A DNA stretch of 63,558 nt, counting the filler, from Octopus bimaculoides (taxonomy: Eukaryota): the NCBI RefSeq assembly GCF_001194135.2. It is 5 parts of 5 records of this genome, joined end to end, with 100 filler letters (N's around TTAATTAATTAA, not from the genome) between each part and the next. Parts side by side here need not be neighbours in the genome. Positions count along the whole stretch, not along the records: positions 1 to 22,118 come from NC_068991.1; 4 more parts are not named here. One strand, written 5' to 3'. Of this stretch, positions 1 through 63,558 are shown piece by piece. The position numbers and the translations under genes are program-made. Positions within the stretch are counted from its first letter, which is position 1. Each line of letters starts with the position of its first letter. Below the pieces are notes generated by a model. It was given only the letters and a program-made list of their open reading frames with translations. It made no database searches and was not told the DNA's origin.

Positions 1-114
1 TATATATATATATATGTATATATATAATATTATATATGTTCTCAGTTCGAATAGCACAAAAGTAAACTTTATCTTTTATGCTATCAAGGTCGATAAAGGG
101 ATCTAGGACACCTA

Positions 115-432
115 CAATCAGAGTTCATAGGAACCTCTGATCGTAAGTGTCCTAGAACAGGAACTTATGATTGTTGGTACTCCTGATCATGGGAATCTAC
201 TCTCATAGATACCCATGCTCATAAATATCTTAGGTCATAAAACTGAGATCATAAGTATCTATGACTGGTCTCTCTGATTGTAAGTGACCGAGATCATAGG
301 AACTTATTATGATTTATGATCATAGGCACCTCTGATCAGAAGTCTCTAAGGTCACAGAAACTTAGGATCATAGGTAACTATGATCGTAATTATGTACTTC
401 CGATCATAAGTAATTCTTATCATAAGTATCTC
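115..432. repeat. Degenerate ~16-bp minisatellite (consensus approx. TCATAGGAACCTCTGA), about 19 units
   Basis: TCATA(G/A)G...TGA motif recurs at ~16-bp spacing, e.g. tcataggaacctctga, tcataagtatctatga, tcataggcacctctga, tcataggtaactatga. Confidence 0.75.
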
Positions 433-1100
433 TCCCTCTATGACGGCTAAACGAATCAACACGCTGGAAATAGCAGTGAAATCTCCCTGCCGTATTTCGT
501 TTTAATACAAGTATACATCGGAAGATCTAGTCCTGGATATCTGAAAGAAAAATCGGAAAAATGTAGTTGACCGATTTTGACTGAATCTGAGGCTAAACAA
601 GAATCGTTAAATATTCAAGAGGGGATAAGGAGGAGNNNNNNNNNNNNNNNNNNNNNNNNNNNNNNNNNNNNNNNNNNNNNNNNNNNNNNNNNNNNNNNNN
701 NNNNNNNNNNNNNNNNNNNNNNNNNNNNNNNNNNNNNNNNNNNNNNNNNNNNNNNNNNNNNNNNNNNNNNNNNNNNNNNNNNNNNNNNNNNNNNNNNNNN
801 NNNNNNNNNNNNNNNNNNNNNNNNNNNNNNNNNNNNNNNNNNNNNNNNNNNNNNNNNNNNNNNNNNNNNNNNNNNNNNNNNNNNNNNNNNNNNNNNNNNN
901 NNNNNNNNNNNNNNNNNNNNNNNNNNNNNNNNNNNNNNNNNNNNNNNNNNNNNNNNNNNNNNNNNNNNNNNNNNNNNNNNNNNNNNNNNNNNNNNNNNNN
1001 NNNNNNNNNNNNNNNNNNNNNNNNNNNNNNNNNNNNNNNNNNNNNNNNNNNNNNNNNNNNNNNNNNNNNNNNNNNNNNNNNNNNNNNNNNNNNNNNNNNN

Positions 1101-1160
1101 GCTGGCTGGCTGGCTGGCTGGCTGGCTGGATGAATGGATGGACTGACGTATGGATGGATG
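1101..1160. repeat. (GGCT)n/(GGAT)n microsatellite at a gap edge
   Basis: Direct inspection. Confidence 0.9.
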
Positions 1161-2000
1161 GGGAAATAAAAGAAATTCCGTCATCTTTCTGTCTGAAGAA
1201 AACAATGGTAATAAAAAAAAAGAACATACGAGGAAATAATTAAAAAGATAAAAATAAAATGAAATAAAATACACACAAGAAACAAAAACATGAGAGATTG
1301 TATTTAAACAATTAATATAGCTGGCACAAACAAAACCAATTATGTGTAATATGTAATTAATTAAATTGACTTCAATTTGTTGGAAACCTTACATTTAAAT
1401 CAACTGGAAAGATCTTGTTTAAAGGTAAAAGAATTATATTTGAAGAAACCAACAAAGACAGAAAATTAAATGAAAAGAAATAAGAAAAGGCAGAGAGAAA
1501 GTGTAAAAAAAAAACAGCAAAAGAAAAAAAAGAACAAGGAAATATATAAGGAACGAACATTTATGAAGTTCTTAGAATTTTAATCAATTAAGTGTTGCTT
1601 GGCATTCATTTGATATGAAGGCAAAATAACATCATAATTGGAATGGTAACTTTAACTTTCAACATGTCTCGCAGAAATACTACACCCGTGATCAACAAGA
1701 AAAAAAAAATGTCTAAAAAAAAATGCGTGTGGTGGAGGAGAGGAGAGATGAGGAGAGGACAGATGAGAAGTGGAGAGATGAGGAAAGGAGAAGAGAAAGT
1801 GGAGAATGAAGTAGAGAAGGAAGACAGATGCACAGTCACCTATTCACACATACAGACATAGACATACACATGCAAATAGAAAATAAAAGAAAGTAAGGAA
1901 GAAACTTCCTACACAGTCAGACGGAAACCTTCAAGAAGAAGAAAAAGAGGGAGGATGAAGAGGTGGGGGAAAGGTGCAGATAACAATGGTGGCAACAATA

Positions 2001-2220
2001 ATTCTTTCTACTATAGGCACAAGGCCTGAAATTCTTGGGGAAGAGGGACTAGTCAATTACATCGACCCCAGTGCTCAACTGCTACTTATTTCATTAACCC
2101 CCGGAAGGATGAAAGGCAAAGTCAACCTCGGCGGGAGTTGAACTCAGAACGTAAAGACGGACGAAATGTCACTTAGTATTTTGCCCAGCGTGCTAACGAT
2201 TCTGCCAAGATCGCCGCCTT
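2001..2220 (-). mobile_element. tRNA-derived SINE, family A (Nin/Deu-domain-like body)
   Basis: Reverse strand reads aaggcggcgatcttggcagaatcgttag...ttctgagttcaactcccgccgaggttgactttgcctttcatccttccggggg..., with A/B-box-like head and (AAT)n tail. There are many homologous copies in the window. The Nin/Deu-domain assignment is from recalled resemblance only. Confidence 0.85.
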
Positions 2221-2235
2221 GATGGTAGCAGCAGC

Positions 2236-2271
<36 letters not shown>

Positions 2272-2296
2272 AATAATNNNNNNNNNNATAATAATA

Positions 2297-2332
<36 letters not shown>

Positions 2333-2399
2333 ACTGTTTCGAATTTTGGTAAAAGGATCGCAATCTTGATGGGTGTGGAGTGGAGTGGTGTGGTGTGGG

Positions 2400-4790
2400 A
2401 GAAGTTAATTATATCAGCTGCAGTATTTGACTGGAGTTAATGTTGAGCGCGGCACGATTTGAACTCAGAACGTAAAGAGCCAGAAGAATTGCCGTTACAT
2501 GCTAACGAATCAGCCATCTCAGCGCCCTCAATAATGATGATCTATTTTTATTTACCACAGGGGCAAAGATGAGGGAACATCACAAGGACAGCCTACAATT
2601 TGTGTGTGTGTGTGTGTGCGGGGAGGCTTACGTAAAAATTATGGGAGCATCACAAGAAGAGTCTACAATTTGTGTGTGTGTGTATGGGTGGTGGTGGTGG
2701 TGGCTTACGTAAAAATGAGGGGGAAAAGGAAAAAACGGTGAAATAAGATAAACGTACACATAATAAACAAAGTATGTGAAAACGAATTATGCAGGAGAAA
2801 CTCCAACAAGGGCCATTAAGGAACCCCTCAAAAATCCAGGTTTACCTTGACCATCAAAAGCACGAAACTGGCTGCCGTGAGAACAGCCGCCAAATATGAT
2901 GAAAGCTTTCGATTGGTTTCAATCTTAGGGGATATCATGTCGACCTCAATGCTTCAATAGTACTTTATTTTATCGAGTCTGAAGAGATGAAAGGCTAAAG
3001 TTGACCTCGGTGGGATTTGAACTAAATATGTAAAGAGCCATAACAAATATGTCCGGTGTTCTAACGATTTTGCAAGTTCGCCACCTTCTTAGAAAATAAA
3101 AATGATTGTTTTCAAATTTAGCACAAGTCGAGCAATTTTGAGCGGATGGAGATTGGTCGATACAATCGACCTCGGTACTTGACTGGTGACTTATTTTATG
3201 AAACACGAAAATGTTGAAAGGCATATTTGATCTCGGAAGTATTTTGAACTCAAAATATAAAGAATTTGAACAAATACCGCATAGCAGATTCCGCCACCTC
3301 ACCGCCTTCATATAAAATATTATAACAACGAAGACAATGCTGATAACAATGGCAGGATCACATTAACAACTGTACTTAGAGATGGTTCTGCCATCAACAG
3401 TGTGTAATTAGCAAGATGTGTGCGGACATATTTATTGACAAGAGTGTTAAGAAAAGTGTGTTAATTTGTTTCATGCTTTTTTTTTTTAGTATTATTTTTG
3501 TGTCTGTTTAATTAAAATTTATTCATTTACAGTTATTTTCCTTTATTTTATTTTATCTTGGAAAGCTTTATTTATTTAAGACGGTATTTTCAAACAAATT
3601 TAATGACTTCTTGTTCTTGTTCTTCTCTTGAAAAAAATTATGTGATCATATTTCCAATTTATTATAGCAAATAATGTCGAACAAGAGATAGGTTTGCAGC
3701 TAATACAATCAGGCGATCATGTTCGATTAAATTCCCTGGAGATGGTAATTTCATTTTATGTTTATCGCGAATTCTCTTCGAGGAGGAAGAAAAAAATATA
3801 TAACGACACGGTTTCGAAATTCGGTTGTAGGTACATCTATCCTTGTTTATACTGATTTCTTTGTCACTGATCCGTGATAAGAGTGTTGGCTCTTGTAAAC
3901 TGTGCTATGTTTATCACGAGATGATCTATAATAAGACGGGCCGGCGATCAGTCAAAGGTTGTTCTGCTTGGACCGCATAAACACGCTCTAGCAACCATCG
4001 AAAATGCAAAGGGCAATCTGGGGTCTCGGAACGAAACCTATTTTAACAGACTCGTAAGAACATCGATAAAAATGCTCTGCGCTGTTTGTTTCGGCTCTTT
4101 ATATTATGAGTTCATAATTTTGTGCCAAAATCATAAACACTTTTACGTATACCCACAAAGGCGGTGAGCTGGCAGAATCATTAGCAGCGTTTCTACCGAC
4201 TTTAGAGCGTCAAAGTCCACCATGTGAAAGGCAAAGTCCACCACGGCAAAATTTGAACTCAGAACATAAAACCAGATGAAATGCCGCTAAGTTTTTTGCC
4301 CAGAGTGCTCCCAATTCGGCCAGCTCACTGCTTTCCACTCACTCAATAATACTGGTCTATGTCTCAACCAAAGATCTGTTAACCTATACCACAAGGGCGG
4401 CTGTGAGCTGGCAGAATCGTTAGGGCGTCGAAATAAATGCTTTGCAACTCTTTACGTTGAGTTCAAATCCCGCTGAAATTAACTTTACCTTTCATCATTT
4501 CAGTGTCGTTAAAATGAAATACCAGCTTAGTGTTGAGATCAATAGCATTATCTCACTTTCTCCTTTGAAAATTGCTAGCTTTGTGCTTACATCATAAACC
4601 ATCTTAAGTATGTACCTGAAAGGTAGCGAGCTGGCAGAAGCTTTAGAGCGTCGATATAAAGAATTTGCTGTCAGCTTGGATTCTTCGCGTTCTGAGTTCA
4701 AATAATGTCGAAGTTAAAGGGAAGTAATTCGTAATTACTTCCGGCACAAAGCCTCAAATTACAAAAAAAAGGTATAAGGGATTAAATCAA
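2400..4790. mobile_element. Cluster of degenerate family-A SINE copies: ~2400-2530(-), 2960-3090(-), 3100-3308(-), 4156-4215(+), 4225-4335(-), 4394-4615(+), 4617-4790(+)
   Basis: Repeated motifs gagctggcagaatc, ttgaactcagaac / gttctgagttcaaat and gaaaggcaaagtc. Confidence 0.75.
2543..2930 (-). mobile_element. Probable 3'-end fragment of a Tx1-like LINE, with an internal ~70-bp tandem duplication
   Basis: Begins ttttatttaccacaggggc, matching the 3' end at ~37213 (ttttatttaccacaaagggc) that lies downstream of a Tx1-like ORF2 remnant. The unit gggaacatcacaag...gcttacgtaaaaat occurs twice. Confidence 0.4.
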
Positions 4791-5768
4791 GAAGAACACA
4801 AAATTTTTGTCTAAATGCTTGTATATCTTTGGTTATTGGTTTCCATCTGACCAATTCACTGCATGTTCGCGGTAAACATAGACGAGGGAGTAACTGTGTA
4901 ATGTGGGTGGGATAAATAACACAAAGTATTTTTGTCAAAACTTACTGATTTATGACTTTTCGCTATATACGACAAACTTTCAGATATTTTTCGGTCTACA
5001 AAATTTCATTTGGCATCTACAAAATCCTCGCTTTTTTTTTAAAATTTTTCATTTGGCACTCCGTCGTAATATGTCCGTAAAAAGGTAAAAATTATTCAAA
5101 TTTGGAAAAGAATAAACTGAAAAGATAAAAATAAAACACAAAAACAAAAAACTCGAAACTACGATAAAAACGTTTTTCGTTTCAATTCAAATATTAAAAC
5201 GAAACGAATGAATTTATCTGACAACCAAATACATAAAGTAAAATATATACAATGTATATCGTATACGTATATAGTAAACCATGTGTATAATGTACACACA
5301 TATATATGTGTATATGTTAACATACATATATATGCATGTACGTACAAACAAATATGACACTATATGTTGCGTTAAGATACGAATATTTTCTATCTATATT
5401 TAATAACATTTAATTATATTCAATTATATACGTCAGATAATGCATAACAATAAATTGCCAGAAGAAACTGTAGACTAGCGACCATAAATAATAATTATCT
5501 ATCATTAATTGTTTCCATCCGGCTGCAATTATTGTACCGGACTCATCGATCTCAGCACAATAAAAGGGTCTGTTTATATCGTATCTGTTTCTCCCTATCA
5601 TCTCTTCTGATTAATTTATTAAAAAAATAAAAGTGGTTTTAATTCTGTAAATTAAAACTTTATTGATTATACTAATTAATTTTAATTACCAGTTTATTCA
5701 ACCATAGTATACGGCAAAAATATTTATCATTAATTTCAAATCGACATTTATTTATTATATCTTCATTC

Positions 5769-6071
5769 GTGGAGGCACAATGGCCCAGTGGTTAAGGACA
5801 GCGGACTCTTGGTCATAGGATCGCTGTTTCGATTCCCAGACCAGACGTTGTGAGTGTTTATTAAGCGAAAGTACCTAAAGTTCAATGAGTCTCCAGCAGG
5901 GGTAGGTGGCGAACCCTGCTATATTCTTTTACCACAACTTTCTCTCACTAACTCTTTCTTCTTCTTTTGTACCTGTATTTCAAAGGGCCGACCTTATCAC
6001 GCTGAATCTACCCGAGGGTACACGTGTCTGTGGAGTGTTCAGCCACTTGCACGTTAATTTCACGAGCAGGC
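5769..6071 (+). mobile_element. tRNA-derived SINE, family B (OR-like), 3'-truncated
   Basis: Head ggaggcacaatggcccagtggtta...gtttcgattcccagacc has A and B boxes. Colinear with the minus-strand copies at 28551-28926 and 34826-35202. Confidence 0.85.
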
Positions 6072-6257
6072 TCTGAATATTAGTTTATTGAGACAATATT
6101 GGTTAATGGATTTATTTTCATATCGAAGTACGATAAACTGAAAAAAGTTCTTTTTATATTTCACGAGAGGTGCCCAAGGTTGCCGGGTGTGGGAATAAGA
6201 ATACAAGACTTACGGAATGGATCCTTGCGACAATATAAACTTGCATTTAATCGAGAT

Positions 6258-6352
6258 ATCCTTGGCCTGAAGAGTAGCATGCGGTATACACCACGCTTGG
6301 ATATTTACCATTTCCGAGGTTCCGCTTGCTATGAAACATATGTAGCCTGGAT
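6258..6352 (+). ncRNA. Type I hammerhead ribozyme (HHR-1)
   Basis: CUGAAGA 6267-6273. Stem II gtagcatgcgg (6274-6284)/ccgcttgctat (6322-6332). GAAA 6333-6336. Palindromic stem III ACATATGT 6336-6343. GUA triplet, predicted cut 6344/6345. Stem I ggc/gcc plus atcc/ggat. Confidence 0.85.
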
Positions 6353-7354
6353 TTNNNNNNNNNNNNNNNNNNNNNNNNNNNNNNNNNNNNNNNNNNNNNN
6401 NNNNNNNNNNNNNNNNNNNNNNNNNNNNNNNNNNNNNNNNNNNNNNNNNNNNNNNNNNNNNNNNNNNNNNNNNNNNNNNNNNNNNNNNNNNNNNNNNNNN
6501 NNNNNNNNNNNNNNNNNNNNNNNNNNNNNNNNNNNNNNNNNNNNNNNNNNNNNNNNNNNNNNNNNNNNNNNNNNNNNNNNNNNNNNNNNNNNNNNNNNNN
6601 NNNNNNNNNNNNNNNNNNNNNNNNNNNNNNNNNNNNNNNNNNNNNNNNNNNNNNNNNNNNNNNNNNNNNNNNNNNNNNNNNNNNNNNNNNNNNNNNNNNN
6701 NNNNNNNNNNNNNNNNNNNNNNNNNNNNNNNNNNNNNNNNNNNNNNNNNNNNNNNNNNNNNNNNNNNNNNNNNNNNNNNNNNNNNNNNNNNNNNNNNNNN
6801 NNNNNNNNNNNNNNNNNNNNNNNNNNNNNNNNNNNNNNNNNNNNNNNNNNNNNNNNNNNNNNNNNNNNNNNNNNNNNNNNNNNNNNNNNNNNNNNNNNNN
6901 NNNNNNNNNNNNNNNNNNNNNNNNNNNNNNNNNNNNNNNNNNNNNNNNNNNNNNNNNNNNNNNNNNNNNNNNNNNNNNNNNNNNNNNNNNNNNNNNNNNN
7001 NNNNNNNNNNNNNNNNNNNNNNNNNNNNNNNNNNNNNNNNNNNNNNNNNNNNNNNNNNNNNNNNNNNNNNNNNNNNNNNNNNNNNNNNNNNNNNNNNNNN
7101 NNNNNNNNNNNNNNNNNNNNNNNNNNNNNNNNNNNNNNNNNNNNNNNNNNNNNNNNNNNNNNNNNNNNNNNNNNNNNNNNNNNNNNNNNNNNNNNNNNNN
7201 NNNNNNNNNNNNNNNNNNNNNNNNNNNNNNNNNNNNNNNNNNNNNNNNNNNNNNNNNNNNNNNNNNNNNNNNNNNNNNNNNNNNNNNNNNNNNNNNNNNN
7301 NNNNNNNNNNNNNNNNNNNNNNNNNNNNNNNNNNNNNNNNNNNNNNNNNNNNNN

Positions 7355-7434
<80 letters not shown>

Positions 7435-7702
7435 AAGAAAGAGAGAGATTGTGCTTGATAATCCTAAATAATTAACTACCTCCACAATTGAATAAAAGGC
7501 ATGTAGCTATTAGATAATATAATTTCGTTTACTTTATTACATTCTACTTTAAAATAATTAACTTCTTCAATTATAGCTGATACAGCAAATATGCATTTTG
7601 TTCAGTTGAATTAGGATTAACAGGCAAAATCCATACGCCCACTTCTTTTTGAATATCCATCGGCGAGTATCCTCAACACATATATGAATTTATGTGGATG
7701 TC

Positions 7703-8212
7703 TATGTATGTATGTCATTATTCAGTTTATTTCAAGATCTCTTGCCAATAGAGAAAGAAGCGGTTTCTAACCTAGATCCAATGTTCCTTCACAGGGTATT
7801 TTTGTATGTATGTATGTATGTATGTGCAGATTTGTATGTTTTATGTATGTGTTCTCAAGCATATAGTTACATATCTAGACATGCTCATATATATTTAAAT
7901 GATAAACTTCTGGAAAGTTTTACAGATTTTTACAGTTCCAGTGATGGATTGGATCTGTAGTCTTCGAATTTGCTTTCTTCTTTCTGGTTTAGAAAAGCCT
8001 AATTCTTCATGATTAGTATTTAGGCAGTGTGTTACATATCCCAAAGCTCCAATAATTACAGGTACTTGTAACCTGAACTTGTAATCTGTATAGAGTAACA
8101 GCAGATTTCTCAATAGTTCAGCATAGGTGTTCTCTTTTTCACTGATCATCAGCTGTATGTTACCATCCGCTGGGCAGCTAATTTCCACAACTGTGCACAG
8201 TTTCTCTTCTCT
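7703..8212 (-). mobile_element. R4/Dong-like (RLE-type) non-LTR retrotransposon, 5'-truncated: endonuclease C-terminus + 3' UTR + (CATA)n end
   Basis: Translation KLCTVVEISCPADGNIQLMISEKENTYAELLRNL...VPVIIGALG...LGF...GTVKICKTFQKFII* matches the restriction-like endonuclease tail of R4-type LINEs. The 3' UTR is shared with 32545-32862. Confidence 0.8.
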
Positions 8213-8689
8213 TATATATATATATATATCAAAATAAGCAACAAGGATATATAAAGGATAGTGGTACAACAATGCACCAATATTTACTGGAAATAACAGT
8301 CGATAATATACGACGCTATAGTAAAGCTTCACTGTATATATATTGTGGCAAAAATGTTTACGAGCGGCGAACAAAAAAAAATTTCGTCTTACCTGTAAGA
8401 AGAACATTAAATAAATGTACAACCCAGATGTGTGTATATATATATATATATNNNNNNNNNNNNNNNNNNNNNNNNNNNNNNNNNNNNNNNNNNNNNNNNN
8501 NNNNNNNNNNNNNNNNNNNNNNNNNNNNNNNNNNNNNNNNNNNNNNNNNNNNNNNNNNNNNNNNNNNNNNNNNNNNNNNNNNNNNNNNNNNNNNNNNNNN
8601 NNNNNNNNNNNNNNNNNNNNNNNNNNNNNNNNNNNNNNNNNNNNNNNNTATATATACATATATATAATTACGTATGTGCTAACAACGAA

Positions 8690-9170
8690 ACTGGGTTTGT
8701 GATTAATCTTTATATTTTGTATCTTATCATTTGTCTTGCTAGCTTACGTTCTGGCGTTTGCTGAATTTTCTTGAGGACAATCATTTCTTAGTGGTCAGAC
8801 CATAGGTAGTCTTCTTCTAGCATAATGCATGTCCACTTAGTGGTCATCCCTCTTATATGTATGTAATATAATTTTTCTGAATCTTCAGATTTTTCAATAT
8901 ATTAGGCCACTGGTTTTAAATTGATATTAATCAAATTAATATTCAATTTTTCACCCTTATTATTTAAATTTAAATTTATATATATGTCGCTGGGGTATGT
9001 ATGAATATATATGTGTGTGTTGTGTTTATTGTTACATTCTGGATGTTCTACTAACGATGGTGAATCTCTTTTCCTTATCGCAATTTCATATTTAACTATA
9101 TTGCAGTCCCACTGTTGTTCCCCCATTATTTTCCGGAAATAATCACTGAAAAACAAAAACAATGTTGTTC
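8690..9170. repeat. Unclassified dispersed repeat (family Y)
   Basis: 8810-8950 aligns by eye with 57945-58075 (ttctagcata...gtggtcatccc...tttctgaat...cagattttt...ccactggttttaaattga...ttaatattcaattt). Confidence 0.7.
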
Positions 9171-10675
9171 TCATCTATAAAGATGTAATCTCAGTTATAA
9201 TATATACACGCTGCGGCACACTTTACTACGTTGTATCTATATATAACTGACGCAACTCAAAACCACAGTTTTTTAAAATCAGAATCTAAAATGAAAATTT
9301 CATAAAACTTTTCATTGGAAATTCAACAAAGGAGACGACTTATTTGATCTCAAGTCACGTAAACCGAAGATGAATAAATCTGAAAAACACATTTTTTTTG
9401 TCGCTGTAATTTTATACACTTGTAAATTCTATTGACATTTCAAACTGTCTAATAAAGCTATTTATTCTATGATTGTGAATATGAAATTACTCATGGTTTG
9501 AATAAATTATGACCCACATATATATCGTTTTAGATAATACGTATATACAGATATATAGGTACCTACACCCACACACCCACATATATAAACACACACACAC
9601 ACACACACACCCGCACATATATAAAAACAAACACATATAAACACACACAGACACATGAACACCGCATGTGGGTATTTGTGCATATACATATATATGTGTA
9701 TAATGTGTATATATGCATATGTGTGTGTGTGTGTGTGTTACTGTGTGTGTTACTGTGTGTGTATGTGTGTGTCTATGTGCATGTGTGTGGGAGCTTGTAA
9801 CTTGGTGAATAACTTTTTAACATAAATGCAAATATATTAAAATGATATGAAACATTATCTGATAAATAACTAAATACATATAGTATGATTTTTTGTTATA
9901 TATGTGTATGTATATATGTATGAATATATGTATATCTATATATATATTTTTTTCCATACACAAATGTCTACAAGTATATATATATATACGTATATACATA
10001 TGTATATATATATATACAATATATATGTAGTATAATATAATATAATATATATATATATGTACGTATGTTGACGTATATGTTGACATGTATATGTAATCGT
10101 AATATATTATTTATAATAACAATAATAGCTATGGTAATAAATAACATACATAATATCTTTTTTTCTACTTTATAATATTTCTCTTCCTTTTGAGAGAAAA
10201 ATACTCAGATGTCTTATTGCGCTGACCTTCAAATGTGAAGGGGAGATAATCTCATGAATAAAATTTTTCGAAAGACGGTCTGTCTGGAAACGAAAGAACA
10301 ACTGTAGGACACGGATTTTTTTTTACCGCAGTATGCATCATTAGCACAGCAGACCAGATACTTAGATATGTACAAAAATAATTCATATATAGCCCTGGGT
10401 AATTTGCATGATTTAAACGAAAATGAATAAAAGGGACAATTCAGCAAGTTTTAATCCAGTTTTAATCAAGAGCTATGTAGTTGAGCTGACAAGTTTTAAA
10501 AGACATTTTCTCGACGCTTCACGTTGAGGGATCAAACACGGAAATATGTTGTTACGAAATAAACTTGGCCACGACAAAGATATGCTTGCTCATATGGTCA
10601 TATCGTCTGCACTCAATGATTATAAATTAAGAAAAACAGAGAGGAGCCCTTCACATATAAATATGACCTCCTAAT

Positions 10676-11000
10676 ATTGGTTTCAAATTTTGGCACAAGG
10701 TCAGCAAGTTTGTTCAACTGGTACTTATTTTATTGACCTTGAAAGGACGAAAGGCAAAGTCGACCACGGCAGAATTTGAACTCAGAACGTGAAGACGGAC
10801 GAAATGCCACTAAGCATTTGGCCCAGCGTGCTAACGATTCTGCCAGCTCGGACGAAAAAGAAGGCGGCAAGCCAGCAGAAACGTTAGCACGCCGGGAAAA
10901 ATTCTTAGCGACATTTCATTCGTCGTTAACTTCTGAGTTCAAATTCTACTGAGGCCGACTTTACCTTTCGTCCTTTCGATGAAATAAATACCAGTTGAAT
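10676..11000. mobile_element. Head-to-head pair of family-A SINEs: 10676-10855(-) and 10857-11000(+)
   Basis: ...cgtgctaacgattctgccagctcg (minus head) abuts aaggcggcaagccagcagaaacgttagcacg (plus head). Confidence 0.8.
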
Positions 11001-11002
11001 TT

Positions 11003-11187
11003 TATTAATTTACAGAATTATATAAATTGTGGTTAAATTTATATAAATTTACAGAATTATATAAAACGAGGTTAAATTTATATAAATTTACAGAATTATA
11101 TAAAACGAGGTTAAATTTTAAATTTACAGAATTATATAAAACGAGGTTAGATTTTAAATCTACAGAATTTTATAAAACGAAGTTAAA
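11003..11187. repeat. AT-rich minisatellite, 39/36-bp units (ttaaatttatataaatttacagaattatataaaacgagg), ~5 copies
   Basis: Direct tandem repeats; also visible as LNLYKFTELYKTR repeats in the ORF track. Confidence 0.9.
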
Positions 11188-11617
11188 CATATTGGCCACC
11201 TCCGCCTTTCCTTTCAGGGATAGCCACCGCCAAGACCAGGTATTGACTATGTGGATCACCCTGCTCGATACCTCGGCCCAGTTCTTCTCGATTTGGAGGT
11301 CTGGTCCAAACCAAACACCTAGCATCTTAATCGGACCCTCCGTCCAATGTCCCACGACGCTGTCAGGAGGCATCGACTTGCCTCTCCAGGTGCCGAGCTG
11401 CAAGCCGACTGACTTTTCACGATTAACTTTTGCTCCTGCCACCGTCTCGTAAACCTTAATGGCCTTGCTTACCCTCTGTAGGTGATCCATTTCGGTTACG
11501 ATGATGGAGATGTCATCCGTGTACGCTGAATCCGAGTTTCCACAACTTGGCTGTCTCGGGATGCCGCTCAATTTTCGCGGTAATGGCTTAAGAGCCATTA
11601 CATACAAAAGCGCGGAG
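11188..11617 (-). mobile_element. Tx1/L1-clade LINE reverse transcriptase fragment, runs into a gap
   Basis: SALLYVMALKPL...SAYTDDISII (YADD-like)...GAKVNREKS...LGVWFG...WSWRWLSLKGKAEVANMF is typical L1/Tx1 RT and thumb sequence. Confidence 0.85.
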
Positions 11618-12663
11618 NNNNNNNNNNNNNNNNNNNNNNNNNNNNNNNNNNNNNNNNNNNNNNNNNNNNNNNNNNNNNNNNNNNNNNNNNNNNNNNNNNN
11701 NNNNNNNNNNNNNNNNNNNNNNNNNNNNNNNNNNNNNNNNNNNNNNNNNNNNNNNNNNNNNNNNNNNNNNNNNNNNNNNNNNNNNNNNNNNNNNNNNNNN
11801 NNNNNNNNNNNNNNNNNNNNNNNNNNNNNNNNNNNNNNNNNNNNNNNNNNNNNNNNNNNNNNNNNNNNNNNNNNNNNNNNNNNNNNNNNNNNNNNNNNNN
11901 NNNNNNNNNNNNNNNNNNNNNNNNNNNNNNNNNNNNNNNNNNNNNNNNNNNNNNNNNNNNNNNNNNNNNNNNNNNNNNNNNNNNNNNNNNNNNNNNNNNN
12001 NNNNNNNNNNATCGTGCAATTCACTATATATTTACATTTAACAGAGTTTTCTGCAAAAATAAAAATAATATATATTATTTGAACTCTTAAAATCAAAAAC
12101 CAATATTCTAATTTTTTAAAATAGTGTACCCAAATGACCATAATTTACTTAAAATGCACACAGTACTTCCTTCCCTCCCTCCCACTCAGAGTTTAATTCG
12201 GTTGACATGTTTGCAGTTATAATTTGCATTTATATTAAGACTTTCCTAGCGGGGCTCCCTAGAGAAGTCACGCTTTGTAAAAAAAAAAAAAAAAAAATCC
12301 TGTTTCAATTCTGATGTATAATTTTATAGATGTTAATAAAGATATTTCATTATGTTTTAGATTTAGTTCCATACTAAAGGTTGTTGAAAATACGACATTC
12401 GAACGCATTTTATTATGTTAAGAATTTCAGTTATTTTTTTCGATTTTGTTCCATAGAAAATTCTGTCTTAAGAGTAAAACCCGAACGTATGTGGCAAGCA
12501 TAATAATAAGGACTAGCGAAATCGATGGAGTTTCCACGGGTTTCTTCAGTGAAAGGTAATTAAATGAAAATAACTTATTCATTTAATACATTTCCTTCCA
12601 AAAGTAAAATAGCTTTTAATAATAATAGCTCGTCGATTAAATAGGTTTAATGCACATTTTCTT

Positions 12664-12822
12664 AAGGCGGTGACCTGGCAGAATCCTTAGCAGGCCAGGC
12701 AAAATGCCTAGCATCATTTCGTCCGTCTTTCTGCCTCAAGGTGGGAACTGGGCTCGATTAAATCGACTTAGTCCCTCCCCACAAACTGCTGACATTGTGC
12801 CAAAAGTTTGAAACCAATATTG
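12664..12822 (+). mobile_element. Family-A SINE with an internal deletion
   Basis: aaggcggtgacctggcagaatccttagc...gtgccaaaagtttgaaaccaat. Confidence 0.7.
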
Positions 12823-13534
12823 TCAACCAAGTCAACCAAGAAAAGAACTAGGGGTAGGGTAGGCCGAGAGAATGAGATCGTTCGAGAATATCCGCAGTTT
12901 CACTGTTGTTCGCACATCGGAATCCAGCCCGAAAAATTTAAAGACAGTTGGTTCTGATAATACTCTATGGAGAAGTAACTGAGGACTCTAATCCACGACA
13001 CACGTAAGGTAGAGAAGAAGGATAGATGGATGCATGGACTTAAAATATGGATACAGATATTTTCATTAGTAAAAGAAGTTACCGCTTTCAAATAATATTT
13101 CTAGAGGATGATTCAAGAGGGTACATAAAAATGAAAGTACTTTTGTATTGATATATAATTCATGATTTAAGTCGGTGACGTGGCAGATTCATTCAAATGT
13201 CTGTAAAACATCTTTTGGTATTTAATACATCGGTTTGCATTCCGAGTGCAATTTCGAATAAATTTCCAGAGTGTGACACAAAACGTAGGCGTCTACTTTT
13301 ATTGCATTCAGGTATAGGTATCATAAATTCTGATTTATATGTTTCTCCTTTATTAAAATATAATTTTATTATTTTCGCAGCACATTGAGTTCTGTATCGC
13401 AATGCATTGTTGGATAAATTACTGATCAAAATCTACATTGTCCAGCATGGCTTTTTTTCTTTTTTAAACTGTTTCGAGTAATGTTTAACTGCATTTCCTC
13501 CTATATCAAGCAACCACATAAAGGCTTTATCGTT

Positions 13535-13990
13535 AGTTCGTGCTAGTGATGTTGGTAGTAGAGGGCGTGGTGGTAGAAGCGATGCCGATCGCGGTTATGT
13601 TAATGTCGTTGTCACTGTTGTTGTTGCTGTTATGTTTGTCCTGTTGTATTGGTGTTGGTGGTTGCAATAATAGCAATGACACCCCAAGAGTTAATGGTTT
13701 CTGTGGGAGTGGTAGAAGCAAAAATAGCGGAGGTGATAATGTAATTGAATATATAACAATGATAGAAACAGAAGTGTTGGATCGGTGGTGGTTGGTAGTG
13801 GTGGTGGTAGAAGGTATGGCACGAATGGTGGTAATTGTAGTAGTATATATAGAACAGGTGGTAATGGCTTATGTAGTGGTGAAGTTGGCAGGCGTTGTGA
13901 TGATGGTAGTAGCGGTAGTAGTGGTGGTGGTGCTGGTAATAGCAGAAGCAATAGTGGCGGGAAAAGGATATATAACAACGGAAACTATAG
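13535..13990. repeat. GGT/AGT/GTT-rich low-complexity trinucleotide mosaic (similar tracts at 15140-15320 and 17990-18310)
   Basis: Cryptic trinucleotide simplicity; ORFs across it are V/L/G/S homopolymer-like. Confidence 0.7.
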
Positions 13991-14114
13991 TTATATATAC
14001 CACTAAACTAAGTTACATATATCAAACAGTTTTGTTTATATTAACATGCAGTGAAAGCTAACAACATATGCAATACACACAACACATACAAGATACAAAG
14101 AAAAATAATTAATA

Positions 14115-14252
14115 CGGCCGTGGCTCTGTGGTAAGAAGCTTGCTTCCCAATCACATGATTCTGGGTTCAGTTCCACTGCGTGGGACCTTGGGCAAGAGTC
14201 TTTTGCTATATACTCGGGCTGACCAAAGCCTGTGAGCGGATTTGACAGACGG
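14115..14252 (+). mobile_element. tRNA-derived CORE-like SINE (family C), head only, runs into a gap
   Basis: gtggctctgtggtaagaagcttgcttcccaatcacatgattctgggttcagttccactgcgtgggaccttgggcaag contains the CORE-like gaccttgggcaag motif. Confidence 0.85.
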
Positions 14253-15509
14253 NNNNNNNNNNNNNNNNNNNNNNNNNNNNNNNNNNNNNNNNNNNNNNNN
14301 NNNNNNNNNNNNNNNNNNNNNNNNNNNNNNNNNNNNNNNNNNNNNNNNNNNNNNNNNNNNNNNNNNNNNNNNNNNNNNNNNNNNNNNNNNNNNNNNNNNN
14401 NNNNNNNNNNNNNNNNNNNNNNNNNNNNNNNNNNNNNNNNNNNNNNNNNNNNNNNNNNNNNNNNNNNNNNNNNNNNNNNNNNNNNNNNNNNNNNNNNNNN
14501 NNNNNNNNNNNNNNNNNNNNNNNNNNNNNNNNNNNNNNNNNNNNNNNNNNNNNNNNNNNNNNNNNNNNNNNNNNNNNNNNNNNNNNNNNNNNNNNNNNNN
14601 NNNNNNNNNNNNNNNNNNNNNNNNNNNNNNNNNNNNNNNNNNNNNNNNNNNNNNNNNNNNNNNNNNNNNNNNNNNNNNNNNNNNNNNNNNNNNNNNNNNN
14701 NNNNNNNNNNNNNNNNNNNNNNNNNNNNNNNNNNNNNNNNNNNNNNNNNNNNNNNNNNNNNNNNNNNNNNNNNNNNNNNNNNNNNNNNNNNNNNNNNNNN
14801 NNNNNNNNNNNNNNNNNNNNNNNNNNNNNNNNNNNNNNNNNNNNNNNNNNNNNNNNNNNNNNNNNNNNNNNNNNNNNNNNNNNNNNNNNNNNNNNNNNNN
14901 NNNNNNNNNNNNNNNNNNNNNNNNNNNNNNNNNNNNNNNNNNNNNNNNNNNNNNNNNNNNNNNNNNNNNNNNNNNNNNNNNNNNNNNNNNNNNNNNNNNN
15001 NNNNNNNNNNNNNNNNNNNNNNNNNNNNNNNNNNNNNNNNNNNNNNNNNNNACACACACACACACACAGACGCATACGCATTCATACGCAAAGGACCGAT
15101 TCGTACACATACATACACATTACTCCCATATGACAGATGGTAGTGTTGGTGGCGGTAGTGTTATTTGTAGTGGCGGTGGCGATGATGGTGGAGTGAGTAT
15201 GGATGTGATGCTGGTGATGCTGGTCATTTCATTGTTGTTGTTGCTGTTGTTGTTGTTGGTACTATTGTCGTCGTCGTCGTCGTCGTTGTTGAGGATGATG
15301 ATGATGGTGATGCTGATGACCTGTGATAGATGGGTTCTTTAAATAAACGTACAGTTTATGTCTCAGTAAATACCTGTACACACACATACACACAACCGCA
15401 TACACACACATATATAAATATACATTCACTTGGACATACACATACATACAGAACAACCTCTAAGAACATATACGCATACACGTACCGAGATATTTGCAAA
15501 CACACACAG

Positions 15510-15539
<30 letters not shown>

Positions 15540-15542
<3 letters not shown>

Positions 15543-15810
15543 AACACACACACGCACAAAACACACACATGCTCATAAAAAACATTTACGCAAACACACA
15601 AATACCACACACACGCACACACGCATCCTCATAAAAATATTTACACAAACACACAAATACCACACACACACACACACACACACGCACACACAAACACACA
15701 CGCGCACAAAAACACACACATGCTCATAAAAAACATTTACGCAAACACACAAATTAAACACACACGCACACACGCATCCTCATAAAAATATTTACACAAA
15801 CACACAAATA

Positions 15811-15864
<54 letters not shown>

Positions 15865-15965
15865 AAACATACACGCATCTTCATAAAACATTTACACAAA
15901 CACACATGCATCCTCATAAAAAAAAATTACGCAAACACACAAATGCCACACACATGCACACACTA
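15540..15965. repeat. Compound minisatellite of ~150-170-bp (CA)n-laced units, ~2.5 copies
   Basis: catgctcataaaaaacatttacgcaaacacac and cgcatcctcataaaaatatttacacaaacacacaaatacc recur in register. Confidence 0.8.
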
Positions 15966-17794
15966 ATTCAGACATACATAAACACAGACACATACACCCC
16001 ACACTGGTACTTTGTCAGTCACGATGGGGTGGGCTCCAGTCGATCCGATCAATGGAACAGCCTGTGCGCGCACACAAACTCACGCACGAACACAGACACA
16101 CGCACTGGCGCACACACAAGCCAGTACACGCATACACGTACTGACTCTTACACAGGCACACACGCACAACTAACCTGCTCATACGATCATACAAGCACAC
16201 GCGTCAAGACTGGCGAAGTAAACGACAAACGGACAGAAAAACACATATGTATAGAATATAGCTTCTTGATTTGAGACTAGTATAATCAATCTAAGATGGC
16301 GCAATCGTTAGACAAAATACTTTGCGGTATTTATGTAAGTTTAAATCCCGCCGGGGGCTGCTATGTTTTTCATCCATTCGGAATCGATAAATTAAACTAC
16401 CGATCTAATATTCAGAATTAATGGGCTTGTGCCAAAAATTTGAATGGATTAATATCATTGCTATTGAGTGAGAGAGCAACGCATGCTATCAAAGTGACAC
16501 TGGGGGTACAAAAATATGAAGCCCAATATATTTATCGTGAATACCTGTCTGATATGGGTGCACCAGGCGCATGCATCACAGCCATATGTGCGCAATATGG
16601 TGATTTCATATCAAGATAAACAGTGCATGATTTTGAATGTGGCGTCTAAGTTGAAATTTATATTCTCCAGAGCGTGTAGTCCATTCCGCTCAAAAGGTCC
16701 CTGAATAATGGTTGTTTAAAGATGATGAACGAAACGACTATGTTTCCTGAGGCGAATTATTCAAGCCCTAAAGAATTCTTCTCAACACATGGCTATGATG
16801 CTCCGCCACTACTTCTGCTCATGATCAGAAATGCACATATCGTCAGCCACCAAGGGACATGTTCAGCTGGTTAAGGCCAAACAACTGACAAGCAATGAGT
16901 AGAAATGAATACCGCCAACCATTTTGTCCAGGTCACCACCTTAGATTTATATATAATACATGTAAACGAAACAAATTTAACACTTGGAAAGCGTTAACAG
17001 AAGTAAGATATTATACATAAGTGTGTCTATATATATNNNNNNNNNNNNNNNNNNNNNNNNNNNNNNNNNNNNNNNNNNNNNNNNNNNNNNNNNNNNNNNN
17101 NNNNNNNNNNNNNNNNNNNNNNNNNNNNNNNNNNNNNNNNNNNNNNNNNNNNNNNNNNNNNNNNNNNNNNNNNNNNNNNNNNNNNNNNNNNNNNNNNNNN
17201 NNNNNNNNNNNNNNNNNNNNNNNNNNNNNNNNNNNNNNNNNNNNNNNNNNNNNNNNNNNNNNNNNNNNNNNNNNNNNNNNNNNNNNNNNNNNNNNNNNNN
17301 NNNNNNNNNNNNNNNNNNNNNNNNNNNNNNNNNNNNNNNNNNNNNNNNNNNNNNNNNNNNNNNNNNNNNNNNNNNNNNNNNNNNNNNNNNNNNNNNNNNN
17401 NNNNNNNNNNNNNNNNNNNNNNNNNNNNNNNNNNNNNNNNNNNNNNNNNNNNNNNNNNNNNNNNNNNNNNNNNNNNNNNNNNNNNNNNNNNNNNNNNNNN
17501 NNNNNNNNNNNNNNNNNNNNNNNNNNNNNNNNNNNNNNNNNNNNNNNNNNNNNNNNNNNNNNNNNNNNNNNNNNNNNNNNNNNNNNNNNNNNNNNNNNNN
17601 NNNNNNNNNNNNNNNNNNNNNNNNNNNNNNNNNNNNNNNNNNNNNNNNNNNNNNNNNNNNNNNNNNNNNNNNNNNNNNNNNNNNNNNNNNNNNNNNNNNN
17701 NNNNNNNNNNNNNNNNNNNNNNNNNNNNNNNNNNNNNNNNNNNNNNNNNATATTTATATATTCACACGTTTTATATTTGCTTGCAAACGTATAA

Positions 17795-17833
<39 letters not shown>

Positions 17834-18322
17834 TATATACACATATATTTACATATATATAGATATATGTATGTATGTGTGTGTATGTGGAGAGAATGAG
17901 GAGGGTGAGTGGGAGAGAGCATGAATTAAATTTAGTAGCTATTATTGGATGATTGATCGTATACACAAGCATTTGAGTTTCGTGTGTAAATTTAGTGTCG
18001 TATACTGTTTCATATCTACTATGTGTTATACTAGTGGGGATGATAGTGATGTCGGTGATGGTGCTGCAGGTGTTGGTGATAATGTTGGTACTTGTGGTCG
18101 TGGTGATGAGATTGTAGTGGGAACTGGTGGTGGTAGTGTTGGTCATTGTGGTGGTTTTGGCGATCGTGCTGTTGGTACAATCAGTGGTGTTTGGGGTGCT
18201 GTTGGTGTTGGTACCGGTGATGGTATTGTGGTAAGGTTTGTGATGATATTTATGCTGGTGTCTGTGATTGTATAGGTGATTTATTTGTGGTGTTGTTAAT
18301 AACAGCATTACTGTTGTTGTTT

Positions 18323-18560
18323 GTGGAGACGCGTGGCTTAGTGGTTAGGGTGTCGGACTCCTGATCGTAAGATTGTGGTTTCGATTCCTGGACCGGGCGA
18401 TACATTTTGTTCATTTTGTTCTTGAGAGAAACACTTCATTTTACGTTGCTCCACTCCAGTCAGCTGGTAAAAATAAGCCGTCCTGCGACAGACCAGAGTT
18501 CCGTCCACGTGAGAGATATATACGCTATGGAAATCGGGAAACCGGCCCTTATTAGTCTAT
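18323..18560 (+). mobile_element. tRNA-derived SINE related to family B
   Basis: tggagacgcgtggcttagtggttagggtgtcggactc...gtttcgattcctggaccgggcg head, then a gttcttgagagaaacacttca core-like motif. Confidence 0.75.
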
Positions 18561-18664
18561 GACTAGTGAAGGAAATTTACTTTTTACTATTGTTTGTGAT
18601 GCTTTTTGTGATGGTATAGGTGATAGTGCAAGTGGTCCAGATGTTGATCGTATACTTATTGTTG

Positions 18665-18940
18665 TTGTTTGTTCCATCTCCAGTCATGCAGTTTCCCGGT
18701 TTCATTGGCGTATAGGTTCCCCACCTGGACGGGACGCTGGTCCGTCGCAGGTGAGCTACTAGATGCAGGAGGAAAGAGTGAGAGAAACTTGTGGCGAAAT
18801 AGTCTGTAGAAGTTCGCCATTGCGCATGGAGCTTAGGTGTTTCGCTCATAAACACACACATCGCCCGGTCTGAGATTCGAACCCGTGGTCCCTCGATCGT
18901 GAGTCCACTGCTCTAACCACTAGGCCATATGCCGCCACGA
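18665..18940 (-). mobile_element. tRNA-derived SINE related to family B
   Basis: Reverse strand: gtggcggcatatggcctagtggttagagcagtggactcacgatcgagggaccacgggttcgaatctcagaccgggcgatg. Confidence 0.75.
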
Positions 18941-19449
18941 TCGCACACTTGGATTCTGTAAAATTTACACTTTTTAATTTGAATCAGTAGAAAATACGAA
19001 AATTTCTAGGAGCATCCTTTGACGAGAAGAAATAACAGATAGAGGTACTGAAAAATGACATGGAGTCGAATAGAAGTGAAAATACATTATCAGACAAATA
19101 AAGAAAGAATGCATGGTACTTCAATGCCACCCTGTTTCATTCGCGGTTGCTGTGCATTTAGAAACCTTGAGTTTTCCATTTCAATCAATATCATACACTT
19201 ATGATATTCTGTAGGCGCCAGTTATAATTCAACAATGTTGCTGTATTCCGCTTCCGTTTACGTCTGAAAATGATGCGTAGTTAAACAACGTGTCATAAAC
19301 CTATCTTCCATTATATATAAATGCAGAGTCTATGCTCTCCTGTGGTGTTCAGAAGTTTAGTAGAGCTGACCTCTGCTTCATATATTATCGACTCCGTATT
19401 GCATAACTACACGAGAGAGCAGGCATTCGAGTTTCTACTACACGACATA

Positions 19450-20100
19450 ACTTCTGATAATCTAGTTTGCTTGTATGTTATAATTTACTTTGTGTTTAGA
19501 GCACAGCCGTAACTCCCTTTTAGTTAATTACTAATAGTTTTCGGTGTCAGAGCAATATACTGGTTTTCTTCCTCGATTATGTTAACATCCGTAGCATAAC
19601 TGATTTCAAATACTATGCGTACTTACTTTTCTCCATTTCAGATCATTATCTCTGGTTTGTAATGCGTTCATTTTACTGAAGTTTTGGTAGCGAAATTGGT
19701 CGATATTCTTGGCTGAATATACTCTCAACAGTACTATAAATACTACCACTTTTATCTCACGACTACCATTTCTATGGATTGTATTGTACTATATAATATC
19801 TTCGCCACGACTTCATGCCTTGTAGTTAGATAAGAATCATGATGACATTTTCGGAAAGCAACCTATGATGTAGGTGACAACTTCGGTGTCGAATCCACAA
19901 GCACCGCATCAGTTGTCAAGTCTAAGTATCGCTGTCCTTCCTGTACATCTGGTTGTGTGCTGTTATTTCCAGTTCCTGCGTTGCTTCAAAAGGAGGATAT
20001 AATATACTAGTTATTGTTCAAAGATAGGCGACTATAGTTTCATATATTACTGTCACTTTGAAGAATTCAGTCCACAAGCCATGCATGAATATCTGCTGAT
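19450..20100 (-). pseudogene. Old degenerate R4/Dong-like LINE C-terminus (CCHC zinc knuckle + PD-(D/E)xK endonuclease)
   Basis: Hand translation with stops and frameshifts gives CGACGFDTEVVTYIIGCFPKMSS..YLTTRHEVVAKILY and KTSVK.THYKPEIMI.NGEK.VRIVFEISYATDVNI, matching VVEISCPADGNI at 8140-8200. Confidence 0.65.
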
Positions 20101-20880
20101 ATGCATACAGCCTTTTCCTTTCACCACCTTAAAGTGGCAGCTGTGTCTAACGTCACTGTATGTATATCATCATCGGTCATACTAACCGCTGTTTCTAATT
20201 CAGACTCATATGCATTCTATCGATATCTATTTGTCGAATTGCTAAGTTACATTAGGACTTTACAAATATAAAAACTGGAGTCGATTTGTTCGACTTCGAG
20301 GTGCTGGTCCAGCTTAGCCTGCACTCTAATAACTGAAACAAGTAAAAAGCAAAAGAATTATTGCAATGATAAATATCTTTATTCTTAATACAAATTCAAA
20401 CAGGCTCTGTACATAGGTCAATCATAATCGTCTTGAATATTCAACATTATTTAAAAACAGATTATTCTGCATAATGTAATAATAAATATCTTAATGCATA
20501 ATGCAATTTTAAACAGGGTTTCTTTACAAACAGATGTATTAATTCTACACAGATTTTAATCATATTTCTGCTTCTCGAAACAGAGAAACTTATTATTTTT
20601 ACATTCTCCATAAATTGTTGTCACATCAATTTTCACGTTATGCTATGAAAAACTAGGCGTGTATATCATTTGATATGCTTATATTTGGATTCATGTGGAA
20701 ACGTGTACGTACATACATCCATACATAGAAACGCTAACACTTACACTACAGACATACATTCTACATAAGCGTGTGTGTGTGTGTATATATATATATACAT
20801 ACATTTTCCTCTTTTTATATATGTATGTGTGTATGTATGTATGTATGTATATATTAACTGCATGTTATATATATATATGT

Positions 20881-20915
<35 letters not shown>

Positions 20916-20925
20916 NNNNNNNNNN

Positions 20926-20966
<41 letters not shown>

Positions 20967-21164
20967 ATATACGTACACAAATATGCATATTTATATTACA
21001 TTAATAAATATATATACATATGCGCGAATATACTTATATATATATATATATATATATATTATTACAATTTTGGAATTTTTCCAATAGAACCGCAACTCCT
21101 ATTTCAGGATAGCCTTATTGTATGGAATACACATAGAAAGTTACATCCAATAAAATAATATAAG

Positions 21165-21196
<32 letters not shown>

Positions 21197-21221
21197 CACA
21201 CATATAATATCCTCTATACAC

Positions 21222-21309
<88 letters not shown>

Positions 21310-22078
21310 TTATATACTTGTATATGTATATGTATGTATGTGTGTGTGTATGCGTGTGTAAGAATGCTTAAATTATAAATAGTGGTCTTAAATCTCTCCC
21401 AATTTGGGGCTGATATATAAATATAAAAACCATTGGAAATATTTTCTTTGCCGATATTGTACATATGGTATGTCTTTGTTATTTGTAGCTCTTAATTGTG
21501 AAGTAAAAACTAATATAACAGACCTTCCTCCGGGCCAGATTACTTTATATCTGTGTTGCCGTTACTTTGCATTACAGCAATATGTCTGATATTCAGCTGA
21601 TGACTTGGAAGCGTACTTTTTTTTGTAATGTGTCAGTGTGATAAAGCTGTCTACTTTCGGTGGTTGCATTTATCTGCTGATTAAATTTGCTCCGCGTTTG
21701 CACGCATAAACCAGTTTGCATACACAGACATATCCATGCATTCATATATGTCTGTGCGGGTACTTTGTATCTGTATGCTGTGTGTGTGAGTGTGTGTGTG
21801 TGCGTATAGATATACATATGTAGACTCAAACACACGCGCGCGCGCGCGCGCAAACGAAGTTGCGTATTGTCCTTGACTTTGAAACGCGGAGTAGATGAAA
21901 CAGGGACCAAATGACGAAGGGTTATGCTCTTTATGTTGCGTGTCTCGTTTTCTGTTTTTGTTTCTCATTGTGTTTAACGTTTTGTTTTGATGTCGTGTAC
22001 CCATTTATGCATGTATGTATACATATAGATGTAGGTATGTACATATATATATGTGGATATATGCATATATTTATATAT

Positions 22079-22118
<40 letters not shown>

Positions 22119-22218
22119 NNNNNNNNNNNNNNNNNNNNNNNNNNNNNNNNNNNNNNNNNNNNTTAATTAATTAANNNNNNNNNNNNNNNNNNNNNNNNNN
22201 NNNNNNNNNNNNNNNNNN
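22119..22218. other. Artificial scaffold-join spacer (44 N + TTAATTAATTAA + 44 N)
   Basis: Exactly 100 bp with a six-frame-stop linker; identical structure at 39245-39344, 58854-58953 and 61909-62008. Confidence 0.95.
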
Positions 22219-22263
<45 letters not shown>

Positions 22264-22439
22264 AATTTGTATATATATATATATATAATCCCCTTTATAG
22301 ATGGCTATTATATTTTGTTACATGATTACATGCATATATATATATATAAATATGTATGCATATATACATATGTGTGTGTGCCTGTATATGCACGTATATA
22401 AACATGTATATATGTATAATGTATATACATACATATAGA

Positions 22440-22518
<79 letters not shown>

Positions 22519-22698
22519 TGCATATATGTATATATCATTAATCATATCATGCGAAATATTAATTCTTAAGAACAATGCTACGATCCTACAACGAGAAAAT
22601 CTAGTATTACGAGGAAAAAAATATGCAGGAATGATGAATGAGACTTATATTAGCTTCTTTATCTGGTTCATAATATTTTATTTCTCTCCCTCTCTCTT

Positions 22699-22729
<31 letters not shown>

Positions 22730-23293
22730 TCTTGTCTCCACTATTCCCTCTCTCTTTCTCTAACGTACATACGCCCCTTCTTTCCTTCTCTCCATTTCTT
22801 TCATCTAGTCATTCTATCCAACGTTTTTCGCTGTGTCCCTCATTATTTTCTCTCTTTTGTTCCCCATAATCTCTCTGACTCTCTCCTCTTCTTCGTGCCT
22901 ATATATATATATATATATATANNNNNNNNNNNNNNNNNNNNNNNNNNNNNNNNNNNNNNNNNNNNNNNNNNNNNNNNNNNNNNNNNNNNNNNNNNNNNNN
23001 NNNNNNNNNNNNNNNNNNNNNNNNNNNNNNNNNNNNNNNNNNNNNNNNNNNNNNNNNNNNNNNNNNNNNNNNNNNNNNNNNNNNNNNNNNNNNNNNNNNN
23101 NNNNNNNNNNNNNNNNNNNNNNNNNNNNNNNNNNNNNNNNNNNNNNNNNNNNNNNNNNNNNNNNNNNNNNNNNNNNNNNNNNNNNNNNNNNNNNNNNNNN
23201 NNNNNNNNNNNNNNNNNNNNNNNNNNNNNNNNNNNNNNNNNNNNNNNNNNNNNNNTTTATATATATATATATATATACATACATACATATTTG

Positions 23294-23333
<40 letters not shown>

Positions 23334-23755
23334 TACATGTGTGTGTATGTATGTGTAGGGCCGCGTGCGTGTACTGTCCAACACATCGCAATGATGTGAA
23401 TTGTGTGTCTTCACTAGATGCACTATTATGCTATCGAACAGCTACACGAATTGAAGCATAAGAACATACCATGCCACGCACACGTATTAATGCTGATACA
23501 GACAGCATATTGTAGCAAAACAATGGTAGTCAAAAGCACATAACTAAATCAAATTAAACACCTAAGCACGCGCACACACACACATACACATGTGCGTACG
23601 CACGCATATGAGTGTACATGCCTTAGCAATGCTGTCTAGCTCTTATGCACATAATCATTATCATATATTTTATGTACTTATCTACTTGCATGTATGCGTA
23701 TACATATATATGGGTGTACATCTGTGTGTGCGAGCGGGCGCCCGTGTGTGTTTGT

Positions 23756-23805
<50 letters not shown>

Positions 23806-23999
23806 TGTGGGCGTGCGTGTGTATTCGGCAAATTCCCTTTGAAATTCATTCTCGTTGAGCAAACAAAACTCAGTGATATAATTTGTTCCTTTCTGACAAT
23901 CATATTATTTTGTTGTAAAAACTTGAATAAGAATTTGACAATTGTGATTTAAAAAGTCGCAAATCTTTTTTTTTTTTTTTTTTTTTGGTGCAGCAATTC

Positions 24000-24800
24000 A
24001 TGATGGTTTGGGGAATCAATTTCTTTTTAAATTTCAGGTTTATATATGTTAGCGCTTGTGGCTTTTAGTCCTACCCAATGTAGTTGTTAATAAGATCTTT
24101 CCAAAATCCGTTAGTATCAGTTGGTTCAGCTAATCCATCATCACGATAATTGACGAGAAAAGACGGCCTATTTTAAGACGACTTATATGTACAAGCCTAC
24201 AAGAATGCCTAACTCTGTGCTACCTTATAACCACATACGCACATCAAAAATAGTTTCCGATTTTTTTCATCCAGATAATCTAAGGTTTGCCTTTTGGGAT
24301 TAGTTATTCCTTGATCAATTTCATCTGTCATAAAATTTTAGTCTAACCTCAGGACTTATCACAGAGAGAAGTTGTCGTAGAAGTCAACAATTTCAATTTG
24401 TGTTAATTTAGAATTACTCATATATTTAATGTTCATGAACCAGTCGATGACATCACTACTATTAATCAATCGTTGGGTTATTGAGGAAGTTTAATGAAAG
24501 ATTGATCTCCCTAATTATTCTTTTAGTGAATATTTTTAATTCAATCTTGGTTGTGTTGAAGAGTTTAAATCTAAGGTTGATGTTCAAAAATCTTCCACGT
24601 GAACCAAACTTTAGTATAAGATTTTCTTTCATGTTGGCATTCGATCTTATTATCTAATCCTATTTTCTTCGTTTATATTTAGCTTCTGAATTAACATCAA
24701 TAAATACTTAAGTAGATGTCTTTTATAATTCTTTTGAGATATTATCATCACGAACTAAATTGTATTGAATATGGTTCTATTTTATGTAAAATATTAATTT
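24000..24800 (-). pseudogene. Degenerate Penelope-like element reverse transcriptase
   Basis: Hand translation with frameshifts and stops: FKLFNTTKIELKIFTKRIIREIN, INSSDVIDWFMNIKYMSNSKLTQIEIVDFY, FDVRM...GSTELGILVGLYI, NYRDDGLA, KDLI. These follow the order of PLE RT motifs. Confidence 0.7.
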
Positions 24801-25845
24801 TGTCAGAAAATGAGAAAGAATTAGTTCAGTTAGTTCGTTTTTTAATATTGTTTTAATAAAATCTAAATAAGTTATAGGAGAGGTTTGTGCACTTATAAAA
24901 TTTTATGTTGTTAAACAGTTCTTATAAATCAGACAGCAAGTCTTTCTACTGCTAAGTTTAAAAGATAGAAGGGTTTATCTGAAAATTCTTTCTTTCTGGT
25001 GGAGGTAAGGGGCTGATGAGAACGATGACACCGCCCTTATGTAACGGTTTCCTTTCTTTTCATTTTTTTCCAGGGAATAAGATTCAATATTTGATGCTAA
25101 AATTCCAACTACAATGCATTAAATTTTGATCGTTTGAAAAAGTGGTTATACTAGTAAGATTGGTAGAGCAGGCAGCGCTTGTATAACGGGAATGTATATG
25201 TGTGTGTATATGTATTTTTTAGATACATGGGTATATATACATAAAATTACACACACACATACACATATACGTTAATTTATATACATAAATATATGTATAT
25301 ATACATACATATAACTATATATATTTATATAAATATACGTATATATATATATAAATACATATATATGTACACACACATATATATACTCACACAAACATAC
25401 ACACTCACACACACACACAAGTACACATATGTATGTATATGTATATGTATATAATGAGTTCTGTTTCTGTGTGCGCGTGTGTGTGAGTGAGAGAGAGAGT
25501 GTGTGTGTGTGTGTGTTTTTAGATGTATTCACGCGGATTTATGACTGCGCAGGCATTTCAATTATATTATGATTTCTAAACTGTTACAAAAATCAAAGAA
25601 ACTACTTTTTCCTTCCTGCTTCCTTCCTTCATCACTCCGTCTCTCTGTTTCCCAGAGTTAGGTACATACACATTGCACATACACACACACACATACACAC
25701 ACAGGCACACACACACACACATTCACACACATACATATATGTATGCATGTATGTAGTTATGTATGTATGTATGTATACTCGCACACAAAATTATTTCTGT
25801 ACGTGTATTTTTGTTGCATACACACATGCACAAGCACAGACACAC

Positions 25846-25931
<86 letters not shown>

Positions 25932-26604
25932 ACACATACACACGCACATCAAGAGCGCAGTGGCGTGAAAATCGAGTCACGAGACAAATTGTGAGCTTCA
26001 GTTTTAATTTTTCCCANNNNNNNNNNNNNNNNNNNNNNNNNNNNNNNNNNNNNNNNNNNNNNNNNNNNNNNNNNNNNNNNNNNNNNNNNNNNNNNNNNNN
26101 NNNNNNNNNNNNNNNNNNNNNNNNNNNNNNNNNNNNNNNNNNNNNNNNNNNNNNNNNNNNNNNNNNNNNNNNNNNNNNNNNNNNNNNNNNNNNNNNNNNN
26201 NNNNNNNNNNNNNNNNNNNNNNNNNNNNNNNNNNNNNNNNNNNNNNNNNNNNNNNNNNNNNNNNNNNNNNNNNNNNNNNNNNNNNNNNNNNNNNNNNNNN
26301 NNNNNNNNNNNNNNNNNTATATATATATATATATATATATATATGAAGAAGCAAAAACTGAAAATATGCAGTAGATAAACATTCATACACAAGCATATAG
26401 CTGTTTAGATATTTATAGAACAGATTTACATGAAGTACAAAAATACAGAATGCTAAATGGAGGGGGAATGGTATTTCAGGTCCGACAGCTGTTTCTGTGG
26501 ACATTGAATTACATAATAGTTGCAATGTTAGCAGATGGGGTGTGCAAAATGTCAAGAATATATAACCATCAGTGGATGCATATAAACATTACCATAGATC
26601 CGTC

Positions 26605-26670
<66 letters not shown>

Positions 26671-26911
26671 GCATACATACATACATAGACAGACAGACAG
26701 ATAGTTAGATAAATAGATATACATACATACGTAGAAACATGTTTTCTTGTGTTTCTAGGTGTTTTATGTATGCACATATTTATGTTTCGTGTACTTACAT
26801 AGACACACATGCGCTTTTATATATATATATATATAAATGTATTTGTGTGAATATGCGTGGGTGTGGGTGTGGGTGTGTATGCATATATGTATAGATGAAC
26901 ATATAGCTATA

Positions 26912-27134
26912 CAGTAATCCCTCGACTATCGCAGGTGTTACATTCCAAAACGCCCTGTCATAGGTGAAAATCCGCAAAGTAGAAACAGTACTGTATTGTA
27001 TATATATATTTTTCATTATTCTTATAATTTGTATATATTTTATTATAAATGCAAAACAACACCCACGGGGGAATCGACGTAAGCTTAAATAAAAAACCGC
27101 GATAGGTGAACCGCAATATGGCGAGGCATTACTC
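26912..27134. mobile_element. pogo/Tigger-type MITE, 223 bp, TA target duplication
   Basis: TA|CAGTAATCCCTCGACTATCGC ... GCAATATGGCGAGGCATTACTC|TA gives imperfect TIRs flanked by TA at 26910-26911 and 27135-27136. Confidence 0.8.
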
Positions 27135-27147
27135 TACATATATATAC

Positions 27148-27200
<53 letters not shown>

Positions 27201-28216
27201 CGCATGAGTGTGCGCATTTCCGTTCCATCGCTTACAGCACTGAACTGACAAGGGTAAATTTAAAAACGCAAACTAGTTAATTAATTGTCAAATGTCAGAA
27301 TTCCCTCCCCTTCCGTTGGCAGTATTCCCTGAGCAGTATGGCTAATATAAATGTGCATTATTCAAAGATGAATCTTCAGTTTCTTGCAGATGTCAGCTCA
27401 GTTAGCAGACATCGACCGTGATCACTCTTGTCTGGCGACTTTTCCACTCTAGCTCTGTCAATTTATCCTAATAATTAAAATCTATTTTATCCCTGCTTTT
27501 TTTTGACCTTGTAGTTTATCATTTCGTCTTTCACTCTGTCTCCCTATCTGTTTCTCTCTCTCATTCTCTTTCCTCTCTCATTCCCTCTCTTTATAATACA
27601 CTGTTTTTCTACAAAACACTTTTCTCTCACTCTATTTCGTTCACTATATTTTATATTTGTACTTTCCTATCCTTCTATTTCTTTTCTTCTCTGTCTTCTC
27701 CTTCATGTAGAGAGAACCAACTTAATACAAAACTAGATAGGCGATGTTTGTAAAGATGCGCTAGAAAGCTTATATACTCTTTTAAACGAACATGGATACA
27801 AACGCAATAATATCAAAATTTGTATTGGGAGGAGTTGTTAGAGCGTGTAACAGAATGTTTCGCGGTATTTTCTTCAACACTGCGTTTCGAGTTCAAATCC
27901 CATCATGATCAACATTGCTTTTCATATTTTCGAAGGCAGCAAAAAATATTACCAACCCAAGGCTGCGTTTTCGGGGGGAAATGTAAGAACGTCGGATCGT
28001 ATCAGATGCGTTGAGATATTTGTTCCGGTATAGTCCAATAATTGCTGGTATTAAACCATTGTTCTCTATAACACCATTACCTGGCACCTTCCGTACCCTC
28101 AATAGAATCCACTCTATTAGGGAAACATTTCTGTCTTGTATCAGCCTCAGTCGAGCTTGTAATGCATCATAGACACTTCCTTCTTCCCCGACGAACAAAT
28201 CATATAAGCATATAAT

Positions 28217-28926
28217 TGTTGGCACTCCGTCGCTTACGACGACGAGGGTTCCAGTTGATCCGATCAACGGAACAGCCTGCTCGTGAAATTAACGTGCAAG
28301 TGGCTGAGAACTCCACAGACACGTGTACCCTTAACGTAGTTCTCGGGGATATTCAGCGTGACACAGTGTGACAAGGCTGACCCTTTGAATTACAGGCATA
28401 ACAGAAACAGGAAGTAAGAGTGAGAGAAATTTGTGGTGAAAGAGTACAGCAGGGTTCGCCACCATCCCCTGCCGGAGCCTCGTGGAGCTTTAGGTGTTTT
28501 CGCTCAATAAACACTCTGGGAATCGAAACCACGACNNNNNNNNNNNNNNNNTATAATTGTTGGCACTCCGTCGCTTACGACGACGAGGGTTCCAGTTGAT
28601 CCGATCAACGGAACAGCCTGCTCGTGAAATTAACGTGCAAGTGGCTGAGAACTCCACAGACACGTGTACCCTTAACGTAGTTCTCGGGGATATTCAGCGT
28701 GACACAGTGTGACAAGGCTGACCCTTTGAATTACAGGCATAACAGAAACAGGAAGTAAGAGTGAGAGAAATTTGTGGTGAAAGAGTACAGCAGGGTTCGC
28801 CACCATCCCCTGCCGGAGCCTCGTGGAGCTTTAGGTGTTTTCGCTCAATAAACACTCTGGGAATCGAAACCACGACTCTACGACCGCGAGTCCGCTGCCC
28901 TAACCATTGGGCCATTGCGCCTCCAC
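28217..28926 (-). mobile_element. Family-B SINE: one young insertion, duplicated across a small gap by the assembly
   Basis: Identical sequence on both sides of the N run at 28536-28551. A single 12-bp TSD, TAAGCATATAAT, lies at 28205-28216 and 28927-28938. Confidence 0.85.
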
Positions 28927-30029
28927 TAAGCATATAATACATAGATATAATAACAGTTGATATAAGTGTTAGTTGGTTGGCTGGTTGATTTCTCGCGTCA
29001 TGATTTACATCGCGTAGAGAAGGAGAGATGAGTGACAGAATAAGAGAAATACAGTTAAAATATAAGAGCAACAGAAAGATGAACATAATAGGTTAGGTAG
29101 CGGGCAATGAGTAAAAGAACACGACACACACATATATACAGAAATAGAGATAAAGGTAGAGTTATGAGAGATGTATTCAAAAGAGAAATTTGTTTTATCT
29201 AATCCTATTTTAATATTTTTCTTTTGAAAATTAGTATTCATCACATTATTTGATCAGAACCAAGAAATATCCACAGCACTGATAATTGTCAAATGTATGG
29301 CAAATTTCCTGATCTTGTTCATATTGGCAAAAGTATTCTTCGAAAGTTACCATATATATATGTGTGTATATATCTATATATGTGTGTATATATATATGTG
29401 TGTATATATATATGTGTATATATNNNNNNNNNNNNNNNNNNNNNNNNNNNNNNNNNNNNNNNNNNNNNNNNNNNNNNNNNNNNNNNNNNNNNNNNNNNNN
29501 NNNNNNNNNNNNNNNNNNNNNNNNNNNNNNNNNNNNNNNNNNNNNNNNNNNNNNNNNNNNNNNNNNNNNNNNNNNNNNNNNNNNNNNNNNNNNNNNNNNN
29601 NNNNNNNNNNNNNNNNNNNNNNNNNNNNNNNNNNNNNNNNNNNNNNNNNNNNNNNNNNNNNNNNNNNNNNNNNNNNNNNNNNNNNNNNNNNNNNNNNNNN
29701 NNNNNNNNNNNNNNNNNNNNNNNNNNNNNNNNNNNNNNNNNNNNNNNNNNNNNNNNNNNNNNNNNNNNNNNNNNNNNNNNNNNNNNNNNNNNNNNNNNNN
29801 NNNNNNNNNNNNNNNNNNNNNNNNNNNNNNNNNNNNNNNNNNNNNNNNNNNNNNNNNNNNNNNNNNNNNNNNNNNNNNNNNNNNNNNNNNNNNNNNNNNN
29901 NNNNNNNNNNNNNNNNNNNNNNNNNNNNNNNNNNNNNNNNNNNNNNNNNNNNNNNNNNNNNNNNNNNNNNNNNNNNNNNNNNNNNNNNNNNNNNNNNNNN
30001 NNNNNNNNNNNNNNNNNNNNNNNNNNNNN

Positions 30030-30069
<40 letters not shown>

Positions 30070-31425
30070 GCATATAGATCTTTAAATATGCATATACGCA
30101 TATGTATAAACTGACTTATATACCTACATATATATACATATATGTGTGTACTTTTATATATATCTATATATATACATTTGTGTAGGTGGGGTGTACATAT
30201 TGATACAAACATATACAGACTCAAATTATTAAAACTTTCCCATCGTATGCAGGCGCATAAATATTCTGAAATCAAATCTGCACGAACACACACACACACA
30301 CACACCACCACCACACAAACGTGCAGACACATGCTCACATATGTGCTACATAATGAACACATTCACATAAGACATTCGTCGTTTTCTCTGGAGGTTTTGA
30401 TTTCGTCTTTTAACAAATTGTTGCAATATGCTTTTTGTGTCTACTTGTGTGTGCCTGTGAGTCTATGTGATTCTGCGTATATGTATAATTGTGTGAACAA
30501 GTGCCTTTACCGTATGCGTTTCTATAAGTTTCAGTCGTGAGTACAAAAGAAGCGTCTAAGAATGAAAAAGAATATCTCTGTGACGTGTTTGCTTTTTTAA
30601 GCATTAATTATAGTGTCCAACTGTTAGGACAACTATATTTACAACGAGGCTATATATTTATTTCTCTTTTTCATGTTCGCATCTATTCTTTTGTCAATGG
30701 AGACAGCATTAATACGTGTATACGGTATCTTTCTTCATGTTTTACGCATGTAACATCAATATATCAAGTATGTTATATATATATATATATATATATATAT
30801 GCGTGTGTGTGTTTGCTTGTCTGTGTATACATATATAATATATACATATATATGCATATATATATAAATTTATACATGCGTACATATACATACATACATA
30901 TATACATACATGCATACATACATACATGCATACATACATATGTATAAGTGTATGTACAAGTTTGTCGATATTTCTGCTTGTGTATGTAAGCAAAATTTTT
31001 GTACATATCTACGTATGTGGATATCTTCAAATGTATAAATACGTATGTATATGCTTATGCATGATGTAAACTCACAGACAAAAACCCACGTACACACCCA
31101 TACATTTATGCATGTATATATGTTTAATATAAATAAACACACACACATACACACACACAAACATACACACACTCACATACAAGCACAAAGTCGTGGATCT
31201 TTGAATTTACATATATGTAACATTACTCGTTTTATATTGATTATGCATAAATATACGTTTTTGTCATGTATGCATCTATATACATATATATGAACGTGTA
31301 TACGAATGTATGTATATACGCATATATACATAATTATTTTATACATGTGTGAGTGAGCGTACGTATGTGCATGTATATAAACATATAAAATTTATAATAT
31401 ATGTGTGCATGAATACATGTATATG

Positions 31426-31481
<56 letters not shown>

Positions 31482-31722
31482 CGTGTATATTTATATATAT
31501 ATATATGTATATATATANNNNNNNNNNNNNNNNNNNNNNNNNNNNNNNNNNNNNNNNNNNNNNNNNNNNNNNNNNNNNNNNNNNNNNNNNNNNNNNNNNN
31601 NNNNNNNNNNNNNNNNNNNNNNNNNNNNNNNNNNNNNNNNNNNNNNNNNNNNNNNNNNNNNNNNNNNNNNNNNNNNNNNNNNNNNNNNNNNNNNNNNNNN
31701 NNNNNNNNNNNNNNNNNNNNNN

Positions 31723-31792
<70 letters not shown>

Positions 31793-32289
31793 TATACATA
31801 TACGTACGTGGTCATTTATACACATACAACGCAAACACGCGCCCAAGTACATGCAAGTACACACATACACACACACACACAATCGCACACAAACATACAT
31901 ACATTAGATAGACACATTGACCCACGCATGCTCCCATACATACATACAAAGCCACACAAACCTACAGATTGTTTTATATTCTCGTACATGGAACTATCGT
32001 GTAGGAAGTCAGCAGTGACTTCCAGCTTGATCTATCATTGACTAAATAATACATTACAGAGATATATAGAACTGTTGCCCATAAATCATTATTTCTTACG
32101 TGAAGACATTAAATATAGATCGAAACGACTTTTTTCATATAGCATTGCTGACGAATTTTCACATGCATATTTGATGCAAAATTGACACTTGGTTTAATGT
32201 CAATGTAGTTTGCTTACGCAAGCTAAAAGACCACAGGCTTATAGCGAAGGAAGAAAGGAATACCGTGAAAGCTATTCCGTTTTTCTAGT

Positions 32290-32714
32290 GCTCTTTAAAT
32301 GGTTTCGCTCATTATAGACTTCGGCCGTGCTGGGGCGCATCGTTGAAAGATATAGGAATTCTTATCGAATCAAGTATTGTTTCTGAAAATCTCGTATTTC
32401 CCTTATTGGTGTACCTTTTTGATAAACTTCTAATAAAGAAAAAATGGTTTGTGCAGCGGTGTCATATGAAGAATGTACACAAAGTAACAAACACGAGCAC
32501 ACCACATATATATGTGTATATGTGTATGAGTGTGTGTTTAGGAATGTATGTATGTATGTATGTATGTCATTATTCAGTTTATTTTAAGATTTCTTGCCAA
32601 TATAGAAAGAACCAGTTTCTAACCTAATCCAAGGCTACTTCACTGGAATTTCAGCACCAACAACAGGATATTTTTGCATGTATGTATATATATATATATA
32701 CATATATATATGTG

Positions 32715-32761
<47 letters not shown>

Positions 32762-33005
32762 GTGTGTGTGTGTGTGTGCGTGTGTGTGTGTGTGTGCGTG
32801 TGTGTGTGTGTGTGTAGATATGTATGTCTTCTCATGCATATACTTGCATATCTAGACATGCTCACAGCTTTCCGTCTGGTAAATTGACTCACAAGCAATT
32901 GATGGCCTGGGGCTAAAAGGGAAGATATTTACCCAAGGTACCGCACAATAGGACTGAACCCGGAACCCTCTGGCTGCTAAGCAAACTTCTTTTCACACAG
33001 CCCAG
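32290..33005 (-). mobile_element. Old family-C CORE-like SINE split by a nested LINE 3' fragment
   Basis: Head at 32863-33005; degenerate 3' half at ~32290-32500 (ttcggccgtgctggggcgcatcgttgaa...acaaacacgagcacacc). Confidence 0.6.
32545..32862 (-). mobile_element. 3' UTR-only copy of the R4/Dong-like LINE ending in (CATA)n
   Basis: Aligns with 7703-7890 (tgtatgtcattattcagttta...gtttctaacct...catatctagacatgctca); the internal microsatellite has expanded to (TA)n(TG)n. Confidence 0.75.
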
Positions 33006-33629
33006 CCTGGAGTAATATTAGTTCTCTTACGCTTTTTTATCTATTTATCCAGTCACGTAAACACAATGTACTTGAGTGATATCCTCTAAAATATTAATAA
33101 TATTAATAATATCCTGAACGTAGTTTATATACAGCAGGTAAATGCATTATACGCATGACATTTTTAGATTTATGCTACGTTTTAGTCAGAAAGCTGCACC
33201 AGTCTGCAATTACTGCTGCCTAACAATCATAATTCTGGCTAGTATTGATATCGATTCCAGTGTTGAGTTTATTCATTTTAGCAACACATGTCTTGCATTA
33301 AACCTCATTACAAATGGTAAGTTGTAATAAAACTATTGTGATCACATTTTGGTTTTAATACTTTAGGTTCCTTGTATATGGAAAAAAGATGAAATAAATC
33401 ATAAATTTTTGCAGGATATAAATAATAGTTCGATAGGATAGTAGTTAATCTATTGTAGAATATANNNNNNNNNNTGAGTTCATTATAAACCTGGAAGCAG
33501 AAGAGACAGAGGAAGGGAAAGAGAGAGAGGGAGAGAGGAAAAAAGAGAGAAAAAAGAAAATAGACAACTTTATTGATCGAATATAAAATCTTCTTTACTG
33601 ATATGACACTGGATAGAAATAAGTTATCA

Positions 33630-33653
33630 AATAATAATAATAATAATAATAGC

Positions 33654-33718
<65 letters not shown>

Positions 33719-33886
33719 TAACAATAATAATGATAATAATAATAATAATAATAATAATGTGTGTTTATGAAAGCAATAATGATGATGATGATGATAACAA
33801 TAATAATAATGATAATAATAAAAGTAACTGATAGCAATAATGATAATGATAATAATGATAATGATAACAGTAATGATAATAACAGC

Positions 33887-33942
<56 letters not shown>

Positions 33943-33950
33943 CAACAACA
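33630..33950. repeat. (AAT)n/(GAT)n microsatellite block
   Basis: Direct inspection. Confidence 0.9.
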
Positions 33951-34512
33951 TTATCCTGTGTTTTCCAAACTTCATCTAATTTCTTTTCAAACTCTTCTTT
34001 TTTTCCAAACATATATTTCCAACTTATTTCCCAATCTTCTCATTTGTTCTTGCTTACCATTTTTTGTTTAGCTTTTTTATTTCTTTCTTTCCTTCTTTCT
34101 TTCTTTTGCATTCTCCTTTTATTCTCCTAAAGAATATTTTTATATTATCCTTCTTTTGAAAGCGTTTTCTTCTTCGTTTCTTAATTTCAATATACTTTTA
34201 GCTGAATGTGTTTATTGATTTATATGCTTATTATTGTTGTTGTTTTTTTTTTCATATGTATTATTTTTATTTTGTAAAGTACATCACAAGAACCCAAGAT
34301 CTACAGCTGTGTTATTTTTTAAACAATGCTTTATTTCTGTGAACTTGCCCCTCTTTTTTTTCTACTACAATATGGTAGTATCGTTATTTCCTGGTCGATA
34401 ATCGTTCATTTTTTTTTTTTTTTTTTGATAGTCAGCGATACTTGGATAATAGCGTTTCTTGCCGTAATATGAAAGTTCGAAGCAATATGTCAAATAAACG
34501 ACATAGGAATAA

Positions 34513-35440
34513 CTTAACCCTCCAAGGTAACTTATATCTATTTTTTCTATGTTTAACAAATCCATTTTCCACGTATGTATATCTAACATTGTTTATTATC
34601 ATACTTCTGTAGATATGCACTGACTTTGAATTAATTTTGAAAATAATGAAGAGTTTACTAAGGTATCTTTGCCATTATTAAGCTGATGTTTGAAACATAA
34701 ATTAATGCTGCCATTTTAATGTCCATGTATCCATAAAGACACATTGCCATTGTTTCAATAAATGTTTAAATAGTGAAGAATTTAGTAAAATAACGTCGCC
34801 ATTATTAAACTTACATTTGGGACATTATTGTTGTTGGCACTCCGTCGGTTACGACGTCGAGGATTCCAGTTGATCCAATCAACGGAACAGCCAGCTCGTG
34901 AAATTAACATGCAAGTAGCTGAGCACTCCACAGACACGTGTACCCTTAACGTAGTTCTCGGGGATATTCAGGGTGACAAGGCTGATCCTTTGAATTACAG
35001 GCACAACAGAAACAGGAAGTAAGAGTGAGAGAAATTTGTGGCGAAAGAGTACAGCAGGGTTCGCCACCATACCCTGCCGGAGCCTCGTGGAGCTTTAGGT
35101 GTTTTCGCTCAATAAACACTCACAACGCCCGGTCTGGGAATCGAAACCGCGATCCTATGACCGCGAGTCCGCTGCCCTAACCACTCGGCCATTGCGCCTC
35201 CATACATGTGGGACATAAATTAAAATGAAAGTTTGAAAAGTTTTGATTTAGATAATTAACACTTTTACTAACATATATCAGAACAAATACACCGTCTTTG
35301 TTTCAATTAATATTAAATTAAGCTGATATTCGGAACATAAATCAGCATGAAATTTCGATATACGGTTTTAATTCGATCATTTTAAAACAAGAAATTTGTA
35401 TCATAGAACTCAAGCATATTGATATCAAATTTGTTAAATG
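34513..35440. mobile_element. Possible degenerate TTAA-type (piggyBac-like) non-autonomous element with internal subrepeats, interrupted by a SINE
   Basis: Starts TTAA|CCCT. The subrepeat gaaaataatgaagagtttactaag...ccattattaagctg...gaaacataaatt occurs ~3 times. The right end is poorly conserved. Confidence 0.3.
34826..35202 (-). mobile_element. Full-length family-B SINE with a 14-bp TSD
   Basis: TSD TACATTTGGGACAT (34812-34825) / TACATGTGGGACAT (35203-35216), one mismatch. Highly similar to the 28.5-kb copy. Confidence 0.9.
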
Positions 35441-35837
35441 CTCTAAAGCTAATACGTGGACTGATTAGCACGTTGTTTTTGAATATATTATCTTGATACT
35501 AAGTTTATATAGTCGTTAATCATATTATTAGGTATTATAGTCACTAATTTGAAATAGAAAATTAGACTAATTAATTAGTCTTGAAGCACGTGCTTATCTC
35601 TTGCCAAGCAACTATATTACGAGATAGTACAAAAGAGCGCCTGTAATACGAAACATAGTCGGCCAGTGCATAAGGTGATATACTGGCAGAACTGTTAGAG
35701 CATTAGAAAGAAATGTCTTCCCGTGTTTGTTCAAGGCCTTTGCATTCTAAGATCAAATCCTACCAAACATAACTTTAATCATCATCATTTCGGGTTTTGA
35801 TAAATATGGCATCTGTCACCATTAAGTTGACTCCCCC

Positions 35838-35870
<33 letters not shown>

Positions 35871-35929
35871 ATATGACTGTTTCATCTCGCCATGATCGAT
35901 CATCTGAATCTCATTTTGTGGATTAAGGT

Positions 35930-36310
35930 CTCTTTACTCTCTTATTTGTTTCAGTCATTTGACTGTGGCCATGCTGGAGCACCACGTTTAGTCGAGCAAA
36001 TCGATCCCAGTACTTGTTCTTTGTAAGCCCAGAACTTATTCTATCGGTCTCTTTCACCGAACCGCTATATTACGGGGACATAAACACACCACCATCAGTT
36101 GTCAAGCGATGGTGGGGGGTCAAACACAGACACACAAACACATACATACATATACACGACGGGATTCTTTCAGTTTCCATCTACCAAATCTACTCACAAG
36201 GGTTTGGTCGGCCCGTGGCTATAATAGAAGACACTTTGCCTCAGGTGCGACGCAGTGGAACTGAACCCGGAACCATGTGGTTCGTAAGCAAGCCACTTAC
36301 CACACAGCCA
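35930..36310 (-). mobile_element. Full-length family-C CORE-like SINE
   Basis: Head, central (CA/TA)n and tail tttcagtcatttgactgtggccatgctggagcacc are all present. Confidence 0.85.
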
Positions 36311-37212
36311 CCCCTACGCCTAAATTGAATTGATTACATCTCTCCATCACAAGTTCTAATCTTGTGCTAATATAAGTAGCTTGGAAATCGGGCGTGTTGG
36401 TCCTAATCAGAATAATTAGTTCCTAGGTTTGCTCGATGCGAACCAAGCTATAAGTAAACAACGAGAACAAGAACAAGAGCGACAACGACAACAATGATAG
36501 CAGTTGTAGCAACAAAAAGGCAGACGACCCTGGAGTGGAATATTAAGAAAGGTCTGATAATCTGAAAGGTTTCTTTGTTTTGGAAGTATCAAGAAACGTG
36601 TTTTTTTTTTAATATTTTTTTTCTAAATACTTTGCCACCAATTTTTTGTAGTCTTTTTTTTTTTATTTTGTCTTTGTATCTTTTATATTCTCAAAATCGG
36701 TGATACATTTTAATTGATCTCCAGCTGTGAAGCACGAAACAGTCTGTAGATTCAGATTTTCAAATGTGTACATGCACAGATATCTTGAATTTAAACATTC
36801 TCACAATCTTACGTGTTAAATTTCTTTTATATAAGAAACCACATATGTTTCTTCATGCTCTGTATTATTTACTTTGTGGTTAAGACAACTAAAGAGAGTT
36901 GCCATTTATTTTATTTATATGTTTATTTATTTTTTCCTTCCTTTGATCTACAGGAAGGAGTGTAACTATTGCTTTCGTCGGCCCTTCAGTACAAGTGAGA
37001 TCGACTAGATTAGCACTCCTACAAATAGTTGCAAGTCTACGGTTGCATGAAAAAAATTATTTACGAATGGGATTACAGACAGGATAATAGAGTTAATGTA
37101 ATTACATATTTACTTGTTGTGTGAGATTGTCTTCTGTACAGCCATTTTATATTGAAAATCTAATTCTGCAGGTACAAAAGTAATTGAGAGTGATAATGGT
37201 ATCAGTAATAGT

Positions 37213-37935
37213 GTTTTATTTACCACAAAGGGCTCGCAAAAACTTTGGGGACGGTACAGGAAATGCAATGTGGGGTTACATAAAGAAGCGTGTAAAAATT
37301 ACAAACGGTAACAAAATAAATGCTAATAATGAAAATTTCCCTAAAACAATATTTCCTAAGGCTGCACGTGGAGATCCTACAAAACCACGGTCCCCCTGAC
37401 CACTAGGACAAGTGCCCTCCAAGCATCGTCTTCCTTTTATCTATAGGCGCAGGCTTGGAGTAGGCCCTTTTACCCGAACCATTCTTGTCACATTCACCCA
37501 CTTCTCAATAAAAGTGTTGGGAAGCAGCACTTCCTTCTCTATCCTCACCTTGCTTTATAAGGGAAACTTGAAAAAGTTGATGAGGACTTGGCCAAAGAGG
37601 AAAGTATCAACCATTAGCCTTTTCAATCTGGTCCACCGCAAAACCACTTTCGCTAACTTCACCAGGCAAAGAAACACTGCCTCCCCTTCCCGGCCAAAAG
37701 AAAGCGATGGGATGATTTTCACAATGGACTCAGCCAATAGCCGAATCCTTCCTACACGTGACAGCAGATGTGCAACGTAAAGCTACAAGACAACAATGCT
37801 AGGGTGCTGGATGAAAGCGTACAGAATAATTATGTCCCTCTACGCGCATCTCGGCCAACCCGTCTCCGGGCGGTTCCATGCCTGTGTATTTTATCCCGAA
37901 CCGGCAATGCTCCTCGGTAGCACTGACGGGTCAGA
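37213..37935 (-). mobile_element. Tx1/L1-clade LINE ORF2 C-terminus (zf-RVT-like) + 3' UTR
   Basis: CYRGALPVRDKIHRHG, (C)PRCA.RD.I..AF.QHPS and VFLCLVKLAKVVLRWTRLK...FLFGQVLINFFKF, with frameshifts. Confidence 0.7.
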
Positions 37936-38811
37936 AATTTCAGGACCTTAGTTTTTTAAAAGTACGTTGTTTTAATGGCCGATGAAGGAGAAAAGCACAG
38001 TTGACATTAGCGAGGTCAGAAAGTTGAAACCAACACAGCGGGGCATTGAGTACAAAGCGAAATATCTGTTTCTGAGTAAATATTTATGATACAAAATTGT
38101 AACAACTCGTGGGCGAGAAAACAGTGATTTATGTACTCTTGAAAGCGAAGATTCTGCTTGAGCTACTGTTTATGATCTGTATAATCCTCTTTCTGTGATA
38201 TGAATTAATCCTTTTTCTCAAGAATACAATGGGATTAAATTTCTGAAAGAAATTAAGACGGCGCCATAAACTATCGTTACATCTAGGTAAACTAAAAGGC
38301 ATGAAATCACAAGCAGTGCATTGTTTTTTCTTTTAGAAATGTTATTTCAGAGCCAAATCATATTAGTGAATAACAAAAATCGGTAAAGCATCGAATACAA
38401 TTCCGTGTAATATTTCTTCTAGCTTTTTACGTTTTGATTTCCAATTCCGCCGAGCATAACGTTGATTTCATTCTTCTGCAAACGATAAAATAAAGTACGA
38501 GGTAAGTCCTGGGAGTTGATGAAATTGACTAACAGTCTCCCTAAAATTTGAAACTCTCTACCTACGTCAGGACCAGTTAAAGGATGGTGAATTAGCGGAA
38601 TTACTGGAGCAATATCTCTTCAGGTTCCTTGCACTCTGGGTTAGAATACCACCGAATTTATCTTTGCTTATTATATAGATCAAATAAAATTCTACTCAAG
38701 AACTCCAGTCTATGCAATCAACTAAGCTCTATTCCCAAATTTCAAGCCTTGTACTTATATTAAAAACAATTATTATTATTATTAATATTATCATCATCAT
38801 CATTATTATGT

Positions 38812-39022
38812 AAGGCGGCAAGTTAGCAGATTCGTTAACACGCCGGGCGAAATGCTTAGCGGTATTTCGTCTGCCCCTACGCTGTGAGCTCAAATTCCGT
38901 CGAGCTCGACTTTGCCTTGCATCCTTTCGGGGTTAATAAATTAAGTATCTGGGAAACACTGGGGTCGATGTAAACTACTAGTCCCCTCCCCACAAATTTC
39001 AGGCCTTGTGCCATTAGTAGAA

Positions 39023-39025
<3 letters not shown>
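38812..39025 (+). mobile_element. Full-length family-A SINE with (ATT)n tail
   Basis: aaggcggcaagttagcagattcgttaacacgccgggcgaaatg...tttgccttgcatcctttcggggttaataaattaagt...ccttgtgccattagtagaaattattat. Confidence 0.85.
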
Positions 39026-39070
<45 letters not shown>

Positions 39071-39344
39071 ATTATGAAGAGTTGAGGAATGACAGAATTG
39101 TGAACGCACCTTTCAATGTATTCTTTCTGACTCTACGTCCTGGGTTCGAATCCCAACGAGATAGTTTTACGTTTCATCCCTCTCTGGGATCAATCGGTTA
39201 TGTGTGTGTGAATGTAGGTCTGTATGTATGGTTGTGTGTGGATGNNNNNNNNNNNNNNNNNNNNNNNNNNNNNNNNNNNNNNNNNNNNTTAATTAATTAA
39301 NNNNNNNNNNNNNNNNNNNNNNNNNNNNNNNNNNNNNNNNNNNN

Positions 39345-39600
39345 TTGCCCAGGCTATTCTTATTCTAGCAGCTACACTTTCAGCGCACCCACCCCCACTA
39401 CTAACTTGGTCGCCCAGATAGCGGAAGCTATCGACTACCTCTAGTTTTTCACCCTGGAATGAGATAGAAGTTGTTTCCTGTTTGTTTGCAGTCTTTATTG
39501 CACCTGAACATCTGCCACAAACAAAAACTAACTTGCTAGTTAACCTGCCTTTGATGTTGCTGCACCTCTTATGTGTCCATAGCTTGCACCGGGTACATCT
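39345..39600 (-). mobile_element. RTE-clade LINE ORF2 fragment including part of a PHD finger
   Basis: CTRCKLWTHKRCSNIKGRLTSKLVFVCGRC...KLEVVDSFRYLGDQVSSGGGCAESVAARIRIAWA; same family as 49585-51385. Confidence 0.9.
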
Positions 39601-40579
39601 TATAGATATATATATATATATACACAACATATAGTATTTACTATATACTAGATATTAGGCATACTACAAACAATATTAGCAGGGAAAATGCAGTAGCAGG
39701 GACAATAACAATCTTAATTAATTGAACTTAGAAAAGTACAGGACAAGAGGAAGTGGAACCTTAAGGATATTACAGCTGAAGTAAGAATTTGAGTTTAAAT
39801 TATGTCATTCAGATAAAGTTGGGACAAGATTAACATATTGGCTCCTTAGCCTCATTTTGCGTTTTGTCCCCCAAGGTTCCAATAGGATAGCTTAATTAAG
39901 TTTGACATGAGTGGCGTAATATTTTTACAGAATACCATACCTCTCAGAAAGCCCATAGGCTGGTGGGTCGGGAGGGACTCACTAATATGCCACCACAACC
40001 CACCGGCAGGATGTGTGGGAACCAACATGGTAAAGAGACGACTATGGAGCCCTTGGATGGGATTATGGTAATAGGATTAAACTTGAAAGGTTATTTTCTC
40101 TCCTCCATAGCACCCTCTCGTGTCCATGTCTCATTGAGATCATACCCAGTGGTCTATGATGAGTTTGAGCATTTTTGAGGAGAGAGGTTTGTTGTTTTAG
40201 CTTAGTAGAAGAGAGGAGTGTTGAGATTGGAGTTTCTCAGCATCAAGACTTGAACAGTGTTGGATTCCCAGTTCCATGAGTGTAGATTTCAAATCCTTTA
40301 TCTCTAGTGGAGATAAATTCATTTTTTAGTAGCAGAAAGTGAACTTCCCCATCCCCAACAAACCACCACACCATTTATCTCTCTCATTTTTTTCTCAGCT
40401 GACAGGATACTACTACCCATTTCATTGTTACTTGGCAGATTAAAAGATATACCTAAGTCATTTACACACACACACACACACAGATAGGATGAGTGTGCAT
40501 TTCTATCTAAATGTCAGGTGAGCTATGATTGGGAAAACACGAGAGAAAGGTAGCTGAAAATACCATGAAAAGAGCACCC

Positions 40580-41462
40580 CTGCTAGTACCACATAAAGAG
40601 CATCCGTACTAGTACCACATAAAGAGCACCTGTGCTAGTACCACATAAAGAGCACCCGTGCTAGTACCACATAAAGAGCACCCGTGCTAGTACCACATAA
40701 AGAGCACCCATGCTAGTACCACATAAAGAGCACCCATGCTAGTACCACATAAAGAGCACCCACGCTGNNNNNNNNNNNNNNNNNNNNNNNNNNNNNNNNN
40801 NNNNNNNNNNNNNNNNNNNNNNNNNNNNNNNNNNNNNNNNNNNNNNNNNNNNNNNNNNNNNNNNNNNNNNNNNNNNNNNNNNNNNNNNNNNNNNNNNNNN
40901 NNNNNNNNNNNNNNNNNNNNNNNNNNNNNNNNNNNNNNNNNNNNNNNNNNNNNNNNNNNNNNNNNNNNNNNNNNNNNNNNNNNNNNNNNNNNNNNNNNNN
41001 NNNNNNNNNNNNNNNNNNNNNNNNNNNNNNNNNNNNNNNNNNNNNNNNNNNNNNNNNNNNNNNNNNNNNNNNNNNNNNNNNNNNNNNNNNNNNNNNNNNN
41101 NNNNNNNNNNNNNNNNNNNNNNNNNNNNNNNNNNNNNNNNNNNNNNNNNNNNNNNNNNNNNNNNNNNNNNNNNNNNNNNNNNNNNNNNNNNNNNNNNNNN
41201 NNNNNNNNNNNNNNNNNNNNNNNNNNNNNNNNNNNNNNNNNNNNNNNNNNNNNNNNNNNNNNNNNNNNNNNNNNNNNNNNNNNNNNNNNNNNNNNNNNNN
41301 NNNNNNNNNNNNNNNNNNNNNNNNNNNNNNNNGTACCACATAAAGAGCACCTGTGCTAGTACCACATAAAGAGCACCTGTGCTAGTACCACATAAAGAGC
41401 ACCCATGCTAGTACCACATAAAGAGCACCCATGCTAGTACCACATAAAGAGCACCCACGCTG
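40580..41462 (+). repeat. 26-bp minisatellite (GCTAGTACCACATAAAGAGCACCCGT)n spanning a gap
   Basis: Near-identical tandem units on both sides of the gap, with no spacers. Confidence 0.95.
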
Positions 41463-41660
41463 GTGTCACATAAAAACCACTTTGTACACTCTGAAAGGTG
41501 AGTGGCATTAGGAAGGGCATCCAAGCTGTAGAAACCCTGCGAAAGCAGACAATTGGGGCCTGGTGCAGCTCTCCTGCCTTGTCAGCTCCTGCCAAACCAG
41601 CTGACCCAAATCACAAGGCAAAATTGAACACTAAACGATGATGGTGACGATAATGATGCA
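41455..41660 (+). mobile_element. RTE 3'-tail remnant
   Basis: gtggcattaggaagggcatccaagctgtagaaacc...cctggtgcagc...taaacgatgatggtgacgat matches 51240-51385. Confidence 0.8.
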
Positions 41661-41869
41661 TCTATTGAGAAAAATAAGACATCTTTAATTTTACTAACTT
41701 ACATTAAATCTCTATTTGGGCGGGGGGTGGAGGGGGTGAAGGTTTAAATGGTGATTTTGTGTTGATTTTTAGAGAGAATTTGAAATATTTAAAATTTGTT
41801 CAGCACAATCTTATGGAAGCAAACTCTATTTCACTTTCTCATTAACAAAGAGAGATTATACACATGTGA

Positions 41870-42115
41870 ATTCCCAGATCACGCATTAATTTTGACCCCA
41901 AGGTAGCTCTATCCACTGCTTCTGTGTATTCTGATTGCTTTTTACTTGTGGGTTGTTGGCAGAATTGTTAAATTTCCCAGCAATGAGCTTCCTATTGTTT
42001 TCTTCAGCCCACGTGGATATTGTGTTCAAGACTTTCAGTAGTTTTGAGGTATTTTCAGGGTTCTTCATAGCCTATGATACTTTTGTATCATCAACACAAC
42101 TGGTGGAAGGGGCCG
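41870..42115 (-). pseudogene. CR1-like LINE RT fragment
   Basis: SCVDDTKVS*AMKNPENTSKLLKVLNTISTWAEENNRKLIAGKF; homologous to 43750-43890. Confidence 0.65.
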
Positions 42116-42159
42116 GCTGTATGACGATGATATAGATATATACAATTGTATGCATACAC

Positions 42160-42193
<34 letters not shown>

Positions 42194-42232
42194 TATATAG
42201 ATATATAGATATATATATATATATATAGATAT

Positions 42233-42650
42233 AGGTGCAGGCATGGTTGTGTAGTAAGCATTATGCTTCCCAACCACATGGTTCCAGGTTCAGTCCCACT
42301 GCATGGTACCTTGGGCAAGTGTCTTCTACTATTGCCTCGGGCCAACCAAAGCCTTGTGAGTGGATTTGGTAGACGGAAACTGAAAGAAGCCCGTCGTATA
42401 TATATATATATATACGTATATGTATATATATGTGTGTGTGTGTTTGTGTTTGTCCCCTGCTGTCACTTGACAACCAATGTTGGTGTGTTTACATCCCCGT
42501 GACTTAGTGGTTCAGCAAAAAAGACCAATAGAATAAGTACTAGGCTTACAAAGAATAAGTCCTGGGGTCGATTTGCTCGACTAAAACCTTTTAATGTAGT
42601 GCTCCAGCTTGGCCGCAGTCAAATGACTGAAAAAGTAAAAGAATAAAAGC
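42233..42650 (+). mobile_element. Full-length family-C CORE-like SINE
   Basis: aggtgcaggcatggttgtgtagtaagc...gtaccttgggcaagtgtcttc...(TA)n(TG)n...gctccagcttggccgcagtcaaatgactgaaaaagtaaaagaataaaag. Confidence 0.9.
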
Positions 42651-42699
42651 AAAGTAATCTATAGATGGTCGCCGTACAGTGTCGGATTAATGGCAGAAC

Positions 42700-43235
42700 T
42701 TGAGGTTGTTCAGTGATGCTACACAAGGAAGATTGCATCAGTGGAACAGCTGAGCTACTGGGAGAGCCTGAAAGAGCTACGACTCTAGGCCCTGGAGAGA
42801 AGACGGGAGAGGTATGCAGAGATATATGTTTGGAAGATTCTGGAGGGACTGGCACCAGACTTTGGGACTGAGAGTTATAACGGACCTCGAAATGGACGTC
42901 ACTGCACCGTTCCAAAAGTCCCAGCTGTCCCATCTAAGGCGAGGACCATGTATTGCAATAGCTTGGGATTCGAGGGCCCACAACTATTTAACTGCTTGCC
43001 AAAACATCCGAGGGATCTCCATAGAGTGGGGGGAAGATATTTTCAAGAAACAACTTGACTGCTTGCTATTCAAGATCCCAGATGAACCAATACGAAGGCA
43101 GGAAACTCAAAAGAGGGCAGCAGTGTAGACCTCCCGCCTTCACCAAAAGTCAATCACATAAGATTAACCATTTAAAAGGTAATTACACTGGCGGTGCCCC
43201 AGCATGGCCACAGCCTTAGGGATGAAACATATAAG
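42700..43235 (+). mobile_element. CR1-like LINE 3' fragment (end of ORF2 + tail)
   Basis: EQLSYWESLKELRL*ALERRRERYAEIYVWKILEGLAPDFG...LFKIPDEPIRRQETQKRAAV; colinear with 44200-44723. Confidence 0.8.
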
Positions 43236-43267
43236 AATATATATATATGAGTGTGTATGTGTGTGTG

Positions 43268-43336
<69 letters not shown>

Positions 43337-43464
43337 ATGTATATATATGTGAATGTATATATATATACACACATACACACACAAATGTAGAGAGACAGAA
43401 AGAAATATATATTTGTGTTCAGTATATACATTATGATTGAGAACTAAAACAGCCACTCAACCAC

Positions 43465-44723
43465 TCAAATGTGGATGTGATATATCTCGACTTTGCCAAG
43501 GCCTTTGACAAAGTTGACCAGGGGTTGATATGTCACAAACTACACGACCTTGGTATCACTGGAAAACTGGGAGAGTGGATGCATGACATTTTAAAGGGCA
43601 GAAGTCAGGCAGTTCCAACCAATGGTGCTCTCTCTCTGGGGTGACATCAATCCACAGCAGAGTTCCTCCGGGAACTGTACTAGGACCACTATTGTTTGTT
43701 GTGGCTCTCTCAGACATGCTGTCACTCATACAGTCAGCCATTCTCAACAGCTACACTGAGGATACAAAATTATCTCAGGCAGTCAAGGACCCTGGTGACA
43801 TAGTAAAACTACAAAGTGACCTGCGTGTAATATACAAGTGGTCTGATGAAAATAACATGCCGTTGAATGCTGATAAGTTTCAAGCACTTCACTATCGGCC
43901 CACAAACAGGCCACAATCGGAATGCATAGGACCATGGGGCAATGCAATCCCAGAGATGGAATCGGTGCGCGACTAGGGAATCTACATGAGTAGTGATGCA
44001 ATATTTCATGTGCATATTGCCAGGATGGCAACACTGTGAAGGTGAGTTGCTGAATGGGTCCCTAGATCATTCAGGACCAGAAATAAGGATACCTTGCTAA
44101 TCCTATGGAGGATATTTGTCCTCAGTCATCTGGATGACTGCTCCCAACTGTGGTCACTGCAGAGCATCAAATTGGTGGAGGAACCTGAGGCATTCCAGCA
44201 CCACAACACAAAGAAGATTGACTCAGTGAAACAGATGAGTTACTGGGAGGGGCACAAGAACTGAAACTTTATTCCCTGGAGAGACAGTGAGAAAGGTATG
44301 CAGTGATATATACAAGGAAGATCCTGGACGGTCTAGTTCCCAACTTTGGAATTAAAAGCTGCAATACCAACCACTGAACAGGACAGCACTGAATAATACC
44401 AAAGACACCGTGTTCTTCATCTCAGATAACGACCCAGTATTGCAACAGCTTCGGTTTCAGCGAAGCACAACTGTTTAACATCCTCCCAAGGAAGCTAACA
44501 GACCTGCAAGGTGTAGATGTGGAAGTGTTCAAAAAGCACCTGGACAAATTTCTATCTGAAATCCCAGATGAGCCCACATCACGGCAGGAGGCACAAAGAA
44601 GAGCAGCTTCGTCTAACTCGCTTCTTCACCAAGAACAGTACTGAAAGGAGACCCATAAAACACTGAGAGACGGTGCTCCAGCATGGCCCCAGCCTCTAGC
44701 TTAAACCAGTAAAAGAATAAAAG
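43465..44723 (+). mobile_element. CR1-like LINE RT and 3' end, degenerate
   Basis: NVDVIYLDFAKAFDKVDQGLICHKL, RVPPGTVLGPLLFVV, SYTEDTKL (YADD-like), LQSDL..IYKWSDENNMPLNADKF; tail ggtgctccagcatggcccc...gtaaaagaataaaag. Confidence 0.9.
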
Positions 44724-45167
44724 TATATATATATATATATATATAAGCACACACACATACAGACACACATCACAATCCTTTTCGAAATTTCAAGTTTCCT
44801 TTTGTGACATGTGTTACTGTGTGTGTGTTCGAGTTCGCTGATATTTGCTTTTCGTATTAAATTCCGATATAATTGTAATTTACACACTATGGGAGGTATT
44901 TGTAGAAAATTTCGTTAAAAATTACCCGTTTTCCTGAAAGTTATGAGTAAAGAAGGACGTCGCGTGTGAATAATCCAAAACTCCTCACCCCACCCTCAGG
45001 AGAATTTTGTTTTCATCACATATTCGGATATAATCAGAATCTACAACATCGGAAGAATATTTGTAGAAATTTTCATTTAAAAATATCCATTTTCCTGGAC
45101 GTTATGAGGAAACAAAGTTGGGTCAGTACACATCGGTAGGAATGCCACCTACATATACATATGTATG

Positions 45168-45233
<66 letters not shown>

Positions 45234-45327
45234 GAGAGAGAGAGATGCATACATTTGTGTGTATTATGTGTGTGTATATGTATATATATATATATACACA
45301 CACAGATAAATGTACGGATATATATAC

Positions 45328-45372
<45 letters not shown>

Positions 45373-45660
45373 TAATCAAAATGTCAATAACTGAGTCGTA
45401 GAAATGCGAAAGAAGACTTTGATAGGAAAATCTAGATTTTTATAACAATGTAAATAAAAACTGAACTTAATGTTTGGGGTGAATGCAATTACTCCACCCC
45501 CATCTTCATATACGCAGACGTGTATGATTATATATATGTGTATAATTATAGATATATATATACATAAGTATATATATACTCATACACATACTCAATGTTA
45601 ATAGATAAAGTAAAGATATATATAGATAAAGTAAAGATAAAGTAAAGATATATAAAGTAA

Positions 45661-45698
<38 letters not shown>

Positions 45699-47092
45699 TC
45701 ATATCTTCTATTAGAGATTCGTTGTGTATAGAATAGATGTATATATTGGCTCCGCTTTAGAGGATTAACCACATAATATGTATTATACAGAAATATATAG
45801 AAATACGTGAATATATACAGACAAATAAATATATATATATATATGTATATATAAATATGTATGTATGTATACACACATAGTATATATATATATATTAATG
45901 ACACACAGACACTAGTGAGGCTATATGTCTGGTTCGCGTAGTGTCTAATGTGTAGACAGATGGAGATATATATTCAGTCTATATAGCCATTTTGCAAATA
46001 TCAGCTTTGTGTTGTCCGTATACATACATACTTAATATATTTATTACGTGTGTATATAAGTGTATAGACCGTAGTCTCGCATTAAGTAAGCCAGCTGTAT
46101 GTATAAACTATGCAGTCTATAACAGCTGTGTGTATAAACGTGACAAATGTACAATGCCTGGGTGTATAAACAGCGTAGAGTTAATAAGGAGTGTATATAT
46201 TTTACGTTACATGTATATACTATATCAGATTGTATATATGTTATTTTACATCAATAATGGACAGTGCGTGATTAAATGTTTCCGTACACGTGTATACACA
46301 TACACGCACAGAGAGAAAGAGAGTGTGTGTGTGTATATAGATATTTATATATAGATAGATATAGATATACGAATGTGTGTGTGTGTTTGTATGTGTATAT
46401 ATTTAAAGAAGGAATACGCACACATGTTTACAGGGCACACGTAATGGTTTCTCGAAAATATCCAAACAGACGGAACAACAGAGATCGTCAAAGTCATCCA
46501 TGGAGGACAGAGAGAAATGTACAACAGCAAAGATTTCCCAGAATTGCTGCTTGCTTGCTGCTCAATTGCTCACTTGCCAGATAGCTTGCCTAATTGACTA
46601 CACTTTTATTACGACTGAGCTTTATGAGCATGTGTGTGTGTGTGCGCGCGTATGTGTGTGTGTGTGTGTTCATATAGGGAAATTTTGTTATTTTTAGTTT
46701 AATGTCAAACAAAGAAAAAAAATATGCCTTCAAGTAAGAACTCAATACGTGGTGTAGAATTAAATATTTATTTCCACAGAAGATGACGTTTACTTCCAAG
46801 TTTTCTGCACACGAACACACACGCACGCACGCACTCGCGCACACACACACACACACACAAATTTGCAGTTAAAAGGCAAAAAAAAACTGTTAAAAATGTA
46901 TATATATAAATAAATATGTGTACATTTATATATATAAATATACGTACACACACACACATACATGACAATCGTCATATTTCATTCCATAATGGTTATCTCT
47001 GAAGAGCACAGAGTTACATAACTAGACTGTTACCCAACATTCCATTGAATTCCTAGTACGAAACCATTTGGTAAGATCAGCCGTAATGGATA

Positions 47093-48718
47093 TCTTGGGT
47101 TGTCCGGAAAGTTCATGCTGATTTTTAAGGGATATTAAAGACAAAACAAAATTACGCCATTAAATATTTATTCAACTTAATTCGAACCATTTTGTTGCAC
47201 GACCCTTTTCCATCTTTCCTTCAACTTAAAGATTCTGTAGACCCAGAATTCCGGTGGTTTCTTGGCAAAGAACTCATCAAGGTGGTTTTGTATGTCCTCC
47301 AAACAATTAAATTTTTTCCCATTGAGATTATTTTGCAAGGACATGAATAAATGGAAATCCGAAGGAGCAATGTCTGGTGAATGTGGCAGGTGGGGGGTAA
47401 CACATCTCGGTCAAGCTGCAACAATTTTTGACAGGTTGTCAAAGAAACATGAGGTCTGGCATTATCCTGACGGAAAACAACATCTTTCCTGTTCACCATT
47501 CCTGGACATTTTTCTTGAATTGCTGCCTTTGAATCATCCAGTTGAAAGCAGCACTTCTCAGAATTAACTGGTTACTTGGCAGAAGCTCATAGTACAGGAT
47601 TCCTTTCCAATCTCACCAGATGCAAAGCATGACTTTCTTAGGATAAAGACCTGCTTTTGAGGTGACTAAAGGTGGCTCATGTTGCTTACCCAGAGAATTT
47701 TTTTAACTAAAAATTGCTGTAAACGGTCCATTTCTCATCACCCATCACAATTTGCTTAAAAAGGATTCCATTGTGTTTATACAGCAAATCACAAATAGAA
47801 ATACGATTCAAAAGATTCTTTTCACTCAGATCATACGGTTCCTAAACATCGTAGCGATTTGAGTACCCGAGCTTTACTAAGTACTCATGGATGGTGGATT
47901 TTGATAAATTTAGTGTTTCGGACAAATCCTGCGTTGTAGTTGTATAATGTGGATTATTTTCAATCAATGTCTTGATTTGGTCATCATCTGAAGTGGGGTG
48001 GGGTGGTCAGCCTGGGCATTCTTCATCAAAAAGGCTATAATCACCAACTCTAAATTTAGTAAACCACTTCCGTACAGATCTGTCAGCTAAAGTACCTTCA
48101 CCATACACAGCACACATCCTTTTTGTTGCTTGCGAGGCATTTTTGCTTTTACGGTAAGCACCAAGTGTTTAAAATGCACCTTTTAATCTTCTGTTTTCAT
48201 AGGGATGCAAAATTGACATGAATTAAATAATTAAAAATTTTCTTTCTCAAGAGATAGTATGAAGTGTGTGCTAACCGGAAATGTAAGCACCATTTGAGTG
48301 TAGTCATTGCCAGTGCTGCCTGACTGGCTCCTGTGTTGGGGGCACATAAAAAGCACCATTCAAGCATGGTTAATACCAGTACCGCCTGACTGGCCCTCGT
48401 GCCAGTGACATGTAAAAAGCACCCACTACACTCTTGGAGTGGTTGGTGTTAAGAAGGGCATCCAGCTGTAGAAACTTTGCCAGATTGGATTGGAGCCTGG
48501 TGCAGCCATCTGGTTCGCCAGTCCTCAGTCAAACCGTCCAATCCATGCCAGCATGGAAAACAGGCATTAAACAATGATGACGGTGGTGATGATGATGATG
48601 ATAATGATGATGAGGGTGATGACGACGACGATTATATGTGTCGATAAATTTGACGAGTTCTAACGTGTTGGAACATGAACAACTAAAAATCAGCATGCAC
48701 TTACCTGACAACCCAATA
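47093..48718 (-). mobile_element. Full-length defective mariner (Tc1/mariner, D,D34D) transposon with a nested RTE-tail insertion
   Basis: TIRs TA|tcttgggttgtccggaaagttcatgctgattttt and aaaaatcagcatgcacttacctgacaacccaata|TA. Transposase motifs GDEKW, YPKKVMLCIW, QDNARPH and SPDIAPSDFHLF, with stops and frameshifts. Confidence 0.9.
48290..48630 (+). mobile_element. RTE 3'-UTR-derived insertion nested in the mariner
   Basis: cctgactggctcctgtg...aagcacccactacactc...aagggcatccagctgtagaaac...catgccagcatggaaa...(GAT)n. Confidence 0.85.
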
Positions 48719-48740
48719 TAATACTGTACACTTCGATTAA

Positions 48741-48771
<31 letters not shown>

Positions 48772-48774
48772 GTG

Positions 48775-49150
48775 TGCACGTGTGGTTAAAAAATTTGCTT
48801 CCAGACTATATGGTTCTGGGTTCAGCCCCACTGCATGGAACCCTGGGCAAAGGTCTTCCATTATAGCCCAGGACAAACCAATGTCTTGTGAGTGGATTTG
48901 GTAGATGGAAACTGAGAAAAGCTCATCATTATATGTGTGTGTTTTTGTGCATGCATTTGTCCCCTACGACTGCTTGATAACTGGTGTTGGTTTGCTTATG
49001 TCCCTGTAACGTGTCAGTTCAGCAAAAGTAGCCATTAGAATAAGTACCAGGGTTTGCAAGAAAAGCAAGTATTAGGCAGGGATCAATATGTGCAACTAAA
49101 TCTTCAAGCCAGTGCCCCATTATGGCCAAAATCACATGATCTGGGGGTCT
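48775..49150 (+). mobile_element. Degenerate family-C CORE-like SINE
   Basis: tgtggttaaaaaatttgcttcc...ccctgggcaaaggtcttc...gtgagtggatttggtagatggaaactg...gtgccccattatggcc. Confidence 0.75.
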
Positions 49151-49584
49151 CAGCAATGAAGATGGGGGCAGAGATTTATTTGGCATCAAAAGCCAATATG
49201 AGAGTTTCTTACATGTTATCTTCCGAAGAATAGTCGGTTCTAACAGAACATCCACATTTGTCATCTAGACTTTCTTTCTAATTAGTTGGGCTAGACCCTC
49301 TCTGTAATTTTCATCACCTGATTCAACAATTTGATGTCTCTGTAATTATTTCTGTCTTAGGCGTTACCTTTAACTTTGAAGCAATTGGTTATGGTACTCT
49401 TATACCTACAGTCATCAGGTATGGTTCCCTCAAATACAACCTGATTAACTACATAGGTGACTAGACCATAGCCCACACCACCAAATATTTTAAGCATCTC
49501 AGCAGTGATTTCTGATGAGCCATGGGCTTTCCCTGTCTTTTAGAAATTTTGGATGGAAATTCATAAATTCTTTAATGCATTTGA

Positions 49585-51385
49585 AAGTTACAAAGAGGGT
49601 CATAGTCCAACAAATTAGGGAGAAAGCCTAGATGAGATACAGTTTGGGTTTGTGCTAGGCAGAAGCATCACTGATGCTATATTTCTGGTAAGGCAACTGC
49701 GGGAGAAATCTCCAGCCAAAGATAAACCTCTGTACTTGGCTTTTGTTGACTTGGAGAAAGCCTTTGATAACGTATCATGATCTCTTATCTGGTGGTCAGT
49801 GTGGAAACTGGCGATAGACGAGTGGTTGGTAAGAGCTGTACAAGCCCTGAACAGGGTTGCTGTCAGTGAGGTGAGGGTTGGCAATGAGTATAGTGAAGAA
49901 TTCCGGGTAGAAGTAGGGGTTCACCAAGGATCAGTCTTCAGCCCCCTCTTATTCATCATAGACCTCCAGGCAATAACGGAGGAATTCAAGATAGGCTTCC
50001 CCTGGGAGCTCCTCTATGCTGATGACCTTGCTCTAATAGCCAAGTCACTATCAGACTAGAGATAAAGTTTAGGGTGTGGAAGCAAGGTTTAGAATTGAAG
50101 GGCCTTAGGGTCAATCTAGCAAAAACTAAAGTCTTAGTAAGTAGGAAAGCTGTCAAACCACAATCTTCTTCAGGTAGATGGCTCTGCTCAGTTTGTAGAA
50201 AAGGTGTGGGTAGAAACTCCATACAATGTACCCAGTGTAAGCTATGGACACATAAAAGGTGCAGCAATATCAAAAGAAGGTTAACCGGGAAGATAGTTTT
50301 TGTGTGTGGCAGATGCACAGGGGCAATAAACACTTAAGATGTACAGAAAACAGATTCCATCACATACCAGGGAAAGAAACTAGAAGTAGTTGATAGCTTC
50401 CGCTACCTAAGTGACCAAGTCTGTAGTGGGAGTGGTTGCTCTTAGAGTGTAGTGACTAGAATAAGAATAGCCTGGGCAAAGTTCAGGGAGCTTCTACCTC
50501 TGCTGGCAATTAAGGGCCTCTCACTCAGGATGAAACGTAGGCCATGAATGCTGAGGACATGCAGAGGCTTGAAAGAAATGAAGCTAGTATGATCCGCTGG
50601 ATGTGTAATGTCAGTGTGCATACCCGACAGAGTGCAAGCACCCTGAGAGAAAAGTTGGACATAAGAAGCATCAAATGTGGTGTGCAAGAGAAACAACTGC
50701 GCTGGTATGGTCATGTGTTACGTATGGATGAGGACAGCTGCGTGAGGAAGTGCCACACCCTAACTATGGAACGAGGCTTTGGAAGAGGTAGACCCAGGAA
50801 GACATGGGATGAGGTGGTGAAGCATGACCTTCAAATGTTGGGCCTCACAGAGGCAATGACAGGAAACCAAGACCTTTGGACATATGCTGGGATTGAGAAG
50901 ACCCAGCAGCTAAAGTGAGATCACAACCATGGCCGAAGCCAGTGTTGCATATCCAGCCCATTTAAAAGTACCTTTGATGCATCAGGCAATATGATATGCT
51001 TGAGAAGACCTGCTAGGTCAAGTAAAACCAAAATCATAACTGTGACTAGTGTCCCCTGACTGGCTCCCATGCTGGTGGATGTAAAATACACCATCTGAAC
51101 ATGGTCGATGCCAATGCCTCCTGACTGGCTCCTGTGCCAGTGGCACATAAAAAGCACCATCCAAACGTGGTCGATGCCAGGTCCACTTGACTGGCTCCTG
51201 TGCCAGTGGCACGTAAAAGCACCCACTACACTCTCAGAGTGGTTGGCATTAGGAAGGTCATCCAGCTGTAGAAACTCTGCCAGATCAGATTGGAGCTTGG
51301 TGCAGACCTCAGTCAAACCATCCAACCCATACCAGCATGGAAGACGGAAGTTAAACGATTATGAGGAGGATGATGATGATGATGA
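49585..51385 (+). mobile_element. RTE-clade LINE, 5'-truncated: RT + PHD finger + 3' UTR with tandem subrepeats + (GAT)n tail; defective
   Basis: QFGF..GRS.TDAIF, FVDLEKAFD, GVHQGSVFSPLLF, LLYADDLAL, then a C4HC3 finger and RWYGHVLRM...GRGRPRKTW. Stop at 50918; several frameshifts and stops. Confidence 0.92.
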
Positions 51386-51412
51386 TAAAAACAAGAAACC
51401 CCAAGCAAAAAG

Positions 51413-53970
51413 TTAGTTCAGTCACCAGTCGGTGACGACTCAATGAGAACGAAGTCTGGCTGACCAGCTAGAACCTTGGTCAGAGAGAGAAATGAAGTTT
51501 ACTGTCAGCAACTGTGAGACAACGTCCCACAACCCTACAACTTTCACTAGCTCTAATTCTATTCTCTTACAACATCATTCTATCTCTCTCTGTAGTTACT
51601 ACTAAACAATGAAGAGGACACAAACACAAACTTTATTTTGCATGTTTTTGGATCTATCATAGTCTGCCCCTAGAGGTATGGTATTTTTCAAATATTTCCT
51701 TAAAACTTCATGTATTGTTCATCTTTCCCATCTTACAACATGCAATTAAAACCACACAAATTATTACAGATGTATATTTATAGATGTATATATGTATATA
51801 GATGTATCAGCAACAACAACAACGACCACAGCAACAACAACAACAACAATGACCACAGCAACAACAACAACAACAATGACCACAGCAACAACAACAACAG
51901 CCACCCCAGCAGGAACAACTGACCCAGCCTCAACCTTTAACACTCCTTAATTCAACCACATCCGATGACCTACTTGATGGAACGGTCAGGTTCTAAGATT
52001 CCAGCTGTTCCCAACCCATTCAACCAGAGTTTGTTGCCCCACCCATCAAACCTTCAACAGCAGCAACCAAAATCACAACAACACCAACAATTACAGCTAC
52101 AACAACAACAACAAACAAAGCAGCAACAGGCACAGCTTCAACCTACTACCATTCCAATCTGTGATCAACCAACTAAATGCTTACTTGAAGACCCTTTAAT
52201 GAATTTGCCAAACACAAATTAAAATCTATGCCTCTCAGCCTACACACGAAACCGCAAAATATGCCGCTATTCACTATGCAAGATGCTGAGCACTGACACC
52301 GATTGCAAATTCACTCATTTATCAGGGACTAGATGCTCAATTCCTACTCACAACCGCCGCTGCCACCAAAGGGCACAATCCAAAACAACGCCACTACCAC
52401 CACCACCATCACTTCACCAAATACTAAATCAAATTTTTTAAAAAACCACTCTTGTTACACGGAACCCTCGAGTCTGACGTTATTCCCATTGTTAACAGAT
52501 TATGTTTACAGCACAATTGTCCATTTACCCATCTCCCGGGGACTTGTCGCACAAATAAAAATATAAACGGGACCCCTAACGGGTACTATTCAAGAAGAGT
52601 GGTCCCGGTGCGCACACTCGCGTACTCGCGCACACTCACGTACTCGCGCATCCGCGCTAGCTAGTCGTGACTAATCGATCCTATGAGAGTTTTTTTCTAA
52701 ACAAAGTAAATAATTTTTTTAAACAAAGTATTATTTACTTTGTGTTTTATTTACTTTGGTTTAAAAAAATTATTTACTTTGTTTAGAAAAATCCCTCATA
52801 CATGTTTTGCGCCTTCGCGCTAGATAGTCGTTGTAGGATCGATTAGTCACGACTAGCTAGTGCGGCTGCGCAAGTACACAAGTGCGCGCACCAGGAGCAC
52901 TCTTCTTGAATAGTACCCCCCTAACCAATACAATACCCACAACCACAAACATTTCCAGTTCTCCAAACAGAATTCTTTTTTAGCCATAATGAATCTGGCA
53001 AAAGAGCTAGAAAAGAACATTCTAGCCATCACACAAGGCCGCCCCCACCACCACCACCACCACCACCACTCTATTGACCAAACTCCCATTACTGCCATTG
53101 ACAAGCAAATCTCCAAAACACTCAAAATCAGTCACCACAATTGCCCCAACATTTTTGCTCAATGCACAAGGCATCAGCCCTTCCACCAATGCCCCAAAAT
53201 GGAAGATCCAATTTATTGAGGACAGGGTTAATCACCATGCACACCATGTATCTTTCTTCTTCCTCACAGAGACCCATCTTAATAACCTCCACTGGGAAGC
53301 TGTGGTGAGAGTGAAGAATTTTATAGCTATCCTTGCAGATTGTGTCGGCAGAAGAAAGGGTGGGACCGCCATTTTTATGTACAATTCTTTTTCTGCTGAA
53401 ACAATGGTCGTATTTTCCAATGGTTACTGTGAAGCAGCTTCTGTGTTTAGTAAAACCAACAATTTGAGAGTAGTTGGGCTCTATAGGACACTCCTAACTC
53501 CTTTACTATGCTTCAAGGAATGCCTCAACAGTTTTAAGTGTTTCATCCATCAGTATCAAGCTGACAACATATTAATGGTGGCTGACTTCAACCTTCCCAG
53601 TGTTGATTGGTCCACAAACAGCTTGAAACCAGGTTTTAACACCTCAAACCCTGATAAGGAAGCAACGGAATTGCTTTCTGATTTCATGGATGAGTTTTTC
53701 CTGACCCAACTTGTTCTTGAACCAACAAGGTGTGACAGAAACACCTTGGACCTAGTGTTCAGTAACCACACAGACACTATCCATAATATTGCAGAGGAAG
53801 AAACACCACAAGTCTCAGACCATGACATGGTTCTCTGTGATCTGAGATTCTACCACCCAAAGATCAAATCCAGTGACATCACTCCAGTCCATCCATTTGA
53901 TACTATGGATCTTCATAATGCAGACTAGGATGCGATCAATCATGATCTTTCACAAGTTGATTGGGCCTTC
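51413..53970 (+). mobile_element. CR1-like LINE 5' half: putative 5' UTR, ORF1 with Cys/His finger modules, and APE endonuclease of ORF2; ends at (TA)n
   Basis: 53074-53928 encodes FLTETHL, GRRKGGTAIF, VGLYR, ADFNLP, EPTR..NTLDLVF and SDHD (APE motifs). ORF1 modules are DCKFTHLSGTR and NCPFTHLPGTCR. The 5' boundary is uncertain. Confidence 0.8.
52581..52918. mobile_element. 338-bp foldback MITE with long inverted arms and a 7-bp (possibly 9-bp) TSD
   Basis: GGGTACTATTCAAGAAGAGTG...CACTCTTCTTGAATAGTACCC, with further arm pairs gctagtcgtgactaatcgatccta/taggatcgattagtcacgactagc and ttttctaaacaaagtaaataa/ttatttactttgtttagaaaa. CCCTAAC flanks both sides. Confidence 0.9.
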
Positions 53971-53971
53971 A

Positions 53972-54038
<67 letters not shown>

Positions 54039-54789
54039 TAGATAGATAGATATAGATATATATAGATATATATACATATATATACAGTCATATATACAAC
54101 TTAAACAGACACACATATCAGTACATAAACATATGCTTTCATATACACACGCAGAAACGTCTACACACATACGCAGATGCTCACATGCATGCATACATAC
54201 ATTCATACATACAAACATACATGTATACATACATAAACACATATTTATCATGAAGTTTGAAATCTTGGTATGAAATAGTTTCTTTCCCTAGGTTTTTTTT
54301 TTCGAGTGCGTTCAACATTATCTCCCCTCCAAAGGTTTGGCTGCTATTTCTAGCTCGCCCTGCAACTATGTAACAGCTATTTGCAATAAAGGATCCGACA
54401 TACCTGTTAGTGGTATGCAGAGCGTGCNNNNNNNNNNCGACATACCTGTTAGTGGTATGCAGAGCGTGCAAGAAATAACAGCCAAATCTTTCCTTTTCTG
54501 GGGAAAGGAGCCATTTATGCGTGATTTCGATGTCACATTCGTTGAAAGCATGTACATACATACATACATACATACATATATGGCTATGTTTCGTTATACC
54601 TCGCAAAGTTGTCAACGAAATGTCATCCAGATCAGCTGTTTTGTTCGTTAATTTCCATAATTTTTTTTTTATTTACTTTTGTTTTAAAGTGAAAGAGAGA
54701 AGAAACTGAAAGATGTGTGAACGTGTGAGAGAGAGAGAGAGAGAGTGAATGAGTGCCACTTATACATGAGAACACAAACGTTCACTCAC

Positions 54790-55420
54790 TCTCTCTCATG
54801 CACACACGTTCTGGGTTCAGTCTCACTGCGTGGTACCTTGGACAAGTATCTTCTACTGTCGCCTTGGGCCGACCAAAGCCTTGTGAGTGGATTTGGTTGA
54901 CCGAAACTGAAGGAAACCTGTCATATATATCATCATCATCATCATCATCATCGTTTAACGTCTGCTTTCCATGCTAGCATGGGTTGGACGATTTGACTGA
55001 GGACTGGTGAAACCAGATGGCTACACCAGGCTCCAATCTGATTTGGCAGAGTTTCTACAGCTGGATGCCCTTCCTAACGCCAACCACTCAGAGAGTGTAG
55101 TGGGTGCTTTTACGTGTCACCCATACGAAGGCCAGTCAGGCGGAACTGGCAACGGCCACGCTCAAAATGGTGTATTTTATGTGCCACCCGCACAAGAGCC
55201 AGTCCAGGGGCACTGGCAACGATCTCGCTCGAAAATCCTACGAAAGCCGCGGGCACAAGTACCAGAAAGGCAACGCTGGGCACAGGTGCCTTCATGATTT
55301 CGCTTTCCCCAATAAGTCTTCGCAAGCTGAGTTACGTGTCCAATGAAGAAGACGACATTGGCATGGGTGCCAGTCGTCGAATTTAACTCGATTTCGATAT
55401 ATGTATATATNNNNNNNNNN

Positions 55421-55456
<36 letters not shown>

Positions 55457-55632
55457 CACACACATATATATATGTATATATTTATGTGTGTGTATTTGTG
55501 CCTGTGTCCACCCATCCACCCCCAACCATCGCTTCACAACGGATGCTGGTGTGTTAATGTCCACATAATTTAGTGTTCGGCAAAAGAGATCGATAGAATA
55601 AGCACCAGGCTTACAAAGAATAAGTCCAGGGA
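54790..55632 (+). mobile_element. Family-C SINE split at its central microsatellite by an RTE-tail element
   Basis: Head at 54790-54925; 3' half at 55490-55632. Confidence 0.75.
54926..55385 (-). mobile_element. RTE 3'-UTR-derived element, antisense within the SINE
   Basis: (CAT)n tcgtttaacgtctgctttccatgctagcatgggttggacg...ggatgcccttcctaacgccaacc is the reverse complement of the RTE tail. Confidence 0.85.
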
Positions 55633-55785
55633 CTTTTTGGTTATCTCACCCCCATTAAAAATTGGGTTATCTCCCCACGTTTTATGAGGACTATCGATAC
55701 TTTTTGGTAATGTCCCTCAACTAAAAATAAAATTGTTTCACCCTCAATAAAACATTAAAAAAAAAATGAAAAATAATTAATAAGG

Positions 55786-56180
55786 TGCAGGAGTGGCTGT
55801 GTGGTAAGTAGCTTGCTTACCAACCACATGGTTCCGGGTTCAGTCCCACTGCATGGCACCTTGGACAAGTGTCTTCTACTATAGCCTCAGGCCGACCAAA
55901 GCCTTGTGAGTGGATTTGGTAGATGGAAACTGAAAGAAGCCTGTCGTATATATGTATGTGTGTGTTTATGTGTCTGTGTTTGTCCCCCCCCCCCAACATC
56001 GCTTGACAACCGATGCTGGTGTGTTTACATACCCGTAACTTAGCGGTTCAGCAAAAGAGAACGATGGAATAAGTACTAGGCTTACAAAGAATAAGTCCTG
56101 GGGTCGATTTGATTCAACTAAAGGTGGTGCTCTGGCATGGCCGCAGTCAAAAGACTGAAACAAGTAAAAGAGTAAAAGAG
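55786..56180 (+). mobile_element. Full-length family-C CORE-like SINE
   Basis: aaggtgcaggagtggctgtgtggtaag...ggcaccttggacaagtgtcttc...ggcatggccgcagtcaaaagactgaaacaagtaaaagagtaaaagag. Confidence 0.9.
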
Positions 56181-56414
56181 TATGAATAGTGAAACATCGC
56201 TTTGGTTATCTCACTCCCATCAAAAAATTGACATTAAAAAAGTAGGTTATTTCCCCACTAAAAACCGAATTTATATGATGACAAGAGACTGGATTTAAAG
56301 AGTTGAAATATTTTGATTCAATTTTTCAACACATTGTTGATATTTTGACCTCCTCAGTAGGCAGGCTATGATTTATTATAAAAATATTATCAGATTCAAA
56401 AAGATATTTATTCT

Positions 56415-57312
56415 TTTCACTCTTTACTCTTTACTCTTTTACTTGTTTCAGTCATTTGACTGCAGCCATGCTGGAGCACCGCCTTTAGTCGAGCGAATCG
56501 ACCCCAGGACTTTTTCTTTGGAAGCCCAGTACTTATTCTATCAGGCTCTTTTGCCGAACCGCTAAGTTACGGGGACGTAAACACATCGGTTGTCAAGCGA
56601 TGTTGGGAGGACAAACACATACATATATATATACATANNNNNNNNNNNNNNNNNNNNNNNNNNNNNNNNNNNNNNNNNNNNNNNNNNNNNNNNNNNNNNN
56701 NNNNNNNNNNNNNNNNNNNNNNNNNNNNNNNNNNNNNNNNNNNNNNNNNNNNNNNNNNNNNNNNNNNNNNNNNNNNNNNNNNNNNNNNNNNNNNNNNNNN
56801 NNNNNNNNNNNNNNNNNNNNNNNNNNNNNNNNNNNNNNNNNNNNNNNNNNNNNNNNNNNNNNNNNNNNNNNNNNNNNNNNGGGCTTCTTTCAGTTTCTGT
56901 CTATCAAATCCACTCACAAGGCTTTGGTTGGCCCGAGGCTATAGTAGAAGACACTTACCCAAGGTGCCATGCAGTGGACTGAACCCAGAACCATGTGGTT
57001 GGTAAGCAAGCTACTTTATTTCATAAATATTTGCTATAAAGGCATTACAAAGAGGGGACAAACAAGGACAGAGAAACATAAAAGGGGTGAAGTAGCTGTA
57101 TCGATTAAATATTTACAATTTTAAATATACAATAAAAATTGGATTATATTTACAATGTTCAATTGAAGCATTGCTCATTACAGATGCAATTTGTAATGGC
57201 TTTCCTGAAGGATAGGCAGGTTAGACCCCTTGCTTTTTCTTTCCCTTGTTTTTGGCTCCCACTTACCTGGTGCCAAAAGCAAGCTACTTACCACACAACC
57301 ACACCTGCGCCT
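56415..57312 (-). mobile_element. Family-C SINE (contains a gap) with a 260-bp insertion in its tRNA head
   Basis: Tail at 56415-56480, body to 57016, and the head resumes at 57277-57312. Confidence 0.85.
57017..57276 (-). mobile_element. 260-bp retroposed insertion with 13-bp TSD AAGCAAGCTACTT
   Basis: Perfect direct repeat at 57004-57016 and 57277-57289. The left end (aaagaggggacaaacaaggacag) resembles 2560-2590. Confidence 0.75.
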
Positions 57313-57924
57313 TTTGATATTTATTAATTTTTCTTCTTTTTTTTTGTTTTATTGAGGGTTAAACAATTTTTTTCAGTTGGAGTAGATAAGCCAATTTTTT
57401 AATGAGGGTGAGATAAGCACTGAATCTGATAACATTTTTATAACAACTCATGCAAAACTGAAAAGATTAATAAACATGGAAAATGAAAAAAATTAAACAT
57501 CTTACTGAATCTCTTTTACTCTTTGACCTGTTTCTGTCATTTGACTGTGGCCATGCTATATATATATAATATACACACACATACATACACATATATGTAT
57601 ACACGTATAATATACACATATATATTTTATATATATATATATATTATACATATATAGGCCAGTACCGCCTGACTGGCCTTTGTGCTGGCATGGGTTGAAC
57701 GATTTGACTGAGGACTGGTGAAACCGGATGGCAACACCAGGCTCCAATCTAATTTGGCAGAGTTTTTACAGCTGGATGCCCTTCCTAACGCCAACCACTC
57801 AGAGAGTGTATATATATATATATATATATATATATGGATCAAACTGTTTTGTTCCAATAAGATGGTTGAGTTCCCTTCTTACGTTTGTCCACTCACTCGT
57901 GTGTGTGTGTATATATATATATAT

Positions 57925-58075
57925 ATGTTGGGTCGTTGATGACCTCTTTCTAGCATATTAGATATCCACCTACTGGTCATCCCTTCTTATACGCATGTAG
58001 TACAATCTTTCTGAATTATCAGATTTTTATATGCTAGACCACTGGTTTTAAATTGAAATTAATATTCAATTTATC
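57925..58075. repeat. Second copy of dispersed repeat family Y
   Basis: Homology to 8810-8950. Confidence 0.7.
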
Positions 58076-58229
58076 ATATATATCATCATCATCATCATCG
58101 TCGTTGTTTAATGTCCACTTTCCATGCTAGCATGGGTTGGACGATTTGACTGAGGACTGGTGAACCAGATGGCTACACCAGGATCCAATCTGATTTGGCA
58201 GTTTCTACAGCTGGATGCCCTTCCTAATG

Positions 58230-58265
<36 letters not shown>

Positions 58266-58376
58266 GTTTCAATATGTTCATGTCGTTACAACCTGATTAT
58301 AATTCTGTTATACACATGTAATTTAAGGACAACTATTAATGTTGTCTGTTGTTTTGTTGTCTGCTGTGAATTAATG

Positions 58377-58476
58377 AAACTTGACCCTGAAGAGATGCAA
58401 GATCCCATATTCTTCTCTCAGACAAGAGTGAGTCGGGATCTTGCATTGAAATGTGCATAGGATAATAAACAAGTTT
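58377..58476 (+). ncRNA. Type I hammerhead ribozyme (HHR-2)
   Basis: CUGAAGA 58387-58393. 13-bp stem II gatgcaagatccc (58394-58406)/gggatcttgcatt (58435-58447). GAAA 58448-58451. Stem III ATGTGCAT 58451-58458. AUA triplet, predicted cut 58459/58460. Stem I cc/gg plus aaacttg/caagttt. AATAAA at 58464-58469. Confidence 0.8.
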
Positions 58477-58968
58477 TACTATGGATTGCGTTATGGCTCT
58501 TATTTCAATTGATATGCACACAAAACGGTATGATAAACAACTTTTCATATGAGAATTTTGCTACGTTGATAACAGGTACAATAATTTTACCAACTATTTA
58601 GTAGAGATCTAAATATACATACATATATCATCATCATCATCGTTTAACGTCCGCTTTCCATGCTAGCATGGGTTGGACGATTTGACTGAGGACTGGTGAA
58701 ACCAGATGGCTACACCAGGCTCCAGTCTGATTTGGCAGAGTTTCGACAGCTGGATGCCCTTCCTAACGCCAACCACTCAGAGAGTGTAGTGGGTGCTTTT
58801 ACGTGTCACCCGCACGAAAACGGCCACGCTCGAAATGGTGTCTTTTATGTGCCNNNNNNNNNNNNNNNNNNNNNNNNNNNNNNNNNNNNNNNNNNNNTTA
58901 ATTAATTAANNNNNNNNNNNNNNNNNNNNNNNNNNNNNNNNNNNNNNNNNNNNCATATATACATGTAA

Positions 58969-59001
<33 letters not shown>

Positions 59002-59046
59002 TATACATATATATATATCTACATATATATATGCACATATATACAG

Positions 59047-59077
<31 letters not shown>

Positions 59078-59235
59078 CATGTACAGACATACTTATACAT
59101 ATATAGACATACATATACACACATATATATATGTATACATATATATGCGATATATATATATGCATATATGAGTGTTTGAGCATGTATGTGTTTCTTAGCG
59201 TACGTATAGATGTGTTCGTGCGTGTGTGTGTCCTT

Positions 59236-59285
<50 letters not shown>

Positions 59286-59384
59286 GCGCACGTGTGTGTG
59301 TGTCCCTTGTAAGTATATATGTGTGTATAGACTTACAAACACACATGTAGTACAAAAATAACATTACAGTCACAACATCAACAA

Positions 59385-60650
59385 CATCAACGTCAACAAA
59401 ATAATAATAATGATGATGATGACGATGACGATGATGATGATGACGATGATGATGATGATGATAATAATAATAATAATAATGATAATAATAATAATGATAA
59501 TAATAATGATAATAATAATAATAATAAAAGAACGAGGAGGAGCGAAAAGATGAATATGTTGATGACGATGACGTTGTGTAACAACAACGACAACAACATC
59601 AACAACAACAACAAACGCAACGACGATGACAACAACAACAACAAGAGATTAACACATTGGTCGTCATCATCGTCAACATCGGTTACGACAGCAGCAGCAG
59701 CAGCAGTCGCAGCAGCATCAACATAAAATATCAACGCCATCAGCAGCAGCAGCTAAATCAAAAGCAGTGTGGAAAAAAAAAAAAAGACATCGTCGCTACC
59801 ACCAATACCAGCACCATGACCACCACCACCGCCGGCACCATTAACATCATTGTCATCGTCATCATCACTACCACTACCGCCACTACCACCACCACCACTA
59901 CCACCATAACTGTCACTACAACTATCACCGCCACCACTACCGCCATTNNNNNNNNNNNNNNNNNNNNNNNNNNNNNNNNNNNNNNNNNNNNNNNNNNNNN
60001 NNNNNNNNNNNNNNNNNNNNNNNNNNNNNNNNNNNNNNNNNNNNNNNNNNNNNNNNNNNNNNNNNNNNNNNNNNCACCACTACCACCACCACCACCACCA
60101 CCACCATCACCACCACCATTGCTGTCACCACTACTATCACCAACACCACCGCAAACACTAACGTAATCATTGTTTTATAACAACCAGCAAATGACAGGAG
60201 CAAACGAAGGCGGATGACGAGCTAGAAATAACAACCAAATCTCATTGAAATCAACTATTCAGCGTTGGAAATACAAACGGGACAGTTTGAAGAATGTCGT
60301 CTTGGGGGTTCGTCTGCATATAGGAATAACGACTTGATGGAGGAGGTCACGGTCGGAAGTAGTTGAAATAGTTGATCAGTAAGAGCGACGAAAAAGTCGA
60401 AGACGATGACCACGTCGATGAGCAAGCTATGAGTAGAGATAAAACGGAAGCCATGTTGTCATCATCACCATCATCATCACCATCGTCGTCGTCGTCATAA
60501 TCATTTTCATCGTCATCATCATCGTCGTCATAATCAACTTCATCGTCATCATCATCGTCGTCGTCTTCGTCGTTCACATCGCTGTAGTCGTCGTCATCAC
60601 CATCGTCATCAGCATTATCATCATCACCGAACAACACACACACACACATA
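59385..60650. repeat. Mosaic of trinucleotide microsatellites (AAT, GAT, GAC, AAC, CAG, ACC, TCA); a similar block lies at 61120-61440
   Basis: Direct inspection. Confidence 0.85.
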
Positions 60651-60704
60651 CACATACAAAAAAAAAAAGAAATATTAAAAAAACAAAACAATCAACTATA
60701 TAGG

Positions 60705-61110
60705 CTCGGGCGTGGCTGGCTGTGTGGTGAGAAGCTTGCTTCCCAACCACGTGGTTCCGGGTTCAGTCCCACTGCGTGAAACCTTGGGCAAGTGTCTTCT
60801 GCTATAGCCTCGGGCCGACCAAAGCCTTGTGAGTGAAGTTGGTAGACGGAAACGGAAAGAAGACCGTCATATATATATATGTGCGTGTGCGCGTGTCTTT
60901 GTGTCTGTGTTTGTCCACCATCAACGCTTGAAAACCGGTGTTTGTGAGTTTACGTCCACGTAACTTAACGGAACGGCAAAAAAAAAGACCGATAGAATAA
61001 GTACCAGGCCTTAAAAAAGAAAGATAATAAGTGCTGGGGGTCGATTTGTTCGATTAAAAATCTTGAAGGCATTGCCCCAGCATGGCCCCAGTCTAATGAC
61101 TGAAGCAAGT
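60705..61110 (+). mobile_element. Full-length family-C CORE-like SINE
   Basis: ggctcgggcgtggctggctgtgtggtgagaagcttgc...accttgggcaagtgtcttc...gccccagcatggccccagtctaatgactgaagcaagtaa. Confidence 0.88.
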
Positions 61111-61312
61111 AACAGATAACACAATCATCACCATCACCATCATCGTCATCATCATCGTCACCATCATTATCATCAATTATCGTCATCATCGTCATCATCA
61201 TCCACATCATCAACATCATTTTCATCGTCATCACCATCACCATCAACGACATCATTATCATATCATCGTCATCGTCTTCATCATCATCATCGTCTTCATC
61301 ATCATCATCGTC

Positions 61313-61348
<36 letters not shown>

Positions 61349-61675
61349 GTCTTTATCATCATCAATATCATAATCGTCATCACCAATAAACAACGCCATC
61401 GAAGACATTGTCGATGACAACAACGATAATTACAATAATAAAAAAACAAGGAATTTAAAGTGCATCGAAATAATGCGACACAATACGAAAGAGAAAAGAG
61501 AAAAGAATGAAAATAAAATGAAAGAAGAACGAAGAACGAAGGAAAGATGAATAAGAAAGGAATAAAGGAAATTGTATCGTGTGAACGGACTATCGCTTCT
61601 TCCTTCCTCTCTCTCTCTTCTCCCCCCTCTCTCTCTCCAGCCTTCTTTCCCTCTTACTCTTTTTGCTTCGCTTTG

Positions 61676-61716
<41 letters not shown>

Positions 61717-62453
61717 TTCTCTTTCTTTCTCTCCCTTACTCTGTCTTCCCCCTATCTCTCTAGCCTCCTTTCCCTCTTACTCTTTTTGCCTCTCTCGTTC
61801 GCTCTCTCTCACACACACACACACACACACGCACACACACTCCCTCCTCCCCTCTCTCTCTCTGTTTCTCTCACTCAGCCAGCGACCAACCACTGAAGAA
61901 ATGCCATANNNNNNNNNNNNNNNNNNNNNNNNNNNNNNNNNNNNNNNNNNNNTTAATTAATTAANNNNNNNNNNNNNNNNNNNNNNNNNNNNNNNNNNNN
62001 NNNNNNNNTAAACTTTATATAACTTACATCGTAATAAAACAATTAGCTATATTGTAAACATTTTATTGAACATTAAAGTCTAAGGAATTCTAAATTCTAA
62101 ATAATAAAACTAAGAAACATAACAAATAATATATATGAAATAAGCTAAAATACTATTATTAAGTTAATGAATTAAAAATATTTATATTATTAATCTTATA
62201 TAAATCATAGTGTCATTATAATATTAAATCCTTAAATTCACTAAAATATTAACGTACCAATAAATACACAATTAATAAATATAAATTATAACTACTACAT
62301 TTAGTCAAGAAGGAATGGTATAAACAAGCACAAACACACACACACGCACACACACACATATATATATATATATAGATACATACATAGTAACACATACAGA
62401 CTAAAACACACACATTCACAAATATACATATACACACATATATATATAAACAT

Positions 62454-62498
<45 letters not shown>

Positions 62499-62534
62499 CA
62501 TACACACACACACAAATATATATAAAAAACACAA

Positions 62535-63300
62535 TTAGCTAAAATTATTATATAAATAAAGTAATTTATGTCTACATTTTATTTTTCGTTCATCAAAAGA
62601 ATTAATTAAAGTATTATAATTATTAAATAATATCTCCTTAAATTCATTAGTACATAAATTACAAAAATTATTACCTATATGATTGGATTTCACCTCACAA
62701 ACTATCTCCCATTTTAAAATGTAGTTAATATTTTTAGATTTAAGTTCCTAAATATATTTACTTAGGCCAGTAGAATTAATCAAATTTCTATTCTTAAATG
62801 AGTGCATATGTTGAGCCACTCGTAATTTAATTTTATTAGAAATCGATCCTATATAAATCTTATTTAAATTATAACTATAATGTTTATTCCTGTCCATTAA
62901 AGTCACTATGCATTTATACACGACATCCTTCAAATTGCATTTATTATTAAATTTACATTTAGTCTTATCTCTATATGTACAATTAATTATATCCTGGTCC
63001 ACATTATTATTATTATTATTAGAATAAGTATTAGATTTATATTTATACTATTTATTTAACTTAAATCTATTAAAAGAAGAGATAATGTTAGCAACATTAT
63101 TAGTAGTAGAATAACCTACACCAAAATTATTAGTAGAAAATATATTATAATATTTTTTTATTATCTCTAAGGAATATATCAATAACTTTTAAAGTTTCAT
63201 TAATAATGTTAGTTTTAACTTGAACGCCATATGGAATGATTAGCCAGAGTTTCTTCTTATTATAGATATTATTGTATTTATTATTTATATTATTAAATTT
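62535..63300 (-). pseudogene. Penelope-like element C-terminus: linker + Cys motif + GIY-YIG endonuclease + CxxC...CRH motif (Naiad-like)
   Basis: LWLIIPYGVQVKTNI...IFSTNNFGVGYSTTNNVANII...NCTYRDKTKCKFNNKCNLKDVVYKC...KIYIGS...RVAQHMHSF...LSKYI*ELK...KWEI...FCNLC.NE...KCRHK. One frameshift (A-run near 63150) and two in-frame TAG stops. The clade name is tentative. Confidence 0.8.
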
Positions 63301-63558
63301 ATTATTATAAAAAATTAAAATTAGATCTATTATTGTTTCCATTACAATTATGTTTATGTAATTTATTATCATCTGTATATATATAAAAGAGAGGATGCGT
63401 GTGTGTGTGTGTACGTGAATGTAGTTTATGCACGTCCACAAATTAGCACGCATGTCGCTCCAATTTTAGGAGGATATGTGTCATGACCTTATCTGCATTT
63501 TAGCCAATTTTTTCTCTCAGAGACACCCGCGTATAGCTGTAAAAATCGATAAACTTTT

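What the first reader, a model, noticed from the sequence alone, without database searches (positions are those of the whole stretch)
6258..6352. Near-perfect type I hammerhead ribozyme abutting a 1-kb assembly gap
Seen in sequence: all catalytic core nucleotides are present (CUGAAGA, GAAA, GUA triplet). Stem II is 11 bp (one U-U mismatch, G-U closing pair, 37-nt loop), stem III is a perfect 8-nt palindrome (ACAUAUGU), and stem I is bipartite. Established: type I hammerheads with very short palindromic stem III occur in Penelope-like element pseudo-LTRs and non-LTR retrozymes, where they can cleave as dimers and yield circular RNAs from tandem copies. Inference: the ~1-kb gap starting 2 nt downstream may hide further tandem copies. 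The upstream ...TRLTEWIL/RQYKLAFNRD only weakly resembles a GIY-YIG C-terminus. I know of no description of this long-stem-II family in octopods, but cannot check.
Basis: partly seen in the sequence, partly recalled or inferred. Interest (0 to 1): 0.9.

Follow-up and report, generated by a model that had tools for sequence, protein, structure and literature searches.

The report
Hammerhead ribozyme in a foldback repeat
The sequence is a real, intact-looking self-cutting RNA motif (a type I hammerhead ribozyme) inside a short non-coding repeated element of the kind carried by Penelope-like retrotransposons, so it is a new example of a known kind, not a new kind of thing.

Summary
Window 6258-6352 (+) has a full type I hammerhead: core CUGAAGA, GAAA, GUA; an 11-position helix II with one U.U and a G.U at its base; a bipartite helix I; the palindrome ACAUAUGU as helix III; predicted cut 6344/6345; the gap starts at 6355. 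Chance is negligible, about 1e-7 expected per window.

Rfam's hammerhead models miss it, probably because helix II spans 59 nt. That reason was not tested.

One relative was found, Logan contig L002, 79.5% identical over a 22-nt upstream box plus the whole ribozyme. Its copy is decayed: C3 is U, stems are broken, and every CpG is lost. After the ribozyme, L002 carries the reverse complement of window 6145-6203, then unrelated DNA 79 nt past the cut.

The best reading is a roughly 280-nt foldback element, with the ribozyme between long inverted arms and helix I extended into a rod. No reverse transcriptase or GIY-YIG endonuclease lies nearby.

It most likely is a monomeric, non-autonomous, Penelope-dependent element (retrozyme-like) that cuts only as a dimer. 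Tandem copies in the gap and a GIY-YIG remnant are not supported. Catalysis, copy number and host species remain untested.

The parts
6145..6203 (+). Left inverted-repeat arm 'X' of the element; its outer end (about 6145) is the likely left terminus
   Evidence: The reverse complement matches L002 996-1055, which lies downstream of the L002 ribozyme (blastn 76%, E 1e-5; Smith-Waterman z = 14.7, 0 of 500 shuffles; alignment). Homology stops at 6145 on the window side and at 1055 in L002.
6214..6221 (+). GGAATGGA, a further left-arm segment that would extend helix I
   Evidence: It is perfectly complementary to L002 994-1001 (TCCATTCC) in the chimeric fold. The window's own partner lies in the gap, so this is inference.
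6236..6257 (+). Conserved 22-nt box 'Y' immediately 5' of the ribozyme
   Evidence: Homology with L002 starts here (window 6236 = L002 868). 6254-6258 is complementary to L002 987-991.
6258..6266 (+). Helix I, 5' strand (distal AUCC 6258-6261, UU internal loop, proximal GGC 6264-6266)
   Evidence: Read; paired in the MFE and centroid folds.
6267..6273 (+). Catalytic core C3-A9, CUGAAGA
   Evidence: It is the only site in the window that also has helices I and II.
6274..6332 (+). Helix II, 59 nt: an 11-position stem (6274-6284 with 6322-6332; G.U at 10.1/11.1, U.U at 6280/6326), an internal loop, and a distal 6-bp hairpin (6296-6301 with 6313-6318). The ATG at 6279-6281 lies inside it.
   Evidence: The U.U and the basal G.U are shared with L002. 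There are two compensatory pairs, C-G to U-A, between the two copies.
6333..6336 (+). Core G12 A13 A14 A15.1 (GAAA)
   Evidence: identical in L002.
6336..6343 (+). Helix III, the palindrome ACAUAUGU (A15.1 to U16.1). In a monomer it gives only 2 bp plus an AUAU loop; in a dimer it gives an 8-bp duplex.
   Evidence: The monomer hairpin costs +1.1 kcal/mol, the self-duplex is -7.0 kcal/mol, and the dimer pair probabilities are 0.91-0.996. It is identical in L002.
6344..6345 (+). Predicted self-cleavage site, after H17 = A6344 of the GUA triplet
   Evidence: Position follows from the hammerhead numbering applied. Cleavage itself was not tested.
6345..6352 (+). Helix I, 3' strand (GCC 6345-6347, U, GGAU 6349-6352)
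6355..7354 (.). Assembly gap of 1000 N. By analogy with L002 it should begin with about 70 nt of right arm, the reverse complement of 6145-6258.
   Evidence: N run found. The content is inferred from L002 985-1055. It is followed by (TA)18(AG)29 at 7355-7448.

Best explanation
Window 6258-6352 encodes a genuine type I hammerhead ribozyme. It is the centre of a short, non-coding, repeated element of about 280 nt.

Element order: left arm X (6145-6203), 32 nt, box Y (6236-6257), ribozyme, about 12 nt, then a right arm that is the reverse complement of the left arm. In this assembly the right arm is lost in the gap. In the transcript the two arms pair and prolong helix I into a long rod. Helix II is a second long hairpin of 59 nt. 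Helix III is only a 2-bp stem with a palindromic AUAU loop.

The RNA would cut itself between A6344 and G6345 by the usual hammerhead transesterification, leaving a 2',3'-cyclic phosphate and a 5'-OH. Because helix III is too weak in a monomer, cutting probably needs two copies paired through ACAUAUGU (a double hammerhead).

The element has no reverse transcriptase or endonuclease of its own. It most likely is a monomeric copy of a non-autonomous retroelement copied by Penelope-like-element enzymes, related to their pseudo-LTRs and to animal non-LTR retrozymes.

What is shown and what is inferred:
- Shown: the motif, its non-chance nature, one homologue, the inverted-arm relation, the absence of nearby coding capacity, and the predicted dimer.
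- Inferred: the right arm in the gap, the element's termini, mobilisation by Penelope-like elements, and catalytic activity.
For: - Motif and fold.
- Chance excluded: 1 site against 0.0067 per shuffled window; 0 of 300 shuffles with the palindrome; about 1e-7 per window.
- Homologue: P0002, E 1.9e-4 against 1.84 billion proteins, leads to L002. L002 is 79.5% identical over window 6236-6352, E 1e-24.
- Inverted arm: (z = 14.7).
- Rod: a chimeric fold of the window's left half with L002's right half pairs 6145-6198, 6214-6221 and 6254-6258 with L002 1055-987. This runs straight into helix I while the hammerhead junction is kept.
- Dimer.
- No coding capacity: no RT or GIY-YIG upstream. The L002 frame stops 30 nt after the cut and L002 has no RT ORF.
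- Age: all 7 CpGs of the window copy are TG or CA in L002. The window copy therefore looks younger or closer to the source sequence, and its core is intact while L002 has C3 changed to U.
- Published parallels: Penelope-like-element hammerheads have a larger helix II, a short helix I with a closing stem, and a palindromic helix III, and they act as dimers (PMC4209133, PMC6765202). Animal retrozyme consensus lengths are 51-972 bp, monomers are common, and the units are related to pseudo-LTRs (bioRxiv 10.64898/2026.07.22.740005). In the Poseidon element PAc, reverse transcription starts 85-92 nt after the hammerhead cut (PMC11167929); here the element ends 79 nt after the cut. Penelope families are recently active in Octopus vulgaris (PMC13282606).
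Against: - Only two copies are known, and the second is decayed. Covariation is therefore uninformative: 2 compensatory pairs, with 113 of 500 shuffles doing as well.
- No Rfam hammerhead model matches, even at E<=10.
- The 10.1/11.1 pair is G.U, not the conserved G-C. There is a U.U in helix II and no recognisable loop-loop tertiary contact, so activity may be low or absent.
- No Penelope-like reverse transcriptase was found in the window or in L002. The only RT is a LINE-type fragment at 11173-11616 on the other strand. The link to Penelope-like elements therefore rests on architecture and on the literature.
- The window's right arm is unseen, and L002 lacks the left arm. The foldback is reconstructed from two different copies.
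- Neither the species of the window nor that of L002 could be identified.
Confidence: 0.6

Rival explanations
1. The ribozyme sits in the 5' pseudo-LTR of a full-length Penelope-like element. Its ORF would start at the ATG inside helix II (6279-6281) and continue into the gap.
For: - The ATG at 6279 is in frame with an open frame of 90 codons that runs into the gap.
- In Poseidon PAc the ORF starts at helix II, with the cut 26 nt downstream (PMC11167929).
- Penelope families are active in octopus (PMC13282606).
Against: - In L002 the ATG is TTG, and the frame stops 30 nt after the cut. It is followed by the inverted arm and unrelated DNA.
- No protein in 5.8 billion shares the predicted N-terminus.
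- The gap is sized at 1 kb, while a Penelope ORF needs about 2.5-3 kb.
- Nothing RT-like lies on the + strand after the gap.
Confidence: 0.1
2. The ribozyme is the first unit of a tandem array (a non-LTR retrozyme or satellite) that collapsed into the gap. Transcripts would be cut into unit lengths and circularised.
For: - A dimer-dependent helix III is typical of tandem hammerhead repeats (PMC7229834, PMC4209133).
- The contig breaks 10 nt after the cut.
- The reconstructed unit of about 280 nt lies in the published size range.
Against: - The window has a single copy.
- Sequence left of 6145 is not unit sequence.
- In L002 the element is followed by unrelated DNA 79 nt after the cut, and the 867 nt upstream hold no other unit.
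- Both copies end at the outer ends of the arms, not at the cleavage site.
Confidence: 0.15
3. It is a foldback or miniature inverted-repeat DNA transposon whose long terminal inverted repeats happen to enclose an old hammerhead. The ribozyme would play no part in its movement and might be inactive.
For: - Arms of about 60 nt or more in inverted orientation, a size of about 280 bp, and AT-rich ends.
- Non-canonical G.U at 10.1/11.1 and a U.U in helix II.
Against: - L002 lacks the left arm, which looks like the 5' truncation usual for retro-copied elements.
- No target-site duplication can be seen.
- Hammerheads of this architecture are known from retroelements.
- The complementarity runs on through box Y into helix I. 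That fits an RNA rod better than transposase-binding ends.
Confidence: 0.1
4. The motif is a chance match to the hammerhead consensus.
For: - No Rfam hit.
- The folding z-score is only -1.25.
Against: - Expected frequency is about 1e-7 per window and about 0.015 per 2.7-Gb genome.
- 0 of 300 shuffles reproduced it.
- A homologous copy elsewhere keeps GAAA, helix III, the cleavage triplet and 6 of the 7 letters of CUGAAGA.
Confidence: 0.01

Closest known systems
Hammerhead ribozymes of Penelope-like elements ('min-HHR' and small palindromic helix III variants; Cervera & de la Pena 2014, PMC4209133; Lunse, Weinberg & Breaker 2017, cited from PMC6765202)
   Same: - Type I topology.
- Helix II larger than usual.
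- Short helix I followed by an internal loop and a closing stem.
- Palindromic 15.x-16.x segment, predicted to work as a dimer.
- Occurs as solitary copies spread through the genome.
   Different: - Helix II is much longer here: 11 positions plus a second hairpin, 59 nt in all, against 6-8 bp.
- There is no unpaired nucleotide between A9 and 10.1.
- The 10.1/11.1 pair is G.U, not G-C.
- No RT/GIY-YIG ORF is near either copy.
- Helix I is prolonged by arms of about 60 nt or more.
Animal non-LTR retrozymes (Cervera & de la Pena 2020, PMC7229834; Li, Clavereau & Pollet 2026, bioRxiv 10.64898/2026.07.22.740005)
   Same: - Type I hammerhead whose helix III is 2 bp plus a palindromic tetraloop, as described for invertebrates.
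- Non-coding unit of a few hundred nt with low GC.
- Monomeric copies are known.
- Proposed dependence on Penelope-like elements.
   Different: - No tandem arrangement is seen in the window or in L002.
- Helices I and II are not the canonical 6 bp and 4 bp with loop-loop contacts.
- The copies end at the rod's closed end, not at the cleavage site.
- Circular RNA was not examined.
Rfam Hammerhead_1 (RF00163), the model that gave 235 hits in the giant squid genome (PMC6962438)
   Same: Same catalytic core, same type I topology and same cleavage triplet.
   Different: The model does not detect this sequence at all. The likely reason is the 59-nt helix II and the loop-less palindromic helix III. 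That reason is an inference and was not tested.
Schistosome Sm-alpha / Sj-alpha SINE-like hammerhead elements (Ferbeyre 1998 and Laha 2000, cited from PMC6765202)
   Same: A short non-autonomous repeat carrying a type I hammerhead. A tRNA-derived SINE head lies about 300 nt upstream in the window.
   Different: The SINE at 5773 onward is a separate neighbouring insertion: L002 does not share it, and homology starts only at 6236 (direct) or 6145 (inverted). No Pol III promoter boxes lie inside the element. The T5 run at 6151-6155 would stop Pol III.

Membership tests
Hammerhead ribozyme, type I | Conserved core C3 U4 G5 A6 N7 G8 A9 ... G12 A13 A14 | tested here: met
   CUGAAGA at 6267-6273 and GAA at 6333-6335.
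Hammerhead ribozyme, type I | A15.1-U16.1 pair and an N-U-H cleavage triplet | tested here: met
   A6336 pairs with U6343; the triplet is G6342 U6343 A6344.
Hammerhead ribozyme, type I | Three helices around the core, with helices II and III closed and helix I open | tested here: met
   The MFE and centroid folds give helices I and II. Helix III forms 2 bp plus a tetraloop in the monomer, or 8 bp in the dimer.
Hammerhead ribozyme, type I | Conserved G10.1-C11.1 pair | tested here: not met
   G6274 faces U6332, a wobble pair, in both the window and L002.
Hammerhead ribozyme, type I | Score at or above the Rfam gathering threshold for a hammerhead covariance model | tested here: not met
   No hammerhead family at gathering score or at E<=10. 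The same holds for L002.
Hammerhead ribozyme, type I | Compensatory changes in the helices and core conservation among homologues | tested here: inconclusive
   Only 2 sequences. There are 2 pairs changed on both sides in helix II, and 84.6% of cells are paired against about 40% when partners are slid. 113 of 500 shuffles do as well. The L002 core has C3 changed to U.
Hammerhead ribozyme, type I | Site-specific self-cleavage | not testable with these tools
   Needs in vitro transcription of monomer and dimer constructs.
Hammerhead of a Penelope-like element (pseudo-LTR) | Lies in the terminal repeat of an element encoding RT plus GIY-YIG endonuclease | tested here: not met
   No Pfam family in the + frames of 3.3 kb upstream. 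No RT ORF in L002. The only RT in the window is a LINE-type fragment on the other strand, 5 kb away. The downstream side is the gap.
Hammerhead of a Penelope-like element (pseudo-LTR) | Short palindromic helix III, enlarged helix II and short helix I | tested here: met
   compared with PMC4209133.
Hammerhead of a Penelope-like element (pseudo-LTR) | Extra unpaired nucleotide between A9 and 10.1 | tested here: not met
   A9 (6273) is followed directly by the paired G6274.
Animal non-LTR retrozyme | Head-to-tail tandem units of roughly 170-400 bp, each with a type I hammerhead | tested here: inconclusive
   One ribozyme in the window and one in L002. A 1-kb gap follows the window copy.
Animal non-LTR retrozyme | Expressed as small circular RNAs | not testable with these tools
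   No transcriptome data could be queried by nucleotide sequence.

The most novel reading that the evidence does not exclude
The element would represent a currently active family of roughly 280-nt rod-shaped hammerhead RNAs that standard models miss. Unit-length or circular transcripts would fold so that the two arms form a long hairpin. A Penelope-like reverse transcriptase would start at the apex of that hairpin, about 79 nt after the ribozyme cut. That would explain why both known copies end exactly at the outer ends of the arms rather than at the cleavage site. It would be a natural example linking internal initiation by Penelope-like enzymes to retrozyme-type RNAs.
Probability: 0.15. Interest if true: 0.55.

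Novelty: new member of a known kind. Interest (0 to 1): 0.3.

Why it matters
- It is a clean example of a hammerhead that curated covariance models miss, probably because helix II is very long. Published counts of hammerheads in such genomes, for example 235 in the giant squid, may therefore be too low.
- The window copy keeps an intact core and all its CpGs, so the family may still be active.
- The foldback layout, with termini 79 nt after the cut, gives a concrete, testable handle on how Penelope-type enzymes copy ribozyme-bearing non-autonomous RNAs.
- Inverted arms may also explain the assembly gap at this place.
- Beyond that, it is an ordinary component of a repeat-rich genome.

Tried and rejected
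- **Rfam.** Gathering threshold on the whole piece, E<=10 on 5800-6354 and on L002: no hammerhead family. A potC-like match at 6271-6335 (18 bits, E 0.94) only reflects the long hairpin.
- **Second copy in the window.** blastn with word size 7 found none. A core-plus-6-bp match on the minus strand near 8150 lies inside an ORF and lacks helices I and III, so it is chance.
- **Coding capacity.** Pfam on the three + frames of about 3.3 kb upstream and on four candidate ORFs gave only a weak RVT_1 hit on a LINE-type fragment at 11173-11616 (-).
- **Protein-space searches for spurious ORFs from sister copies.**
  - The 85-aa ORF: nothing.
  - A profile of the ORF plus P0002: only P0002 itself.
  - A chimera of the other five frames of both copies: nothing.
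  - The exhaustive representative search gave P0002, which is useful, and P0001, a 3951-aa leucine-rich-repeat protein that is a spurious repeat match.
- **Exact look-up** of the window ORF 6060-6206 (-): not on record.
- **DNA pattern scans.** The metagenome scan gave one GC-rich coding chance match, L001, with no helix III. Genome and viral collections gave 0 for two patterns. These collections do not hold animal genomes.
- **Literature.** String searches for the ribozyme sequence returned only unrelated primers. A search for the SRA run of L002 gave nothing relevant. Lunse et al. 2017 is not held.
- **Direct homology** between the window's and L002's upstream flanks: rejected (z = -0.6).
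- **Thermodynamic significance:** z = -1.25, not informative.

Full report
**1. The observation**

- Helix I is bipartite: AUCC 6258-6261 with GGAU 6349-6352, and GGC 6264-6266 with GCC 6345-6347.
- The core CUGAAGA is at 6267-6273.
- Helix II is 6274-6284 with 6322-6332. Ten of its eleven positions pair. There is a U.U at 6280/6326 and a G.U at its base.
- GAAA is at 6333-6336.
- Helix III is the palindrome ACAUAUGU at 6336-6343.
- The GUA triplet ends at A6344, so the predicted cut is 6344/6345.
- The run of N is 6355-7354.
- The 37-nt 'loop' of helix II contains a further 6-bp hairpin, 6296-6301 with 6313-6318.

The MFE and centroid structures are the hammerhead three-way junction. The folding energy is not unusual (z = -1.25), as expected for a motif with a large unpaired core.

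**2. Is it more than chance?**

A descriptor of my own was run on both strands of the real sequence and on 300 dinucleotide-preserving shuffles. It required the core, helix II of at least 4 bp, helix I of at least 3 bp, and an optional palindromic helix III. It found one site in the window, this one, against 0.0067 per shuffled window. No shuffle also carried the palindromic helix III.

A composition-based calculation for the full motif gives about 1e-7 per window and about 0.015 per 2.7-Gb genome. That calculation required 10 of 11 pairs in helix II, an 8-nt palindrome and both parts of helix I. Chance is excluded for practical purposes.

Rfam nevertheless reports no hammerhead family, either at gathering score or at E<=10 on 555 nt. 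The probable reason is the 59-nt helix II and the loop-less helix III.

**3. Surroundings**

The window is a mosaic of repeats.

- A tRNA-derived SINE head starts at about 5773. Related heads lie at about 18340 (+) and about 18990 (-).
- No Pfam family matches any + frame of about 3.3 kb upstream.
- The 90-codon open frame 6084-6353 has no Pfam match.
- The only reverse transcriptase is a weak RVT_1 hit on a LINE-type fragment at 11173-11616 on the other strand.
- There is no second copy of 6080-6354 in the window.

The suggested GIY-YIG remnant is therefore not supported.

**4. A relative**

I therefore searched protein space for spurious ORFs read through sister copies.

The word-indexed search found nothing. 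The exhaustive search of 1.84 billion representatives returned P0002, a 69-aa ORF that is 58% identical over the ribozyme (E 1.9e-4). It is encoded on L002, a 1110-nt Logan contig of run SRR11869390.

At the DNA level, L002 868-984 matches window 6236-6352 at 79.5% identity (E 1e-24). That stretch is a 22-nt upstream box plus the whole ribozyme, without indels.

- GAAA, helix III, the cleavage triplet, proximal helix I, the U.U mismatch and the basal G.U are all shared.
- L002 is a decayed copy. C3 is U, helix II keeps 7 of 11 pairs, and distal helix I is broken.
- All seven CpGs of the window copy are TG or CA in L002. The window copy is therefore the better-preserved one.
- Two helix II pairs changed on both sides, C-G to U-A. 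With two sequences this is not statistically meaningful: 113 of 500 shuffles do as well.

Two further protein searches found no more copies.

**5. The element**

L002 upstream of 868 is not homologous to the window upstream of 6236 (z = -0.6). However, L002 996-1055, just downstream of its ribozyme, is the reverse complement of window 6145-6203 (76% identity; z = 14.7). Homology stops at window 6145 and at L002 1055.

I joined the window's left half to L002's right half as a proxy for one complete copy and folded it. The left arm (6145-6198, 6214-6221, 6254-6258) pairs with L002 1055-987 and runs directly into helix I. The hammerhead junction is kept.

The simplest reading is a unit of about 280 nt: arm, 32 nt, box Y, ribozyme, 12 nt, inverted arm. 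On this reading the window copy has a complete 5' end and has lost its right arm in the gap. L002 has a complete 3' end and is 5'-truncated at box Y. Such truncation is usual for elements copied through RNA.

The L002 frame stops 30 nt after the cut, and its helix II ATG is TTG. No Penelope ORF follows the ribozyme there.

**6. Mechanism**

*Shown by computation.* In a monomer, helix III (2 bp plus AUAU) is unfavourable by about 1 kcal/mol. Two molecules are predicted to form the double hammerhead, with an 8-bp intermolecular helix III and swapped helix I strands. The dimer folds at -59.8 kcal/mol against 2 x -25.3, with pair probabilities of 0.91-0.996.

*From established knowledge.* Hammerheads cleave 3' of H17 by attack of the 2'-OH. 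Metazoan type I hammerheads with short palindromic helix III act as dimers. Those of Penelope-like elements are slow in vitro (PMC4209133, PMC6765202).

*Inferred.* This RNA cuts at 6344/6345 when two copies meet, either in tandem or in trans. Its rate is probably modest, because of the G.U at 10.1/11.1, the U.U in helix II and the lack of recognisable loop-loop contacts.

*Also inferred.* The element is copied by Penelope-type enzymes.
- Its architecture matches their hammerheads.
- Animal retrozymes have been shown to be related to Penelope pseudo-LTRs, and they occur as monomers (bioRxiv 10.64898/2026.07.22.740005).
- Penelope families are recently active in Octopus vulgaris (PMC13282606).
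- In the Poseidon element PAc, reverse transcription starts 85-92 nt downstream of the hammerhead cut (PMC11167929). This element ends 79 nt downstream of its cut.

**7. Rivals**

- A full Penelope element whose ORF starts at the ATG in helix II has a precedent in PAc. L002, the absence of any protein with that N-terminus, the gap size and the lack of RT beyond the gap all argue against it.
- A tandem retrozyme array hidden in the gap remains possible. Neither copy shows unit sequence beyond the arms.
- A foldback DNA transposon fits the inverted arms. It fits the truncated L002 copy less well, and it fits poorly with complementarity that continues into helix I.
- Chance is excluded.

**8. Comparison and novelty**

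This is a type I hammerhead of the Penelope/retrozyme kind. It differs in several respects:

- a very long helix II;
- helix I prolonged into a rod by arms of about 60 nt or more;
- a G.U at 10.1/11.1;
- no bulge after A9;
- invisibility to Rfam.

Helix lengths vary widely among natural hammerheads, and hammerheads are already reported from a cephalopod genome (PMC6962438). I therefore rate it a new member of a known kind, of modest interest.

Four things could not be established: the host species, the copy number, any link to a specific autonomous element, and catalytic activity.

Noticed in passing
window 6279-6353 (+): An ATG inside helix II is in frame with a 90-codon open frame (6084-6353) that runs into the gap. 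This recalls Poseidon PAc, whose ORF starts in helix II. In L002 the ATG is TTG and the frame stops 30 nt after the cut.
   Followed up: yes
window 6145-6354 compared with L002 868-1055: All seven CpG dinucleotides of the window copy are TG or CA in L002. This suggests methylation-driven decay of L002 and a younger or better-preserved window copy.
   Followed up: partly
window 5773-~5950 (+), 18340-18560 (+), 18990-18700 (-): Three tRNA-derived SINE heads with A- and B-box-like sequence whose tails diverge. ARAGORN calls no tRNA. The pair near 18.3-19.0 kb is in inverted orientation.
   Followed up: partly
window 11173-11616 (-): Reverse-transcriptase fragment (Pfam RVT_1, E 2e-5, below the curated cut-off) with a ...YTDD... 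motif. It looks like a LINE type and abuts the gap at 11618-12010.
   Followed up: partly
window 7898-8449 (-): A 184-codon open frame ending ...VVEISCPADGNI...VPVIIGALGYV... with no Pfam match. It may be the C-terminal part of a retrotransposon protein and is interrupted by the gap at 8452-8648.
   Followed up: no
window 7355-7448: (TA)18 followed directly by (AG)29 right after the gap. AT-rich microsatellites are preferred targets of some Penelope-like elements (PMC8557442) and could also be what broke the assembly.
   Followed up: no
window 10994-11187 and 15497-15906: Tandem repeats: a 39-nt unit in 5.2 copies (91% matches), and a 151-nt AC-rich unit in 2.7 copies (90% matches).
   Followed up: no
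window 2030-2170, 4118-4500, 10733-10950: A second dispersed repeat family, recognisable by recurring translated strings such as ...GGELAESL... and ...NLNSE..., present in both orientations.
   Followed up: no
window 6355 (gap start) compared with L002 987: The contig ends exactly where, by analogy with L002, the right arm complementary to 6254-6258 and beyond would begin. Inverted repeats are a known cause of contig breaks, so this may explain the gap.
   Followed up: partly
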